A DNA stretch of 64,000 nucleotides. Origin: Candidatus Bathyarchaeota archaeon. Its GTDB lineage: Archaea; Thermoproteota; Bathyarchaeia; Bathyarchaeales; Bathycorpusculaceae. The translations under genes and the position numbers were made by a program. The stretch is taken from the NCBI GenBank assembly GCA_963715865.1, contig OY970280.1, positions 1,792,001-1,856,000 on the forward strand, written 5' to 3'. The notes beneath the pieces were generated by a model. The model saw nothing but the letters and a program-made list of their open reading frames with translations, searched no databases and was not told the DNA's origin. Of this stretch, positions 1-64,000 are shown in pieces (positions within the stretch are counted from its first letter, which is position 1; every line of letters begins with the position of its first letter).

Positions 1-1
1 A

Positions 2-124
2 GAAACAGAAAGACTAAGGCATGCAACACCTATAGTCAAATACCAAAACCCAGATTCATGGATTCTCGAATCAACCCTTCACGCCTTCTCAACTGCACCA
101 GTCAAAGAGAACACTGAACCGTAA
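2..124 (+). CDS. C-terminal fragment of a gene entering from outside the window
   Basis: Open frame ETERLRHATPIVKYQNPDSWILESTLHAFSTAPVKENTEP ends at TAA 122-124, convergent with arsC; function unknown. Confidence 0.4.
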   Translation, partial: ETERLRHATPIVKYQNPDSWILESTLHAFSTAPVKENTEP

Positions 125-137
125 CGTTCCAATCACT

Positions 138-530
138 CTAAGCACCTATTGTTAGTTCTTTAACCCTGCGCTCAATTTCATCCCTGATTTCTCGTACCTT
201 ATCTATCGATTTGCCTTTAGGGTCTTCAAGCGCCCAATCAAGAGTATCCTTAAAGAAGGGACCAGGACAAAGGTCAGCAGCTCCACAGCCCATAGTGACA
301 ATCAAGTCGGCTTTGTTTGCCATTTCCTGAGTGAGCAGTTTGGGCTTGTTCATAGATATGTCGATACCCTTTTCCTTCATGGCTTCCACTACAACCGGAT
401 TCACTTTGGGGGCTAATTTTATCCCTGCACTCTGTGCAGTTAGTTTTCCTTGGCCATACTTGTTGACGAAAGCTTCAGCCATTTGGCTTCTGCCAGCATT
501 CTCAACACAGACAAAAAGGACTCTTTTCAC
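138..530 (-). CDS. arsC: Thioredoxin-type arsenate reductase (LMW-PTP fold), copy 1
   Basis: P-loop CVENAGRS (CX5R), resolving Cys pair GCGAADLCP, W-x-L-E-D-P motif. Confidence 0.88.
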   Translation of the reverse strand: MKRVLFVCVENAGRSQMAEAFVNKYGQGKLTAQSAGIKLAPKVNPVVVEAMKEKGIDISMNKPKLLTQEMANKADLIVTMGCGAADLCPGPFFKDTLDWALEDPKGKSIDKVREIRDEIERRVKELTIGA

Positions 531-635
531 GTTTGAAGTTCACCTATTCTATATTCTTTCTTTGTAGACGCTAAGCATTAGGTCTTTCGCAGGTTTTTAA
601 TGTCTTGTGTGTTTCTTTTTTCACGTTTTCGGCAC

Positions 636-1982
636 TTAGCTTTGCTCACGCGAATAGTGTTTTCTGCGTCTAAGTATCATCGCTATGGCGGCGATTACTG
701 CGACAGCGATTGTAGCAGCTATTGGGTAAATGATTTCTGCTGGAAAAGACAGCGCTGGCTGAGTTGCCGGCGAAGGCGTGGGCGCTGTCAGCGGGGTGCC
801 CAACGCGTAAACGTTGTGGTCCCACGAACCCACATAAACGCAGCCGCCCGAAACAGCTGGAGAAGAATTCACATGACTTCGGGTGGTGTACGTCCATACG
901 TTTGCTCCAGTTAATGCGTTCAGGCAGTAGACGTTGCCATCCCAACCTCCCACGTAAACGTAGCCGCCGGCGACCGCAGGAGACGAATTCACCCCGTCTT
1001 GAGTGGTGTAGTTCCAGATTTTCGCTCCAGTTAACGCATTGAGACAGTAAACGTTTTTGTCCGGCTCCTCAGACTCCCCGGTCCCAACGTAAACGTATCC
1101 GTTGGCAACTGCGGGGGAAGAGTCAACCCAACCTTGAGTTGTGTAGTTCCATATTTTTGCTCCAGTTGAGGCGTTGAGGCAATATACGTTATAGTCTTCA
1201 GACCCAATGTAGACATAGCCACCGACAACTGCTGGGGAAGACTCCACCAGTTTCCCAGTTGTATAGTTCCATATTTTGTCGCCGGTTAACGCATCAAGAC
1301 AGTAGACGTTCCTGTCTGCTGATGCAATGTAAACATGGCCGCCGACGACGGCTGGAGAAGACTCTACAAGGCCTCCCGTTGTATAGTTCCATATTTTGTT
1401 TCCTGTCGCTGCGTCAAGGCAGTAGACGTTTCCATCCCACGAACCCACATAAACATAGCCATTAGCAACCGCGGGGCAAGACTCCACAGTATTTCCAGTT
1501 GTGAAATTCCACACTTTATCGCCTGTTGAAGCGTTCAGGCAATACACGTTGCGGTCGTAACATCCAAAGTAGACATAGCCATTAGCAACCGCCATTGAAG
1601 AACTTATTGCTGGGCCTCCTGCGCCTTGAAGCCCTCGGGTTGTGGCATGGATTGTGAAATTCCATATTTCGGATCCGTCTGACGCGTTAAGACAGTAAGC
1701 GATTCCGCCGTCAGAGCCTATATAGACGCGGCCATCAACGATTGCAGGCGAAGCCCCAACTACGCTATTGGTCGTATAGTTCCATAGTAAAGTGTCGTAA
1801 GTTGCAGTTGGTGTGCTGGTTGAGTAGCCTGCGTGAGTTAGATCATGATGAAACATTGGCCAATCATCCGAGGAAGAATTAGCATATGCAAGCGAGGCTG
1901 GAGACAATACGAGACAGAAAAACGCTGATGAGGTCAAAACAAAGGTGACGAAAATGATCAGGGCATGGTTAGATTTTTTCAT
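636..1982 (-). CDS. Secreted, membrane-anchored PQQ/BamB-like beta-propeller repeat protein
   Basis: N-terminal signal peptide, WPMFHHD start, about eight ~40-aa repeats VYCLNAxTGxKIWNYTT..SSPAV.GYVYVG, P/T-rich linker, C-terminal TM helix followed by RRRK. Confidence 0.88.
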   Translation of the reverse strand: MKKSNHALIIFVTFVLTSSAFFCLVLSPASLAYANSSSDDWPMFHHDLTHAGYSTSTPTATYDTLLWNYTTNSVVGASPAIVDGRVYIGSDGGIAYCLNASDGSEIWNFTIHATTRGLQGAGGPAISSSMAVANGYVYFGCYDRNVYCLNASTGDKVWNFTTGNTVESCPAVANGYVYVGSWDGNVYCLDAATGNKIWNYTTGGLVESSPAVVGGHVYIASADRNVYCLDALTGDKIWNYTTGKLVESSPAVVGGYVYIGSEDYNVYCLNASTGAKIWNYTTQGWVDSSPAVANGYVYVGTGESEEPDKNVYCLNALTGAKIWNYTTQDGVNSSPAVAGGYVYVGGWDGNVYCLNALTGANVWTYTTRSHVNSSPAVSGGCVYVGSWDHNVYALGTPLTAPTPSPATQPALSFPAEIIYPIAATIAVAVIAAIAMILRRRKHYSREQS

Positions 1983-2245
1983 GGTGAACCATCCTTGAAA
2001 GCAAATGCTATATTGTTATATTTATGTTTTGATATATTCTCAATTTCTTTTCGGACACGCCAATCCTTGGGCATCCCGGGATGTTCAGAATTATTTTTCA
2101 ATCGCGCAGCGAATACTATACTTCGTTCTCGGCTTCAGCATTATCGACCCTAAACTACCTTTACGGAGCTTCCGAATTGTTTTTTCAATGAATGTGAGTC
2201 AACTAAATAACAATATTTAAATATTCACTTCCGCCCCCCGTTATA

Positions 2246-2575
2246 GTGATGTATCCGAAATCAGAAAACAAGAACAAGCTCAAGGCTAAACTTTTCAAAG
2301 CCCTCTCAGACCCCGTCAGGCTTGACATACTTGAGTTTCTATGTGACGGAGAAAAGTGCGTTTGCGAAATTATCCCTCACCTGAAGCTCGTCCAGCCACT
2401 AGTGTCTCGCCACCTAAAGATCCTAAAGGACCGCGGAATAGTCAGCTACAGAAAAGAAGGCAACAGAAGACTCTACTCAATAACGAACCAGCAAATATTC
2501 AGAATTATTGACGACGTAACCCCTGAACTTGTTGATGCATGCACAGAAAAGATGCTTGAGCAGATGGAAGAATAA
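2246..2575 (+). CDS. arsR: ArsR/SmtB family transcriptional regulator, copy 1
   Basis: LFKALSDPVRLDIL, EKCVCEI metal site, VSRHLKIL HTH. Confidence 0.88.
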   Translation: MMYPKSENKNKLKAKLFKALSDPVRLDILEFLCDGEKCVCEIIPHLKLVQPLVSRHLKILKDRGIVSYRKEGNRRLYSITNQQIFRIIDDVTPELVDACTEKMLEQMEE

Positions 2576-2608
2576 AGTGAAGTATAAGCAGACCAGAAGG
2601 GGCAGTTA

Positions 2609-2770
2609 GTGGATTACCCTTTATGTGAACGTGCCAATTGCATAAACTGGAAAAAAGGACGTTGCGTCCTCAAAGAGCCAGAGAAAAGTGGAGATTCTTG
2701 TCTAAACTATGAGGATGCAATGGATTCGCTTAGGCTGAAGGCAGACGCAATAAAAGGAACACTTGGATAA
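2609..2770 (+). CDS. Small four-Cys hypothetical protein (53 aa), not in ORF track
   Basis: GTG start after GAAGGGG; translates MDYPLCERANCINWKKGRCVLKEPEKSGDSCLNYEDAMDSLRLKADAIKGTLG, TAA 2768-2770. Confidence 0.55.
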   Translation: MDYPLCERANCINWKKGRCVLKEPEKSGDSCLNYEDAMDSLRLKADAIKGTLG

Positions 2771-3001
2771 AATACTAAAACAGCATGCTTCGCGTTTTAG
2801 CTCTCGCCGCAAGCTAACTCACCCATAGCCTTGATGTATCGTTGCGCATCTTCAACTGTTTTGCACGGCCCATAAATGAAGTTATATCGAGGGTTGGTTT
2901 CCTTTGTTGGATCAGTTTCTCTTTCAAAAACTTCGGGTTTCGCTTTCTCTTTTATTCCAATATATATTCCCAAATTCTTCCCTCTTTTCTAACAAATGTG
3001 C

Positions 3002-3400
3002 TTACCGAGTTTGTTCAGCTATTAGGTTCTGGACTCTGCGCTCGATTTCGTCTCTGATTTCTTTTACTTTCTCGATGGGTTTGCCTTTTGGATCCTCAAG
3101 CTTCCAATCAACTGTGGGCTTAAAGAATGGTCCGGGGCAGATTCCTTGATCATTGCAGCCCAAGGTTACAATCAAATCTACATCTAGCGCCATTTTGGCA
3201 GTGAGCAATTTTGGTTTGTTCATTGAAATATCGATGTCTATCTCTTTCATGGCTTCCACAACTACAGGGTTAACTTTGTCAGCTGGTTTATTGCCGGCAC
3301 TGGATGCAACGAAAATGTCTTTTCCGTACTTGTTGGCGAAAGCCTCTGCCATTTGACTTCTGCCAGCGTTCTCAACACAGACAAAAAGGACTCTTTTCAC
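3002..3400 (-). CDS. arsC: Thioredoxin-type arsenate reductase, copy 2
   Basis: N-terminus MKRVLFVCVENAGRSQMAEAF identical to copy 1; GCNDQGICP resolving Cys pair. Confidence 0.88.
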   Translation of the reverse strand: MKRVLFVCVENAGRSQMAEAFANKYGKDIFVASSAGNKPADKVNPVVVEAMKEIDIDISMNKPKLLTAKMALDVDLIVTLGCNDQGICPGPFFKPTVDWKLEDPKGKPIEKVKEIRDEIERRVQNLIAEQTR

Positions 3401-3419
3401 GTTTGATTTTCACCTAATC

Positions 3420-3728
3420 TTAATTCTTTGAATGAGGACGCAACATGTGGAGCTTTCGCAAGTTCTTGATTATCTCACGGGTTTCTTTTTTCGGAGGATG
3501 TGTGATGGCGCCGGCAGGGCATATTCCGTCACAGCCCGTACAGAGCACTACGCAGTTGTTTGGGTTTTTCACGATTGGCCTTTTTTTTCCGTCTTTTTCT
3601 ACAAATTCATAAGTGCCTAGCGTGCAATATTCTACGCATTTGCCGCAGCTGACGCATTTTTCGTAGTCTACTGTGGGGTACCAGGGTATTTTGTTTCGGG
3701 GAATTCCGTGCCAAGTTTCTTCAGACAT
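3420..3728 (-). CDS. 2x[4Fe-4S] ferredoxin
   Basis: CVSCGKCVEYC and CVVLCTGCDGICP cluster motifs. Confidence 0.85.
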   Translation of the reverse strand: MSEETWHGIPRNKIPWYPTVDYEKCVSCGKCVEYCTLGTYEFVEKDGKKRPIVKNPNNCVVLCTGCDGICPAGAITHPPKKETREIIKNLRKLHMLRPHSKN

Positions 3729-3792
3729 CTTTTTGTCGCCTTTTTTTATTGCATATTTGTTTTGTACTCATATTCATAGCAACTTTTAAATA

Positions 3793-4146
3793 TTGTTATC
3801 AACACTAAAGCAAACCATGTCCGCAAAAGAGGAAAACCAGAACCGGTTCAAATCAACAGTTTTCCACGCACTCTCCGATCCAATCAGACTCGAAATAATA
3901 TCGTTTTTGCGAGATGGCGAAAAGTGCGTCTGCGAAATAGTTCCACACTTAAACCTCATTCAACCGCTCGTTTCGCGCCACTTGAAAATACTCAAAGATA
4001 CTGGAATAGTAAGGTGTCGAAAGGACGGAACCAAAAGAATGTACTCAATTGTAGATCCGAGAATACACAATATCGTTGATGAGTTAACACCAGAACTTGT
4101 CAGCACACTAACAAAAGAGGTTCTGGATCAAATGACCTGTAGATAG
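3793..4146 (+). CDS. arsR: ArsR/SmtB family transcriptional regulator, copy 2
   Basis: FHALSDPIRLEII, EKCVCEI, VSRHLKIL; paralog of 2246..2575. True start may be ATG at 3817. Confidence 0.88.
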   Translation: MLSTLKQTMSAKEENQNRFKSTVFHALSDPIRLEIISFLRDGEKCVCEIVPHLNLIQPLVSRHLKILKDTGIVRCRKDGTKRMYSIVDPRIHNIVDELTPELVSTLTKEVLDQMTCR

Positions 4147-4150
4147 AAGG

Positions 4151-4441
4151 GTGAACAATTTGGAAACAAAAAAAGAACATGTACAAAAAACTGAGAAAGT
4201 TATCCTAAACGCTTCAAAAGCAGACTGCACAGGATGCAGCGTTTGTTCTGATTTTAAAGCAGACAGCCTTCGACATGCAGTCGCTAGGTTAAACGGAGTC
4301 TCAAAAGTCAAAGTTGACGAGATAACCGGCAAGGTCACAATAGAATACGACACACAAAAAATCAGTTTCTCCAAGATCACTGAACGCATTGAAAAACTCG
4401 GCTATCAAGTTGAAGTATTATCAAGAGAAGAAATCCAATGA
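4151..4441 (+). CDS. HMA-domain metal chaperone (CopZ-like)
   Basis: CTGCSVC motif then LNGVSKVKVD..TGKVTIEYD..KIS...I.ERIEKLGY HMA pattern; stop overlaps ATPase start. Confidence 0.75.
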   Translation: MNNLETKKEHVQKTEKVILNASKADCTGCSVCSDFKADSLRHAVARLNGVSKVKVDEITGKVTIEYDTQKISFSKITERIEKLGYQVEVLSREEIQ

Positions 4442-6363
4442 GAGAACATTTCAAAGGCGTAATTCTAGTAATTTTACTTGGGCTATTCGCTTTAGCAGGC
4501 GCCCTAATATCTGGAACTCAAGTAGCTTACGCGCATGAAATTAGCATTATTTTAACTTTAATCGCCGTTGCCTTGGGCTACCGCATCTATTTGCATGGCA
4601 TTCGATCTCTGCTTCACGGGAACGTTACCGCCCAATTGTTCGCAACCATTGCCATCTTCATTTCAGTAATAGCTGGTCTCGTCTCACCTTCAGCATCAGC
4701 TACTGGCACAGCAGAAGCAGTTGGTTACCTCACAGCATCAGCTATAGTGGCTTTCATTATACTCGCAGGTATGACGCTTGAAGAATACATTATCCATAGA
4801 ACAAGAGGCGCCCTCGAGAAGCTCATAAACATGAGCCCCAACACCGCTCGCATACGTCGAGACAGTGCAGAAGTTGAAGTACCCATAGACGAGGTTAAAG
4901 TAGGCGAAATCGTCTTAGTCAAACCAGGCGACAAAATACCAGTTGACGGAACAGTAATTTCTGGACACAGCACCATCAACCAAGCAACGATAACGGGTGA
5001 ATCAATTCCTGTAGAAAAGACAGTAGGCGACCGCACATTTGCTGGCACACTCAATGAGCATGGGGCTTTAGAAATTAAAGTCGAAAAAATCGCTGAGGAC
5101 ACTACACTTGCCCACCTCATTCAATTAGTCGAAGAAGCTCAAGAGAAAAAAGCACCCATACAGAACGTTGCTGACAGATTTACCACTTACTTCTTGCCAA
5201 TCATGGCAGTTTTGTCATCTTCTGTCTTTGCAGCCAGTTATTTCACACTTGGTTTTGAAGTTGCACTCGCTAGAACCGTAACTGTTCTCTTAGTCGCATG
5301 TCCTTGCGCGCTATCAATAGCTGTTCCCGTCGCTGTAGCCGCAACCATTGGTAATGCCAGCATGAACGCCATAATAATCAAAGGCGGCACACACATCGAA
5401 AAGCTAAAAGACGTTACGCTGGTCGCATTTGACAAAACTGGCACGTTAACCATCGGCGAACCCGGGGTTGTCGAGATCAAAACTTTCGGTAATTACTCTG
5501 AAGCAGATACAATTAAGTATGCAGCAATTGCTGAGAAATTTTCAGAACACCCCTTATCCAAAGCCATCATCACTAAGGCAACTGAGATGAGCTTGAAAAT
5601 TCCTGACCCCACAGATTTCAAAACTATTCCTGGGCAAGGCGTGGATGCCCATTACGGAAATAAACATATCCTAATTGGAAGAAAGATGATGGAAACGGAG
5701 TTTTCAGAAGAAGAGAATCAATTGATGAGCATGGTCGAAAGCGAGGGAAAAACAGCTATCCCCGTAGCACTAGACGGAAATGTTATCGGCGTAGTCATTG
5801 TGGCTGACACAGTCAGGGAGAATTCTTTGGAAGCCATACAGAGGCTCAAGCGTTTAGGTGTCAAAACTGCTATGTTGACTGGCGATAATGCGCGGACTGC
5901 TAAATCTATCGCTGAGCAGATTGGTGTTGATGAGTACCATGCTGAGCTTTTGCCTGAACAGAAAGTTGCGGTTATTGGAGAACTGAAAAAAGGCAATGTT
6001 GTTGCGATGGTTGGTGACGGTGTGAATGATGCTCCTGCGTTAGCTAATTCGGATGTTGGGTTTGCGATGGGCGCGGCAGGCAGCGATGTAGCCATTGAGA
6101 CTGCTGACGTGGCTCTGCTTGGCGACGACTTAACAAAGGTTGAATACGCGATCAGCCTAAGTCGGAAGGCATTTAACAGAATGAAGGGGAACATAGTTTA
6201 CGCCTTTATCTGGAACATTGTCGCATTGAGCTTAGCCGCCTTCGGTATCTTGAATCCAGTCTTAGCTGTTGTTCTTGCAGAAGCCGGATGCATTTCAGTT
6301 GTAATCAATTCTGCTTTACTGTTGCTGAGTAAGCCAAAGCCGCTAGCCAAGATTAAGGGCTAA
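4438..6363 (+). CDS. Heavy-metal-translocating P1B-type ATPase
   Basis: TGES, CPC, DKTGT, HP, TGDN and GDGVNDAPAL motifs. Confidence 0.95.
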   Translation: MREHFKGVILVILLGLFALAGALISGTQVAYAHEISIILTLIAVALGYRIYLHGIRSLLHGNVTAQLFATIAIFISVIAGLVSPSASATGTAEAVGYLTASAIVAFIILAGMTLEEYIIHRTRGALEKLINMSPNTARIRRDSAEVEVPIDEVKVGEIVLVKPGDKIPVDGTVISGHSTINQATITGESIPVEKTVGDRTFAGTLNEHGALEIKVEKIAEDTTLAHLIQLVEEAQEKKAPIQNVADRFTTYFLPIMAVLSSSVFAASYFTLGFEVALARTVTVLLVACPCALSIAVPVAVAATIGNASMNAIIIKGGTHIEKLKDVTLVAFDKTGTLTIGEPGVVEIKTFGNYSEADTIKYAAIAEKFSEHPLSKAIITKATEMSLKIPDPTDFKTIPGQGVDAHYGNKHILIGRKMMETEFSEEENQLMSMVESEGKTAIPVALDGNVIGVVIVADTVRENSLEAIQRLKRLGVKTAMLTGDNARTAKSIAEQIGVDEYHAELLPEQKVAVIGELKKGNVVAMVGDGVNDAPALANSDVGFAMGAAGSDVAIETADVALLGDDLTKVEYAISLSRKAFNRMKGNIVYAFIWNIVALSLAAFGILNPVLAVVLAEAGCISVVINSALLLLSKPKPLAKIKG

Positions 6364-6509
6364 TCATTATCGTAAAAAGTATGAGGATCTCGGAAAAACA
6401 AAAACCAATTAAAAAGAACATTTTACTTTCACTTAACCCTCCACTGCTTAGCGTAGCAGTTTCTCAGGTCATCTTTTAACCACTACCGAACGATAACCAT
6501 GACTCACGG

Positions 6510-6749
6510 ATGACTCATATGAAAAAGAAAACAGCACTCTTAGCAACCGAGGAAGACCTCTTGGTTGATTTGACGTTTCATGGTATTCCAGCCTCACTCA
6601 TTACAGAGTTTGCTCAAAAAATTGTGAAACCCTACTACAGTGGCAACTTGAACACTGCAGTCCAAGACCTAATCAACAAAGCCCTATCAGAACAAGAATT
6701 CATCCACTCGCACATAACGCACATTAGAAGCTCCTTTAAGCAGCATTAA
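6510..6749 (+). CDS. Hypothetical protein, possibly ribbon-helix-helix-like
   Basis: 79-aa ORF with beta-helix-helix-like pattern (LLVDLTF..IPASLITEFAQKIV..NLNTAVQDLINKAL). Confidence 0.5.
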   Translation: MTHMKKKTALLATEEDLLVDLTFHGIPASLITEFAQKIVKPYYSGNLNTAVQDLINKALSEQEFIHSHITHIRSSFKQH

Positions 6750-6893
6750 ATGACGGAATGTACAGTTCAGACAATGGATACAAAAATTGTTCGACAAAAA
6801 AAATCAATCCATGTAGATTGTAACAGCGACAAACAAGCAATTAATGTTAACCTGATTAATCGTATATGCGTTAATGCTTAGAAATTTGCCTAA

Positions 6894-7607
6894 CTACTTT
6901 CTAATCCGCTCAATCTTCTCTACACTGCCAACTGATCCAACGTAAGCAATGTCAGTTAACCCGACAAAAAAACCTGTTTCCACAACGCCAGGAATCATCT
7001 TCAGCTTTGCATCTAACTCTCCAGGTTTAGCTATCTCACCAAAATTTGCGTCTAAAATGGCGTTTCCATTATCAGTTATTACTGGACCAAGCTTGCCTTT
7101 GCCTTCCCGCAAAACAGGCTTTCCACCAACAGCAATGATTTTTCGTTTCACAAGCGAAATAGCAAAAGGCAAAACTTCTATGGGCACTGACTGATTGTTT
7201 TCACCTAACACCTTCACCTTTTTCTGCTGGTCAGCAATTATAATGTTAAGTTTAGAGGCTGCAGCAACAATTTTTTCTCTCGCCAGCGCTGCACCCATAC
7301 CTTTGATCAGATTTAATTCAGGGGTTATTTGATCTGCCCCATCAATCGTCACATTTATTTCTGGATGCTCATCCAGCGTTGTTATCGGAATTCCACAATC
7401 AACAGCTAACAAGAAAGCTTGATAAGAAGTGGGAACACCCATGATGTGCAGTTTTTCGCGTTTCATTCTTTCTCCTAGTGCTTCTATGGCAAACGCAGCT
7501 GTGCTTCCGCTTCCTAAACCCACAATAAAGCCGTCCTCAACATGTTTAACCGCTTCTAAGGCTGCTTTTCGTTTTGCCTCTTGAATTGGCTCAAGGTTAG
7601 CTTTCAA
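6894..7607 (-). CDS. rpiA: Ribose-5-phosphate isomerase A
   Basis: GLGSGST, DGADQ, IKGMGAALAREKIV, VITDNGN, PGVVETG. Confidence 0.95.
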   Translation of the reverse strand: MKANLEPIQEAKRKAALEAVKHVEDGFIVGLGSGSTAAFAIEALGERMKREKLHIMGVPTSYQAFLLAVDCGIPITTLDEHPEINVTIDGADQITPELNLIKGMGAALAREKIVAAASKLNIIIADQQKKVKVLGENNQSVPIEVLPFAISLVKRKIIAVGGKPVLREGKGKLGPVITDNGNAILDANFGEIAKPGELDAKLKMIPGVVETGFFVGLTDIAYVGSVGSVEKIERIRK

Positions 7608-8328
7608 TTTCCATTTGCCCCAGCCTATCTAAAACCTTCTCAACTTCACTTCTAATGGATTCTATTCTTTTTTCAGCTTCAGTTTTAGCGTCAGGTTTTT
7701 CTTCTGGCAGTTTCCGTTTCTTTTTCGCTTTCTCCTCGCCTGCTTCTTCCTCTTCCGCCTCTTCCTCAATTTCTTCTATCTGCGTTGCTGGCATTTGCGT
7801 GGGTAATTTTACAGGTATCTCTTTTATCGGTTTAACGTCAATTTTTGTTCTAAGCTCTTCAACCTTTGATGTTAATTCTCCGAAGCGTTCACTGAAAAGC
7901 TTCATTAAATCTTCCTGCATACCTTCAAGATCATGCAGTGCAACTATTGTTTCATCTTTCGCGATGGATTCTTTAATAGACATCATTCTTGCCTTGTAGG
8001 TTCCTGCAAGTTTTTCTCTTTCTTGCTCTGAAATTTTGCCTTCCGCTTGGGCTTCATACAAGCGGCGTAGTGCATCGCCTAAAATCTCTCTTTCTAAATC
8101 TAGGATTCGCAGTTCGTCTTTCGCGTTAAAAGCCGTTGTTGTCTGGACGCTTTTAGAAATTTTAAAGGGTAAACCAGCATACTCAAGGCTTGAATCACCT
8201 ATTTTTTGAGGCTTTTTCTGCGGAGCTTTTCTGCCCAGCCTTCGCATGGCAGAAATAATTATTCCGCAGGCGATCATTATCACTACCGCAACTGCAATGA
8301 CTGTTAAGGGGTCATCATACCAAGCCAT
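7597..8328 (-). CDS. Membrane-anchored coiled-coil hypothetical protein
   Basis: N-terminal TM helix, long helical E/K-rich body; stop overlaps rpiA start. Confidence 0.7.
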   Translation of the reverse strand: MAWYDDPLTVIAVAVVIMIACGIIISAMRRLGRKAPQKKPQKIGDSSLEYAGLPFKISKSVQTTTAFNAKDELRILDLEREILGDALRRLYEAQAEGKISEQEREKLAGTYKARMMSIKESIAKDETIVALHDLEGMQEDLMKLFSERFGELTSKVEELRTKIDVKPIKEIPVKLPTQMPATQIEEIEEEAEEEEAGEEKAKKKRKLPEEKPDAKTEAEKRIESIRSEVEKVLDRLGQMEIES

Positions 8329-8428
8329 GCCAAGCTGTCCTCGGTTATCTTGATTGCGTTTCGTGTATATATAAATTAATACAAGTATTCAATGCGGTTT
8401 TCCAAGTTTAAATATTGGTAATGTCTGT

Positions 8429-8977
8429 CTATGCTGTTTTTACTTTCTTAACCTGCGCCTTCTCAAGAGCTCCAACAATAGGCAACGTAACGACAACGCC
8501 GATTATTCCGCCAAGAACTGTCCAGCCGCCCCAAACAGTAAGTACAACCATGAGCGGAAGTTTGAGGATGACGATTCCGTTTACAAGAGCAGCAACATAG
8601 GCGCAAACCATCGAGGCTAAAACAGCAACTGCAATGTTAACTGGCTTCGTGTTTATTCTGTGATGATTAACTAATAGCACTAAATCAAACAGTATCGCTG
8701 CAGGTACAAACCCCAAGACTGGAAGCGGGCCACCAGCAAGCAAAGCAATCGCAGAACCTATTATACCAACAGCTGACGCAGCACCATACTGGCCAGTAGC
8801 CCAAGTAACAAGAAGAAGCATAAAAAAAATTATTACGCCATGAACTACTGGTAAACCAAACAGGCTAAAGCCAAGCGGCGCCACTGTTAGGTTCAAAGCT
8901 ACCCATAACGCGCTGAAAATGCTGATTAATGCAATGTTGACTGTGAAGCGGTTTTGGTTTGTTTGTGGTTCAATCAT
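8429..8977 (-). CDS. Multi-TM membrane protein, ECF S-component-like
   Basis: 182 aa, 5-6 hydrophobic segments, N-terminal IALISIFSALW helix typical of S components. Confidence 0.55.
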   Translation of the reverse strand: MIEPQTNQNRFTVNIALISIFSALWVALNLTVAPLGFSLFGLPVVHGVIIFFMLLLVTWATGQYGAASAVGIIGSAIALLAGGPLPVLGFVPAAILFDLVLLVNHHRINTKPVNIAVAVLASMVCAYVAALVNGIVILKLPLMVVLTVWGGWTVLGGIIGVVVTLPIVGALEKAQVKKVKTA

Positions 8978-9127
8978 GCAGTAACACTTCTTTACAGTTT
9001 AGTAACACTGCAAGCATAAAAATCTTCTCATAACTTCAACTTAGCGCTATTATCAATAAATAGTTAACCGAAGAGTTATTCTGACGCAACCAATTTGCTC
9101 AGAAAATCCTGATGCAAATCAGCACAG

Positions 9128-9532
9128 GTGTGGCTAAGGGCTATGTTTAAATTGGAAACTGTTACACCAAACCTAATTGTGAAAGCCATAACAATACTTG
9201 GCGCCATTGCGGTTACAGTATTATTCTTCTTTGCAATAGTGTTCGCTCTTGCCGCTTCAGTTCAAGCGACAGCAACGAGGCTTGTTACAAGTGGTTTGCT
9301 TTTCATTATTGGCCTTGCCGTAATCGTGGGCATCTATTATGTTACGCGCAAACCAAAAACAGTTATCCAGCGATTAGAAGTTTCAGGACAAATGAAAGCT
9401 GAAGCAATCAAGTGCCCAAACTGTTCAGCGTCAATAGATGCTAACCAAATAAAAATTGTGTCAGGCGTGCCCTATGTTAAATGCCCCTATTGCGGTACCA
9501 CGTTTGAGGTTACTGAGGAACCAAAATGGTGA
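9128..9532 (+). CDS. Two-TM membrane protein with C-terminal zinc ribbon
   Basis: Two hydrophobic helices, then CPNC...CPYC; overlaps start of next gene. Confidence 0.7.
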   Translation: MWLRAMFKLETVTPNLIVKAITILGAIAVTVLFFFAIVFALAASVQATATRLVTSGLLFIIGLAVIVGIYYVTRKPKTVIQRLEVSGQMKAEAIKCPNCSASIDANQIKIVSGVPYVKCPYCGTTFEVTEEPKW

Positions 9533-11152
9533 AGCGAATTTGCGTCTTGACGGTTATTCTTGCCTTAATTATTTCACTGACAGCTATGAGCTTAGCAAAT
9601 GCGCAGGAAAGAGTCTACAGTTTTGACCACCAATGGGCACAGATATTCATAAACCAAGATGGAACAATCGACTTAACCTATAATCTGACCCTAACGCTAC
9701 ACTCTGGAACTGATATACATGCGATAGATATAGGGCAACCTAAAGGGGACTTTACTATAGGCCAAGCTGTTGACCAATATGGACACCAACTTCAAACATC
9801 AGATGATAGTAGTGGAAGCGACTACAGAGTCCGAGTAACCCTAAACCAGCCTCTAACAGCTGGAAACACCATTTGGTTCACCCTAACAACAAATGTTGCA
9901 GGCATGATAAGCAATGATACGCAGAACCCAGGCAATTTGGGCATGGAGTTTGCTCCTGAATGGATGTCAGTGCCAATCAACGATGTGCGGGTACAAATTG
10001 TTCTTCCACTCGGCGTTGCCATAAGCGACGTGAAAACTACACAAAACTTCTACAACAGCACCTCGTTAGTGGAAGGAAGATTGGCGGTTTACTGGGAAAA
10101 ACCGGTTCTACAGCCTAATGAGCAATTCTTGGTAGGTGTTTCTTTTCCAGCCAAATACTTGCCCAATTATTATCCTTCTCAAGTAGGTGGTCTCGAAGAA
10201 TTGGAAATTTCGATATTACTTTTTGGATTAGCGGCATTTGCTATTTTTGTGATCGGATTCATCGTTTTCAAGGTGCAGAAAAAGCACTTACTTAACACCG
10301 AAAATCAGCATGGAAACCTTAGGGATTAAACGCGGCTTAACAGCCGTTGAAGCATCTTACCTTCTTGATTTGAAGCCAACACAGATAGTAACTGAAATTC
10401 TCTATAGTCTTTTGCAGAAAAGGGCTGTTTGGGCTGAAGAAACCAAACCTGCGCTTAAACTTCGTGTGCTTCCACCTTATGAGAACAAAACAGGTAGCGC
10501 AGAGAATCCTCTAAGGTATTACGAGATTGATTTCCTTAACTCGCTAAAGGCTAATGGCACGCTCGATGAGGAGAAACTTGCGCACACAATCATGTTTCTG
10601 CGTGACACCGTAGAGCAGAAAATGCACGGTTACAGCCGAAAGGACACCGTTGACTACTACCGAAAAATCGTAAGCCAAGCATGGACACAAGTGGAACAAG
10701 CTGGAACTGTCGAGTTAGCATCAAACGCTTATGATGAGCAACTGCTCTGGCTTATGCTTGACCCAAATCAACGGTCACGCACAGAAACAGTCTTCAAAGA
10801 CAGGGTTTTCCAGCCAAATCCACTTTGGTTCTGGTGGTGGTATGGCTATTCACAGTATAATCCACATCCCACATACAAACCAAACGTTGAGGCACCAGCG
10901 CAATCAGGCAAACCACCAGCTATTCCAGGAGCTGAATTCGCAAACAACATAGCAACTGCGGTAGAGAACACTTCAAACAATATAGTATTAAGCTTAGAAA
11001 AATTCGCTAATGCCATCGTTCCGGCACCACCGAAAGCATCTCATGAACCAGCACATCACGGAGCTGACTGCGTCTGTGCGTGTGCGGCTTGTGCCTGTGC
11101 TTGCGCTTGTGTTTCATGCGCTTGTGCATGTGCAGGTGGAGGTGTTCGTTAG
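9526..11152 (+). CDS. Exported/membrane protein (DUF2207-like architecture) with C-terminal Cys-Ala repeat tail; split by a +1 frameshift near 10288
   Basis: ORF 9526..10329 (signal peptide, beta-rich ectodomain, TM) joins ORF 10310..11152 when one T at 10288-10289 is removed (..QKKHYLTPKISMETLGIKRGL..). Ends HHGADCVCACAACACACACVSCACACAGGGVR. Confidence 0.75.
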
Positions 11153-11154
11153 AA

Positions 11155-12502
11155 ATGAGTTTTCTGAAAAATATTTTTGTTAAGCCAAGGGTTCCTCAAG
11201 GACGTTATACTTATCGTGGTAAGGACAAGTTTGCAGGCATGTCCCTTCAACTGAGAGTAGAGCAGTCTGGACAAGGCGTTATGGTGATTAACGCCAACAC
11301 GGTTCTTCATTTAAACCACACTGCAACGGCATTTGCATATTTTTTTATGCAGGGTTTGCCCCAAAAACAGGTTTTAACTAAAATTCGCCGAATGTATCAT
11401 GTCAACGTTAAAACTGCTAAAGCTGATTATGAAAAATTAACCTATACGGTTAGTACCTTGGCGCAAACGGAAAAAGTCGACCCAGTATCTTATCTTGAAA
11501 TTGAAAAGGAAGAACCATTCTCTTACCAGTATTCAGCGCCCTTACGCATGGATTTAGCTTTGACTTTCAGATGCCAAAACGACTGCGTTCACTGTTACGC
11601 TGGAGGACCGCACGAGACACCGGAACTAACAACGGCGCAGTGGAAAAGTGTCATCGATAAACTCAGTGAAATCGGCGTTTTCATCTTAACCTTCACAGGC
11701 GGCGAACCCACATTGCGCGAGGACTTGCCAGAACTGTTACTGTACGCTCAAGCCAAAGGCATGGTTACAGGGCTGATAACTAACGGGCGAAAACTGAAGG
11801 ATAAACCCTATGTTGATGTACTTGAAAAATCTGGTTTAGATTTTGTGCAAGTAACACTGGAATCTCACAAACCGGAAGTTCATGATTTAATGACTAGTGA
11901 AAAGGGCAGTTGGAGTGAAACGGTTGCTGGAATAAGAAATGCTGTGCAATCGCAAATTTACGTTTCAACCAACACTACACTAAGCAAACATAATGCTGAT
12001 GATTTTCTAACAACCATCGATTTCATTAAAGGACTTGATGTGGACGCTTTCGGTTGCAACAGCCTCATTTACTCAGGCAAAGCACCTGACGTAAGCCAAG
12101 AGTTTGCGCTGTCCTTCGAAGAGTTGAATTTGCTTTTGCCGAAAATCCGCGACAAAGCCCACATGCTTGGCTTAAAGTTCCTATGGTACACGCCGACCCA
12201 GTACTGCCATTTTGACCCTGTTACAGCTGGGTTTAGGAGTTAAAACCTGCACTGCCGCAATGATAAACGCTTGCGTGGGACCAAACGGCGACGTTTACCC
12301 ATGCCAAAGCTACTTTGAAAGCCTAGGCAACATTCTCACAGATTCTTGGGAGAAGATTTGGGGCAACCCTTTGGCAGTAAAACTGCGCAGCAGAGCATAC
12401 GTTGAGCAAAAATGCAAGGATTGCCCTCAACTCCAAGTTTGCGGCGGAGGATGCCCCTTGGAACTGCAAAACAAAGAGCACCTTTGTAGCCAAACAGGAT
12501 AA
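11155..12502 (+). CDS. Radical SAM/SPASM protein with N-terminal PqqD/RRE-like domain; split by a +1 frameshift near 12221
   Basis: ATG 11155, 2 nt after the upstream stop; CQNDCVHC, GGEP, ITNG; SPASM C..GDVYPC..LGNI..CKDCPQLQVCGGGCP in the next frame; removing one T at 12221-12222 gives HFDPVQLGLGVKTC. Confidence 0.85.
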
Positions 12503-12551
12503 TTTATCTTTAGCAAGCTACCTTTTTCTCTTTAGGCAGCACGACGCATTT

Positions 12552-13802
12552 GTGAGCTTAGAGAGGAATGTTGCTATAGAGAAAAATAGGCTTGTAGTTT
12601 TCGACGTTGAAGGAGTGCTTATTCCAAAGAATCGCTTCTTGTTTGAAGTAGGGAAAAGTTTAGGTTTCGTTAGGTTGGTTCGGCTTCTTTTTTTCGGTTT
12701 TCTCTATGAATCAGGTATTTTAAAGTTAGAATCGGCATTAAAGCATATTTTTAAAGAGTTAAAAGGAACAAAGCCTGAAACGTTAATGTTTATTTTCGGA
12801 AAAATTTCTTCAACATCTTTTCTGCAAAATATTTTTTCTCAAATTAAAATGAGGAATTGTAAGATTGCTTTGATTAGTTCAGGGTTGCCAACGGTTATTG
12901 TTAAAAAGTTAGCTGCAACAGTTGGTGCAGAATACGCTTATGGCGTTGAAGTTGAAACCAAAGATGGCAAGTTAACAGGTGAAATCTGGGGAGACGCGAT
13001 TTGTCCAGATGGTAAACTGAAAATTTTGAGCCAAATTTTAACTGCTGAAGGCTTGAATTTGAGCGATTGCATCGTTGTTGCTGATGATAGAAATAACCGT
13101 TGCGTTTTCATGCCCGGAATGCTAAAAATTGGTTTTAATCCTGATTTTATTTTGCGAGTTAAAGCTGACAAAGTAGTAACTGGCAAACTTTCAGGAATTT
13201 TGCCCATTATTGATGGGAAACCGCTTAAACGTTCTTTTCCGTCTACGAACGATTTTGTAAGAGAAGACATCCATGCTGCTGGATTTTTTATGCCAGTTAT
13301 CGCTAGTTTAATAGGTGTCCCCATAGTTGGCGCGTTAATTTTCACGATAGCATTGCTATATACTATATCTGAACTTTTGCGTTTAGAAGGAAGAGATTTA
13401 CCTCTAATTTCGGCGATTACGCGTCATGCTGCATCTCAATCAGAACTACATGGCTTCGTAGCAGCTCCGCTATACTTTGCTTTTGGCATTTTGTTAACTT
13501 TGCTTGTGTTTCCAGCTCCTGCAAGTTATGCTGCGATTGCTATGTTTTGCTTAGGCGATAGCGTCGCTTCGCTTTTCGGAGGTCTTATTTCTACATCTTT
13601 ACCGTTTAACAAGGGGAAAACTTGGGAGGGTTCACTGGCCGGGTTCTTTTTTGCGTTTTTAGCTGGCACGTTTTTTGTTTCGCCAGTGCTGGCTCTGATT
13701 GGGGCGGCGATTGCGATGACTATTGAGGTTCTTCCGTTGCCTGTGAATGATAATGTGCTAGTGCCAGTAATTACAGGAGTAGCGTTAACGCTACTGGTCT
13801 AA
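12552..13802 (+). CDS. HAD-like hydrolase fused to CTP_transf_1 (dolichol/phytol kinase-like) membrane domain
   Basis: VVFDVEGVL and LISSG HAD motifs; C-terminal multi-TM with GDSVASLFG, KTWEGSLA, IEVLP..NDN. Start GTG 12552 chosen (ORF track begins 12402). Confidence 0.75.
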   Translation: MSLERNVAIEKNRLVVFDVEGVLIPKNRFLFEVGKSLGFVRLVRLLFFGFLYESGILKLESALKHIFKELKGTKPETLMFIFGKISSTSFLQNIFSQIKMRNCKIALISSGLPTVIVKKLAATVGAEYAYGVEVETKDGKLTGEIWGDAICPDGKLKILSQILTAEGLNLSDCIVVADDRNNRCVFMPGMLKIGFNPDFILRVKADKVVTGKLSGILPIIDGKPLKRSFPSTNDFVREDIHAAGFFMPVIASLIGVPIVGALIFTIALLYTISELLRLEGRDLPLISAITRHAASQSELHGFVAAPLYFAFGILLTLLVFPAPASYAAIAMFCLGDSVASLFGGLISTSLPFNKGKTWEGSLAGFFFAFLAGTFFVSPVLALIGAAIAMTIEVLPLPVNDNVLVPVITGVALTLLV

Positions 13803-14270
13803 CGGAATTACTGCATTCAGATAATCCTTAACAAAGTATTTCTTGCCCTTTTTGATTACCACATGTCCTTCTTGCTCTAAAAGTTGCTTTTGAGTTTCCA
13901 ATCCACCGGGGTATTTCTCGTTTAAGAATCCGCCAGTTTTTAGGGTTCGCCAATAAGGAGTAATTTCTGTTGCGCCTTGCTGTTTTTGTTCTTCTGCGGC
14001 GTAGGCGGAAATCCAAGCGAAAATGCCTGTGGTCAATGGGCAACCGATTGTTGCTTTATGTTTGGTGGCGAGGGCTGAGCGGATTTCGTTGATTGTTGTT
14101 ATTTTTCCTTTTGGCACTTTCCGCATTAACTGGTCTACTTCGATTGGCGCTGGGATTACTACTGTACCTGCGCCCCATTTTTTGCTCATTTTACCCTTGA
14201 TTTCTTCTACTTTCGGATACCCTTTGCTGTCGTTTAGTTTTTCTTGCCAAGTGGATTTCTTTGCGGGCAT
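13791..14270 (-). CDS. MGMT-family DNA-binding protein, alkyltransferase-like (no catalytic Cys)
   Basis: VPKGKITT..EI helix motif; PYWR in place of the PCHR active site. Confidence 0.7.
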   Translation of the reverse strand: MPAKKSTWQEKLNDSKGYPKVEEIKGKMSKKWGAGTVVIPAPIEVDQLMRKVPKGKITTINEIRSALATKHKATIGCPLTTGIFAWISAYAAEEQKQQGATEITPYWRTLKTGGFLNEKYPGGLETQKQLLEQEGHVVIKKGKKYFVKDYLNAVIPLDQ

Positions 14271-14324
14271 ATTCTAACCAAAAAAGTTGTATAGCTATAT
14301 GGTTTAATGAAACTTTCTAAAAAC

Positions 14325-14579
14325 TTATTTCTCATCACGGGAGCTTACAAGGTCAAGTTTCTGCTGGTGGCTTAGCTTTTTTATTTCTCTTTCTCGTTTC
14401 ATCGCTTTGCTTCGTGAATCAAACAGTTCAACGTAAGCTAGTTTTTGGGGTTTGTGTGCTTTTGTGTATTTTGCGCCTTTGCCGTTTTGATGCAGGTTTG
14501 TTCTCGCATCTAAGTCCTTGGTGTAGCCTGTGTAGAAGCTTCCGTCACTGCATAATAAAATATAAACGTAAAAGGACAT
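14325..14579 (-). CDS. Small GIY-YIG nuclease (YhbQ/UPF0213-like)
   Basis: FYVYILLCSDGSFYTGYT, HQNGKGAKYT, AMKREREIKK; start set at ATG 14579. Confidence 0.88.
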   Translation of the reverse strand: MSFYVYILLCSDGSFYTGYTKDLDARTNLHQNGKGAKYTKAHKPQKLAYVELFDSRSKAMKREREIKKLSHQQKLDLVSSRDEK

Positions 14580-14586
14580 CTTGGCT

Positions 14587-15267
14587 TTATTGCTCCATAA
14601 CTTCAGCAGGCATGTAATCGTAAACGATGCCTTTTTGCATGGCTCTTTTAAGGTAGGCTTCCGGGTCGATTTCTTGGACTTTTGCGCGATCAACATCGAT
14701 GATGTAGATTTCTTGTATGCGTGCATTTCGGATTTCTTCAAGGGCAACTGGCGGTTTCTGGTAGTATGCGTCACAGAGCTTTTTTATCTGCATTATTTCT
14801 TGGTCTGTTCGGTTTCTTGGCGGCTTAGCCAGCGCACGCGGAAAGGGCAGAATGTAGTGGGGTGGTACGCCTAGCGCGAATTTTCCTGCGAAACTGCTGT
14901 ATCTTATAATTTTGCTTGCTAGTCGTGCAGAAGTGTAAGTTAATGGTGCCAAAGCGTTTTCCGGAGGAATGAAACCTGTTTCTACTTCAACGATTAGGTT
15001 TCCATAGCCTTTTATGGCGTATAAATCGCAGGTTAAAATTTCGTTTAACGGGTATTCAATTTGCACTTCGCAGCCTTTTTGGATGAGGTATTTGGCGCAT
15101 ACAAGTTCCATTACTGAATGGTTAATTTTTACAATGTTTTCTTTTTGTAGTTTTATCAGCCAATCTTTTAGCATGTTAAGTTTGTTTTCAACTTCTTTTT
15201 CAGAACCCTTTGTTAGCCTACATAAGAGAAGAGTTAAATCTTGTTCGAATTTTTGCTTATTACTCAT
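14587..15267 (-). CDS. Hypothetical protein with possible PD-(D/E)xK-like fold
   Basis: 226-aa ORF; EVQIEYPL..CDLYAIK..IVEVETG resembles restriction-endonuclease-like core; 7 nt from the GIY-YIG start. Confidence 0.55.
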   Translation of the reverse strand: MSNKQKFEQDLTLLLCRLTKGSEKEVENKLNMLKDWLIKLQKENIVKINHSVMELVCAKYLIQKGCEVQIEYPLNEILTCDLYAIKGYGNLIVEVETGFIPPENALAPLTYTSARLASKIIRYSSFAGKFALGVPPHYILPFPRALAKPPRNRTDQEIMQIKKLCDAYYQKPPVALEEIRNARIQEIYIIDVDRAKVQEIDPEAYLKRAMQKGIVYDYMPAEVMEQ

Positions 15268-15716
15268 TGTTGCTTCCTTGCCAATCGACTGGCAATCATT
15301 TTTGTTAAACTATTTGACTTTAGAATATATAAAGCCAGAAAACGTTTATCTCATAATCTCACGATATTATTGCTTTTCTTTATTTAAATAGGTTCCATTA
15401 TTGCTTATTGCTTGTTGATTTGTCCATGATTTTTTGGCTAAGTTTTTGTTTAATTCTGAATTTTTTTGCTTAGTTAATTTAGTGAGGTTTGTACAGACAT
15501 TCTTATATAGAATTGATTGCTTACTTATTAGTTGTAATTTTACCAAGTTGAGAAGCAAGCTGAACCAACTCGGCTTAGAACAGTTGTAAACATTAACTAA
15601 CTGGCTTAGTGAGTTTCTTGCGATTGTATCAACGGGGATAATCTTTGCGGTTTAGTTAACAGCTGGCTGGACTTTGCTGGTTGCTCAGGCTTAGACTCAA
15701 CTTGGCAAAACTTTTT

Positions 15717-15902
15717 TTAAGGTTTCAACGAAGAGAGAACAAGCCTTGTAGAGTTAACATCAACTTCTACGATCTTGCAGTTTTTGAATTCTTTGGCTTC
15801 GCCTAAAATATTCTTAACTGTCACGTTGTCTCCTTCGATTTTAGCGTAAATAACATCCTTGAATTGCACTTTTCCATTGAAGATTACGTTGAATTCACAC
15901 AT
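15717..15902 (-). CDS. CooT-family small nickel-binding protein
   Basis: MCEFNV start, KDVIY..IEGD.V...NILGE.K....KIVEVD pattern, 61 aa. Confidence 0.75.
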   Translation of the reverse strand: MCEFNVIFNGKVQFKDVIYAKIEGDNVTVKNILGEAKEFKNCKIVEVDVNSTRLVLSSLKP

Positions 15903-16155
15903 AATGTTTTCACAGCTATGAAAAAAGTGATTCTGGGTTATAAGGGCTTTTATCAAAGACAACTAACTACTCACGGAAAAATAGTGCTCTTAAGAGTCTT
16001 TAGCCTCCTTATTTAAAAGCAAGCTACCATCTTATCTTCCAACCTCTATCTTCTACTCTTTCTAGGAGAGATTAGGCGTAGCATCGTTTTTTGGCATGTT
16101 AAATATTCACTATTAGCTGTAAACAACTAAAACAGACACCGTAAACTTTTTATTT

Positions 16156-16169
16156 GTACAGCGCTGTAC
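16156..16169. promoter_or_regulatory. Perfect 14-bp palindrome, candidate operator upstream of the ilv-leu operon
   Basis: GTACAGCGCTGTAC directly downstream of a TTTTTATTT TATA-like tract (16147-16155). Confidence 0.5.
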
Positions 16170-16197
16170 TTTTAAGGAACATGGAATTTCAAGAGGC

Positions 16198-16254
16198 ATG
16201 AAAATGAGGGATCGACACCTCAATAGCCGGGATCGTCGGGTACTTATTCTTTGA
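16198..16254 (+). promoter_or_regulatory. Candidate 18-aa leader peptide upstream of ilvB
   Basis: AAGAGG then ATG; MKMRDRHLNSRDRRVLIL-stop, ending Val-Leu-Ile-Leu; imperfect hairpin TTTCAC-AGG-GAAC-CCT-CTGAAA follows. Confidence 0.4.
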
Positions 16255-16347
16255 TTTTCACAGGGAACCCTCTGAAACTGCCACTGAAAAAATTTTCAAA
16301 CCAAACTTCTCAAGACGAGAGTATAGTTCAAAAAGGAGAGCAATAAA

Positions 16348-18054
16348 ATGACCAAAATGTCTGGTGCACAAGCACTGTTAGAATCCCTTGAACGCCAAAA
16401 CGTGGACGTCATATTCGGCATCTTAGGCGGAGCAATACTGCCCGTTTACGATGCGTTATGGGGCAACAAGAAAATAAGACACATACTAAGCAGACATGAA
16501 CAAGGAGCAGCACACGCAGCCGAAGGCTATGCAAGAGCCAGCGGACGAGTAGGAGTGTGCATGGCAACTTCAGGACCAGGAGCCACAAACCTAGTCACAG
16601 GCATAGCAAACGCATACATGGATTCCTCACCAATAATAGCTTTAACAGGGCAAGTCCCAACGACAGGCGTTAACACTTCCTACATGATTGGCAGAGACGC
16701 TTTCCAAGAAGCAGACATCATCGGCATCACAACGCCAATTACCAAGCACAATTATCAACCGAGAACAGTCGCTGAAATCCCACTAATCGTTAACACCGCG
16801 TTCTACATAGCAACCACAGGCAGGCCAGGACCAGTCTTAATTGACTTGCCAAAAAACGTGCAGGCTGAAACCTCCGAAGTAGAATTCACAAACAAAATTG
16901 ATGCCCGAGGTTACAAACCCGTAATTGAGCCCGATTTAGCAAAAATCAGCGAAGCCGCTAAGTTGCTGGCAAAAGCTGAGAAACCAATCATACTGGCAGG
17001 CGGCGGAGTCATAATATCCAACGCGTCAGATGAACTTATGCAAATGTCAGATTTGCTGATGGCTCCTGTAGCTACGACGTTAATGGGCAAAGGCTCATTC
17101 CCTGAATGTCACCCCTTATCAGTTGGAGGCATCGGAATGCATGGAAATCCAGCGGCGAACAAGCTGATGGGTGAGGCTGATGTGTTGCTGGCTGTTGGAA
17201 CAAGATTCTCTGACCGTGCAACAGCAAACTTGGACACTTTCTGCCCAGACGCTAAAAAGATTCACATTGACATTGACGCTGCAGAAATTGGAAAAAACAT
17301 CGAAGTTGACGTGCCCATAGTCGGCGACGCCAAAACCTCTATGAGAATACTGCATGGTGCCTTGGCTAATAAACTGCACAAAAACGAAGGCAACGCCTGG
17401 ACAAAAAGAGTTAAAGAAGCCAAAGATCAACTAAGCCCATTATTAAAAGAAATGCCCAAAGACCTGTTACCAAAAGCGCTATTGATGGAGCTTAGAAAAC
17501 TGCTGCCTGAAAACACCATAGTCACCACAGAAGTCGGTCAAAACCAGATGTGGTCAGCTCTATACTTCCAAGCATTAAAGCCAAGAACATTCATTAGCTC
17601 AGGCGGGTTAGGAACAATGGGTTTCGGTTTCCCAGCAGCGATAGGAGCAAAAGTCGCCTGTCCAGATAGACCCGTCGTGGACATAGCTGGCGACGGCAGT
17701 TTCATAATGACCGAACAAGAACTCGCGTGCTCTGTAACAGAGAACATCCCTGTCACAGTTATCGTGCTGAACAATTCGGTGTTAGGCATGGTTGCACAGT
17801 GGCAAAGAATGCTCTATAAAGGCCGTTACATGGCAGTTAACTTGGGAAAAACACCTGACTTCGTTAAGCTGGCAGAGGCTTACGGAGCGCAAGGTTTCCG
17901 AGCAAGGTCAATGGAAGAGTTCCAAAAAGCCGTGAAAACAGCGCTAAAAAGTAAAGTTACAACTGTAATCGATGTGCCTATTGGCTCAGAAGAGGACGTT
18001 GTGCCCTTTGTGCCTCCAGGCTGCGGTTTACCACAACAGAGAGGTGACTACTAA
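16348..18054 (+). CDS. ilvB: Acetolactate synthase large subunit
   Basis: RHEQGAAHAAEGYAR, TSGPGATN, GDGSF..NN ThDP motif. Confidence 0.96.
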   Translation: MTKMSGAQALLESLERQNVDVIFGILGGAILPVYDALWGNKKIRHILSRHEQGAAHAAEGYARASGRVGVCMATSGPGATNLVTGIANAYMDSSPIIALTGQVPTTGVNTSYMIGRDAFQEADIIGITTPITKHNYQPRTVAEIPLIVNTAFYIATTGRPGPVLIDLPKNVQAETSEVEFTNKIDARGYKPVIEPDLAKISEAAKLLAKAEKPIILAGGGVIISNASDELMQMSDLLMAPVATTLMGKGSFPECHPLSVGGIGMHGNPAANKLMGEADVLLAVGTRFSDRATANLDTFCPDAKKIHIDIDAAEIGKNIEVDVPIVGDAKTSMRILHGALANKLHKNEGNAWTKRVKEAKDQLSPLLKEMPKDLLPKALLMELRKLLPENTIVTTEVGQNQMWSALYFQALKPRTFISSGGLGTMGFGFPAAIGAKVACPDRPVVDIAGDGSFIMTEQELACSVTENIPVTVIVLNNSVLGMVAQWQRMLYKGRYMAVNLGKTPDFVKLAEAYGAQGFRARSMEEFQKAVKTALKSKVTTVIDVPIGSEEDVVPFVPPGCGLPQQRGDY

Positions 18055-18567
18055 ATGGAAGTTGGAAAAACAAAAATAATCTCCGTACTTGTCGAAAATA
18101 AGCCAGGAGTACTTCACAGCGTAGCCAACCTGTTCCGAAGGAGAAACTTTAACATCGAAAGCATCACAGTCGGTCCTACCGAACAGAAAGACTTAGCACG
18201 CATGACAATAACAGTCAACGAGGATGAAAAAACAATCGACCAAGTCGTCAAGCAACTGGCAAAGCTCATCGATGTGATTAAAGTCGAGGAGCTAGAGCAT
18301 GGAAACTTTGTGATGCGAGAGCTAGCTTTGATAAAAGTTAGCGTACCAAGCCCCAAAGAACGCTCCGACATCATAAACTGCGTAGAAGTCTTCAGAGGCA
18401 GAGTCATAGACGTTTCAACCGACAGCTTAACCGTAGAAATCACAGGAACACCCGACAAAATAGACGCATTCCTAAACCTGATGAAAACGTCCGGCGTCAT
18501 TGAACTTGCAAGAACAGGCATAACCGCACTGGCTAGAGGAGCAAAATCAATAAGAATCGACGAATAA
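18055..18567 (+). CDS. ilvH: Acetolactate synthase small (regulatory) subunit
   Basis: ENKPGVL..F.RRNFNIESITV ACT domain; ELARTG. Confidence 0.95.
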   Translation: MEVGKTKIISVLVENKPGVLHSVANLFRRRNFNIESITVGPTEQKDLARMTITVNEDEKTIDQVVKQLAKLIDVIKVEELEHGNFVMRELALIKVSVPSPKERSDIINCVEVFRGRVIDVSTDSLTVEITGTPDKIDAFLNLMKTSGVIELARTGITALARGAKSIRIDE

Positions 18568-18671
18568 ACCGTCTCTACGGACGGAAACCCTTAACTTTCG
18601 GTTTCTCAAAATTGACAAACCTTCAAGCAGGTTGATTTGAAATAGTTAATTTGTAACAGAAGCGAAAAAAC

Positions 18672-19943
18672 ATGAACATAACAGAAAAAATCTTGGCTAA
18701 AGCATCAGGCAAAAAAACCGTGCACTCAGGAGAAATCGTGGATGCAAACGTAGACATGGTAATGGTGCATGATTTAACTGGACCTTTAGCCGTTGAAGCC
18801 TTCAAAAAAATAGGCGTAGAAAAAGTTTGGGATAACCAAAAAGTAGTGGTGATTCTGGACCACCAGGTACCGGCTGAGTCCGTTAAAGCTGCGGAACTGC
18901 ACAAGACCATGCGCCAATTCGCCAAAGACCAAAAACTACGTTTATACGATGTAGGCAAAGGCGGAATCTGCCACCAAGTCATGCCTGAAAAAGGGCATGT
19001 GGTTCCTGGAACAGTTATCGTAGGCGCTGATTCTCACACTTGCACTTACGGTGCCTTCGGCGCTTTCGCAACAGGAATAGGCTCAACTGAAGCAGCAGCG
19101 GTTTTTGCTACTGGAAAGATTTGGCTGAAGGTGCCTGAAGCGATTAAAGTAAACGTGACTGGGCAATTCCAAAAGTACGTTACACCAAAAGACCTAATCC
19201 TGTCAATAATCGGGCGGATAGGTGCTGATGGCGCAATATACAAAAGCGCCGAATTCACCGGTCCAACGATAAAAAGCATGAGCATGTCTGGAAGGATGAC
19301 GCTGTGCAATATGGCTGTGGAAATGGGCGCCAAAAATGGCATCATAGAACCAGATGAAACAACTCGCAAGTTCTTAGAAGGCAGAACCAGCAAGACACTG
19401 CCCAACTTTGATACATTGAAAAGTGATAAAGACGCAGTTTACGAACGGACAATGGAATTTGACGTGACAAGTTTAGAGCCACAAATTGCTTGCCCATCAT
19501 CAGTCGATAACGTTAAGCCAGTTTCAGAAGTAGGCAACGTTCCAATCGAACAAGCATTCATCGGCTCATGCACCAACGGCAGAATCGAAGATTTACGCTT
19601 AGCCGCCCAAGTCCTAAAGGGCAAACGCGTAAAAGACACTGTTAGGACACTGGTGATTCCAGCTTCCCAAGAAGTTTACCGACAAGCTTTGAACGAAGGT
19701 CTAATGGAAATCTTCACCGATGCAGGAGCAATGGTTTGCGGTTCAGCGTGCGGTCCATGCTTAGGCGGCCACATAGGATTATTGGCAGCAGGCGAGGTTT
19801 GCGTAAGTACTTCAAATAGGAACTTTATCGGAAGAATGGGCAGCACCCAAGCCAGCGTATACTTGGCTTCTCCAGCAACAGTTGCTGCTTCAGCAGTCAC
19901 AGGCAAAATCACTGACCCGAGAAAACTGGAGGCAAAAGCATGA
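18672..19943 (+). CDS. leuC: 3-isopropylmalate dehydratase/homoaconitase large subunit
   Basis: DH, GICHQ, DSHTCT, IGSCTNGR, CGPCLG, STSNRNF.GRMG, YLASP. Confidence 0.92.
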   Translation: MNITEKILAKASGKKTVHSGEIVDANVDMVMVHDLTGPLAVEAFKKIGVEKVWDNQKVVVILDHQVPAESVKAAELHKTMRQFAKDQKLRLYDVGKGGICHQVMPEKGHVVPGTVIVGADSHTCTYGAFGAFATGIGSTEAAAVFATGKIWLKVPEAIKVNVTGQFQKYVTPKDLILSIIGRIGADGAIYKSAEFTGPTIKSMSMSGRMTLCNMAVEMGAKNGIIEPDETTRKFLEGRTSKTLPNFDTLKSDKDAVYERTMEFDVTSLEPQIACPSSVDNVKPVSEVGNVPIEQAFIGSCTNGRIEDLRLAAQVLKGKRVKDTVRTLVIPASQEVYRQALNEGLMEIFTDAGAMVCGSACGPCLGGHIGLLAAGEVCVSTSNRNFIGRMGSTQASVYLASPATVAASAVTGKITDPRKLEAKA

Positions 19944-20443
19944 ACATGAAAATCAAGGGCACCGCAATAAAATTCGGAAACAACATCGACACAGACGTTA
20001 TCTTGCCTGGAAAATACCTAATCATAGTTGACCCTTACGAGTTAGCAAAACATGCCCTAGAGAGCTTAGACCCAGCGTTTCCTGAGAAAGCAAAAAAAGG
20101 CGTAATCTTAGTAGGCGGCAAAAACTTCGGATGCGGCTCAAGCCGAGAACAAGCGCCTTTAGCCTTAAAGTATGCAGGCGTGAAATGCGTGTTAGCCGAA
20201 TCCTTCGCGCGCATCTTCTTCCGAAACGCCATAAACATCGGCTTACCAGTAATTGAGTGCAAAGGCATATCCGCCGCGGTTGAAACAGGCGACGAATTAG
20301 CTGTGGACTTTGAAGCTGGCAAGATAGAAAACGTTTCTAAAGGCAAAAGCTTTCAAGTGAACAAGCTTCCACCGTTTATCTTAGAGATATTGTCGGATGG
20401 AGGATTAATCGAAAACTTACGAAGGAGAATGAACAAAAAATGA
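19940..20443 (+). CDS. leuD: 3-isopropylmalate dehydratase small subunit
   Basis: NIDTDVI, NFGCGSSREQAP, SFARIFFRN. Confidence 0.92.
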   Translation: MNMKIKGTAIKFGNNIDTDVILPGKYLIIVDPYELAKHALESLDPAFPEKAKKGVILVGGKNFGCGSSREQAPLALKYAGVKCVLAESFARIFFRNAINIGLPVIECKGISAAVETGDELAVDFEAGKIENVSKGKSFQVNKLPPFILEILSDGGLIENLRRRMNKK

Positions 20444-21477
20444 CAGAGTACAAAATATCTCTCATTCCAGGTGACGGAATCGGACCAGAATTAACCGAAG
20501 CCACCCTGAAAGTTCTAGAATCAGCACAGAAAAAATTCGGGCTAAATCTGAAAATCATTGAGGCAGAAGCAGGCGACGCAACCTTAGCTAAAAGAGGCGC
20601 CGCTTTACCCGAAGACACCGTGCAAAAAATTAAGGACTCTCACGTTTGCTTAAAGGGACCTGTAGGCGAAAGTGCAGCCGATGTCATAGTGAAGTTACGT
20701 TTAATGTTTGATCTTTACGCTAATTTGCGTCCACTGAAGGCTTATCCTGCGGTTGCTGTGGCTAGGCCAGACATTGACATGATGTTTGTTAGGGAGAACA
20801 CTGAGGACGTTTACAAAGGCTTAGAATTCACCATAGGTAACGACACAACCTTATGCCTTAGAGTTATTACCCGAAGTAATTGTGAACGCATAGCCAAAAA
20901 AGCCTTCGAAATTGCACGCTTACGCAATGGCAAAAAGAAAGTAACCGCCATACACAAAGCCAACGTTATGCGCGTGACCGACGGCTTATTCGCAAGCATA
21001 TGCCGTGAAACAGCAAAACAGTACCCAGACATCGCTTTCAACGAGTTATATGTTGATGCAGCGTCGATGCGTCTAATAAAAGAGCCACAAGAATTCGACG
21101 TCCTGTGCACCTGCAACATGTTCGGCGACATCCTCTCAGACGAAGCAGCTCAACTAATTGGCGGATTAGGCATGGCTCCAGGCGCAAACATAGGTGACAA
21201 CTTTGCACTCTTCGAACCCATACACGGTTCAGCACCAAACAGGGCTGGAAAACACACGGCAAACCCAATCTCCATGATACTAAGCGCAAAAATGATGCTG
21301 GACTGGCTAGGCGAGAAATACAACGACAAGAAATGCACCAACGCTGGCAAAGCAATAGAAAACGGAGTAATACAAGCGTTACGTAACGGTCAAACTGTTC
21401 CAGACTGCGGCGGCAACACCACGACCGTGGGAATGGCAGAAGCCATTGCTGCAGCCATAACAGTGAAAACTGGTTGA
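20440..21477 (+). CDS. leuB: 3-isopropylmalate dehydrogenase
   Basis: GDGIGPE, VRENTED.Y, HKANV, NMFGDILSD, FEPIHGSAP. Confidence 0.9.
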   Translation: MTEYKISLIPGDGIGPELTEATLKVLESAQKKFGLNLKIIEAEAGDATLAKRGAALPEDTVQKIKDSHVCLKGPVGESAADVIVKLRLMFDLYANLRPLKAYPAVAVARPDIDMMFVRENTEDVYKGLEFTIGNDTTLCLRVITRSNCERIAKKAFEIARLRNGKKKVTAIHKANVMRVTDGLFASICRETAKQYPDIAFNELYVDAASMRLIKEPQEFDVLCTCNMFGDILSDEAAQLIGGLGMAPGANIGDNFALFEPIHGSAPNRAGKHTANPISMILSAKMMLDWLGEKYNDKKCTNAGKAIENGVIQALRNGQTVPDCGGNTTTVGMAEAIAAAITVKTG

Positions 21478-21481
21478 AAAA

Positions 21482-23005
21482 ATGAACAATAAAAACTCAA
21501 AACGTATCAGAATTTTTGACACTACATTGAGAGATGGTGAACAAACACCTGGCGTATCTTTAACTGCAGAGGACAAGATTGAGATTGCACGTCAACTAAG
21601 CAAGCTAGGCGTTGACGTTATCGAAGCCGGTTTTCCAAGTTCTTCAGAGGGCGAGAAAAAAGTTGTTAGAGAAATCGCAAAAGCTGGTTTAGAACCGGAA
21701 ATCTGCGCTTTGTCACGTGCAACACAAGGCGATATTGATGCTGCAATCGACTGCGACGTTGACTTAATTCACGTGTTTATTCCCACTTCGCCTGTGCAAA
21801 TGAAGTATGCGGTAAACTTGACGCCTGAACAAGTGCTATCTTCTGCTGTAGAGTCGATTGAACGTGTAAAGAAACATGGCATTAAATGCGAGTTTTCACC
21901 AATGGATGCCACACGTTCAGAAATGCCCTTCCTAAAACAGGTTTGCCAAGCCGCGGAGAAAGCAGGCATGGACCGCCTAAACGTTCCAGACACCGTGGGC
22001 ATAATGATTCCGAAAACAACCATCAAGCTCATTGAAGAACTGAAAACCGTAGTTAACGTTCCCATAAGCATACATTGCCACGACGACTTCGGCATGGCAG
22101 TCGCAAACTCGCTGGCCGCTGTTGAAGCCGGCGCTGCTCAAGTGCACGTTGCCGTCAACGGCTTAGGCGAGAGAGCAGGAAACGCTTCGCTGGAAGAAGT
22201 GGTTATGGCGTTGCACATGATTTACAAGTACAAAACAGGCGTAAACACGAGATTATTATACAGCACTTCCCGAATGGTTGCTTCATTGACTGGCATAGCT
22301 GTGCAAGCTAACAAGGCGATTGTTGGCGAAAACGCTTTTGCCCATGAATCTGGAATTCATACTCGTGGCGTAACAGAGAAACCATTAACCTTTGAGCCAA
22401 TAAAGCCCGAGCTGGTTGGGCGCACAAGAAAACTTGTTGCTGGAAAACTAGCGGGAACACGTGGCATAAAAGCTGAACTGGAAGAGATAGACATTCACCC
22501 AACCGAAGAGCAACTGAAAGAAATCGTCCAACGCGTCAAAGACTTAGGCGACAAGGGCAAAATGGTGACGGATGCTGATTTGCTGGCGTTAACTTCTGCA
22601 GTCATAGGCGAAGTGATAGGGGAAGAAAAAATCGTTGACCTATGCGACTTAGCTGTTGTAACAGGCATCAAAGTGATCCCGACAGCGTCAGTCAGGCTGG
22701 TCTTAGATGGGAAAGAGTACATTGCGGCAGAAACAGGCGTGGGTCCAGTTGACGCTGTTCTGAAAGCAATACAAAAACTAACTAACAACCTAGAAAATAT
22801 ACGGCTCAGCGAATACCGTCTTGAAGCTATAACTGGCGGTTCAAACGCGGTAGCTGAAGTAGTTATAAAAGTTGAAGACGAAAAAGGCAACATTGTTTCA
22901 GCACGGGCAGCCAGAGAAGACATTGTTATGGCTAGCGTTGAAGCAATGATAAACGGTATAAACAAGCTCTTGATAAAGAATCGTAAGCAGGGAAACAAAA
23001 AGTGA
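21482..23005 (+). CDS. leuA: 2-isopropylmalate/citramalate synthase
   Basis: DTTLRDGEQ, HCHDD.G, GERAGNA, HESGIH, C-terminal GVGPVDA regulatory domain; LeuA versus CimA specificity cannot be resolved. Confidence 0.85.
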   Translation: MNNKNSKRIRIFDTTLRDGEQTPGVSLTAEDKIEIARQLSKLGVDVIEAGFPSSSEGEKKVVREIAKAGLEPEICALSRATQGDIDAAIDCDVDLIHVFIPTSPVQMKYAVNLTPEQVLSSAVESIERVKKHGIKCEFSPMDATRSEMPFLKQVCQAAEKAGMDRLNVPDTVGIMIPKTTIKLIEELKTVVNVPISIHCHDDFGMAVANSLAAVEAGAAQVHVAVNGLGERAGNASLEEVVMALHMIYKYKTGVNTRLLYSTSRMVASLTGIAVQANKAIVGENAFAHESGIHTRGVTEKPLTFEPIKPELVGRTRKLVAGKLAGTRGIKAELEEIDIHPTEEQLKEIVQRVKDLGDKGKMVTDADLLALTSAVIGEVIGEEKIVDLCDLAVVTGIKVIPTASVRLVLDGKEYIAAETGVGPVDAVLKAIQKLTNNLENIRLSEYRLEAITGGSNAVAEVVIKVEDEKGNIVSARAAREDIVMASVEAMINGINKLLIKNRKQGNKK

Positions 23006-23817
23006 AAACAGTAGCCTTCCAAGGCGAACGAGGCGCTTACAGCGAAAACGCCGTCTTCCAGTTCTTCGGGTTCGACACACAGGTTAAACCCTGTAAAGAC
23101 TTCAAGGACGTTTTTGACAGCGTTTGCACGCAGGAAACAAAGTTCGGCGTAGTGCCCGTCGAGAACAGCTTAGAGGGCAGCATCACCCAGAACTACGACC
23201 TCTTTCTCAAGTACGATTTGAAAGTATGCGCTGAAGTCATAGTGAAAGTTGAACACTGCCTCATCGCAAACCCCGGCACAGCGTTGGAAGACATCAAAGT
23301 TGTTTATTCGCATCCGCAGGCGCTGGGACAATGCCGAAGCTTCCTTGAGGAGTTCGGACGCGAACTCATATCAACATATGACACCGCAGGCAGCGTTAAA
23401 ATGATAAAAGAAAAAAGCCTAAAAAACGCAGCGGCAATCGCCAGCGAAAGAGCAGCAAACATCTACGGCATGCACATCCTCGCCAAAGACATCGCAGACA
23501 ACCCCGAAAACTACACCCGCTTCTTCGTCCTATCCACACAAGACTCGGCGCCAACAGGCAAAGACAAAACCAGCATAATCTTCTCAGCCAAACATGAGCC
23601 AGGCTCACTTTACCATGCGCTGGGAGAATTTGCTAAGCGAAACATTAACTTGACTAAAATCGAATCAAGACCTACAAAGAAGACGCCTTGGGAATACAAT
23701 TTTTGCCTCGATTTTGAAGGACATAGAACCGAACCTCGCTGCGCAGAAGCACTAAAAGCATTAGAGAAATATGCTATTTTCGTTAGGATATTGGGTTCTT
23801 ACCCTAAAGCCGCTTAA
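23002..23817 (+). CDS. pheA: Prephenate dehydratase
   Basis: FQGERGAYS, VPVENS.EGS, SHPQALGQC, NYTRF, LTKIESRP. Confidence 0.95.
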   Translation: MKTVAFQGERGAYSENAVFQFFGFDTQVKPCKDFKDVFDSVCTQETKFGVVPVENSLEGSITQNYDLFLKYDLKVCAEVIVKVEHCLIANPGTALEDIKVVYSHPQALGQCRSFLEEFGRELISTYDTAGSVKMIKEKSLKNAAAIASERAANIYGMHILAKDIADNPENYTRFFVLSTQDSAPTGKDKTSIIFSAKHEPGSLYHALGEFAKRNINLTKIESRPTKKTPWEYNFCLDFEGHRTEPRCAEALKALEKYAIFVRILGSYPKAA

Positions 23818-23822
23818 CCACA

Positions 23823-24698
23823 TCAGCTTTCAGTTGATTCTAACATTTTATACATAACTTCATACGACTTAGCAAAGTCACTATCAGCTTCCATCAATTT
23901 TGCCTTCAAGCGCTCCATTCTTTTCACAATTGCTTCTGCATCATTGTTTTTAATTAGGTTCAGCCATTCCTTTGCTTTAGCCATAAACAAGTCTTCGATT
24001 TTTCCCAGTTCAGGCAAGTTCGTTTGCAGACTTGCGTAGAGGTCTGGTGTTTCCAAAGCCGTTGCTTCAGCCAAAGTGAACAACATCCTGTACGTGGTGC
24101 CAGCGACTTTTTTTGTTTCCGTAAAATCTTTCTGTTCCAGAAGCGTTTCACAAGCAACTAAGCCTAGAAAATGTGGTAAACCAAGAACAATCGACATCAT
24201 CTCGTCATGCCGTTTCGGAGACATGACAAAAACGTGCGCTTCCTCTTGCTCTAACCACTTCTTGAATTCTTCCGCAAACTTTTCCTCCTTAGCGTTTGTC
24301 GGAGTAAGAATGTAGGCTTTATGTTTGACGCCGTTGCTTCCTGGACCGAAAACTGGATGCGTGCCCAAAACTAAAGCTCCTTTTATGTACTTGTGCATGA
24401 CTTTGACAGGAGTTTCTTTGATTGAACATATATCCATAACAACTTGTCCTTGGTGAATTGCTGGGCTTATAGTTTTGACTACTTCTTCAAAAGCGTTGAT
24501 GGATACGCAAATTAAAACTTGGTCAGCGTCAGTAACTGCTTCCTTGAAATCGGCAGTCATCTTAACTTGTAATTCTTTTTTCAAATTGGTTATTCTTTCT
24601 TTTTTCCTGTCAGCAACTACAACATCGTAGCCTTTTGAATGGAAAAATTTAGCGAACCATACTCCCATTTTTCCAGCGCCGATTATGGCGATTCTCAT
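23823..24698 (-). CDS. tyrA: Prephenate dehydrogenase
   Basis: IIGAGKMG Rossmann motif, DICSIK, HPVFGP, HDEMM...LPH. Confidence 0.92.
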   Translation of the reverse strand: MRIAIIGAGKMGVWFAKFFHSKGYDVVVADRKKERITNLKKELQVKMTADFKEAVTDADQVLICVSINAFEEVVKTISPAIHQGQVVMDICSIKETPVKVMHKYIKGALVLGTHPVFGPGSNGVKHKAYILTPTNAKEEKFAEEFKKWLEQEEAHVFVMSPKRHDEMMSIVLGLPHFLGLVACETLLEQKDFTETKKVAGTTYRMLFTLAEATALETPDLYASLQTNLPELGKIEDLFMAKAKEWLNLIKNNDAEAIVKRMERLKAKLMEADSDFAKSYEVMYKMLESTES

Positions 24699-25774
24699 TC
24701 AAGCGCCTCGCTTATTATGTCTAATGCGGTTTCTATTTCCTCTCTGGGCGCAGTTAAGGAGATTCTGAAGTGCTCTCTGTAATCACCGAACGCTGTGCCT
24801 GGAGCTACTGCTACGCCTTTGTCCAGCAAGTCTAAGGTGAATTTTTCCGAGTTTAAGCCTGGCCGCTTGGGGAAAACGTAAAATGGTGCTTCGGGTTTTG
24901 TGAATGAGAACCCTGCTTTGGCTAAGGTTTTGCTTGCCATTTTTGCTCGTTCTTCGTATTCTTCTTTTATTTTTGTTGAGAGTTGCTTTTGCATTTCCAG
25001 CGCTTTTAGTGCCGCTTCTTGTATGAATACTGGAACGTTGTTGATGGTGATTTGGTTAAGTTTTGTTATGTTGTCTATTAACTCCTTGTTCGCTATGAGG
25101 TAGCCGATTCGCCAACCTGTCATGGTAAATGTCTTGGAGAAACCGTTGGAGAGAATATGGTTGCGGTTGCCGTTATACTCTAGGATACTTTTTGTTTTAA
25201 CGAAACTGATTGTTCCGTAGATTTCGTCTGAGAGGATAGTGACGCCTTTCTTGTTGGCTATTTCCACTATGCCGTCAAGGGTTTCAGCATCCATGACTTT
25301 GCTTGTAGGATTATTAGGGTTGTTCAAAATTATCATTCGCGTGTCCTTATCGATTAGGCTTTCAAGTTTATCAAGATCGACTTTCCAATCGTTTTCCATC
25401 TCAGTTCTTAACAGTTTAGTCTGAGCACCAAGCGTTTTAGCTATTAACTCGTAAGCGGTCCAGTAAGGCGTGGGGATAATGACATTTCCTCCACCCTTCA
25501 GCATAAGGAACATGGTGGCGAATATGCCCCATTTTGAACCAGGCGTTATAACTACGTTTTCAGCTTTAACTCCATGGAGTTCAGCGAGCTTTTCTCTAAG
25601 TTTGTTCTCACCGTAGGATGAAGAATACTTTGTTTTGCCCGCCTTCATTGCCGCGTACGCAGCTTCAACTATCTCATTAGGCGTAGCTAAGTCTGGGTCG
25701 CCTAGGTTTAAGCGTATTATTTTTTTACCTTCGCTTTCAAGCTTTAGGGCTTTCTCGTTTATTTCGTAGAGCAC
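24695..25774 (-). CDS. Class I/II PLP aminotransferase (aspartate/aromatic)
   Basis: NNPNNPT, SDEIY, SKTFTMTGWRIG. Confidence 0.92.
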   Translation of the reverse strand: MLYEINEKALKLESEGKKIIRLNLGDPDLATPNEIVEAAYAAMKAGKTKYSSSYGENKLREKLAELHGVKAENVVITPGSKWGIFATMFLMLKGGGNVIIPTPYWTAYELIAKTLGAQTKLLRTEMENDWKVDLDKLESLIDKDTRMIILNNPNNPTSKVMDAETLDGIVEIANKKGVTILSDEIYGTISFVKTKSILEYNGNRNHILSNGFSKTFTMTGWRIGYLIANKELIDNITKLNQITINNVPVFIQEAALKALEMQKQLSTKIKEEYEERAKMASKTLAKAGFSFTKPEAPFYVFPKRPGLNSEKFTLDLLDKGVAVAPGTAFGDYREHFRISLTAPREEIETALDIISEALE

Positions 25775-25803
25775 AGGTATTAACTCTCCGTTGAGAGGTC
25801 TTT

Positions 25804-26064
25804 TTACTCTTGAACAGCACTACACATATTAACTATTTCGCGGTAAACCGCTTCAACTTGAAGGGGATCAAGATGAAATTGGACTGCCTTTTCTTTGACA
25901 TGTTTGTAGAGTTCATTTTCTCTGGGCGCGTCTCTTATTTGCATTCCTTGCTTTTTCTTAGCTAAGCCAATAGCCCTGCATATTTTGGCTCTTTCACTGA
26001 GTGCATTTAGGATTTGTTCGTCGACTTCGTCCACTCTTTTTCGAAGCTGTTGGATGTCATCCAT
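25804..26064 (-). CDS. aroQ: Chorismate mutase (AroQ class)
   Basis: LRKRVDEVDEQIL..LSER...IG..K...IRD..RE. Confidence 0.9.
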   Translation of the reverse strand: MDDIQQLRKRVDEVDEQILNALSERAKICRAIGLAKKKQGMQIRDAPRENELYKHVKEKAVQFHLDPLQVEAVYREIVNMCSAVQE

Positions 26065-27170
26065 TATTTTTGTCTCTCCAAAACTTTCGGTATTAAACCA
26101 GCGCGAATCATATGGTCAGCTAAGGTTATGGCGACCGCAGATTCAACAGCGGGCACGGCTTTTGGGACCACGCACGGGTCATGTCTGCCCTTAATGCTTA
26201 GACTCGCGTTTTCCATCGTAGACAGGTTAACGGTCTTCTGCTCTTTACCAATGGAAGGTGTTGGTTTTATTGCTACCCGTATCATGATTGGCATGCCAGT
26301 GGATAATCCGCCCAAGATTCCGCCCATATTATCCGTTATTGTTGCAACCTTTCCGCTTTGCATAATGTAGGGGTCGTTGCTTTCTGAGCCCTTTAACTCT
26401 GCAACTCTAAAGCCCAAGCCAAACTCAACCCCTTTCACAGCGGGAACATTAAACAGTGCCTTCGCTAAATCGGCATCAAGCGAATCAAACAATGGCTCTC
26501 CAACTCCTACTGGAACGTTTACGGCGATGCATTCAACTACTCCGCCAAGGCTGTCGCCTTCTTTTCTCGCAGTGACTATGGCTTCTTCCATTCTTTCTGC
26601 ACAGGCTAAGTCTGGGCAGCGCGTAGCCGCTGTGTACCTGTTCTTGCGGATTTCCTCAGCACTAAACTTTTTATCAGCTTTAACTTTGCCAACAGCCCTT
26701 GTGTAAGCTAAAACGTCAACGCCGAATCTGCTTAGCAATTTTTTGGCTACTGCACCAGCCATGATAAGTGCCACTGTGACTCTGCCTGAGAAGCGCCCGC
26801 CGCCACGATAATCATTAAAGCCACAATACTTCACACGCGCAGGATAATCAGCATGAGACGGGCGGGGCAGATCTTTGATTGCCTCGTAGTCACTTGAGTC
26901 AATTTCCTTGTTCTCAACTATCAAGGCTATTGGAGCGCCAGTTGTAAAACCGTTAAAAATTCCTGAGAGAATTTTGGCAACGTCTTTTTCGATTCTTTCA
27001 GAAACAATTTTTGGCTGTGCTGGAATTCGCCTATCTAGTTCCACTTGGATGTCTGCTTCAGAAAGGGGCAATCCCGCAGGGCAACCATCTACTACAACGC
27101 CGACGTATTTGCCGTGGCTTTCGCCGAAAGTGGTTATTGTGAATTCTTTACCTATCGAATTTCCCGCCAA
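26064..27170 (-). CDS. aroC: Chorismate synthase
   Basis: GESHG, PRPSHAD, GGGRFSGR, KPTPSI, GRHDPCV. Confidence 0.97.
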   Translation of the reverse strand: MAGNSIGKEFTITTFGESHGKYVGVVVDGCPAGLPLSEADIQVELDRRIPAQPKIVSERIEKDVAKILSGIFNGFTTGAPIALIVENKEIDSSDYEAIKDLPRPSHADYPARVKYCGFNDYRGGGRFSGRVTVALIMAGAVAKKLLSRFGVDVLAYTRAVGKVKADKKFSAEEIRKNRYTAATRCPDLACAERMEEAIVTARKEGDSLGGVVECIAVNVPVGVGEPLFDSLDADLAKALFNVPAVKGVEFGLGFRVAELKGSESNDPYIMQSGKVATITDNMGGILGGLSTGMPIMIRVAIKPTPSIGKEQKTVNLSTMENASLSIKGRHDPCVVPKAVPAVESAVAITLADHMIRAGLIPKVLERQK

Positions 27171-28452
27171 CTATGTCAGCTCCTATCTGTTTTAGATGAG
27201 TGAAGAACTGTGGATAAGACTTTCTAACGCATTCTGCGTTTTGAATAGTGGTTTCTCCTTCTGCGCCTAAAGCTGCAACCGAGCAAGCCATCGCGATACG
27301 ATGGTCATTATGCGGATCAAGCACTGCACCATGCAAGGCACAGGGACCTTTCACAGTTAGACTGGTGGCGTCCATATCTATCTGGGCGCCCAGCTTTCTC
27401 AGCTCAACATAAAGCGACGACAACCTATCCGACTCTTTTAACCTGAGCCTTTGCGCACCGCTTATTCGAGAAGTGCCCTTCGCATAACATGCAAGCACTG
27501 CACAAGCTGGAACCAGATCAGGGATGTTTTTCGCGTCAACTTTAAGAGCCTCAAGTGAACTGCCTGTTCCATTGATTTCAACGCTGTTCTCGCATACTTT
27601 TCCAGCAACGCCCATTTGCTTGAGGATGCCCAGAATCGCCTTATCTCCTTGAACGCTCTCATAATCAAGATTGTTTATTTTCACTTTCGAGTTGGTTATG
27701 GCTGCGGCAGCAAGGAGAAAGGAAGCTGAAGAGAAATCACCCGGCACCCTGCAGTCACAGGGCTTATACGTTTGATTGGCTGGAATGTATATGCGCTCAA
27801 AGTTTTTTTGAATTTCAACTTTAACTCCATGCTTGGCGAGGACCTCTTGGGTCATTTTAACGTAATCTGCAGATTCTAGCGGCGTGGTAAGAATGATGTC
27901 TGTATCCTTCTTTGCTAATGGGCAAGCAAACATCAATCCAGAAATAAATTGCGAACTAACGTCGCCCGGAATAGAGGTTTTGCCTCCAAGAATGCCACCG
28001 CCCTCAACAAACATGGCATTTTTACCGCCGAGTTTTTGAGACTGCACTTTTGCACCGAGTTCTTTGAGGCTTTGAAGCAAAGGTTCGATGGGTCTGCGTT
28101 CAAGAGAACCACCAAAAACCAGGATTGAAGAATCAGGTGCCAGGGCAGCTACAGGTATCATGAAACGCAATGTAGCCCCAGATTCACCGCAGTCAATAGG
28201 CTCTTTTGCATTTTTAAGTGGCATTGCGCCTGCAACTGTCCAGCAGCCTTCCGCAGCTTTAACTTCTGCACCCAAAGCTGTGATGGCACGTAAAGTTGCT
28301 TCAGTGTCCTCGGAAAGCAGAGGGTTAGAGACTTTGCCAGCACCATTTGAAAGAGCAGCAGCAATAAGCATCCTCTGAGTGTAAGACTTCGATGGCGGCG
28401 CACAAACCTCACCGCTTAGCCTTGCGGTTTTCTTAACAATTACATCTGCCAT
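27148..28452 (-). CDS. aroA: EPSP synthase
   Basis: PPSKS..QR, CGESGATLR, SSQFISGL, PGDFSSA, KESDR, DHRIAM, KSYP.F. Confidence 0.96.
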   Translation of the reverse strand: MADVIVKKTARLSGEVCAPPSKSYTQRMLIAAALSNGAGKVSNPLLSEDTEATLRAITALGAEVKAAEGCWTVAGAMPLKNAKEPIDCGESGATLRFMIPVAALAPDSSILVFGGSLERRPIEPLLQSLKELGAKVQSQKLGGKNAMFVEGGGILGGKTSIPGDVSSQFISGLMFACPLAKKDTDIILTTPLESADYVKMTQEVLAKHGVKVEIQKNFERIYIPANQTYKPCDCRVPGDFSSASFLLAAAAITNSKVKINNLDYESVQGDKAILGILKQMGVAGKVCENSVEINGTGSSLEALKVDAKNIPDLVPACAVLACYAKGTSRISGAQRLRLKESDRLSSLYVELRKLGAQIDMDATSLTVKGPCALHGAVLDPHNDHRIAMACSVAALGAEGETTIQNAECVRKSYPQFFTHLKQIGADIVGGKFDR

Positions 28453-28455
28453 TGG

Positions 28456-29325
28456 CTAAAGCACCTTAGCTTTCTCACGGTTCAAACGTGCCTGCAAGAT
28501 TTCGCCGTCATATCTTTTCAAAGCAGCTTTCACTGAATCAATCTTATCCTTGGACGCAACTGCTGTTACCGCTGGACCCTTGCCGCAAAGTCCAGCCGCT
28601 ACTGCTCCAGCAGCCAGCGCGTCAATCGCAATTGAAGTGTCGTATCCTGAGGCTGAGGAGTAAATCAAGCCGTTAAGCGTCAACGCCTCCCAAACCTTTC
28701 CCTCCAAAGCTTCCTTGTAGGCGATTTCAATAAGCGGTTTTACAGTTTGCAGCCTGCTCACGTTAGAGTCGGCTGTGTACGCTTTTTCTGGCGGCACATA
28801 GAACAACACTATTAAATCTTCAGCAAACGGCAACTGCTTAACTATTTCTCGGTTCAAATTATCAGTAATCACCACACCGCCAAAGTATGAAGCACAAGCA
28901 TCGTCAAAAGCGCCTGTTACAGTCACTTTCGCATCAAAAGCCGCATCTACACCCAACTTTACAATTTCCAAATCATCAAGCGTTTTACCTAACGCCGCTG
29001 TGGCTGCTAGGGCTACTGCGTTTGCTGCTGCACTGCTGCTCTTTAATCCTTTGGCGATGGGAATGTTGGACCACGTTTTCACTTTTGCACCGAAACTATT
29101 ATCCAAACTGAATCGCTGGAGAACCCTCAACACAGTTTTTTCTATTAAGGCAGTGTTTTCTTTAGGATCAGAGGTTATTTCTGCCTTGAAAACATGAGGG
29201 TCATCCGTTAATTTGACCTCTGCCTTGGTCCACAAGTCAACCCCAAAAGCCGCGCCTTTCCCGAGTGCAATGGCGTTAACAATCGTTGCCGCACCATGCG
29301 CTATTGCCACAGCTTTATCAGTCAA
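28456..29325 (-). CDS. aroK: Archaeal (GHMP-type) shikimate kinase
   Basis: GAATIVNAIA.GKG, IPIAKGLKSSSA, TGAFDDA, GKGP. Confidence 0.93.
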   Translation of the reverse strand: MTDKAVAIAHGAATIVNAIALGKGAAFGVDLWTKAEVKLTDDPHVFKAEITSDPKENTALIEKTVLRVLQRFSLDNSFGAKVKTWSNIPIAKGLKSSSAAANAVALAATAALGKTLDDLEIVKLGVDAAFDAKVTVTGAFDDACASYFGGVVITDNLNREIVKQLPFAEDLIVLFYVPPEKAYTADSNVSRLQTVKPLIEIAYKEALEGKVWEALTLNGLIYSSASGYDTSIAIDALAAGAVAAGLCGKGPAVTAVASKDKIDSVKAALKRYDGEILQARLNREKAKVL

Positions 29326-29329
29326 CTTT

Positions 29330-30187
29330 CTACACCTTTAACAAGTGGTTAAGCGCTGCGTGTCTCATAACTTCAACAGGTGCAGAGTGCCCAGTCCAGA
29401 TTTCAAAGGATGCAGCACCTTGGTAAATTAACATTTCAAACCCGCTTACTACTTTGGCTCCTGCCGCTTTTGCATCCTTCGCCAACTTCGTTTCAACTGG
29501 ATTGTACACAATGTCCATTACTGCCAAATCAGGTCTCAACCATTCGAACGCTACTGGAGTTTGATTAGCGTTTGGTTTCATCCCCACTGAAGTGGCGTTA
29601 ATCAGTACATCAGAATCCTGAAGGGTATCTTTTATTGCGTTTGGCGAAAGCGCGTCTGCAACGACTTTTCTGTCGAACGTTTGTTTCAAAAGGTTAGCTA
29701 ACTCTGCTGCTTGTTTAGCTGTTCGATTCAAAATTACCAGTTCATCAGCTTCCCGCGCAAGAGTGTATGCTATGGCTCTTGCAGCGCCGCCTGCTCCAAG
29801 CAACAGCACCTTTTTGCCCCTTGGCTCAACGCCGTTCTCCCTTAAAGCTTGCAATGCTCCGACGCCGTCAGTGTTAAAGCCAAAAAGTCTTCCATCCTTG
29901 TTAAGAATAGTATTTACTGAGCCTATGGCTTTGGCGGCTTGGTCTACTTCATCTAAGTAGTTGATCACTGCACTTTTGTGTGGCATAGTGACGTTTAACC
30001 CATGAATCCCCAAAGCACGCATGCCACTCACTGCTTTTTCAACGTCAGCAACTTTAACTTTGAAGGCTAAAAAAGCAAAGTCCAATTTCAAAGCTTTAAA
30101 CGCTGCATTATGCATGATGGGACTTAGCGTGTGCTCTATTGGGTCACCGATTACTCCGCATACGCGTGTTTTTCCTGAAATAATCAA
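29330..30187 (-). CDS. aroE: Shikimate dehydrogenase
   Basis: HTLSP.MHN, NVTMPHK, VNT, NTDG.G, GAGGAA, NAT.VGM, MLIYQG. Confidence 0.96.
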   Translation of the reverse strand: MIISGKTRVCGVIGDPIEHTLSPIMHNAAFKALKLDFAFLAFKVKVADVEKAVSGMRALGIHGLNVTMPHKSAVINYLDEVDQAAKAIGSVNTILNKDGRLFGFNTDGVGALQALRENGVEPRGKKVLLLGAGGAARAIAYTLAREADELVILNRTAKQAAELANLLKQTFDRKVVADALSPNAIKDTLQDSDVLINATSVGMKPNANQTPVAFEWLRPDLAVMDIVYNPVETKLAKDAKAAGAKVVSGFEMLIYQGAASFEIWTGHSAPVEVMRHAALNHLLKV

Positions 30188-30871
30188 TTATTTTAGCTCC
30201 AAGAGGTCGTAAGCAGCTTTCATTTCTTGAATAGTCATTTGTCCTGCCGCGGTTTCGTTGCCCTGTTGTAGCGAAGCAAATGTGAAGAATGCACCAAACA
30301 TAGGCGAAAGAAGTCTGGAGACCTTGCCCAGTTCGCCCATACAGAAACAAACAAGTTTCGTTTTGCTTGACATGGTAGAAACAAAATTCAGTGCGATGAG
30401 GTTGTCTTCAATTTGGTTTGCTGTTGTTATGATTTTGCAGACGCTGGCTCCGCTGGCAATTTCCTGTTCCAGAACCTTTTCCATTTCAGAAATGCTTAAT
30501 GCGCCGTCAAATTTGTGGTAGGAAACGATTGGTTTAGCGCCCAATAGCTTGAGTTTATCGATTGTTTCTTTATGTTTTGGGCTTGATAGGTCAACGTCAA
30601 CATATTCAAAATCGTTCTTTGCAGCATTGAATAATGTTTGCTGCCGCTCGGTTTCAGTTCCAGCGAAATTGCCTTTTTCGCTTTGCAGTTTGTTTGTAGC
30701 GATTAAAGGAATTTTTGTGCTTTTAACAACGTCTGAAAGGTTTCTGGACGCATCAAGGCAGTCTAGCCTAACTTCGATGAGGTCTGCTTGAGCTTTTTCC
30801 GCCCTCTCAATTAGACTTAACGCTTCAGGCATGTTTTTTGGGAGAATCGAGACGCAGATTCTCGTTGTCAC
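30188..30871 (-). CDS. aroD: Type I 3-dehydroquinate dehydratase
   Basis: EVRLD, SYH, CKI, FCMG..G..SR, AAGQ. Confidence 0.92.
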   Translation of the reverse strand: MTTRICVSILPKNMPEALSLIERAEKAQADLIEVRLDCLDASRNLSDVVKSTKIPLIATNKLQSEKGNFAGTETERQQTLFNAAKNDFEYVDVDLSSPKHKETIDKLKLLGAKPIVSYHKFDGALSISEMEKVLEQEIASGASVCKIITTANQIEDNLIALNFVSTMSSKTKLVCFCMGELGKVSRLLSPMFGAFFTFASLQQGNETAAGQMTIQEMKAAYDLLELK

Positions 30872-31908
30872 TTTTCTATCACCGTTTCTTCCGGCACGGA
30901 TACGCCGAAGTGTCTGCCTCCTTTGGCGGCTAAGTGCACTAGGACTTCGTCGTTTGGTTTTATTTCTGTAACTGGTTTTGAAGCTTTAGGTGCAACTAGG
31001 CGTATGGTTTCTGCGTTTTGGAGGATTGTTTTTATTTTTGTTTCGTCTGCTTGGGCTTCGATTAGGATTAGGGGTCGAAACTCGATTTTTGATCTTCCCA
31101 CGTTTGTTATTCGGGCTTTTCCTTCCCTGTTGATGATTAAAACTTCGTCGCCCGCTTTTAGCTCGGAGAGGTACCTGGTGTTCTGCAGCGAAGTTAATGT
31201 GTAGTGTGATGCTGCTCCAGCGTTTACACGGAATGGTCTGGATTGTACATAGGGGTTTTCGTTCACTTCAGCTTCTACTAAAAAGAAGCCTGCGGATTGG
31301 CATCCAACTAGCATTCCTTCGCCCGGAACCATTAAGTCAACGGTGTCAACGCAGACTCTGGCTCCAGTGCCAATCGGCTTAATAGATAAAATTTTAGCCG
31401 AGGTTAAACCCATTTTTGGCATTTGCTCCTTTACCACTTTGACAGCTTTCGCAAGTTCGTTCGGGTTTGAGGTTTTCAGCAGGACACCGTCTGTTCCTAG
31501 TTCTAAGGCTTCGAGAACAAGTTTCGCGTCTTCTGCGGTGGTGACTTCGGCGATTAGTTTGCTTTTGCCTCGTGTCTTTGCAATTAAATTTTCAAGGGGA
31601 ATTACTCGCCAATCAAGGCAGTTAATGATTATGTAATCAACTTGGAGTTCTGCCGCTTTGGCGGCTTTGTTCTCATCTTCTTTGCCTTGAATGCTTACTC
31701 GAAAGGCGGTTTTTTTGCTTTCATTTTTCAGTTGGGCAATTTTTTTTTCGTTTAGTTCAGTGAGGAAGGTTATGTTTAATTTGCCAGAGCGGTTGCTCGC
31801 TTGCGTATCTTCAATTATTACGTCAGCGTTTTCATGGGCGAGGCTAAGCAAATTTTCTTTTTCTTGCGGTGAAGCAGTTTGGTCTATTTCTATCCAGAGT
31901 TCCTTCAA
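30868..31908 (-). CDS. aroB': 3-dehydroquinate synthase II
   Basis: DWRVIPLENLIA, RVCVDT, RPFRVNAG, YLSEL, GRSKIE.RPL, QNAETI. Confidence 0.95.
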   Translation of the reverse strand: MKELWIEIDQTASPQEKENLLSLAHENADVIIEDTQASNRSGKLNITFLTELNEKKIAQLKNESKKTAFRVSIQGKEDENKAAKAAELQVDYIIINCLDWRVIPLENLIAKTRGKSKLIAEVTTAEDAKLVLEALELGTDGVLLKTSNPNELAKAVKVVKEQMPKMGLTSAKILSIKPIGTGARVCVDTVDLMVPGEGMLVGCQSAGFFLVEAEVNENPYVQSRPFRVNAGAASHYTLTSLQNTRYLSELKAGDEVLIINREGKARITNVGRSKIEFRPLILIEAQADETKIKTILQNAETIRLVAPKASKPVTEIKPNDEVLVHLAAKGGRHFGVSVPEETVIEK

Positions 31909-32696
31909 CGATGCTCACCGAGAATTTTAAGCGCTTGCTCAACGCTAACGCCACTGTGAACGATTGATGAAAGCGCTTTAACTATTAAGGTTGGATTCTC
32001 ATTTTGGAACACGTTTCGTCCAATGGAAAGTCCTGCAGCTCCAGCTTTTATTGAGTCGTGTGCGGTTTGGAGGATTTCTTGGGATGTTTTGCATTTTGGT
32101 CCTCCTGCAATTACTACTGGAACTGGACAGCTTTCGATGACTGTCTTGAACGTATCTATGTTGCCCGTGAAGTTTGCTTTGATTATGTCTGCGCCTAGTT
32201 CAGCGCCGATTCTCGCTGCGTGGGCTACTACGTCGGGTGCATGTTCGTTTTGTATTTTTGGTCCGCGAGGGTACATCATTGCGAGCAGTGGCATACCGTA
32301 TACTTCGCATTCGTCGGCTACTTTGCCTAGGGTACTTAGCATTTTGTCCTCGTCTTGTGCACCAACGTTAACGTGTACGGAGACTGCGTCCGCGCCTATG
32401 CGTATGGCTTCTTGAACAGTGCATACTTGGACTTTACTGTTTATGTTCGGGCTAAGGTTTGACATTCCTGATAACTGCACTATTAAACCTGCGTTTCCAG
32501 CGTCAACATGTTTGGCTATGCCTTTGTGGACTAGTACTGCGTCAACTCCGCCTTTGAGGAGTTGGTTGATTATTTGTTGCATGTTGATTATTCCTTGGAT
32601 TGGTCCTATTGTTACGCCGTGGTCCATGGGTACGATTACTGTGCGGTTGTCTTGTTGCATGATTCTTTTTAATCGTCGGGTTTTTCCTGGGTTCAT
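31905..32696 (-). CDS. aroA': 2-amino-3,7-dideoxy-D-threo-hept-6-ulosonate (ADH) synthase, class I aldolase
   Basis: VPMDHG, GADAVSVH.N.G, MMYPRG, ELGADIIK, IGRNVFQ; adjacent to DHQ synthase II. Confidence 0.9.
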   Translation of the reverse strand: MNPGKTRRLKRIMQQDNRTVIVPMDHGVTIGPIQGIINMQQIINQLLKGGVDAVLVHKGIAKHVDAGNAGLIVQLSGMSNLSPNINSKVQVCTVQEAIRIGADAVSVHVNVGAQDEDKMLSTLGKVADECEVYGMPLLAMMYPRGPKIQNEHAPDVVAHAARIGAELGADIIKANFTGNIDTFKTVIESCPVPVVIAGGPKCKTSQEILQTAHDSIKAGAAGLSIGRNVFQNENPTLIVKALSSIVHSGVSVEQALKILGEHR

Positions 32697-32712
32697 GTTC
32701 TTTCACCTTTGT

Positions 32713-33951
32713 TTATTTGGGATTCCTTAATGAGTTTTTAATTAATTTCAAGGCTCTTTCACGCTCATTCCAATCTACGAAGAGCAGGATGCTTGATGTT
32801 ATGGTTAGTATACCTGAAATGTTTATGCCGCTGAGTCTGAGGTCTTCGCTGATTTTTCCTATTATGCCATGTGTCTCTTCTAAGCCAACACCGCTTGTTT
32901 TTATGAAGACTAGGTCTTTTTTGACCGCCATTGCTATGGTTTCTTTGTTGCTCTTTGTGATGTCATGAATGTCATTGAAGAGTGAATCTAAGTTTTTCTC
33001 TTGAGAAACGTAGAGTATAACTGAATTTGTGTTCATTGACATGCCAAGAAGCAAAGAGTGCTGTTTAGTTTTTTCCACCATTTCTTGGATGATTTGGGGG
33101 TTTGCGGAGATACCGTTTCCGATTACTGTTATTTCAGCAACTGGAAAAGCATGTGCTATTTCCGCGTCTAGTTCGGTTGCTAATGCTCCTGTGATAACTG
33201 TGCCTTCTTTCGAAAGGTTGCCATGTACGTGGTTGATTACCCTGACGTTGATGTTTTTAGGCTTGTACTTTAAGGCTTTACTGTGAATAAATTTGGCTCC
33301 TGAATCGGCAAGACCTACCACAGTGTTAACGTCGATTTCTCTGAGGCGTTCTGGGTTGGAGACGATTTTTGGGTCACCTGACATTATGCCATCTGCATCA
33401 GTAACTAAGACAATTTCATCAGCGTTTAAGGCTTCAGCTAGGATAAACGCGGTTGTGTCGCTTCCACCTCTTCCAAGAGTGGTGATTTTGCCGTCTTTGG
33501 TTTTGCCGAGGAAGCCTGCGACTACTGGTATGACGCCTTTTTCTATGATTGGCGATATGCATTCGCGGATGTTTTTTTCGCAGTCTTTCAGAATTGGGTT
33601 GGCGTTTTGGAATGCTGAGTCGGTTATTATTGGCCAGTTGTTGTCGATTGGGTCGAAGTAGCAGGATTCTGCACCGTTTGAGTTTAGCGCAGCAGCGAAT
33701 ATTCTTATGCTGGTTCTTTCACCCATTGAGAGGATGTCGTCTAAGTCTTTTTTTTCTAGTTTCCCATTGGAAGCGTGTTTCACGGTGGTCATGAGCACAT
33801 CGGTTGTTTTGCCCATGGCAGAAACTACAACGGCGATGCGTGTGCCTTTTTTGGCTTCGTTCACTACGGCAACTACCGCTTTTAAGAGCCTCTCGTGATC
33901 CGCTAAGCTGGAACCACCAAATTTAACCACAATTTTTTTGTTATTTTCCAT
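32713..33951 (-). CDS. lysC: Aspartate kinase
   Basis: VVKFGGSSL, VVSAMGKTTD, GE, LGRGGSDTTA, TDADG...DP, ACT-like C-terminus. Confidence 0.92.
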   Translation of the reverse strand: MENNKKIVVKFGGSSLADHERLLKAVVAVVNEAKKGTRIAVVVSAMGKTTDVLMTTVKHASNGKLEKKDLDDILSMGERTSIRIFAAALNSNGAESCYFDPIDNNWPIITDSAFQNANPILKDCEKNIRECISPIIEKGVIPVVAGFLGKTKDGKITTLGRGGSDTTAFILAEALNADEIVLVTDADGIMSGDPKIVSNPERLREIDVNTVVGLADSGAKFIHSKALKYKPKNINVRVINHVHGNLSKEGTVITGALATELDAEIAHAFPVAEITVIGNGISANPQIIQEMVEKTKQHSLLLGMSMNTNSVILYVSQEKNLDSLFNDIHDITKSNKETIAMAVKKDLVFIKTSGVGLEETHGIIGKISEDLRLSGINISGILTITSSILLFVDWNERERALKLIKNSLRNPK

Positions 33952-34258
33952 TTGTTACACCCACTTTTCGCCCAGAACTTTTCTTAAAATTTTTTCAGTT
34001 CTGAGCTTAGTTAAAATAGTAATAATAAAAGTAGTAGTCGAAGCTAAGGAACTGTGATGCACTGTTTTCTTTCTTGCTTTTGCAATTAGACATTTTAGCT
34101 TCGAACCTTGCTGAATGAGACATTCTCCAGAAAATATAAGCGTTTCGGCGTTTCAGAAATTTACTACACTTCAACCGATAACTCCCAACTTGCTTTTGCA
34201 TTAGAGTATAGTCTTTATCAAGTTGACAGTGCATAAAAGAATCTAAGAAGGTAGTCCA

Positions 34259-35095
34259 ATGAAAACGCAAACACAAAACGACTGGCAAGAAATCCTCATC
34301 CAATGCAAAAACAACGTGCAAACCAGCATACAACCATGCCTCAAAACCTTAAGGGAACCTCAACCTGACTTGGGCACGGGTGCTGGTGGAGACGCTATGA
34401 AGCCGGTGGATTTGGCTGCTGAAACAGCAATCGTTGAAACCCTAAAGCAGCATAACGTTTCCTTCACGTTAGTTAGTGAAGAGTCAGGAGTAAAAAAATT
34501 CGGCATGACCCCTGGCGAGTGCTATGTGACGGTTGACCCGATAGATGGAACCACAAACTTGTTGCATGGTTTGCCCTTCTATGCCTGTTCAATTGCAGTT
34601 TCCCGCAAGCCTGCCGTGGCGGATGTTTATGCTGGGCTGGTTGTTGACCTTTTCCACGATGTAACGTATACTGCGTTTAAGGGCAAAGGAGCATATCGGG
34701 ATGGCGAAAAAATAGAAACCTCAAAAATAGTTTCTTTGGACGAGGCAATTGTAGGCTTAGACCTAAACACTTACAAAGTTAAACAAGTCGCACCTAAATT
34801 AACCGCTTTAATTGAGAAAACCAAGCATATCCGACACTTTGGCGCTAACGCACTTGAACTCTGCTATGTGGCTAATGGTTTGACAGACGCCTTTGTTGAC
34901 ATGCGCGGAAAACTGCGCACGACAGATGTAGCTGCTGGCTTTCTCATCATCAAAGAGGCAGGCGGAATAGTAACGACCCCAGAAAATCAAGCGTTAAACG
35001 TTGAATTGGATCCTAAGCAAACGCTGAGTTTCATAGCTTCAGGCAACATGCAAATTCACAAAAAAATCATAAGCTTGGTTAAATCCGCATGCTAA
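34259..35095 (+). CDS. suhB: Inositol monophosphatase / FBPase (FIG family)
   Basis: SEE, VDPIDGTTN, R.FGA.ALELC, DVAAG. Confidence 0.9.
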   Translation: MKTQTQNDWQEILIQCKNNVQTSIQPCLKTLREPQPDLGTGAGGDAMKPVDLAAETAIVETLKQHNVSFTLVSEESGVKKFGMTPGECYVTVDPIDGTTNLLHGLPFYACSIAVSRKPAVADVYAGLVVDLFHDVTYTAFKGKGAYRDGEKIETSKIVSLDEAIVGLDLNTYKVKQVAPKLTALIEKTKHIRHFGANALELCYVANGLTDAFVDMRGKLRTTDVAAGFLIIKEAGGIVTTPENQALNVELDPKQTLSFIASGNMQIHKKIISLVKSAC

Positions 35096-35931
35096 ATTTA
35101 CTTTTGCCCCACCCTGCCGCTCTCATAAAAACCGAAAAAACTAAAACTCTCCTTATCGCTGACCTGCATATTGGCTGGGAAATTGCGCTGCAAAAAAAAG
35201 GCATCCATGTACCAAGCCAAACGCCAAAAATTCTCAACAAATTAACTGCGATAATCACAAAATACAAGCCAGAGCAGCTGGTTATTCTTGGCGACGTAAA
35301 ATACACGGTTGTTTCAAGCGAACTGGGCGAGTGGCAAGATGTTCCCGATTTTTTTACCAAATTACAAGGCTACATCGGCGACATAGCTATTGTACGTGGT
35401 AACCATGATGCCAATATTGAACCGCTTCTGCCAGAGAACATCAAGCTTCTTCCCGCAACAGGAGCAGTAATTGGTGACGTAGGCGTTTTTCATGGTCACA
35501 AATGGCCGTCACCAGCCTTGCTGAAATGCAAAACATTGGTTATGGGGCATTTGCATCCCGTAGTTGTTTTCCGTGACCCAGCAGGCTTTAAAATTACAAG
35601 GCAAGTGTGGATGAAAGTAAACTGCAACATCGAAGCCTTAGCAAAGATTTTCTTGCAAAAACAAAACGTAAAAATCGAAGGCACAGTGGCAAAAACGCTA
35701 CAGAAGCACTATAATATTAAGCTGAAGACGAGGGAGATTCTCATAATGCCCAGTTTCAACGATTTCTTAGGCGGCAGACCAGTAAACGAAACAAGACCCA
35801 GAAAAGAAGTCGGCAGTGAAGCATTGATTGGACCTGTTTTGCGCTCGGAAGCCGTGGATGTGGATAATTCTGAGCTTTACCTTTTGGACGGCACATACTT
35901 GGGGACATTAAATCAGTTGAGAAGCTTATGA
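35089..35931 (+). CDS. Calcineurin-like metallophosphoesterase
   Basis: ADLHIG, LGD, RGNHD, FHGH, GHLHP. Confidence 0.88.
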   Translation: MLNLLLPHPAALIKTEKTKTLLIADLHIGWEIALQKKGIHVPSQTPKILNKLTAIITKYKPEQLVILGDVKYTVVSSELGEWQDVPDFFTKLQGYIGDIAIVRGNHDANIEPLLPENIKLLPATGAVIGDVGVFHGHKWPSPALLKCKTLVMGHLHPVVVFRDPAGFKITRQVWMKVNCNIEALAKIFLQKQNVKIEGTVAKTLQKHYNIKLKTREILIMPSFNDFLGGRPVNETRPRKEVGSEALIGPVLRSEAVDVDNSELYLLDGTYLGTLNQLRSL

Positions 35932-36010
35932 ATTAGTTAGGGATTGCTGGTTAACTCTTATATTTACCGCATGTTATATGCATGTTATAGTTTGAGGGAG
36001 GAAAAATAAA

Positions 36011-36166
36011 GTGAAACTCGTAACAGTCCTGTTACCAGAAGCTTATCTGGAAGGTTTAGATGAACTAGTCCGTGCAAACATGTATCCAAGCAGAAGCAGC
36101 GTCATAAGGTCTGCAGTGCGTGATTTGCTGAAGAAAGAGCTTTGGGAGCAAAAACGCGGAAGATAA
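36011..36166 (+). CDS. Small ribbon-helix-helix regulator (CopG/CdrS-like), 51 aa, not in ORF track
   Basis: GTG after GAGGGAGG; MKLVTVLLPEAYLEGLDELVRANMYPSRSSVIRSAVRDLLKKELWEQKRGR, TAA 36164-36166. Confidence 0.85.
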   Translation: MKLVTVLLPEAYLEGLDELVRANMYPSRSSVIRSAVRDLLKKELWEQKRGR

Positions 36167-36174
36167 AACCGCAC

Positions 36175-36942
36175 CTATATCCCTTTTACTGAATCGCAAA
36201 GCCTTCGTGCTGCTTGAGCCGGGTCGCCTGCCATAGTGATTTCTCGCCCAACAATGAGGTAGCTAGCGCCTGCTTTAACTGCAGTTTCCGCTGCTCCGCC
36301 TTGTACGCCTATGCCAGGCGAGTAAATGGGGACGATTTGCCCAAGAATATGCTTTATCTCAGCTATTTTTTGAGGATAAGTTGCGCCAACCACTGCTCCG
36401 TCAGCATTCCATTTCAAAGCTTTTTTGGCAAAAGAAACATACTGCAGGGTTTGCTCGCCTGTTTCTGAATCGATTATTGTTTGGCCGTAGCCTTCACTTG
36501 CGCCTTTGTGGCTCATGTAACAGAGAAGAATGACACCTCGGTCAAGGCGTTTTGAAACTTCAAAGAGCGGTTTTAAGCCTTCGTTCCAGCCAACAAACGG
36601 GTTAGCGATTAAAGCGTCAAAACCTGCCGAGTAATAATATTCTGCGATGACTTGGTTTGTGGCGCCTATGTCGTTTACTTTAGCATCCATAATTGCCAAT
36701 AGCCCTTGACCGCGAATTTGCTCAACCAGTTGCTGCACGCCGTCAAAGGTGCCGAGCGGAAGAACAAGATGATGATTTATTTTAACCGCACAAATATAGG
36801 GATGAACGGCTTTGAGAATTTTTTGGGCCTTCGCCAAAACTTTGTTTCGGTTCCCTGGAGTCTCATACGGAAAATCCAACGCTAAAACAATTGGTGAATT
36901 CTTACTCTTGGCTGCTTCTTGCATTTTCGCTTTAAACGACAT
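36175..36942 (-). CDS. pyrF: Orotidine 5'-phosphate decarboxylase
   Basis: LALD, DAKVNDI, VVGAT, SPGIG.QG, IVGR.I. Confidence 0.92.
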   Translation of the reverse strand: MSFKAKMQEAAKSKNSPIVLALDFPYETPGNRNKVLAKAQKILKAVHPYICAVKINHHLVLPLGTFDGVQQLVEQIRGQGLLAIMDAKVNDIGATNQVIAEYYYSAGFDALIANPFVGWNEGLKPLFEVSKRLDRGVILLCYMSHKGASEGYGQTIIDSETGEQTLQYVSFAKKALKWNADGAVVGATYPQKIAEIKHILGQIVPIYSPGIGVQGGAAETAVKAGASYLIVGREITMAGDPAQAARRLCDSVKGI

Positions 36943-37292
36943 TGGTAATGCCTCTTGCTGTATCCTGTTGAGCGATTAGCTATTTCATTTTTTCGTCTGC
37001 TCCTGTCATTTTGCTTATTGTACCAAACTTTCCTTTTTGCGTAAACTCAAATCTAAATCAACCAACAGAACACTCGTTACTAAAGTTGTTCATCGCCCCG
37101 ACAGCTTAAGCATATTTGGATCATCTAGTAGACCCGGGGGTAGGCTAATGCGCACACACATATCGAAAGCAAAAAGCCAGTAAACTAAACATAAAAAATT
37201 CATGATAAGCTTAATTTCCCTCCTCAAACAGGCATATAACAATAAGTGCAAGCTTACTCCATAAATTTGCACTACTTGCAAGGGAAAAACAG

Positions 37293-39218
37293 ATGAAAAA
37301 CACCGTTACGGAAAAAGTTATCGCTCAACACTTAGCCGAAGGAAAAATGGTTCCTAGCGAAGAAATTGCCTTAAAAATAGATCACACACTAACTCAGGAT
37401 TCCACAGGCACCTTAGCTTACCTTGAGTTTGAAGCCATGGGTGTTCCAAAAGTCAAAACCAAGCTAAGCCTAAGCTTCGTTGACCACAACATGCTTCAGA
37501 ACGATTTCAGGAACGCGGATGACCACCGCTACTTGCAAGGAGTCGCAGCCAAATACGGCATTGTTTTCTCGCGTCCAGGCAACGGCATCTGTCACCAACT
37601 CTATCTTGAACGATTTGCCCAACCGTCCCTAACGCTTTTGGGAAGCGACAGCCACACTCCAACCGCAGGCGGCATGGGCATGATTGCCATCGGCGCTGGA
37701 GGACTCGATGTTGCCGCAGCCATGGCTGGAGAACCCTTCTACCTTGAAATGCCCAGTATCTTAGGTGTAAATTTGACTGGGAAGCTTTCGCCTTTTGTTT
37801 CAGCCAAAGACGTTATTTTGCAAGTGCTCAAAGAATTGACTGTGAAGGGTGGAGTAAACAAGATTCTGGAATACTTTGGCGCAGGAGTTAAAACACTGAG
37901 CGTACCTGAACGAGGAACCATAGCGAATATGGGCACCGAAACAGGAGCCACAACATCCATTTTCCCATCCGACGAAACAACAAGGGCTTTCCTGCGTGGA
38001 CAAGGAAGAGAAAACCAGTGGACAGAGCTCAAAGCAGATGACGCTGTAAAATACAGCGAAATCCTTGATGTAGACCTTAATGCGGTTGAACCGTTAATAG
38101 CGTTGCCTCACAGCCCAGACAACGTTAAACCAGTAAGCGAAGTTGAAGGAACACCTGTAGACCAAGTATGCATCGGCAGCTGCACCAACTCGTCGCTTAG
38201 AGACTTAAAAATTGTCTCCGCCCTGCTGAAAGGCAAAAAAATCGGTGATAACGTCAGCCTCACCATTTCGCCCGGTTCAAGACAAGCCTTACAAAACCTA
38301 GCAGCCACAGGCGAACTTGAGCCTTTAATTCAGTCAGGCGCCAGAATACTTGAAAACGCTTGCGGTCCATGCATTGGAATTGGGCAAGCTCCGACAACTG
38401 AGGGCGTGTCGCTTCGAACGTTTAACCGCAACTTTAAAGGCCGCTCTGGAACACAGAATGCCAAAGTTTACCTGGTTAGCCCAGAAACAGCAGTTGCATC
38501 AGCTATTACTGGTGAAATTACGGATCCGCGAAAACTCGGCAAATACCCAGAGATTAGCTTGCCTGAAAGGTTTGTGCTGAGCGATAACATGTTTATTTAC
38601 CCGACTACAAAGGCAACATCCCGTGTCGCGATGGGACCCAACATTAAACCCTTACCATCATTCAAGCCGATACCCGACCGATTAACTGGTGAAGTGTTGC
38701 TAAAGCTTGGCGACAACGTTTCAACCGACGACATTTTGCCAGGAGGCACAGAAATCATGTCCCTGAGAAGCAACATTCCCGAAATAAGCAAATACACTTT
38801 CTGCCGCGTTGACATAACTTTTGCCGCCCGTGCCCTCGAGAAAAACGGTGGGTTCCTCGTCGGCGGCGAAAATTACGGTCAAGGCTCATCACGGGAACAC
38901 GCTGCGTTGGCGCCTAAATACCTTGGCGTAAAAGCTGTTATAGCCAAATCTTTCGCTAGAATACATATGGCTAACTTAGTTAATTTCGGAATTCTACCCT
39001 TAACCTTCGCCGATAAACAGGATTATTCAGGCTTCTCGCAGGGTGACGTGTTGGATTTGGATGTTAAAGACTTTAACGGGCGCTTACTTGTGAAGAACCT
39101 GACTAAGGGTACAAAAATAGAGGTTGCCTTAAGCCTCAGCGAGTTAGAGAGGGGCATTGTTAAAGCAGGCGGAAAACTAGCCGCTATAAAAGCAAAGCAA
39201 AACATAAAACAGCTTTAA
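37293..39218 (+). CDS. acn: Single-chain aconitate hydratase
   Basis: QDSTG, DHN, GICHQ, DSHT, IGSCTN, CGPCIG, RNF.GR, fused swivel domain with STDDI and YGQGSSREHAA. Confidence 0.93.
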   Translation: MKNTVTEKVIAQHLAEGKMVPSEEIALKIDHTLTQDSTGTLAYLEFEAMGVPKVKTKLSLSFVDHNMLQNDFRNADDHRYLQGVAAKYGIVFSRPGNGICHQLYLERFAQPSLTLLGSDSHTPTAGGMGMIAIGAGGLDVAAAMAGEPFYLEMPSILGVNLTGKLSPFVSAKDVILQVLKELTVKGGVNKILEYFGAGVKTLSVPERGTIANMGTETGATTSIFPSDETTRAFLRGQGRENQWTELKADDAVKYSEILDVDLNAVEPLIALPHSPDNVKPVSEVEGTPVDQVCIGSCTNSSLRDLKIVSALLKGKKIGDNVSLTISPGSRQALQNLAATGELEPLIQSGARILENACGPCIGIGQAPTTEGVSLRTFNRNFKGRSGTQNAKVYLVSPETAVASAITGEITDPRKLGKYPEISLPERFVLSDNMFIYPTTKATSRVAMGPNIKPLPSFKPIPDRLTGEVLLKLGDNVSTDDILPGGTEIMSLRSNIPEISKYTFCRVDITFAARALEKNGGFLVGGENYGQGSSREHAALAPKYLGVKAVIAKSFARIHMANLVNFGILPLTFADKQDYSGFSQGDVLDLDVKDFNGRLLVKNLTKGTKIEVALSLSELERGIVKAGGKLAAIKAKQNIKQL

Positions 39219-39336
39219 TTTAAAAATGATTTTTAGTTAAGAGCTGTATTATTTCGCCAACTTAATCTTGATACTGCCATAAAGTGTAGCCTTGGAAGCC
39301 TCTTTTTGTGTAGTGGCGTTATTAAAAAGAAGGCGG

Positions 39337-40011
39337 TTAAACGCCCCAAACTGTTGAATTAGTAAGTGTCCAAGTGATGATTAAGTTGTATTGCGGGTTG
39401 TTGTAATATTGAATGTTGGTTAAGTCATCGAGCATCCCGGTTTGTTTATCGAAATAGACGCTCATTAAGTTATCTTGCACTGTATTACCTGTTGGGTCGT
39501 TAACATCGGTAAATACGTTTTCTATTGACCAGTAATTTGTTTGTCTAGTACCGGTAGAATATGTTTGAGGGCCGGTGCTGTTAACGATGAGTCCAGTATT
39601 AGCTTCCTTAGGGTAAAGCATATTATTTGCATTAAGGTTTGAAGGGTAAATAGCCCAGAAGGCGCCACTATTGTTACCTGTCGCCAAATTGGCCCATTCT
39701 GAGCTTTGAATTGCTGTTCCATTGGTGAATTGCCATACTGTATCAAACGAGACTACGGAGCCATCGATTCCTGTTATGGTGACTTGGTAGTAGTCTGTAT
39801 TGTTATATTCCGAGAGATAGGCTGGAGTTACTGCGTCTGAACTAAATAAAACTGAATAGCCCATTAGTTTGTAAGTGAACGTGTCACCAACATTGACACC
39901 AACCGACTTAGAAGCCTGTGTTATATAGACTATTGCAGCAGTTGCAATACCTAGTATAACTAAGAGAAAGATGGCAATATACACTTTCTTAGTTATAGTC
40001 TTCTTAGTCAT
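39337..40011 (-). CDS. Membrane-anchored/secreted beta-rich hypothetical protein
   Basis: N-terminal TM, T/N/S-rich body with several N-x-S/T sequons. Confidence 0.65.
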   Translation of the reverse strand: MTKKTITKKVYIAIFLLVILGIATAAIVYITQASKSVGVNVGDTFTYKLMGYSVLFSSDAVTPAYLSEYNNTDYYQVTITGIDGSVVSFDTVWQFTNGTAIQSSEWANLATGNNSGAFWAIYPSNLNANNMLYPKEANTGLIVNSTGPQTYSTGTRQTNYWSIENVFTDVNDPTGNTVQDNLMSVYFDKQTGMLDDLTNIQYYNNPQYNLIITWTLTNSTVWGV

Positions 40012-40196
40012 AACTTTATCAGTGCAGTATTCGGGTATTTAGTTGTTTTCCCAAAAGGTCATCACAAAAAAGGCATGGGCTGAATTGCAGAAAGAAAACA
40101 ATTGTTGATTTCTATAACGAAAGAATTTAGCAAGTTAATTAGGTAAATTTAAGAGAAAGCAAAAGAACTGTTCTATAAAAAATTCGGTGAAAAAAC

Positions 40197-41240
40197 TTGT
40201 ATTGTCATAAATGTGGTGCGCAACTTCCAGATGATGCAGCGTTCTGTGTCAAATGCGGAACAAGCACGGGATTAAATACTCCTAAGCCAACTGTAGCTTC
40301 TACTTCATCTGTTGTTGCGCCTTCTGGAGTAACATCGTTGAAATGTCCCAGTTGCGGTGCGCCTATTTCACCCAAGTTTGGAGAGATGGTCATAACCTGC
40401 GAGTATTGCGGCAGCGGAGTCACTCTTGGAACTCAAGGTTGGACTAACATACAGAAGCAGACAATGCTTGCCTTGAAGGTTGCCAGCGTTGACGAAGTGA
40501 ATTCAATAATCACGCCGATGATGGACAAGGGTCTTCTGCACAGACACCTTCACGAAGACTCCAAGCAGGAGGAAATGAGCCTCACATACGTGCCTTACTG
40601 GATTGTGAGCGTCTCTGCGCGCACGTCCGTTGTCGCTACGGATGAAACGGCCCAAATTGCACAGACTGCTTCAACCGCCTTGCTAATGGGCGTGATATTC
40701 GGCGGGATGAGTGGGGGTTTCGGAGGAGGACGCAGGCGCCTTTTTGAGGGTGGATCAGGAACAGGCGGCTTGTTGACCGGCGCTCTTGGGTTGGGGCGGA
40801 TGCGGATAATGGCTTTTGGAATGGGGATGGGATACGGCGGCGGAATGAAAAAGACCGAACAAATGGACGCGAACTACAACTTCCCTGTAATTGCGCTAAA
40901 GGCTCTCACGGACTATCAGCCGCGGGACTACCAATTCAATCTCGAAGGCAGAGAGCTGTTTGACATTTCCAAGTTGCCCAAGGACGTTAAGATCCTCAAC
41001 GGAGACATCAGCGAAGACGTTGCCAAATCCCAAGCAAAGACCTTGGTCGATCAGCTCCAATCACAAAAAGCACACGCGAAATATCACATGATCCAATCGA
41101 TAAACACTGAGTCGGATGTCGGGGACGTGGAGCTGCTCCACGCTCCAGTATGGTTCGCGAAGTACGATCACAAGGGGAACAAAATCGTGCTGGTCATTGA
41201 TGCCAACTCTGGCAGAGTGATCAACAGTCTCGGCCTCTGA
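40197..41240 (+). CDS. Double zinc-ribbon protein with Gly-rich hydrophobic segment
   Basis: CHKCG..CVKCG and CPSCG..CEYCG ribbons; GVIFGGMSGGFGGG segment; C-terminal HAPVW..Y...VIDANSG. Confidence 0.75.
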   Translation: MYCHKCGAQLPDDAAFCVKCGTSTGLNTPKPTVASTSSVVAPSGVTSLKCPSCGAPISPKFGEMVITCEYCGSGVTLGTQGWTNIQKQTMLALKVASVDEVNSIITPMMDKGLLHRHLHEDSKQEEMSLTYVPYWIVSVSARTSVVATDETAQIAQTASTALLMGVIFGGMSGGFGGGRRRLFEGGSGTGGLLTGALGLGRMRIMAFGMGMGYGGGMKKTEQMDANYNFPVIALKALTDYQPRDYQFNLEGRELFDISKLPKDVKILNGDISEDVAKSQAKTLVDQLQSQKAHAKYHMIQSINTESDVGDVELLHAPVWFAKYDHKGNKIVLVIDANSGRVINSLGL

Positions 41241-41340
41241 GAGCGGCAGCGCGCGAGGCTGTGATTCGACTATCAATAAAGAGTTTGGACTAGGACAAAA
41301 TATAGCACAGCACACAGGTTCCTGAAGTCTTAACTGGGAA

Positions 41341-41976
41341 CTATTCTTCTTTTTTTGTCAATACTTGACGCTTTTTTGCGAGAAACACGTTCCACGATGA
41401 GTTAGCTTTAGTGATTACTTGAACATCCGCAAAACCAACAGAGTACATAATATTTCGGATTTCTTCCAGCGGGAAAAGGCGCACATGCGTTTGTTCAATC
41501 ATTTTTGCATGTTCAACCTCATACGCTCCGTCCTTCGCCATTTCACTCACCACAAGCAGTGTTCCATTTGGCTTTAACACCCTTTTTATTTCTTGCAAAG
41601 CAGCAGGAAGGCTAGGCCAGAAATAATAGGTTTCAAAAGCGGTTACTAAATCAAAGAAATTATCGGGAAAGGTCATTTTTTCAACTGAACCTTCGATGAT
41701 TTCCACGCGGCTTTCGGCAATTAACTGTTTGTTCACTTTTTTGGAGTATCTCACCATATCAGCTGAATAGTCAATGCCGAAAACTTTTCCTTGAACCGCC
41801 CGCTGAGCCAGTCTGCTAACCGTTTTTCCTCCTCCACAACCCACATCCAAAATTACACAGTCGGGGTCAATGTTCACCTGTGATAGCCCCCATAAGGATA
41901 ACGGTTTATGGCCTTGATTCATAAAGGCGGCAATCAACCTGCCGCGAAGACCCGTTGGGCGTTTGAATTGTTCCAT
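41341..41976 (-). CDS. Class I SAM-dependent methyltransferase
   Basis: ILDVGCGGG, GIDYS..M, FDLVTAFET.YFW. Confidence 0.88.
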   Translation of the reverse strand: MEQFKRPTGLRGRLIAAFMNQGHKPLSLWGLSQVNIDPDCVILDVGCGGGKTVSRLAQRAVQGKVFGIDYSADMVRYSKKVNKQLIAESRVEIIEGSVEKMTFPDNFFDLVTAFETYYFWPSLPAALQEIKRVLKPNGTLLVVSEMAKDGAYEVEHAKMIEQTHVRLFPLEEIRNIMYSVGFADVQVITKANSSWNVFLAKKRQVLTKKEE

Positions 41977-42509
41977 TAACCCGAATATGATGCACCTTCA
42001 GGTTTTTGATTACCGAGACAAAAGTAACCTAATAAAGTTTATGTCTCTTCCAAAAGTGGAAATTTAAGAACAGCTACACAAGAGAGCTATGAACGGCTTG
42101 ACGGTTTTGATTGTTAGACTCTCATTAATTTTGCAATGCCTCCAAATCTTCTCGAGCACAAACCATAATAATTTAGGGACAAGCCAGCGCGCTTCTACAC
42201 TTGTGCGCTCGTCTCTTTTTTCCTGTGAATACACATGTGATACCTAAAATCCTAAAAAGGCAATAAGGATTCCTGACGTTGTGGTTAGCCCTGTGACTGC
42301 GTTGGAAACATAAGTGCTTCTGGTGAATGATTGGCAATTATGCCTAATCCAAACACAATAACGCTTACTGTTATTAGTATTCCAGAACTTTCAGCCATTC
42401 AAAATGTATTTCAACCATGTGTTTGAGGTTGCTGCCTTGGTGGAGTTACAGACGGTGAAGGATGCTTAGAAGTTTTGACGCAAATAGGATAAAAGTCCAA
42501 TGAAAAAAG

Positions 42510-42565
42510 TTAGGTACGCCGAAATATTTATTAGGTGTGCCTAAACATGTTTTAGGTATGCCTAA
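42510..42565. promoter_or_regulatory. Three tandem DtxR-type operators (TTAGG-N4-CCTAA) at 21-bp period
   Basis: TTAGGTACGCCGAA 42510, TTAGGTGTGCCTAA 42531, TTAGGTATGCCTAA 42552, directly at the 5' end of the DtxR-family gene. Confidence 0.8.
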
Positions 42566-42590
42566 ATCCGAAGTAACATCAAGCAAAAGC

Positions 42591-43305
42591 ATGCAAGATT
42601 ACCTAAGAGCAATAGCGGCGCTCTCAAACAACGGCGACCCCGTCAACACAACCGAAATCTCCCGATACTTCAAAATTGCGCCAGCAAGCGTAACTGAAAT
42701 GATAAAAAAACTATCCGAAAACGGTTACGTAAAATACTCATCATACCACGGAAGCACCCTCACAGCGAAAGGTGTCAAAGAAGCCCAAAAAATCACCCGC
42801 AAACACAGATTACTTGAAAAATTCCTCTCAGACGTACTGCACATCGGAAAAGATCAAGTCCACACTCAAGCATGCGAAATGGAACACTCGTTATCAGACG
42901 AAGCAGAAGAGTCACTTTGCCGCTTCCTAAAGCATCCTGATACTTGCCCCGACGACGGCAAAATAATTCCTGCCTGCGACTTGCCCTTCACAACATGCGA
43001 GGAATGCATCGCTTTGCATAAGAAAGGCTTAGAAGAAGTGGGAAAACGCCAGCAGAACCTTCAATCGATATGCAATCTTAAATCAGGCGTCAACGCAAAG
43101 GTCTCCTTTATCAGAGGCGAACACAGAATCCTTCAAAGACTTCTTAGACATGGGATTAACTCCTGGAACTCCGATAAAAATCGAAAGAGTCGCCCCGCTA
43201 AAAGGACCCATCGAAGTTTGTGTAAGAGGTTCAAAAGTTGCACTTGGGCAAGACATCGCTGCAAACGTCTTTGTGGAATCAATCCAAAAACCGAACAAGG
43301 CATAA
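42591..43305 (+). CDS. DtxR/MntR-family metal-dependent repressor with C-terminal FeoA domain; +1 frameshift near 43144
   Basis: MQDYLRAI, ASVTEMIKKL, RKHRLLEKFL, ACEMEH, CPDDG..IP; removing one T at 43144-43145 restores RLLDMGLTPGT..RVAPLKGPIEVCVRGSKVALG (FeoA) ending TAA 43303-43305. Alternative starts at 42537 or 42558. Confidence 0.85.
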
Positions 43306-43311
43306 TTAGAT

Positions 43312-45285
43312 ATGTCGTGCCACTCAAATTCATCTTCCAACTTTAAGAAACAGAAAAACAACCAAAAAACCTTAACTATCGCCTTAGCCGGCAACGCCAA
43401 TGTTGGAAAAAGTGTCCTGTTCAATCAACTTACAGGTTCAAGCCAGATAATCGGTAACTGGCCCGGCAAAACGGTGGAGAAAGCCGAAGGCACACTCACA
43501 TTTGAGGGGCAAAAAATCACGGTTATTGATTTGCCCGGCATCTACTCTTTCTCCACGTTCGGTATGGAAGAACTCGTTTCCCGAGAATACATCGCCACTG
43601 AAAACCCCGATGTTGTCATAAACGTGGTTGACGCGGCGGTTTTGGAGCGCAACTTGTTCTTTACCATGCAACTCATCGAGATGGATGTTCCGCTGGTTCT
43701 TTGTCTAAATCAGGTAGATGAAGCGAAGAAAAAAGGCATAACCATCAACCGCAAAAAGCTCGAGCAACTCTTAGGCGTGCCTGTAGTTCCCACAGTAGCC
43801 ATACGCGGAGAAGGAATATACGAACTAACCAAAACCGCCCTCAACGTCACACGCGACCGCCAAAACCACAAGTCCCACCTCAGATACGGCGCCGAGATTG
43901 AACAACGCATAAGCAAACTAGACCAAACCATCCAAAACGCCAACCTAAACCTGAATTACCCCTCGCGCTGGGTCGCCATCAAACTGCTTGAAAATGACCC
44001 AGAAACCAAAAAGTTAGTGGCATCTTCCGAAACTATCAACAAGGCTTCTGAAGATTTGGCTACTGAAATCTCCGCCATCCACCACGAACCCTCATTTGCG
44101 GTCATTGCCTCGGAACGGTATGGTTTGGCGAGCAAGATTGCGAGTGAGGTGCAGCGGCAAACCGAAGTCCGAACCACCATTTCTGACAGAGTGGAGTGGA
44201 TAACTACTCACCGAGTCTTGGGCTATGTTACGTCTGCGGCGGTGATTGCAGGTTTGCTGGTTTGGACATTCAGCATCGGCAGCCTGCTTTCAGGGCTATT
44301 CTCGAAGGGTCTATCGTTTTTTTCGCCTGTTAACCCTGCTTTGAGTGGGTCAATTCAGGGCATACTCTGGAACGGAGTGTGGGGCGGAGTAGTCGCAGGT
44401 TTAACGCTGATTATTCCGTTTGTTGTGCCCTTTTACCTGATGCTTGCCATGATTGAGGACTCAGGCATTCTCACCCGAGTGGCGTTCATGATGGATAGCG
44501 CCATGCATAAAATCGGTCTTCATGGCAAAGCGCTAATTCCCATGATCCTAGGTTACGGCTGCAACGTGCCCGCCATTCGAGCATGCAGAATCATGGAGAC
44601 TAAGCGTGAACGGTTGCTAGCGACGTTTGCTATCACTTTTGCTCCTTGTGCAGCCAGAACAATCGTCATTCTTGGTTTGGTAGCTGTTTTCTTAGGTCCT
44701 TGGTGGGCGTTATCCCTGTATGCCGTAGACATCGCGCTTATTTTCGTTCTTGGAAGAATAGCGTTGAAAGTTGTTCCTGGGCAATCCACGGGACTGATTA
44801 TGGAGATGAGCTCTTTCAAAGTTCCTTCCTTATCTGTGGTTGCTAGGCAAACTTGGTCGCGAACCAAATCTCTGATATACATAGTGTTTCCGCTGTATAT
44901 CGCTGGAAGCGTCGTAGTTCAAGTCTTGTATGCGGTGGGTGTTCTGCAGCAAGTAAGCAACGTGTTATCACCTATCACAGTTTTCTGGCTTGGACTCCCC
45001 GCCATAGCTGGCATACTGCTGATTCTGGGGTTCGTTCGCAAAGAAATGGTATTGCTAGCTGCGGTTGCCATCTTTAGCTCAACCAATCTTGCTTTGTTCT
45101 TTAGTCCGGTTCAACTAGTGACGCTTGCCTTAGTGAACATGATTTATATTCCATGTTTGTCTACGGTTGCTGTGCTGGCGAAGGATTACGGTTGGAAGAC
45201 TGCCGTTGTCATAGCAGTTGCAAACTTTGCCGTTGCGATACTGGTAGGCGGAATAGCTTTCCGTCTCCTCTCGCTAGTTCTATAA
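43312..45285 (+). CDS. feoB: Ferrous iron transporter FeoB
   Basis: [40 protein letters not shown]. Confidence 0.96.
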
Positions 45286-45327
45286 ACCTGACAACGAAAC
45301 TAGAAGCAAATTGGCGAAGTCTATTGG

Positions 45328-45894
45328 TCAAGCTTTTTTGGTAAAGAAGAAAATCCCGTAATTCTTGTATGGCAGCATCTGCTCAAGGTTGAAATTGACT
45401 GCTTCAATTTCCGCTTTTAACGCTTCTGGATTTTGAACTGGCGCGCCAGGGAAGATGCCCTTCTTTACAACTTCCACAATCGCAAGCTTTCCGCCGGGCT
45501 TCAGAATTCTACCGAACTCTTTTAGAACGGCTTCATTTTCACTGATTTCATGGTAGACTGTTACGAGAAGAATCGTGTCAGCTGAGCCGTCGTCGAGTTG
45601 AAGTTTTTTGCCGTCGCTCTGCAAAAACTGAATATTCTTAACTCCTGCTTTCGCGGCTTTGTTCTGGGCTTTTTTAAGCATCGCGAGTGAAAGGTCAACT
45701 GCAACCACCATTTTGGCTTTCTTTGCCAGTTCTATGGTGTAGAAGCCGGGTCCGCATCCAAAATCCATTATGACATCGTTTGGGTTGATGGCGAGTTTCT
45801 CTATGAGTTCGGAGGGCGGCTGAATCCACCGTCTTATCGGATTATCTAAAAAGAAGGCGCCTGATGCTGAATACGGGTGTCCTTTTTGTGACAT
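45328..45894 (-). CDS. Class I SAM-dependent methyltransferase
   Basis: MDFGCGPGF, AVDLS..ML, RILKPGG. Confidence 0.88.
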   Translation of the reverse strand: MSQKGHPYSASGAFFLDNPIRRWIQPPSELIEKLAINPNDVIMDFGCGPGFYTIELAKKAKMVVAVDLSLAMLKKAQNKAAKAGVKNIQFLQSDGKKLQLDDGSADTILLVTVYHEISENEAVLKEFGRILKPGGKLAIVEVVKKGIFPGAPVQNPEALKAEIEAVNFNLEQMLPYKNYGIFFFTKKA

Positions 45895-46081
45895 GTTTTC
45901 AACTCTCCGTTAAAGAGACTTTTGCTGGAATTAGCTTTTGTTTATATAAGAATATATGCTTTAGATTTTAAAAGGACCAAAGTTATGTAGTAACTAAAAA
46001 GCAAGTGAGACACGAATATCCTTTGCAAAAACCAAAAAATCAAGGAGCTACTTCTTTTTAGGTGGTTCTTCAAGGAAAAAG

Positions 46082-46420
46082 CTAAGTTGGCTCCTCCGAA
46101 ACGTCCTTTTCTTTGTCTCCGGATTGCTTCTTATTTAGGTGAATTATGAGTTGGTGGTTTTTCTTGACAAGAGCTACATCTTCTTTTTCTATATTGTCTG
46201 CAACTACTTCTCCGTTGTATTTGGCGCGGCTGGGATAGCCTAGTTCTTTTAGTTCGTTTATGAGGAGTTCGCGTAGTTTTTTTAGTTGTTCGCTTGATGT
46301 TTGTGGGTCTCTGGTGAAGCAGAAAGTAATGGTTTTTTTATCAGGGTCATAGTTTGCTCGGGTGCCTTTGCCAAGTTTTTCTACGTGACCCCATATTGTT
46401 TTGTCGCTGGAATCTCTCAT
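46082..46420 (-). CDS. Hypothetical protein directly downstream of aIF2-alpha
   Basis: 112-aa ORF starting 12 nt after the aIF2-alpha stop, with AGGTGA RBS. Confidence 0.6.
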   Translation of the reverse strand: MRDSSDKTIWGHVEKLGKGTRANYDPDKKTITFCFTRDPQTSSEQLKKLRELLINELKELGYPSRAKYNGEVVADNIEKEDVALVKKNHQLIIHLNKKQSGDKEKDVSEEPT

Positions 46421-46432
46421 GTTTTCACCTTG

Positions 46433-47221
46433 CTATTTCTCTCTTTTAAAGGAGCCATGTCCGCCTGCCTTAGTGATGTTTGTGACTACGCTTTGGCTTA
46501 CTTCTTCGAGAAGCTCTTCGGCACGTTTCCAGTTATCAGCTGAGACTTCTATGCTGTATCTGGGAGCGGCGATTACGCAGAATTCGATTTTGGCGTCTTT
46601 AGCTTTTTGTGCTTTCTTGGCGTCGATGAATGCGTCTTGGATGCATTTAACGCCGTTGGGTTTCATGCAACGAATTTCCAGTGTACCCCTGACTTTTACC
46701 ATTTTGAGACGAATGCGTTCTTCTGCAACTTGGGCGAAGGCTTTGGCGATGTCTTCAGGTATGTCGAGTTTGGTTAGTGCTTCTGTGCCTTCTTTGAGTA
46801 CTTTTTCGAAGCCTTCATATAAACCGACTCTTTCTTCAAGGATGACGCCTGCTTTTTGGTAGACTTCATGTATGGGTAAGCCTACTTTTTCTGCTACTGC
46901 ACGCAGGAGTACTTCGCCTTTGCGGTCTTTTTTCCAGGCTTTGATTTTTTCGATTCTTTCGCGTTTTGTAACGCGTCTCAGGGATAAGTCGATGTGGCCT
47001 TTTTCAAGGTCTACTCGGAGAACTTTTAGGACCATTTTTTGTTTTTCGCGAACGAAGTCGTGGACGTTTCTTATTCTGGCGCTGGCGATTTCGGAGATAT
47101 GAAGGAAGCCTCGTTTGTTGTATTCGTCGAGGTTAGCGTAGGCTCCGTAATCCATCACACTCTCTATGGTGGCGATTATGAGGTCGCCAGATTCAGGCCA
47201 TTCAGGTTTATGTTCAGACAT
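46433..47221 (-). CDS. eif2a: Translation initiation factor 2 alpha subunit
   Basis: S1 domain WPESGDLIIAT..GAYANLDEY..GFLHISEI; KGHIDLSLRRV; IAAPRY. Confidence 0.95.
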   Translation of the reverse strand: MSEHKPEWPESGDLIIATIESVMDYGAYANLDEYNKRGFLHISEIASARIRNVHDFVREKQKMVLKVLRVDLEKGHIDLSLRRVTKRERIEKIKAWKKDRKGEVLLRAVAEKVGLPIHEVYQKAGVILEERVGLYEGFEKVLKEGTEALTKLDIPEDIAKAFAQVAEERIRLKMVKVRGTLEIRCMKPNGVKCIQDAFIDAKKAQKAKDAKIEFCVIAAPRYSIEVSADNWKRAEELLEEVSQSVVTNITKAGGHGSFKREK

Positions 47222-47355
47222 TATACATCTACTCTAACTTTTTTACAAGGATTTTACTGCTACAATTGCGACAAAATTTCGATGAATAGAACTTATATTC
47301 TTGAAGAAATAAGGGTATCTGCTCGAAAAGGATGGTTGAAAGGAAATAAACTATT

Positions 47356-47658
47356 CTATTCCTTCTTATCTAATTTGACTATGTAAATTTCTTTGTTGCG
47401 GACTCTGAGCGCTGCATTGAATTTTCTGTCTGGTTTCTTGTTGTATGACTTTACTCTGAATGAGAATGGCGCGTACAATGATCTTACAGTTTTACCCTCA
47501 ACCTCAACCTTGAACATCTTCTCGGGGCTCTCAATAATGTGCTTGAAAACTGCATCATACTCGGGAATCTTGGCGAGTTTTCTTCCTTCAGGTATTTCTT
47601 TCACTGGAGTTGCTTTTGCTACTATTTGCTTATTCTTACTTTTTTCTAGCTTAGACAC
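47356..47658 (-). CDS. Small basic hypothetical protein
   Basis: 100-aa Lys-rich ORF; inverted repeat ACATGTA-N11-TACATGT (47657-47681) overlaps its start. Confidence 0.5.
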   Translation of the reverse strand: MSKLEKSKNKQIVAKATPVKEIPEGRKLAKIPEYDAVFKHIIESPEKMFKVEVEGKTVRSLYAPFSFRVKSYNKKPDRKFNAALRVRNKEIYIVKLDKKE

Positions 47659-47892
47659 ATGTACTCACACTATATACATGTCAATTATACTATAAAAGAC
47701 TAGCAGTAACATTAGCAGAAATAATTATGGTTAAGTCAACGTAATAATAAATAAAGGGTAATTCAAGTAAGCATTGACTTTTTGAATATTTCTCGCACCA
47801 ATATATGGATTCAGATGATGTATTTTCGGTCGGGGGTTAACATCTAACTAACTTTTATTCGGTGAACACCTTGAGTGCAGCGGCTAAGGGTT

Positions 47893-48051
47893 TTACTCGC
47901 CTTTTGTGTCGTTTCTGTTACATTCTGCTTTTGGTCTGTATTCTCTTTTTCTGGTTCGTTGCTTATGATGCTTTTCGCATTCTTTTATTCTTACAAGCAT
48001 CCAATCTTTTTCTTCGTAAACGCATCCGCAAATCAAAGTTTTAATCGTCAA
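47893..48051 (-). CDS. Possible 52-aa CGC..CxxH microprotein
   Basis: TTG start 5 nt after GGTGA; MTIKTLICGCVYEEKDWMLVRIKECEKHHKQRTRKREYRPKAECNRNDTKGE. Confidence 0.4.
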   Translation of the reverse strand: MTIKTLICGCVYEEKDWMLVRIKECEKHHKQRTRKREYRPKAECNRNDTKGE

Positions 48052-48648
48052 GATTGTCACCCTTCAAGCAAACTTACCAGATTCACCAATGTATTAGTCA
48101 CCAATATTCATAATGATTTCTCTCAGAGTTAAACTAAGCGAAACGCGGACTTTATTTGCATGATAATTTCCTAGGAAAGAGAGTCTTAATTTTATTATCG
48201 ATCTTGTGTTTTAGTTCTCAAGGGCTAATTCGAGGGCAAAGAAGAAAGCCTAAAAGGGAAAAGTAGCAACTATTTGGGACTGTTTAGCTTCAGAAAACAC
48301 CTTTGGAGCGCGAAAGAAAAATCGCGCGTCTTTTTGTGGTGTTTTTCAATAAAGAACACGAGTATTTCCCTGATTTGCTCTTAGAAGGGGTAACGTTTTA
48401 GAATGTGTAATGCTTTTGTTTGCTTGGTTGGGGGTGGATATATGAGCGTGTCGAGTAGAAAAAAGAAGAATACGCAGCTTGAGCATGATAAGAAATTGCA
48501 GCGAGAAAAGGATCTTAAAAAGAAACAGATGCGACAGCAACTTCCTGCTAAAGGAAAGAAATAACGGTTTAAGCATGAAAGGCATAAAACTTCTGTAATT
48601 TTACTTTAAAAGTAACTTGCAGAATGGTTGACGCCGTCTTTTATGCGT

Positions 48649-48808
48649 GATAAATCAGGTTTCAAAGTTGAAAGAAAAAAGAAGCACAATTCTGTAGGGA
48701 GCAATTTTTTCTTCTTCTTGTTAACTGGTTATTATGAAAATCGATTCAGTTGTTGGTCTTAAAGAAGAAGAACACACCCTGCCGTAGAAAAAACACCGTT
48801 TTTCTTCT
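48649..48808. repeat. Dispersed repeat copy 1 containing two inverted-repeat units
   Basis: 48666-48765 aligns without gaps to 51072-51171; AAGAAAAAA-N24-TTTTTTCTT at 48672-48713 and AGAAGAAGAAC-N24-GTTTTTCTTCT at 48763-48808. Confidence 0.7.
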
Positions 48809-49113
48809 CCTCATTATCGATTGCTTCCATAGCATGGTGATTAGATATCAAGCCTCTTTTGTGGAAGTTACGCTGTCTGTTTTTTGTTTTAGATATTTTC
48901 TCCATTCAAAGATGACTTTTAGTTCTTTCTTGCGCTATAACTCCAAAAAATCCAGGAATGCATCTCTTTTCTTCTTCAGCTCATAATCGCTGTCGGCCAC
49001 GCTCCAGATTTTCTCGAGTGCCAATGCTTTTCGCCCAAGGATTAACATGAAAACAAGCCAAAAAAGCAAACAATATCGCCACCGAGGACCCCCAAAAACG
49101 ATTTACTTATGAA

Positions 49114-49139
49114 GGTGCAGGAGGTGGAATTTGAACCCA
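49114..49139 (-). repeat. Degenerate copy of tRNA-Leu 3' end (att-like)
   Basis: GGTGCAGGAGGTGGAATTTGAACCCA matches 54663-54688 (GGTGCAGGGGGTGGGATTTGAACCCA) at 24/26. Confidence 0.75.
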
Positions 49140-49968
49140 AAACAAAGTGGAGATTATCACCACAATAACCCTCTTTTTTCAGCTTTTCAAAAAGCATCTT
49201 ATTTTGCTAAATACCTACGTCCGGCGGAACATACCCTAACTGGCGATGTCATCCGCGCAATCATCCCTCTTTTTCTTTTGGCTAAAGAAAACTCGGTTAT
49301 AACAAATGTCGCCAAATTTGGGAGCAACCATGAGCGCCATCAAGTTTTCGAAATAATTGCGCTGTTCATGTCAAATTGCGTAGTTCATGTCAAAAATGAA
49401 ATCGGGTTCTTCCGACTCTTGCAGATAGTTTCGGTTGATGGGATAGAATTTAGATAGAAATGATGTCTTTATCCGCTGAACAAATGGGTCTATTGCCGCG
49501 ATTTTGTCCAAGACAAGTTATATCAAACTTATGCTTATCATCAGTTGCAGGTTGGGGAGCACGCTTTAAACGCGATGCATTGAGGCATTGAGCGTGTCAA
49601 TTAAAACAGCGAAAAATTGATACGCGTTCAAGACTTTGCTTCGATGGGCTGGACATTGCAATGTTGCAGTGAGGATATGAGCAGCATGGTCAAAACGGTG
49701 AAAGACTGTGCAGCGACTAAGACATCGCCTCAGTGGACCGCGAACATGTTTAAGGCTCAGACTCAACCTGTGTATCTTCTTAATAATCTTAACTATAGTA
49801 AGTTCTTCTGATTAATCCATAAAAAAGGTGAGGTCACCTACGGGTTGATTCTTTCGTATATTCAAATCGTTCTTTAACAAAAATAACTCCATCCATCTCT
49901 TACTGGAGAAGTTCCCGTTGTTAGCTCATATCATGAAAGGATATATTTGAGAATCTCTCACAGTAATT

Positions 49969-50184
49969 ATGGAAGATAAGTCTATGTGTATGGGAAAAGT
50001 AGTTGTTCGTTGTCCTATATGCAAAAGGCAGATTCAAGTCATTAGACCGGATAGCATTCACTCGTTTTGGTCTACAAATAAACCTGGAAAAGACGAAGGC
50101 ATAGCCAATGTTGTTGAGCAAGTTCTTGAATGCAAAAATCCAGCATGCGCTTCAAAATTTTCGATTTACTGGTACGACAAATAA
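49969..50184 (+). CDS. Small zinc-finger-like protein
   Basis: CPIC ... CKNPAC in 71 aa. Confidence 0.6.
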   Translation: MEDKSMCMGKVVVRCPICKRQIQVIRPDSIHSFWSTNKPGKDEGIANVVEQVLECKNPACASKFSIYWYDK

Positions 50185-50236
50185 ACACACTGACAAAAAA
50201 TTGCTGACATTATAAGAAAGTGACTAAATTGTTTAG

Positions 50237-50788
50237 TCATGCAGGTTTCAAAGTCTTCTTGAATATTTCTTCTCGCCACTTGCCTTCCCAGCTTGCCCAA
50301 CCAGTCTTCACAAGGCTTTCTCTCAAGTGAGGGTTTTCAGCAACCCACTCCAGAAATGTCCAAAATCGCCTTTTGTCTAGGAGCATTTCCTCGGGCACAC
50401 CTTTTTCAACGCACCATCTAATGTAGCCTCTTTCAACCATCTGCTTAAGTTCGCCTGTGGATTCGACTTTTTGAACTTTGAACCCTCGGCTTTGTAAGTA
50501 CACGGCTACGCTGGACAGCACGTATTCTGAACAAACCTTAAAACAGGTTTCAGCGTCAGGCTGCATTACTGCAACAATCTCGTTGGCAATCTTCACCGCG
50601 TCATCCAAATATTTCTTGTTCTTGAAGTTTGGCGGCTGAAAGGAAGACGTGGGGATTCTGCGCTCCATCACCATGGGTTCGGGAGGCTTGAGCGCGCCAA
50701 CCACCACGCCCAATAAGAGATCGCCCCATCCTGAAGCATCTATCAAAATCGTCTTCCTAGGAAAAAAACAATCCAACGCCAAACTCAA
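50237..50788 (-). CDS. Hypothetical protein, possible RNase H-like fold
   Basis: ILIDASGWGDLLLGVVVG N-terminal strand pattern; 183 aa. Confidence 0.5.
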   Translation of the reverse strand: MSLALDCFFPRKTILIDASGWGDLLLGVVVGALKPPEPMVMERRIPTSSFQPPNFKNKKYLDDAVKIANEIVAVMQPDAETCFKVCSEYVLSSVAVYLQSRGFKVQKVESTGELKQMVERGYIRWCVEKGVPEEMLLDKRRFWTFLEWVAENPHLRESLVKTGWASWEGKWREEIFKKTLKPA

Positions 50789-50995
50789 TCACCACACTGA
50801 GAAATATTTAAGGGGCATCTGTTTTTCTGTCTTTTGTTTATTGGGCCTTCAATTCAAACAACAGACTTTAATTCTATTTTAGGAGTGCTTGCGCTTTCGC
50901 AAATGTTACTAGGGGAAAGCTTGTTAGATTATTTTGGTGCCTCCTTCTTTTCGTTAGCTGGCTGCTCCGAAAACTGGTTCGGCTCTCGATTGGAA

Positions 50996-51171
50996 AGAAG
51001 AAGAACGGGCTGCCCCGTAGGAAATTGTTGTTTTTCTTCTTCTCTTAGAATATTGGACAAGTCAGGTTTCTAGTTGAAAGAAAAAAGAGCTGCATTTCTG
51101 TGGGGAGCAGTTTTTTCTTCTTCTGCATAACTGGTTGTTATGAGAATCGAGTCAGCCATCGGTCTGAAAGA
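50996..51171. repeat. Dispersed repeat copy 2 containing two inverted-repeat units
   Basis: AGAAGAAGAAC-N23-GTTTTTCTTCT at 50996-51040 and AAGAAAAAA-N24-TTTTTTCTT at 51078-51119. Confidence 0.7.
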
Positions 51172-51279
51172 CCCCTATACACCATTGGTTCGGAGTCTGG
51201 ACGGCTCCAAAACTGAATGTTCATGGGTCAAACTTAAATTATACACCTCCCTAAGGCATAAAGCAAAAGAGTAGTATTC

Positions 51280-52449
51280 ATGAGACGGATTCCAACACAG
51301 TTCTTTACTCCAGTATGCAGAAACCCCGAACTCTTGAAGAGCTTCATTAGAGGTTCATACAGAGAGTTTGTTAAATCAAAACTAGATTACCGAAATGAAG
51401 ACGGAAGCAGCTCTGCCCTTTGGTTGCTGAGCCTAAGAATTACGCATCGCTGTAATCACAGATGCGCAATCTGTGCACAATGGGGACAAAACGGATACAA
51501 CGCAAGAGAAGATACACCAAAAGTTACCGGAGAAGTCCCAGTTGAAATTTACAAAAAAGTAATAGACGAAGTCGCCCCAAAAAAAGTTCATGTTTACATA
51601 ACGGGCGGAGAACCCTTTCTCTACGAACCACTGGTCCCCCTTGTTAACTACATGAAACAAAAAGCACTAACGGTTCAAGTAGTAACAAATGGGGTCGGAT
51701 TAGAAAAAAACGCTGAAACCATAGTTGAAAACGGATGGGACATGATTTGCGTCTCCTTCGATGGCCCAAGAGAAATTCACGACAAATGCCGAGGCGTCCC
51801 AGGCGCATTAGATACAGCGACCAAAGGAATAATGGCGATCCAAAAAATAAAGAAACAGAAAAAAAAGAAAAAACCTGCCATCTTCATTATCACAACAATC
51901 TCCAAGAACAACGAATCCTCATTAGTTGACACCGTGAAAGAAGCAGAAAAACTAAGCCCTGACGGCATGACAATCTACTACTCATGGTTCACCCAAGAAT
52001 GGATAGGACAAAAACACACAAAAATAGCAAATGAACTGCTAGGCATAACACCTTTCGCATGGAAAGGCTACGTCCGCGACACCACAAAATTGGACATAGA
52101 CAAAATTGCAGAACAAGTGCAAAAAATAAAATCTAAAAAATCCACCACACCCATTCTGTTTGTACCCGACCTCAAACTAGAGGAGATCCGAACGTACTAT
52201 ACTGAACCCGAAAATTTCTTCGGATACAAAAAATGTGTTTCACCCTGGTTCCAATTAGACGTAATGCCAAACGGAGACACCGTCACATGCAGAGACTTTC
52301 CAGACTTCGTTACAGGAAACATCAAAGAATCAAATATCCTCGAAATATACAATAACGAAAAACACTGCAAATTCAGACGAGCCCTAAGAAGCTGTGACAA
52401 TGGAGTTTTTCCAATATGCTCTCGATGCTGCGGCTTGATGGGGTATTAA
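51280..52449 (+). CDS. Radical SAM protein with SPASM/Twitch domain
   Basis: CNHRCAIC, TGGEP, VTNG, SFDG, CVSPW..PNGDTVTC..GNI..CSRCC. Confidence 0.9.
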   Translation: MRRIPTQFFTPVCRNPELLKSFIRGSYREFVKSKLDYRNEDGSSSALWLLSLRITHRCNHRCAICAQWGQNGYNAREDTPKVTGEVPVEIYKKVIDEVAPKKVHVYITGGEPFLYEPLVPLVNYMKQKALTVQVVTNGVGLEKNAETIVENGWDMICVSFDGPREIHDKCRGVPGALDTATKGIMAIQKIKKQKKKKKPAIFIITTISKNNESSLVDTVKEAEKLSPDGMTIYYSWFTQEWIGQKHTKIANELLGITPFAWKGYVRDTTKLDIDKIAEQVQKIKSKKSTTPILFVPDLKLEEIRTYYTEPENFFGYKKCVSPWFQLDVMPNGDTVTCRDFPDFVTGNIKESNILEIYNNEKHCKFRRALRSCDNGVFPICSRCCGLMGY

Positions 52450-52587
52450 AAACGCTTTTCCCCTACGAGGAGAACACATTTGAAAGACCCATCAATTACC
52501 GATTCACCAAAAAAAGATGCCAACAACAAGCAACCAAAACTGTTCTATTCAACCAAAGACAAAAAGGTCATCAACTAGAAAAATAGG

Positions 52588-53331
52588 TTGATTATAATGG
52601 AGCCCATAGACGTTGCCATTCTCACAATGAACAGCGAACGAATGTTGAGGGAATGTATTAATTCTGTTTACAAGAACCTACCAGTTAACAACCTGATTAT
52701 TATTGACGGCTACTCCACTGACACTACAGCAGACATAGTGAAGGAGTTCCAAGAAAAATATGGGAACGTTAACTTCGTTCAAGAAAAGGGAACAAGAGGC
52801 AGCGCTAGGCAGAAAGCAATTCAACTGGTAAAAAGTGACTGGTTCATGTTTGTCGACAGCGATGTTATCCTGTCAAAAAACTGGTTTGCCGAGGCGGAAA
52901 AACTAATAAAAGACGACGTGGGCGCAATCTGGGGAATCGAAATTTGGTCGGTGCTAAAAGGAACGAAAGTACTAAAGCTGTTCGAAAGGGTTACACTAAA
53001 AATATTCGAAAAAAGAGGCGGAACCCACGACCTGCTAGTTCGACGAAAAACAGTTGAAGACATCAAAATACCCTATCAGCTGCATACTTACGAGGACGGA
53101 TACATCAAATCATGGATCGACAAAAAAGGCTACAAGGTACTAGGCGTCTATGAACCCTACTGCGTCCATTTTCGGTCAGATTCCGTGTGGACAACCAAAA
53201 AACACATCGAATTCATGGTCAGCGACCTTAAGTACGCGGTTCACCGCCCCATACTTCTACTTTCGTACGGCTTCTACTCAGCCATCGTTGCTTACCAAAT
53301 CGTCTCAAGCAAATTCAAGCGAACAAGCTAA
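52588..53331 (+). CDS. Glycosyltransferase family 2
   Basis: IIIDGYSTD.T, RG.ARQ.AI, FVDSD (DxD). Confidence 0.88.
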   Translation: MIIMEPIDVAILTMNSERMLRECINSVYKNLPVNNLIIIDGYSTDTTADIVKEFQEKYGNVNFVQEKGTRGSARQKAIQLVKSDWFMFVDSDVILSKNWFAEAEKLIKDDVGAIWGIEIWSVLKGTKVLKLFERVTLKIFEKRGGTHDLLVRRKTVEDIKIPYQLHTYEDGYIKSWIDKKGYKVLGVYEPYCVHFRSDSVWTTKKHIEFMVSDLKYAVHRPILLLSYGFYSAIVAYQIVSSKFKRTS

Positions 53332-53519
53332 AAAAGTAAACACAGAGACCTTTCGTCATCAATAATTTTGACAACAAGATCAAAAAAACCAACAGTTCAA
53401 AAAGGGCAAAGATTCGACAAGATTTTTCGCTTCAAGCTTATTCACGATCACGACATGCCTGGTTTCTCAAAAATATTGTGGGAAATAGTGAGTGAGCATA
53501 AAAAATGCTGCTATACCAG

Positions 53520-54074
53520 CTATTTCACTGTCACTTTGTGCTTTTTAGGTGCGGGTGCAATCGTCTTCTTTGGGATGGAGACTTCGAGTAATCCGTCCTT
53601 AAATGTGGATTCAGCTTTCTCAGGGATTACTTCTTCGGGGAACGACAGCTGTTTGTAAATATGCGAGTAAACGCGTTCTCTGATAACAAAGTTCTTCTCC
53701 TTGTCTTCTTTTTCAACATCTGTTTCAGCCGAGATTTCTATACCATTCTTCGTCAGGGCTACGTCGATCTTGTCTTTAGCTACGCCAGGCATCTCAGCAT
53801 GCACCACAAACTTGTTTCCCTCATCAACCAGATCTACAGTTGCCTCACGGACCGGAACAACAGGTTCAAGACTAATCCACTCAAATGGAAAAGCTATACT
53901 TTCAATGAAATTTTTGCGAAAATTATCCATCAAATCGTCAAACGTCGTCAGAACATGAACTGCAGGAACTTGTTTGACAGGAATGCGTTTAGCAGGAACA
54001 ATTTTAACAGGTTTTACTGTGACACCAGCTTTTGCGATCGCCTTCACCGGCGCCTTTTTTTCTTCTTTAATCAC
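53520..54074 (-). CDS. Small heat shock protein (Hsp20)
   Basis: VDLVDEG..FVVHAEMPGV.K..I, PEEV......STFKDGLLEVSIPK. Confidence 0.92.
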   Translation of the reverse strand: MIKEEKKAPVKAIAKAGVTVKPVKIVPAKRIPVKQVPAVHVLTTFDDLMDNFRKNFIESIAFPFEWISLEPVVPVREATVDLVDEGNKFVVHAEMPGVAKDKIDVALTKNGIEISAETDVEKEDKEKNFVIRERVYSHIYKQLSFPEEVIPEKAESTFKDGLLEVSIPKKTIAPAPKKHKVTVK

Positions 54075-54220
54075 TTTTTTTCACCTCAATTAATCTATTA
54101 TTAGAAAACTAAGAATACGAGAATCAACTGTTGCCTGAGCTATTTTTGGATCGCCACAGTCCTCTTTTGCGTTATTGCTGCCGTTTTAATCCGACGCGGG
54201 AAAGGAAACTTCTGCAGAAT

Positions 54221-54364
54221 CTATTCTTTCCTGGCAATCCACTTTCTTACTGCTTCTTCGACAGCTTTAGACAAGTCGCCTTTTTTCCCGCCGAACCTCT
54301 CGACTGTTTTAAATCTGAGCTGCTTTTCCAACTCATCCGGGAGATCTACGCTGATTCGACCCAT
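54221..54364 (-). CDS. Small ribbon-helix-helix (CopG-like) protein, 47 aa, not in ORF track
   Basis: MGRISVDLPDELEKQLRFKTVERFGGKKGDLSKAVEEAVRKWIARKE, TAG at 54221-54223. Confidence 0.75.
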   Translation of the reverse strand: MGRISVDLPDELEKQLRFKTVERFGGKKGDLSKAVEEAVRKWIARKE

Positions 54365-54661
54365 ATTCAATCGCCAACTTAGATTTTTTGTTGCACGGTT
54401 CCACGTGTCAAGCGTTCTTCCAATAAGCGAGCTGCCAAACGCCGAATTCTATTTCTGTTTGAGTTATCACTTTTCATTCACCTTTTCGCTTATTAGCTTA
54501 TCAACATAAGCTACTATGTGATTACGCTCTTATATAGGTATTGGCTTAACCTAACTTCTTGTTCAATCTTTTGTTCAAAGTGTGCTGCCATGTTTCCATG
54601 GTGAGATAAATGCGTCAATTACATAAAGGATGCTTGATTTTTCAAAAATTTACTGGTGAGA

Positions 54662-54749
54662 TGGTGCAGGGGGTGGGATTTGAACCCACGAACGCCTACG
54701 CGATAGGGTCCTAAGCCCTACTCCGTTGACCAGGCTTGGAGACCCCTGC
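54662..54749 (-). tRNA. tRNA-Leu(TAG)
   Basis: Acceptor GCAGGGG/CCCCTGC, anticodon loop CT-TAG-GA, long variable arm, GGTTCAAATCC T-arm, encoded A-CCA. Confidence 0.95.
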
Positions 54750-54915
54750 CGTGGCTTCAGCGTTGAGAATACGTTTAGCCGCCTTTAATATTTATTTGCC
54801 CCTCAAGCTTTTGCGGTTTCAGCGTATTTCCGCAGGTTTATTCCGTTGAGAAAATTCTGGTTGACCGTAAGCTCTTTATTTCATATCGCATGTTGTTTCA
54901 AAGAGAAATGGATTT

Positions 54916-54992
54916 GCCTCGGTAGCCTAGCCCGGTGGGGCGTTACCTTGGTAAGGTAATGGTCGCGGGTCCAAATCCCGCCCGAGGCTCCA
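54916..54992 (+). tRNA. tRNA-Thr(GGT)
   Basis: Acceptor GCCTCGG/CCGAGGC, anticodon arm TTACC-TT-GGT-AA-GGTAA, T-arm GCGGG-TCCAAAT-CCCGC, T-CCA end. Confidence 0.93.
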
Positions 54993-55029
54993 CTTAACTT
55001 TCCCGAAATAAGCGCTTTTTAAGCTCTTT

Positions 55030-55416
55030 TTGAGCATCATAAAGATCGCTTTGATTGCTTCTCAAGGTGACGCCCGGAAGGCCTTGGAGATAGTAAGGAA
55101 GGCCGGAAAGAAGGACAAAATCAGATACTTGAATGAAGTAACCATAAAGGAGCTTAAGGAGGCAATAGCTGAAGCTAACAAGTTCAAGATGATTTATCCT
55201 ATAGACAAGCTGAACGAGCATCAAAAAGCGATTTACGAAATTCTTGAGAAAAACAGGAAAATGACCTCCGGTTCTCTCTACGGTGAATATCGGGCTCATA
55301 CTCAAACTCCAGTGGTTGACAGAGCATACCGCAATTATATGTGCAGAATGGAAGGGCTTGGGCTGATCAAGTCAGAGGGCAAAGGCCGATGGAAGAGCTA
55401 CGAAATCGTAACATAA
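55030..55416 (+). pseudogene. C-terminal fragment of an Orc1/Cdc6-like protein (lid plus winged helix)
   Basis: SQGDARKALEIVRKAG lid motif and LNEHQKAIYEIL..SGSLY.EY..RAYRNY..MEGLGLIKS winged helix; no Walker motifs; in-frame TAA at 55009. Confidence 0.7.
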
Positions 55417-55566
55417 GTTTTATTGAGTTGTTCTGGAGATTTTAGGAAAGCTTGAAATTGAAGCAAGATTTTCGTTGAAATTGGAAAACAAGGTGAAAAA
55501 CCCGATTGGGAGCGGAGGCTTTAGAGAAAGGTTATTAATAAAAGTAGAGAGAACTATTTAGTTTAT

Positions 55567-56904
55567 ATGACACCGCCTTGCTCGCCCAGTCTGTTAAAGA
55601 TGCCTGAAAATATGCCTGTTTGCCAAAATGAAGCTCTGCTAAGCAATCTCTTTACGAAAGGCTGGGGAAAAGACGTTGTGCATGTTGATTTTAGAAAGAT
55701 GATGTCGAACCTAAATGAAAGAAATCGTGCCACGCACCTAATCCATCGTTATCCAGCGAAATTAATCCATCACATACCAAATCTCTTCATAGGAAATAGC
55801 ATGTTTTCAAAACCCGGTGAGGTTGTGGCTGACACTTTTTGTGGTTCAGGAACTGTTCTTTTGGAGGCAATGTTATCACAACGCAACGCCGTAGGATTTG
55901 AACTAAACCCAATATCTGCGTTGATATCAAAAGTAAAAACTACCCCGCTAGACCCTTTAATGCTTCAAACCAAAGCGGAAAGGTTATTCCGAATAATTGA
56001 AGAATGTAATTCAGAGGGTGAAGCAGAGTGGTTTCCGAACATCGATTTTTGGTTCACCCCCAAAGGTCGAAAAGACTTGACTAAAATCAAGAAGGCAATT
56101 CACTATGCTGGCTTCGAACGCGATTTCACTGATTTCTTCTTGGTGTGCTTTTCTTCAATAGTGCGTACAGTCTCAAATGCTGATCCTAGAATTAGCCCAC
56201 CTGTCTATTCAAAGAGAATGCATAAAATGCTGAAGGGAAAAAGGAGACCTGACGCTGTTAAGTGTTTTAGAGAAAGTGTTAAAATAAACATTCAAAGGAT
56301 GGAAAAATTCTGGAATCTTTGGGATCATTCCTGTTCAACAAAAGTACGCAATTGTGATTCTAGAAAGTTGACAATAGCTGATGAATGTGTAGACTTAGTG
56401 ATTACTTCGCCACCGTACATGAGTGCCCAGAAATATTTTCGATCAATGAGACTAGAATTCTTCTGGTTAGACCTTGGTACAAGTGATGAATTTGTTTCTT
56501 TGGATTCCAAGGCGATTGGAACTGAGAGAATCAAATCAAAAGATTATTCTGAGTTTCAAAAAACTGGAATAGAAAAGGCAGACACATTATTGGAAGACAT
56601 CTTCAAGGAGAATCCCGAAAGGGCGTACATGGCTGCTAAGTATTTTAATGATATGCGTTTGGTTTCAGACGAAGTTTACCGTGTTCTGAAAGAAGGAAAG
56701 TTTTTCGTAATGGTAGTTGGCAATAATAGTGTTTGCAGTCGAAGATTTCCATCGCATGAGATTGTGTCTGAGATAGCTGCAAAGAGTGGCTTTAACAAGG
56801 AGCTTATGCTCGTAGACAACATAAAATCAAGAGGATTAATGACTAAACGAAACAAAACGGCTGGGATTATCAGCTCAGAATGGGTTTTGATCTTAAGGAA
56901 GTAG
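55567..56904 (+). CDS. DNA amino-methyltransferase (N4-C/N6-A; motif I before motif IV)
   Basis: HLIHRYPAK, DTFCGSGT (motif I), VITSPPY (motif IV), RVLKEGK..MVVGN. Confidence 0.92.
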   Translation: MTPPCSPSLLKMPENMPVCQNEALLSNLFTKGWGKDVVHVDFRKMMSNLNERNRATHLIHRYPAKLIHHIPNLFIGNSMFSKPGEVVADTFCGSGTVLLEAMLSQRNAVGFELNPISALISKVKTTPLDPLMLQTKAERLFRIIEECNSEGEAEWFPNIDFWFTPKGRKDLTKIKKAIHYAGFERDFTDFFLVCFSSIVRTVSNADPRISPPVYSKRMHKMLKGKRRPDAVKCFRESVKINIQRMEKFWNLWDHSCSTKVRNCDSRKLTIADECVDLVITSPPYMSAQKYFRSMRLEFFWLDLGTSDEFVSLDSKAIGTERIKSKDYSEFQKTGIEKADTLLEDIFKENPERAYMAAKYFNDMRLVSDEVYRVLKEGKFFVMVVGNNSVCSRRFPSHEIVSEIAAKSGFNKELMLVDNIKSRGLMTKRNKTAGIISSEWVLILRK

Positions 56905-56907
56905 AAA

Positions 56908-57900
56908 ATGTTTAACATAGCACTATCTGATATGGCTGTAGAACCGAAGAAAATAGATAAATTAGACAACCTAGCTAATTCAGAGATTACCGTACGCGGG
57001 TATGATATCGAAAAAGTGGGTGTACCTGCAGACCTAAGAAGAAAAGAATTGTATTTACCTGTTAATATGATTGTTGGCGATTACTGCCCCAACGACAGAT
57101 ACCTGTACCTGAAGAAGCATAAACCGGAGCTAAGGCCAGAACCAACTTGGGAGGTATTTAAAGGCAGAGTTGTTGATGAACTCTACAGTGACTTGTTCAA
57201 AGAACTTTCTTCCTATATTGAGAAATCAAATTCTGCAACTCTGCAAATAAGAGAAGAATTGGAAAATTTCAAAGCTGCACGAATAAAGAAAACCCAAGAA
57301 TTGTTTGAAAAAGAAAAAAACAAGCTGATGAACACTCCAACAGAAGTCGAGTTTAAGAGTTTCCTAACTGGCTTAAGTAAAATAATACGTTATGAAATAC
57401 AGTTATGCAGTGCAATAATGGATTTTAGAGTATCAACCAAAAAAGACATTAACATAAAAGCAGAGTTCTCACTACTTTTTCCTTTTATCCCTAAACCTAA
57501 ACTAAAAGCGCCAGAACTGGGTTTTTCAGAGGGAGCAGAACCTGATTTCATATACAGGAACCGAGTAATATGTGACGTGAAAACAGGGCAGTGGCGCGAT
57601 TCCTTTCTCTTGACTCTAGCGGCATATGCATTAGCATACGAGAATGAAAATAAGAAACCGATGAACTTAGGGGTTATCATTAATCCTGTGCTTCAAAGTA
57701 ATAGAAACGTGCCTCTGTATCATGCGGAAATAATAATTATTGAAGATAGATACAGGAAAATCGTTAAAACCTTAAGAGATCAAAAACTGGAATTCATGAA
57801 AAATGCAAAGGACCCCGATAAGCCCAAGGACGAAGCGAACTGTGTTTCCTGCGGCTTTCATAACAATTTCTGTTGGAGAGAAACAAATGACACAGACTAG
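56908..57900 (+). CDS. Cas4/Csa1(Cas4a)-like PD-(D/E)xK nuclease with four Fe-S Cys
   Basis: YCPNDRYLYL N-terminal Cys; LGFSEGAEPD..ICDVKTG catalytic core; LAAYALAYE; RD..DP..CVSCGFHNNFC C-terminal triad. Confidence 0.8.
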   Translation: MFNIALSDMAVEPKKIDKLDNLANSEITVRGYDIEKVGVPADLRRKELYLPVNMIVGDYCPNDRYLYLKKHKPELRPEPTWEVFKGRVVDELYSDLFKELSSYIEKSNSATLQIREELENFKAARIKKTQELFEKEKNKLMNTPTEVEFKSFLTGLSKIIRYEIQLCSAIMDFRVSTKKDINIKAEFSLLFPFIPKPKLKAPELGFSEGAEPDFIYRNRVICDVKTGQWRDSFLLTLAAYALAYENENKKPMNLGVIINPVLQSNRNVPLYHAEIIIIEDRYRKIVKTLRDQKLEFMKNAKDPDKPKDEANCVSCGFHNNFCWRETNDTD

Positions 57901-58738
57901 GATTCCTTCTACTAAAGCTTCACCAGATTTATTGATTGACTTGATGAAAATCATAGATAAGCATACAGGTAATCTTGAACTGATGAAGAAAGAAATTCAC
58001 AAATATCTATTAGACAAGTCAGTCAGAGGAAAAAGAGACGAATACAATTCAGTATATGCGATAACGTTTCCAACTCTAAAGCGCCTAGAGCTTATAGATG
58101 GAAAAGGTTCAGAGGTTCACCTAAGCCCAGATGGGAGAACATTATTAGATATTTTTGAAAAGGATGGTATCTTACAGTATAAGAAAAATCTCGCCAAATT
58201 ATTGTTGCGCATAGACGCTGAAAAAGCTCTTGTGATCGAGAATCTTCTGCTTCTGAACAAGCCCAAGATTTCCCTGAAAGAACTCGTTACCGCTTTGAAA
58301 GATGCTGGTGTGGAAACAAGTGAGAAAGATGATAGACTTCTGAAATGGTTGCGATTCTTGAAATTTGTTGATTTTATTGAAAATGACGGAAAGGATTTTC
58401 TGATAAATGCCTTCCAAATCAAGTCAATCAGGGAAGGAAAGAAACCGGTTGACTTTAACACCTTTCTAGATGCTCTTTTCGACGAATATCAAAAATTGGT
58501 GATTAAGAACAGAGGCAACATCTATGTCAAAATTCCAGATTTGCAAAGACGCGTATGTGAGCGTTTAGGAAATCTTCGTTTCACAACATTTGACTTTCGT
58601 GACTATCTGATAAAACTGAAAAGAACTAACATTCGCGGAAAAAAAGTAATCTTTTCTAAACCGGGGGCCAGAGAGATGGGCGGTTTAAAAATAGACAAAG
58701 CCTATTACTATTATATATCAGTATATAAAATTGAGTGA
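57887..58738 (+). CDS. Multi-winged-helix hypothetical protein
   Basis: ATG 57887 overlaps upstream stop; repeated helix-then-LxxLxxLGL/FI-hairpin patterns (FPTLKRLELI..VHLSPDG; WLRFLKFVDFIE; YVKIPDLQRRVCERL). Confidence 0.65.
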   Translation: MTQTRIPSTKASPDLLIDLMKIIDKHTGNLELMKKEIHKYLLDKSVRGKRDEYNSVYAITFPTLKRLELIDGKGSEVHLSPDGRTLLDIFEKDGILQYKKNLAKLLLRIDAEKALVIENLLLLNKPKISLKELVTALKDAGVETSEKDDRLLKWLRFLKFVDFIENDGKDFLINAFQIKSIREGKKPVDFNTFLDALFDEYQKLVIKNRGNIYVKIPDLQRRVCERLGNLRFTTFDFRDYLIKLKRTNIRGKKVIFSKPGAREMGGLKIDKAYYYYISVYKIE

Positions 58739-59892
58739 TTGACTTGAAAATAAGAGACTATGGTTTCAAAGAGACTCCTTTCCTTGAAGAGTCATTAGAC
58801 TATGATATGCGAGGACGCAAAGAGGAATGGGATAAAATCGAGCATTTGCTCAACAGAGCTTTGACAGAAACGGGTCCAAAGACCATTTTGATTCAAGGTG
58901 ATTATGGATATGGGAAAACGTTCACACTAGAAAAAATAGTTGCAGCTTTTGCGAAGAAAAAGTTCGAAAATGCGGATAAGAGCATAATCGCTTCAATACG
59001 ATTGGCCGAGAGCGAGCCTGAAGCACGGATAGGGCTTTCATTTGTCACAAAGATATTTTATGAAGTAGGGTTTGACAAACTGGTAGAGATTGCAAAGCAA
59101 CTAGACAAAAAGAGTCTTGCTATTGATGCTACCACTCTGAGAATATTTAGCGCTCTTAAAGAGAAAAAATATTCAGCATTCGAGTGGCTTGTGGGAGAAT
59201 CAATTTCAGCCGAGGAGAAAAAAGAGCTTGGAATAAAAAGAATATTATCGAAAAGCTCGCCTGCAATTAAAGTTCTTTACGATTTTCTAAAGATTCTAAA
59301 GGCTGTCGGATATCATAATCTGGTAGTCCTTATTGACGAGTTCGAATATGTTGTGAATGTATATTCTGAAAAGCAAATTACAACAATTCTACATACATTT
59401 AAGGAAATATATGACGAGTTCGTAAGAGTTCGGACAAGAAAGGGGGAAATGTCCAATTTTGTATTTGTCATTGCAATGACCCCCAAAGGATGGGACTATC
59501 TGACTGAAACAGAGGCCAAGTTGAGCAGAAAGACCGGTGGAGGGGGAATAACCCCTTGGATGGACAGAATTAGGTCTGAATTATTCAATGTAGTGTTGAA
59601 ACCTCTCGGAAAAGCCGAGACGATTGAAATGATAAACGATAGAATTGAGAAAAAAAGGATTGACTACAAAAAGTTCCCTTACAAGACATTCCCGTTCATT
59701 CATCCAGACTTTTTTGACGTAATATATGCCTCATCGGAAGGCATCCCTCGCAATATACTCCGACACTGTGATATAGTTATGGACAATGCCTTGAGAGAAG
59801 AGGTAAAAGAAATTAATGGGGAATATGCCAAGAAGATTCTCAAAGAGTTTGCGATCTATTCTGAGGAAGTTAAGACAAAAAGAAAGGAATAG
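58735..59892 (+). CDS. AAA+ P-loop ATPase (BrxD/STAND-like)
   Basis: Walker A GDYGYGKT, Walker B LVVLIDEFE, EGIPRNIL lid; GTGA start/stop overlap with upstream gene. Confidence 0.85.
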   Translation: MIDLKIRDYGFKETPFLEESLDYDMRGRKEEWDKIEHLLNRALTETGPKTILIQGDYGYGKTFTLEKIVAAFAKKKFENADKSIIASIRLAESEPEARIGLSFVTKIFYEVGFDKLVEIAKQLDKKSLAIDATTLRIFSALKEKKYSAFEWLVGESISAEEKKELGIKRILSKSSPAIKVLYDFLKILKAVGYHNLVVLIDEFEYVVNVYSEKQITTILHTFKEIYDEFVRVRTRKGEMSNFVFVIAMTPKGWDYLTETEAKLSRKTGGGGITPWMDRIRSELFNVVLKPLGKAETIEMINDRIEKKRIDYKKFPYKTFPFIHPDFFDVIYASSEGIPRNILRHCDIVMDNALREEVKEINGEYAKKILKEFAIYSEEVKTKRKE

Positions 59893-59974
59893 ACAAGAAA
59901 ATGTAGAAATTGAAATGACGGTTTAAACGACTCTGTGAAGCTAGCCCTCGGCACCATCAGGGGTACTTTGAACC

Positions 59975-64000: not shown

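Follow-up and report, generated by a model that had tools for sequence, protein, structure and literature searches.

The window analysed here, a 64,000-nucleotide stretch of a Bathyarchaeota genome assembled as a single 2.35-Mb contig, includes three genes on the forward strand that encode a small zinc-ribbon protein, a membrane protein with a Cys-Ala tail and a radical SAM/SPASM enzyme (Table 1). They are tightly packed, as described in an earlier note on this DNA: the zinc-ribbon gene overlaps the start of the membrane-protein gene by 7 nt, and only 2 nt separate the TAG stop codon of the latter (11150–11152) from the ATG of the enzyme gene at 11155. A genome-wide motif scan located the Cys-Ala motif once, and neither a second copy nor any other Cys-Ala motif was found in the 2.35-Mb genome. 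The earlier note had assumed that both large genes are intact. Each in fact carries a +1 frameshift in this assembly, a single base more than in ten intact orthologs, and as assembled neither full-length protein can be made. Orthologs in the same genus are intact, at about 544 aa for the tail protein and 441–448 aa for the enzyme.

Table 1. Positions of the module genes and of the features within them (numbering of the window)
Feature	Position	Strand	Evidence
Small two-TM zinc-ribbon protein, first gene of the module, intact	9128..9532	+	ORF and profile matches
Cys-Ala-tail membrane protein, N-terminal part	9526..10329	+	Frame 1, ends at an out-of-frame stop
Frameshift site 1, one extra base, between the TM end (..FIVFKV) and RKSTY	10274..10285	+	DNA alignment with intact orthologs
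Cys-Ala-tail membrane protein, C-terminal part	10253..11152	+	Frame 2; ortholog comparison and model
25-codon Cys-Ala core CVCACAACACACACVSCACACAGGG, then VR and stop	11069..11143	+	Sequence
Radical SAM enzyme, first frame (RRE-like domain and TIM-barrel core)	11155..12243	+	Ends at an out-of-frame stop
Predicted RRE-like domain of the enzyme	about 11200-11466	+	Ortholog model
CxxxCxxC motif of the enzyme	about 11572-11595	+	Sequence
Frameshift site 2, extra T in CCTG[T]TACAG, within the conserved FDPVQLGLGVK	12222..12223	+	DNA alignment, ten intact orthologs
SPASM domain of the enzyme	12224..12502 (ORF 12212-12502)	+	Frame 2; PF13186, TIGR04085

The first gene encodes a protein with two hydrophobic segments and an MJ0042-type CxxC...CxxC zinc ribbon (TIGR02098 MJ0042_CXXC, E 7e-7), for which only generic zinc-ribbon matches were found in Pfam and NCBIfam. 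Its C-terminus, EEPKW in this copy, reads EEP(K/T)W without exception in an alignment of 20 copies from archaea and bacteria. In 69 of 80 loci a homolog is the gene immediately upstream of the tail gene.

The N-terminal part of the membrane protein matches residues 1–256 of intact orthologs of 544–550 aa and consists of a signal-like segment, an outer beta-sandwich and a single TM, with the sandwich at residues 31–209 and the TM at 230–253 in a structure model of an ortholog. The C-terminal part shares 83–87% identity with ortholog residues 253–543 and is modelled as a cytoplasmic winged-helix-like and helical domain, followed by two helices and a tail that is predicted to be disordered (pLDDT below 40). 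Six K/R follow the TM and one precedes it; by the positive-inside rule, the tail, the zinc ribbon and the enzyme are all predicted to be cytoplasmic. No Pfam or NCBIfam family was matched by the tail protein in profile searches, and DUF2207 (PF09972) scored 17.1 bits (E 0.007) against an intact ortholog, under the 24.4-bit cut-off, with no match in the window's own fragments or in a whole-genome family search. The layout is nevertheless that of DUF2207 membrane proteins, namely a signal or TM segment, an outer beta-sandwich, a TM, a cytoplasmic region and a low-complexity C-terminal tail, and the label ‘DUF2207-like’ is fair because several relatives carry precomputed PF09972 matches. A Foldseek search with the tail-protein model returned only generic beta-sandwiches (ribophorin I/OST1 and the N-terminal domain of M1 aminopeptidase) and no functional lead.

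The frame that stops at 11152 terminates in DCVCACAACACACACVSCACACAGGGVR, with 10 Cys among the last 27 residues. The earlier note had drawn attention to this tail of ten cysteines and held that its mixed codons set it apart from a microsatellite, and both points were borne out. Cysteine is encoded by TGT (seven) and TGC (three) and alanine by GCT (four), GCG (two), GCA (two) and GCC (one), while Tandem Repeats Finder reported only a weak array over the tail DNA (65–71% matches). When 24 Bathyarchaeia tails were compared, all 25 codons of the core varied synonymously and 20 of the 25 residues were invariant. On the mixed codons, weak repeat array and synonymous variation, a DNA microsatellite was rejected. 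At the protein level the tail is the best-conserved portion of the family (531 clusters at 50% identity). Nowhere else in the cross-phylum alignment do fully invariant columns form a run, and alanine and glycine in the tail are as strictly conserved as cysteine.

The suggestion that GGG-x-R is a processing site did not survive the comparison. The protein stops one or two residues past the GGG, and in two relatives (P0149 and P0157) the Cys-Ala core is internal and followed by an extension of about 95 residues, with the enzyme gene still adjacent. Cleavage at this motif was therefore rejected, since the GGG is near the extreme C-terminus here and forms an internal linker in those relatives.

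The enzyme ORF in the window matched Radical_SAM (PF04055) with 88.8 bits (cut-off 29.5, E 6e-25), and the three cysteines of its CxxxCxxC motif (C140, C144 and C147) do not vary across 32 orthologs and are retained in this copy. The SPASM domain, out of frame with the remainder of the gene in this assembly, was recognized in ORF 12212–12502 by PF13186 (44.2 bits, cut-off 21.5, E 2e-11) and TIGR04085 (53.1 bits, cut-off 27, E 3e-14), and its seven conserved cysteines (C351, C365, C383, C420, C423, C429 and C433) are invariant or nearly so. The N-terminus had been described in the earlier note as PqqD-like. As a statement about fold this agrees with the model; in sequence, the PqqD profile (PF05402) gives a sub-threshold match of 12.1 bits (E 0.26, cut-off 23.4) to residues 44–96 of an intact ortholog. 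In the ortholog model (pLDDT 86), the N-terminus (residues 16–104, pLDDT 84–94) comprises four strands at 16–53 and three helices at 55–65, 70–81 and 85–104. The N-terminus is thus modelled as an RRE-like domain, a small beta-sheet followed by three helices, and so far as prediction goes an RRE fold is not missing from it. The best full-length Foldseek matches to the model were SkfB, SuiB and CteB, over 400–467 columns that include their RRE.

Scores against curated maturase families all fell under the cut-off: 75.1 vs 300 for SkfB (TIGR04403), 58.5 vs 850 for AlbA (NF012164), 29.2 vs 425 for SCIFF (TIGR03974, SPASM part), 28 vs 340 for PapB (NF047865) and 72 vs 625 for StsB (NF045574). The CrpC family model TIGR04463 (rSAM_vs_C_rich) gave 35.8 bits vs a cut-off of 525 at this locus (C1:1803503-1804027).

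Homologs of the Cys-tail protein only seldom lack an adjacent radical SAM gene. In about 75 of the 80 tail-protein loci the enzyme is encoded directly downstream on the same strand (360–840 bits to P0002), and these loci span Bathyarchaeia, other Thermoproteota, Chloroflexota, Zixibacteria, Nitrospirales, a deltaproteobacterium and Methanocella. Some loci have only a Cys-less paralog of the enzyme adjacent, and at a few (L060, L062) no enzyme was found within the flank retrieved. Across 201 Bathyarchaeia genomes, the two genes were present and adjacent in 38 and both absent from 160; the three discordant cases were all fragments. A sample of the genus and order gave the same picture, with both genes in the same 16 of 41 genomes and neither in the remaining 25, so that presence of the tail protein and the enzyme was concordant in every complete case examined. 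The module is absent from 10 of 24 genomes of the genus, and fragments of it were seen in G048, G089, G150, G153 and L029.

Given this near-absolute linkage and the RRE-like fold, the tail is well supported by the genomics as the likely substrate of the enzyme. The proposal in the earlier note that the substrate is the tail of a full-size membrane protein thus stands as regards the linkage; the chemistry attached to it is put forward as a proposal. The most likely function is an enzymatic modification of the cytoplasmic tail, probably thioether formation. The RRE of the enzyme would dock on the cytoplasmic part of the membrane protein, and the enzyme would cleave SAM reductively and then abstract a hydrogen within the tail. 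The tail cysteines would be modified, the likeliest product being sulfur-to-carbon thioether bridges of the sactionine or ranthionine type, and with such bridges in place the flexible polythiol would become a stiff, cross-linked structure on the inside of the membrane. A predicted complex of the enzyme with residues 455–544 of the tail protein scored 0.01, which gives no answer on an interface and speaks neither for nor against binding. In its broader form, which we advance tentatively and rate just short of an even chance, the proposal is that in both archaea and bacteria the invariant (Cys-Ala)n-GGG end of a full-length membrane protein is remodelled by the enzyme into a protein-derived structure of a new kind, which could be a thioether ladder or a built-in polythiolate or iron-sulfur cofactor on the inner side of the membrane. 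RiPP-type chemistry would then serve to mature a resident membrane protein and not to produce a peptide for export. The zinc-ribbon partner, through its invariant EEPKW end, may contribute to the conversion.

Strings of Cys-X-Cys are classic metal sites of the metallothionein type. Metal or Fe-S binding might accompany cross-linking of the tail or take its place. In the latter case the tail, with its alternating Cys-X-Cys pattern, would be a polythiol that binds metal or Fe-S and serves, for example, in metal or sulfur trafficking or in electron transfer at the membrane, the enzyme being no cross-linker and instead using the protein as a membrane anchor or scaffold or building or inserting a cluster. 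The predicted disorder of the tail would fit this, as apo metal sites are often disordered, and so would the genes that travel with it, those for the zinc-ribbon protein and, in Chloroflexota, for an enzyme paralog that lacks the cluster. We nonetheless consider a polythiol of this kind unlikely: metal binding alone would not need Ala and Gly to be as invariant as Cys, the RRE-rSAM-SPASM architecture of the enzyme is structurally nearest to the peptide maturases, and the tail is almost never found apart from the enzyme.

It is more improbable still that the enzyme in truth acts on something else, either a different product of the module or a short peptide that escaped annotation. One candidate would be the C-terminus of the zinc-ribbon protein, with its EEP(K/T)W end invariant in archaea and bacteria; SuiB, which is among the closest structures, makes a Lys-Trp link. 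Neighbour clustering at the module loci covered ORFs from 100 aa upward, a length above that of short precursors. However, the zinc-ribbon gene was undetected at 11 of the 80 tail-protein loci, most of which still have the enzyme, the 2-nt gap and 7-nt overlap leave no intergenic room in the module here, and it is the tail rather than the zinc-ribbon end that tracks the enzyme in every lineage.

For modification of the tail, the nearest published case is that of CrpA and CrpC in Methanococcus voltae, where the RRE-rSAM-SPASM enzyme CrpC bridges CrpA, a large and Cys-rich protein, by ranthionine links (Dieter et al. 2026, PMC13692751). Both systems have an archaeal RRE-rSAM-SPASM enzyme encoded beside a large Cys-rich protein, and in CrpA the thioethers are placed on that protein and not on a short peptide. 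CrpA differs in being soluble and in carrying a 17-residue Cys motif ten times, whereas in the module the candidate substrate is a membrane protein whose (Cys-Ala)n tail is short and single. With 1.8% Cys, the tail protein misses the filter of at least 5% Cys used in that study (PMC13692751).

SkfB (6EFN), CteB (5WHY), SuiB (5V1Q) and AlbA share the N-terminal RRE (predicted in the present enzyme), radical SAM barrel and C-terminal auxiliary-cluster domain of the enzyme, are its best sequence and fold matches, and act on Cys-containing cores. Identity to them is just 17–22%, with NCBIfam scores far under the cut-off, and they act on free precursor peptides, a few dozen residues long and headed by an N-terminal leader, whose products are exported. 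Closely spaced, repeated cysteines in the core, together with a radical SAM/SPASM enzyme, also characterize the StsA/StsB sactipeptide system (Precord et al. 2023, PMC10288494). SPASM enzymes are likewise paired with repeated-Cys cores in Haft's Cys-repeat target families (the ACGX repeat and its TIGR04340 enzyme). The targets in both are small peptides, however, and TIGR04340 matches only the SPASM part of the present enzyme (E 6e-6). Maturation of a protein that stays functional is known from anSME, a SPASM-type enzyme that converts a Cys or Ser of sulfatases to formylglycine and whose structures were among the fold matches; it is without an RRE and matches only via the SPASM part. The QhpD/QhpC system is a further case of radical SAM SPASM-type modification of a whole protein.

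The radical SAM/SPASM maturases described to date act for the most part on short peptides that are exported. Enzymatic thioether bridging of a large protein was not demonstrated until 2026, and then for a single soluble protein of an archaeon (PMC13692751). If the proposed function is correct, the module would bring thioether chemistry to a membrane protein, at its cytoplasmic tail, in a unit inherited as such by uncultured anaerobes of several archaeal and bacterial phyla, and it offers a first functional handle on DUF2207-like proteins. No curated family or paper was found for any part of the module in Pfam, NCBIfam or the literature; the literature search returned nothing on the module, the tail string or DUF2207 together with radical SAM, the DUF2207 papers were unrelated, and a proteomics study of M. 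voltae had no bearing on this family.

As a reading of the broken state of the present copy, programmed +1 frameshifting was rejected because ten orthologs read straight through both sites. The copies in the window keep all 62 of 62 family-invariant residues of the enzyme and all 16 of 16 of the tail protein, and the interruptions are therefore either very recent decay or assembly errors. A comparison with the relative G012 covered 178 orthologous ORFs of 200 aa or more and showed true splits in these two adjacent genes alone. At site 1 the extra base cannot be placed exactly and may or may not fall in an A5 run; in the DNA alignment, site 2 is outside any homopolymer run. A further +1 frameshift in the window, at about 43137–43150, splits a DtxR regulator from its FeoA domain.

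If both frameshifts were errors in the assembly consensus, the module would be intact and working in the organism. This is a substantial possibility, though we judge it the lesser one: every invariant residue is kept in both interrupted genes, their identity to orthologs resembles that of neighbouring genes, site 1 may sit in the A5 run, the DtxR/FeoA frameshift lies in the same window, and several long-read MAG loci of the family also have split enzyme genes. Two random errors within 3 kb are nonetheless unlikely (about 1 in 1000), as only these two of the 178 compared genes are split; site 2 is not in a homopolymer run, and the module is dispensable, and fragmentary, in other Bathyarchaeia. 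The explanation we favour, and as a whole regard as probable, is that the three genes form an undescribed and widely inherited module, and that the two independent insertions reflect very recent inactivation of an accessory module often lost in this lineage. To the concordant presence and absence of the two genes, the present copy adds the joint disruption of both partners, with nearly all other compared genes intact.

The module likely represents an RRE-rSAM-SPASM maturase whose probable substrate is the membrane protein's own tail. The frame ending at 11152 has the C-terminus DCVCACAACACACACVSCACACAGGGVR, in which Cys is encoded by TGT (seven) and TGC (three) and Ala by GCT (four), GCG (two), GCA (two) and GCC (one). 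Only a weak, imperfect period was detected in the tail DNA using Tandem Repeats Finder, confirming the earlier note's description of a Cys-Ala tail with mixed codons. No second Cys-Ala motif was found elsewhere in the whole 2.35-Mb genome. That note was also correct in placing an overlapping gene for a TM zinc-ribbon protein upstream and a radical SAM/SPASM gene downstream, its ATG lying 2 nt past the stop of the membrane-protein frame. It missed that neither large gene is one continuous frame: both are split between frames 1 and 2.

Coordinates of the module, its frameshifts and related features at other loci
Feature	Position	Strand	Remarks
Three-gene module	9128-12502	+	tightly packed
Zinc-ribbon gene	9128-9532	+	134 residues; overlaps next start codon at 9526
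Membrane-protein gene, two pieces	9526-10329 (frame 1) and about 10253-11152 (frame 2)	+	
Membrane-protein frameshift	somewhere in 10274-10285	+	between TM helix end and RKSTY
Enzyme gene, two pieces	11155-12243 (frame 1) and 12212-12502 (frame 2)	+	SPASM domain ends 12502
Enzyme frameshift	12222-12223	+	extra T in CCTG[T]TACAG
Genes added in the bacterial form (cysteine-poor enzyme paralog, methyltransferase-like gene)	L084:9178-11108 and 31 other Chloroflexota loci		
Members with internal Cys-Ala core	L116:5001-6980 and L119:5001-7028		659 and 675 aa; Radical_SAM/SPASM gene directly after

Linkage of the tail protein to the enzyme was examined at 80 loci, recovered by a pattern scan using one genome per species and drawn from Bathyarchaeia, other Thermoproteota, Anaerolineae, other Chloroflexota, Zixibacteria, Nitrospirales, a deltaproteobacterium and Methanocella. 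At about 75 of the 80, consistent with the co-occurrence expected if the adjacent rSAM is a partner, the enzyme was directly downstream on the same strand with an ortholog-level match (360-840 bits), and the zinc-ribbon gene was directly upstream at 69. Exceptions involved contig ends, genes split in long-read MAGs or enzymes a few kb away, and the enzyme was absent from the fetched flank at two loci (L060 and L062). In a sample from the genus and order, the same 16 of 41 genomes hold both genes and the other 25 hold neither. Among 201 Bathyarchaeia genomes the tail protein was present in 40 and the enzyme in 39, with both present and adjacent in 38; the three discordant genomes are fragments. 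Several relatives (genomes G048, G089, G150 and G153, and locus L029) retain only remnants. The two genes are clearly gained and lost jointly, though related genomes are not independent; a further contribution of the window is that presence and absence of the two match cleanly across its genus and class. The Chloroflexota version of the module is extended, with 32 loci including an enzyme paralog without CxxxCxxC and almost devoid of cysteines, as well as a class I SAM-methyltransferase-like gene. Neither was found in the window or in the Bathyarchaeia form of the module.

The enzyme contains the Pfam Radical_SAM and SPASM domains, and the CxxxCxxC motif together with seven cysteines of the SPASM domain shows little or no variation across 32 orthologs. 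With seven cysteines in place of eight, as in CteB, an iron site can stay open to a thiolate from the substrate; the seven-cysteine SPASM here is a resemblance only. The Pfam PqqD match was weak (E 0.26). In an AlphaFold model of an intact ortholog (pLDDT 86, pTM 0.87), residues 16-104, ahead of the barrel, form four strands and three helices, which is the layout of an RRE as predicted by the model. The top Foldseek matches, over essentially the whole chain, were three peptide maturases that carry an RRE (SkfB, SuiB and CteB), in keeping with the RRE-type N-terminus that had been proposed from sequence. Among solved structures, SkfB also ranked first by sequence. When compared with NCBIfam, the enzyme matched many SPASM enzyme profiles, but only below threshold, with those of SkfB and AlbA aligning from near its N-terminus, and it did not reach membership in any named maturase family.

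The tail protein, which is only DUF2207-like, belongs to a family of 531 clusters at 50% identity, and a Cys-Ala string terminates nearly every full-length member. The Bathyarchaeia pattern is C[VA]CAC..CACACACVSCACACA[GS]GG followed by one or two residues. In most bacteria and other archaea, a stretch rich in Gly and Ser precedes CACACACA[GS]CACACAGGGR, while tails of a third type finish with ...CACACACAGGGGCT. Across 24 sequences aligned from different phyla (34% mean identity), the only run free of any variation was the final CACACA-GG block. Among 24 Bathyarchaeia tails, all 25 codons vary synonymously while 20 of the 25 residues never change, which indicates selection on the peptide, Ala and Gly positions included. 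In two relatives the core is internal and is followed by a further domain of approximately 95 residues, with the enzyme still downstream. Hence, a C-terminal position is not obligatory for the core, and the suggestion that GGG-x-R is a processing site was ruled out.

An outer beta-sandwich (31-209) and a cytoplasmic winged-helix-like and helical domain (268-435), with one TM helix between them, are confidently modelled in the tail protein. Beyond these come two helices (471-500) matching the conserved FAN..V...E...N..V...E.F stretch, and a disordered tail. Of the flanking K/R, six lie after the TM and one before it, which places the tail, zinc ribbon and enzyme all on the cytoplasmic side. The sandwich (P0001, an intact ortholog, 31-209; approximately 9616-10150 in the window) resembles ribophorin I/OST1 of oligosaccharyltransferase and the N-terminal domain of M1 aminopeptidases (Foldseek, E ~1e-9, low TM-scores), and these matches gave no functional lead. 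In the zinc-ribbon protein, two hydrophobic segments accompany a CxxC...CxxC ribbon of MJ0042 type. The protein's end, EEP(K/T)W, was invariant in all 20 archaeal and bacterial copies aligned (among the upstream genes of L016-L092) and may serve for docking or as an acceptor.

By analogy with SkfB, CteB and especially CrpC, the membrane protein's cytoplasmic portion would be the docking site of the RRE, and thioether bridges would be the likeliest outcome of the enzyme's action on the tail cysteines. This proposal builds on the observed gene order, the co-inheritance of the genes, selection on the tail at the peptide level, the domain content and predicted fold of the enzyme, and the shared cytoplasmic side. 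Binding of a metal or cluster by the polythiol tail is a live alternative, or complement, to modification. A 2026 study demonstrated that CrpC forms ranthionine bridges on a large Cys-rich protein, CrpA (PMC13692751). With 35.8 bits, the window's enzyme misses the 525-bit cut-off of the CrpC family and falls outside it, and the tail protein, at 1.8% Cys, would have escaped the CrpA screen in that study. A literature search found no publication on the module.

In same-genus species both large genes are intact (541-551 and 441-448 residues, 77-87% identity), and DNA alignment with these orthologs revealed one extra base at each split site. The window thus adds a module copy with single-base insertions in both partner genes that is otherwise pristine. 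As the module is accessory and often lost in relatives, decay in this genome is plausible, and on balance we favour very recent inactivation here. That both frameshifts are instead consensus errors of the assembly is a serious possibility, though somewhat short of probable. In favour of errors, all family-invariant residues are kept (62 of 62 in the enzyme, 16 of 16 in the tail protein), and the window includes at least one more +1 frameshift, near 43137-43150, severing a DtxR regulator from its FeoA domain, which bears on how far the two in the module can be trusted. Against this, a comparison of the whole genome with ORFs of at least 200 aa taken from approximately 420 kb of G012, its closest relative, showed only 2 of 178 orthologous genes to be truly split, both in the module, and all 16 other genes in the syntenic 20 kb map in a single frame. 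A third apparent split was an artefact (22-residue N-terminal).

At the additional frameshift, the DtxR-type ORF (42537-43346) leaves frame after ...RILQRLL, and the FeoA-like continuation (MGLTPGTPIKIERV...) lies in a different frame at 43150-43305, just before feoB (43312-45285). Downstream of the module, an ORF listed at 12402-13802 combines a HAD-type hydrolase domain with a multi-TM region and, as listed, shares 100 nt with the end of the SPASM frame. Its orthologs align only from about 12576, so the true start is probably later than 12402. This ORF is syntenic within the genus and lies outside the cross-phylum module.
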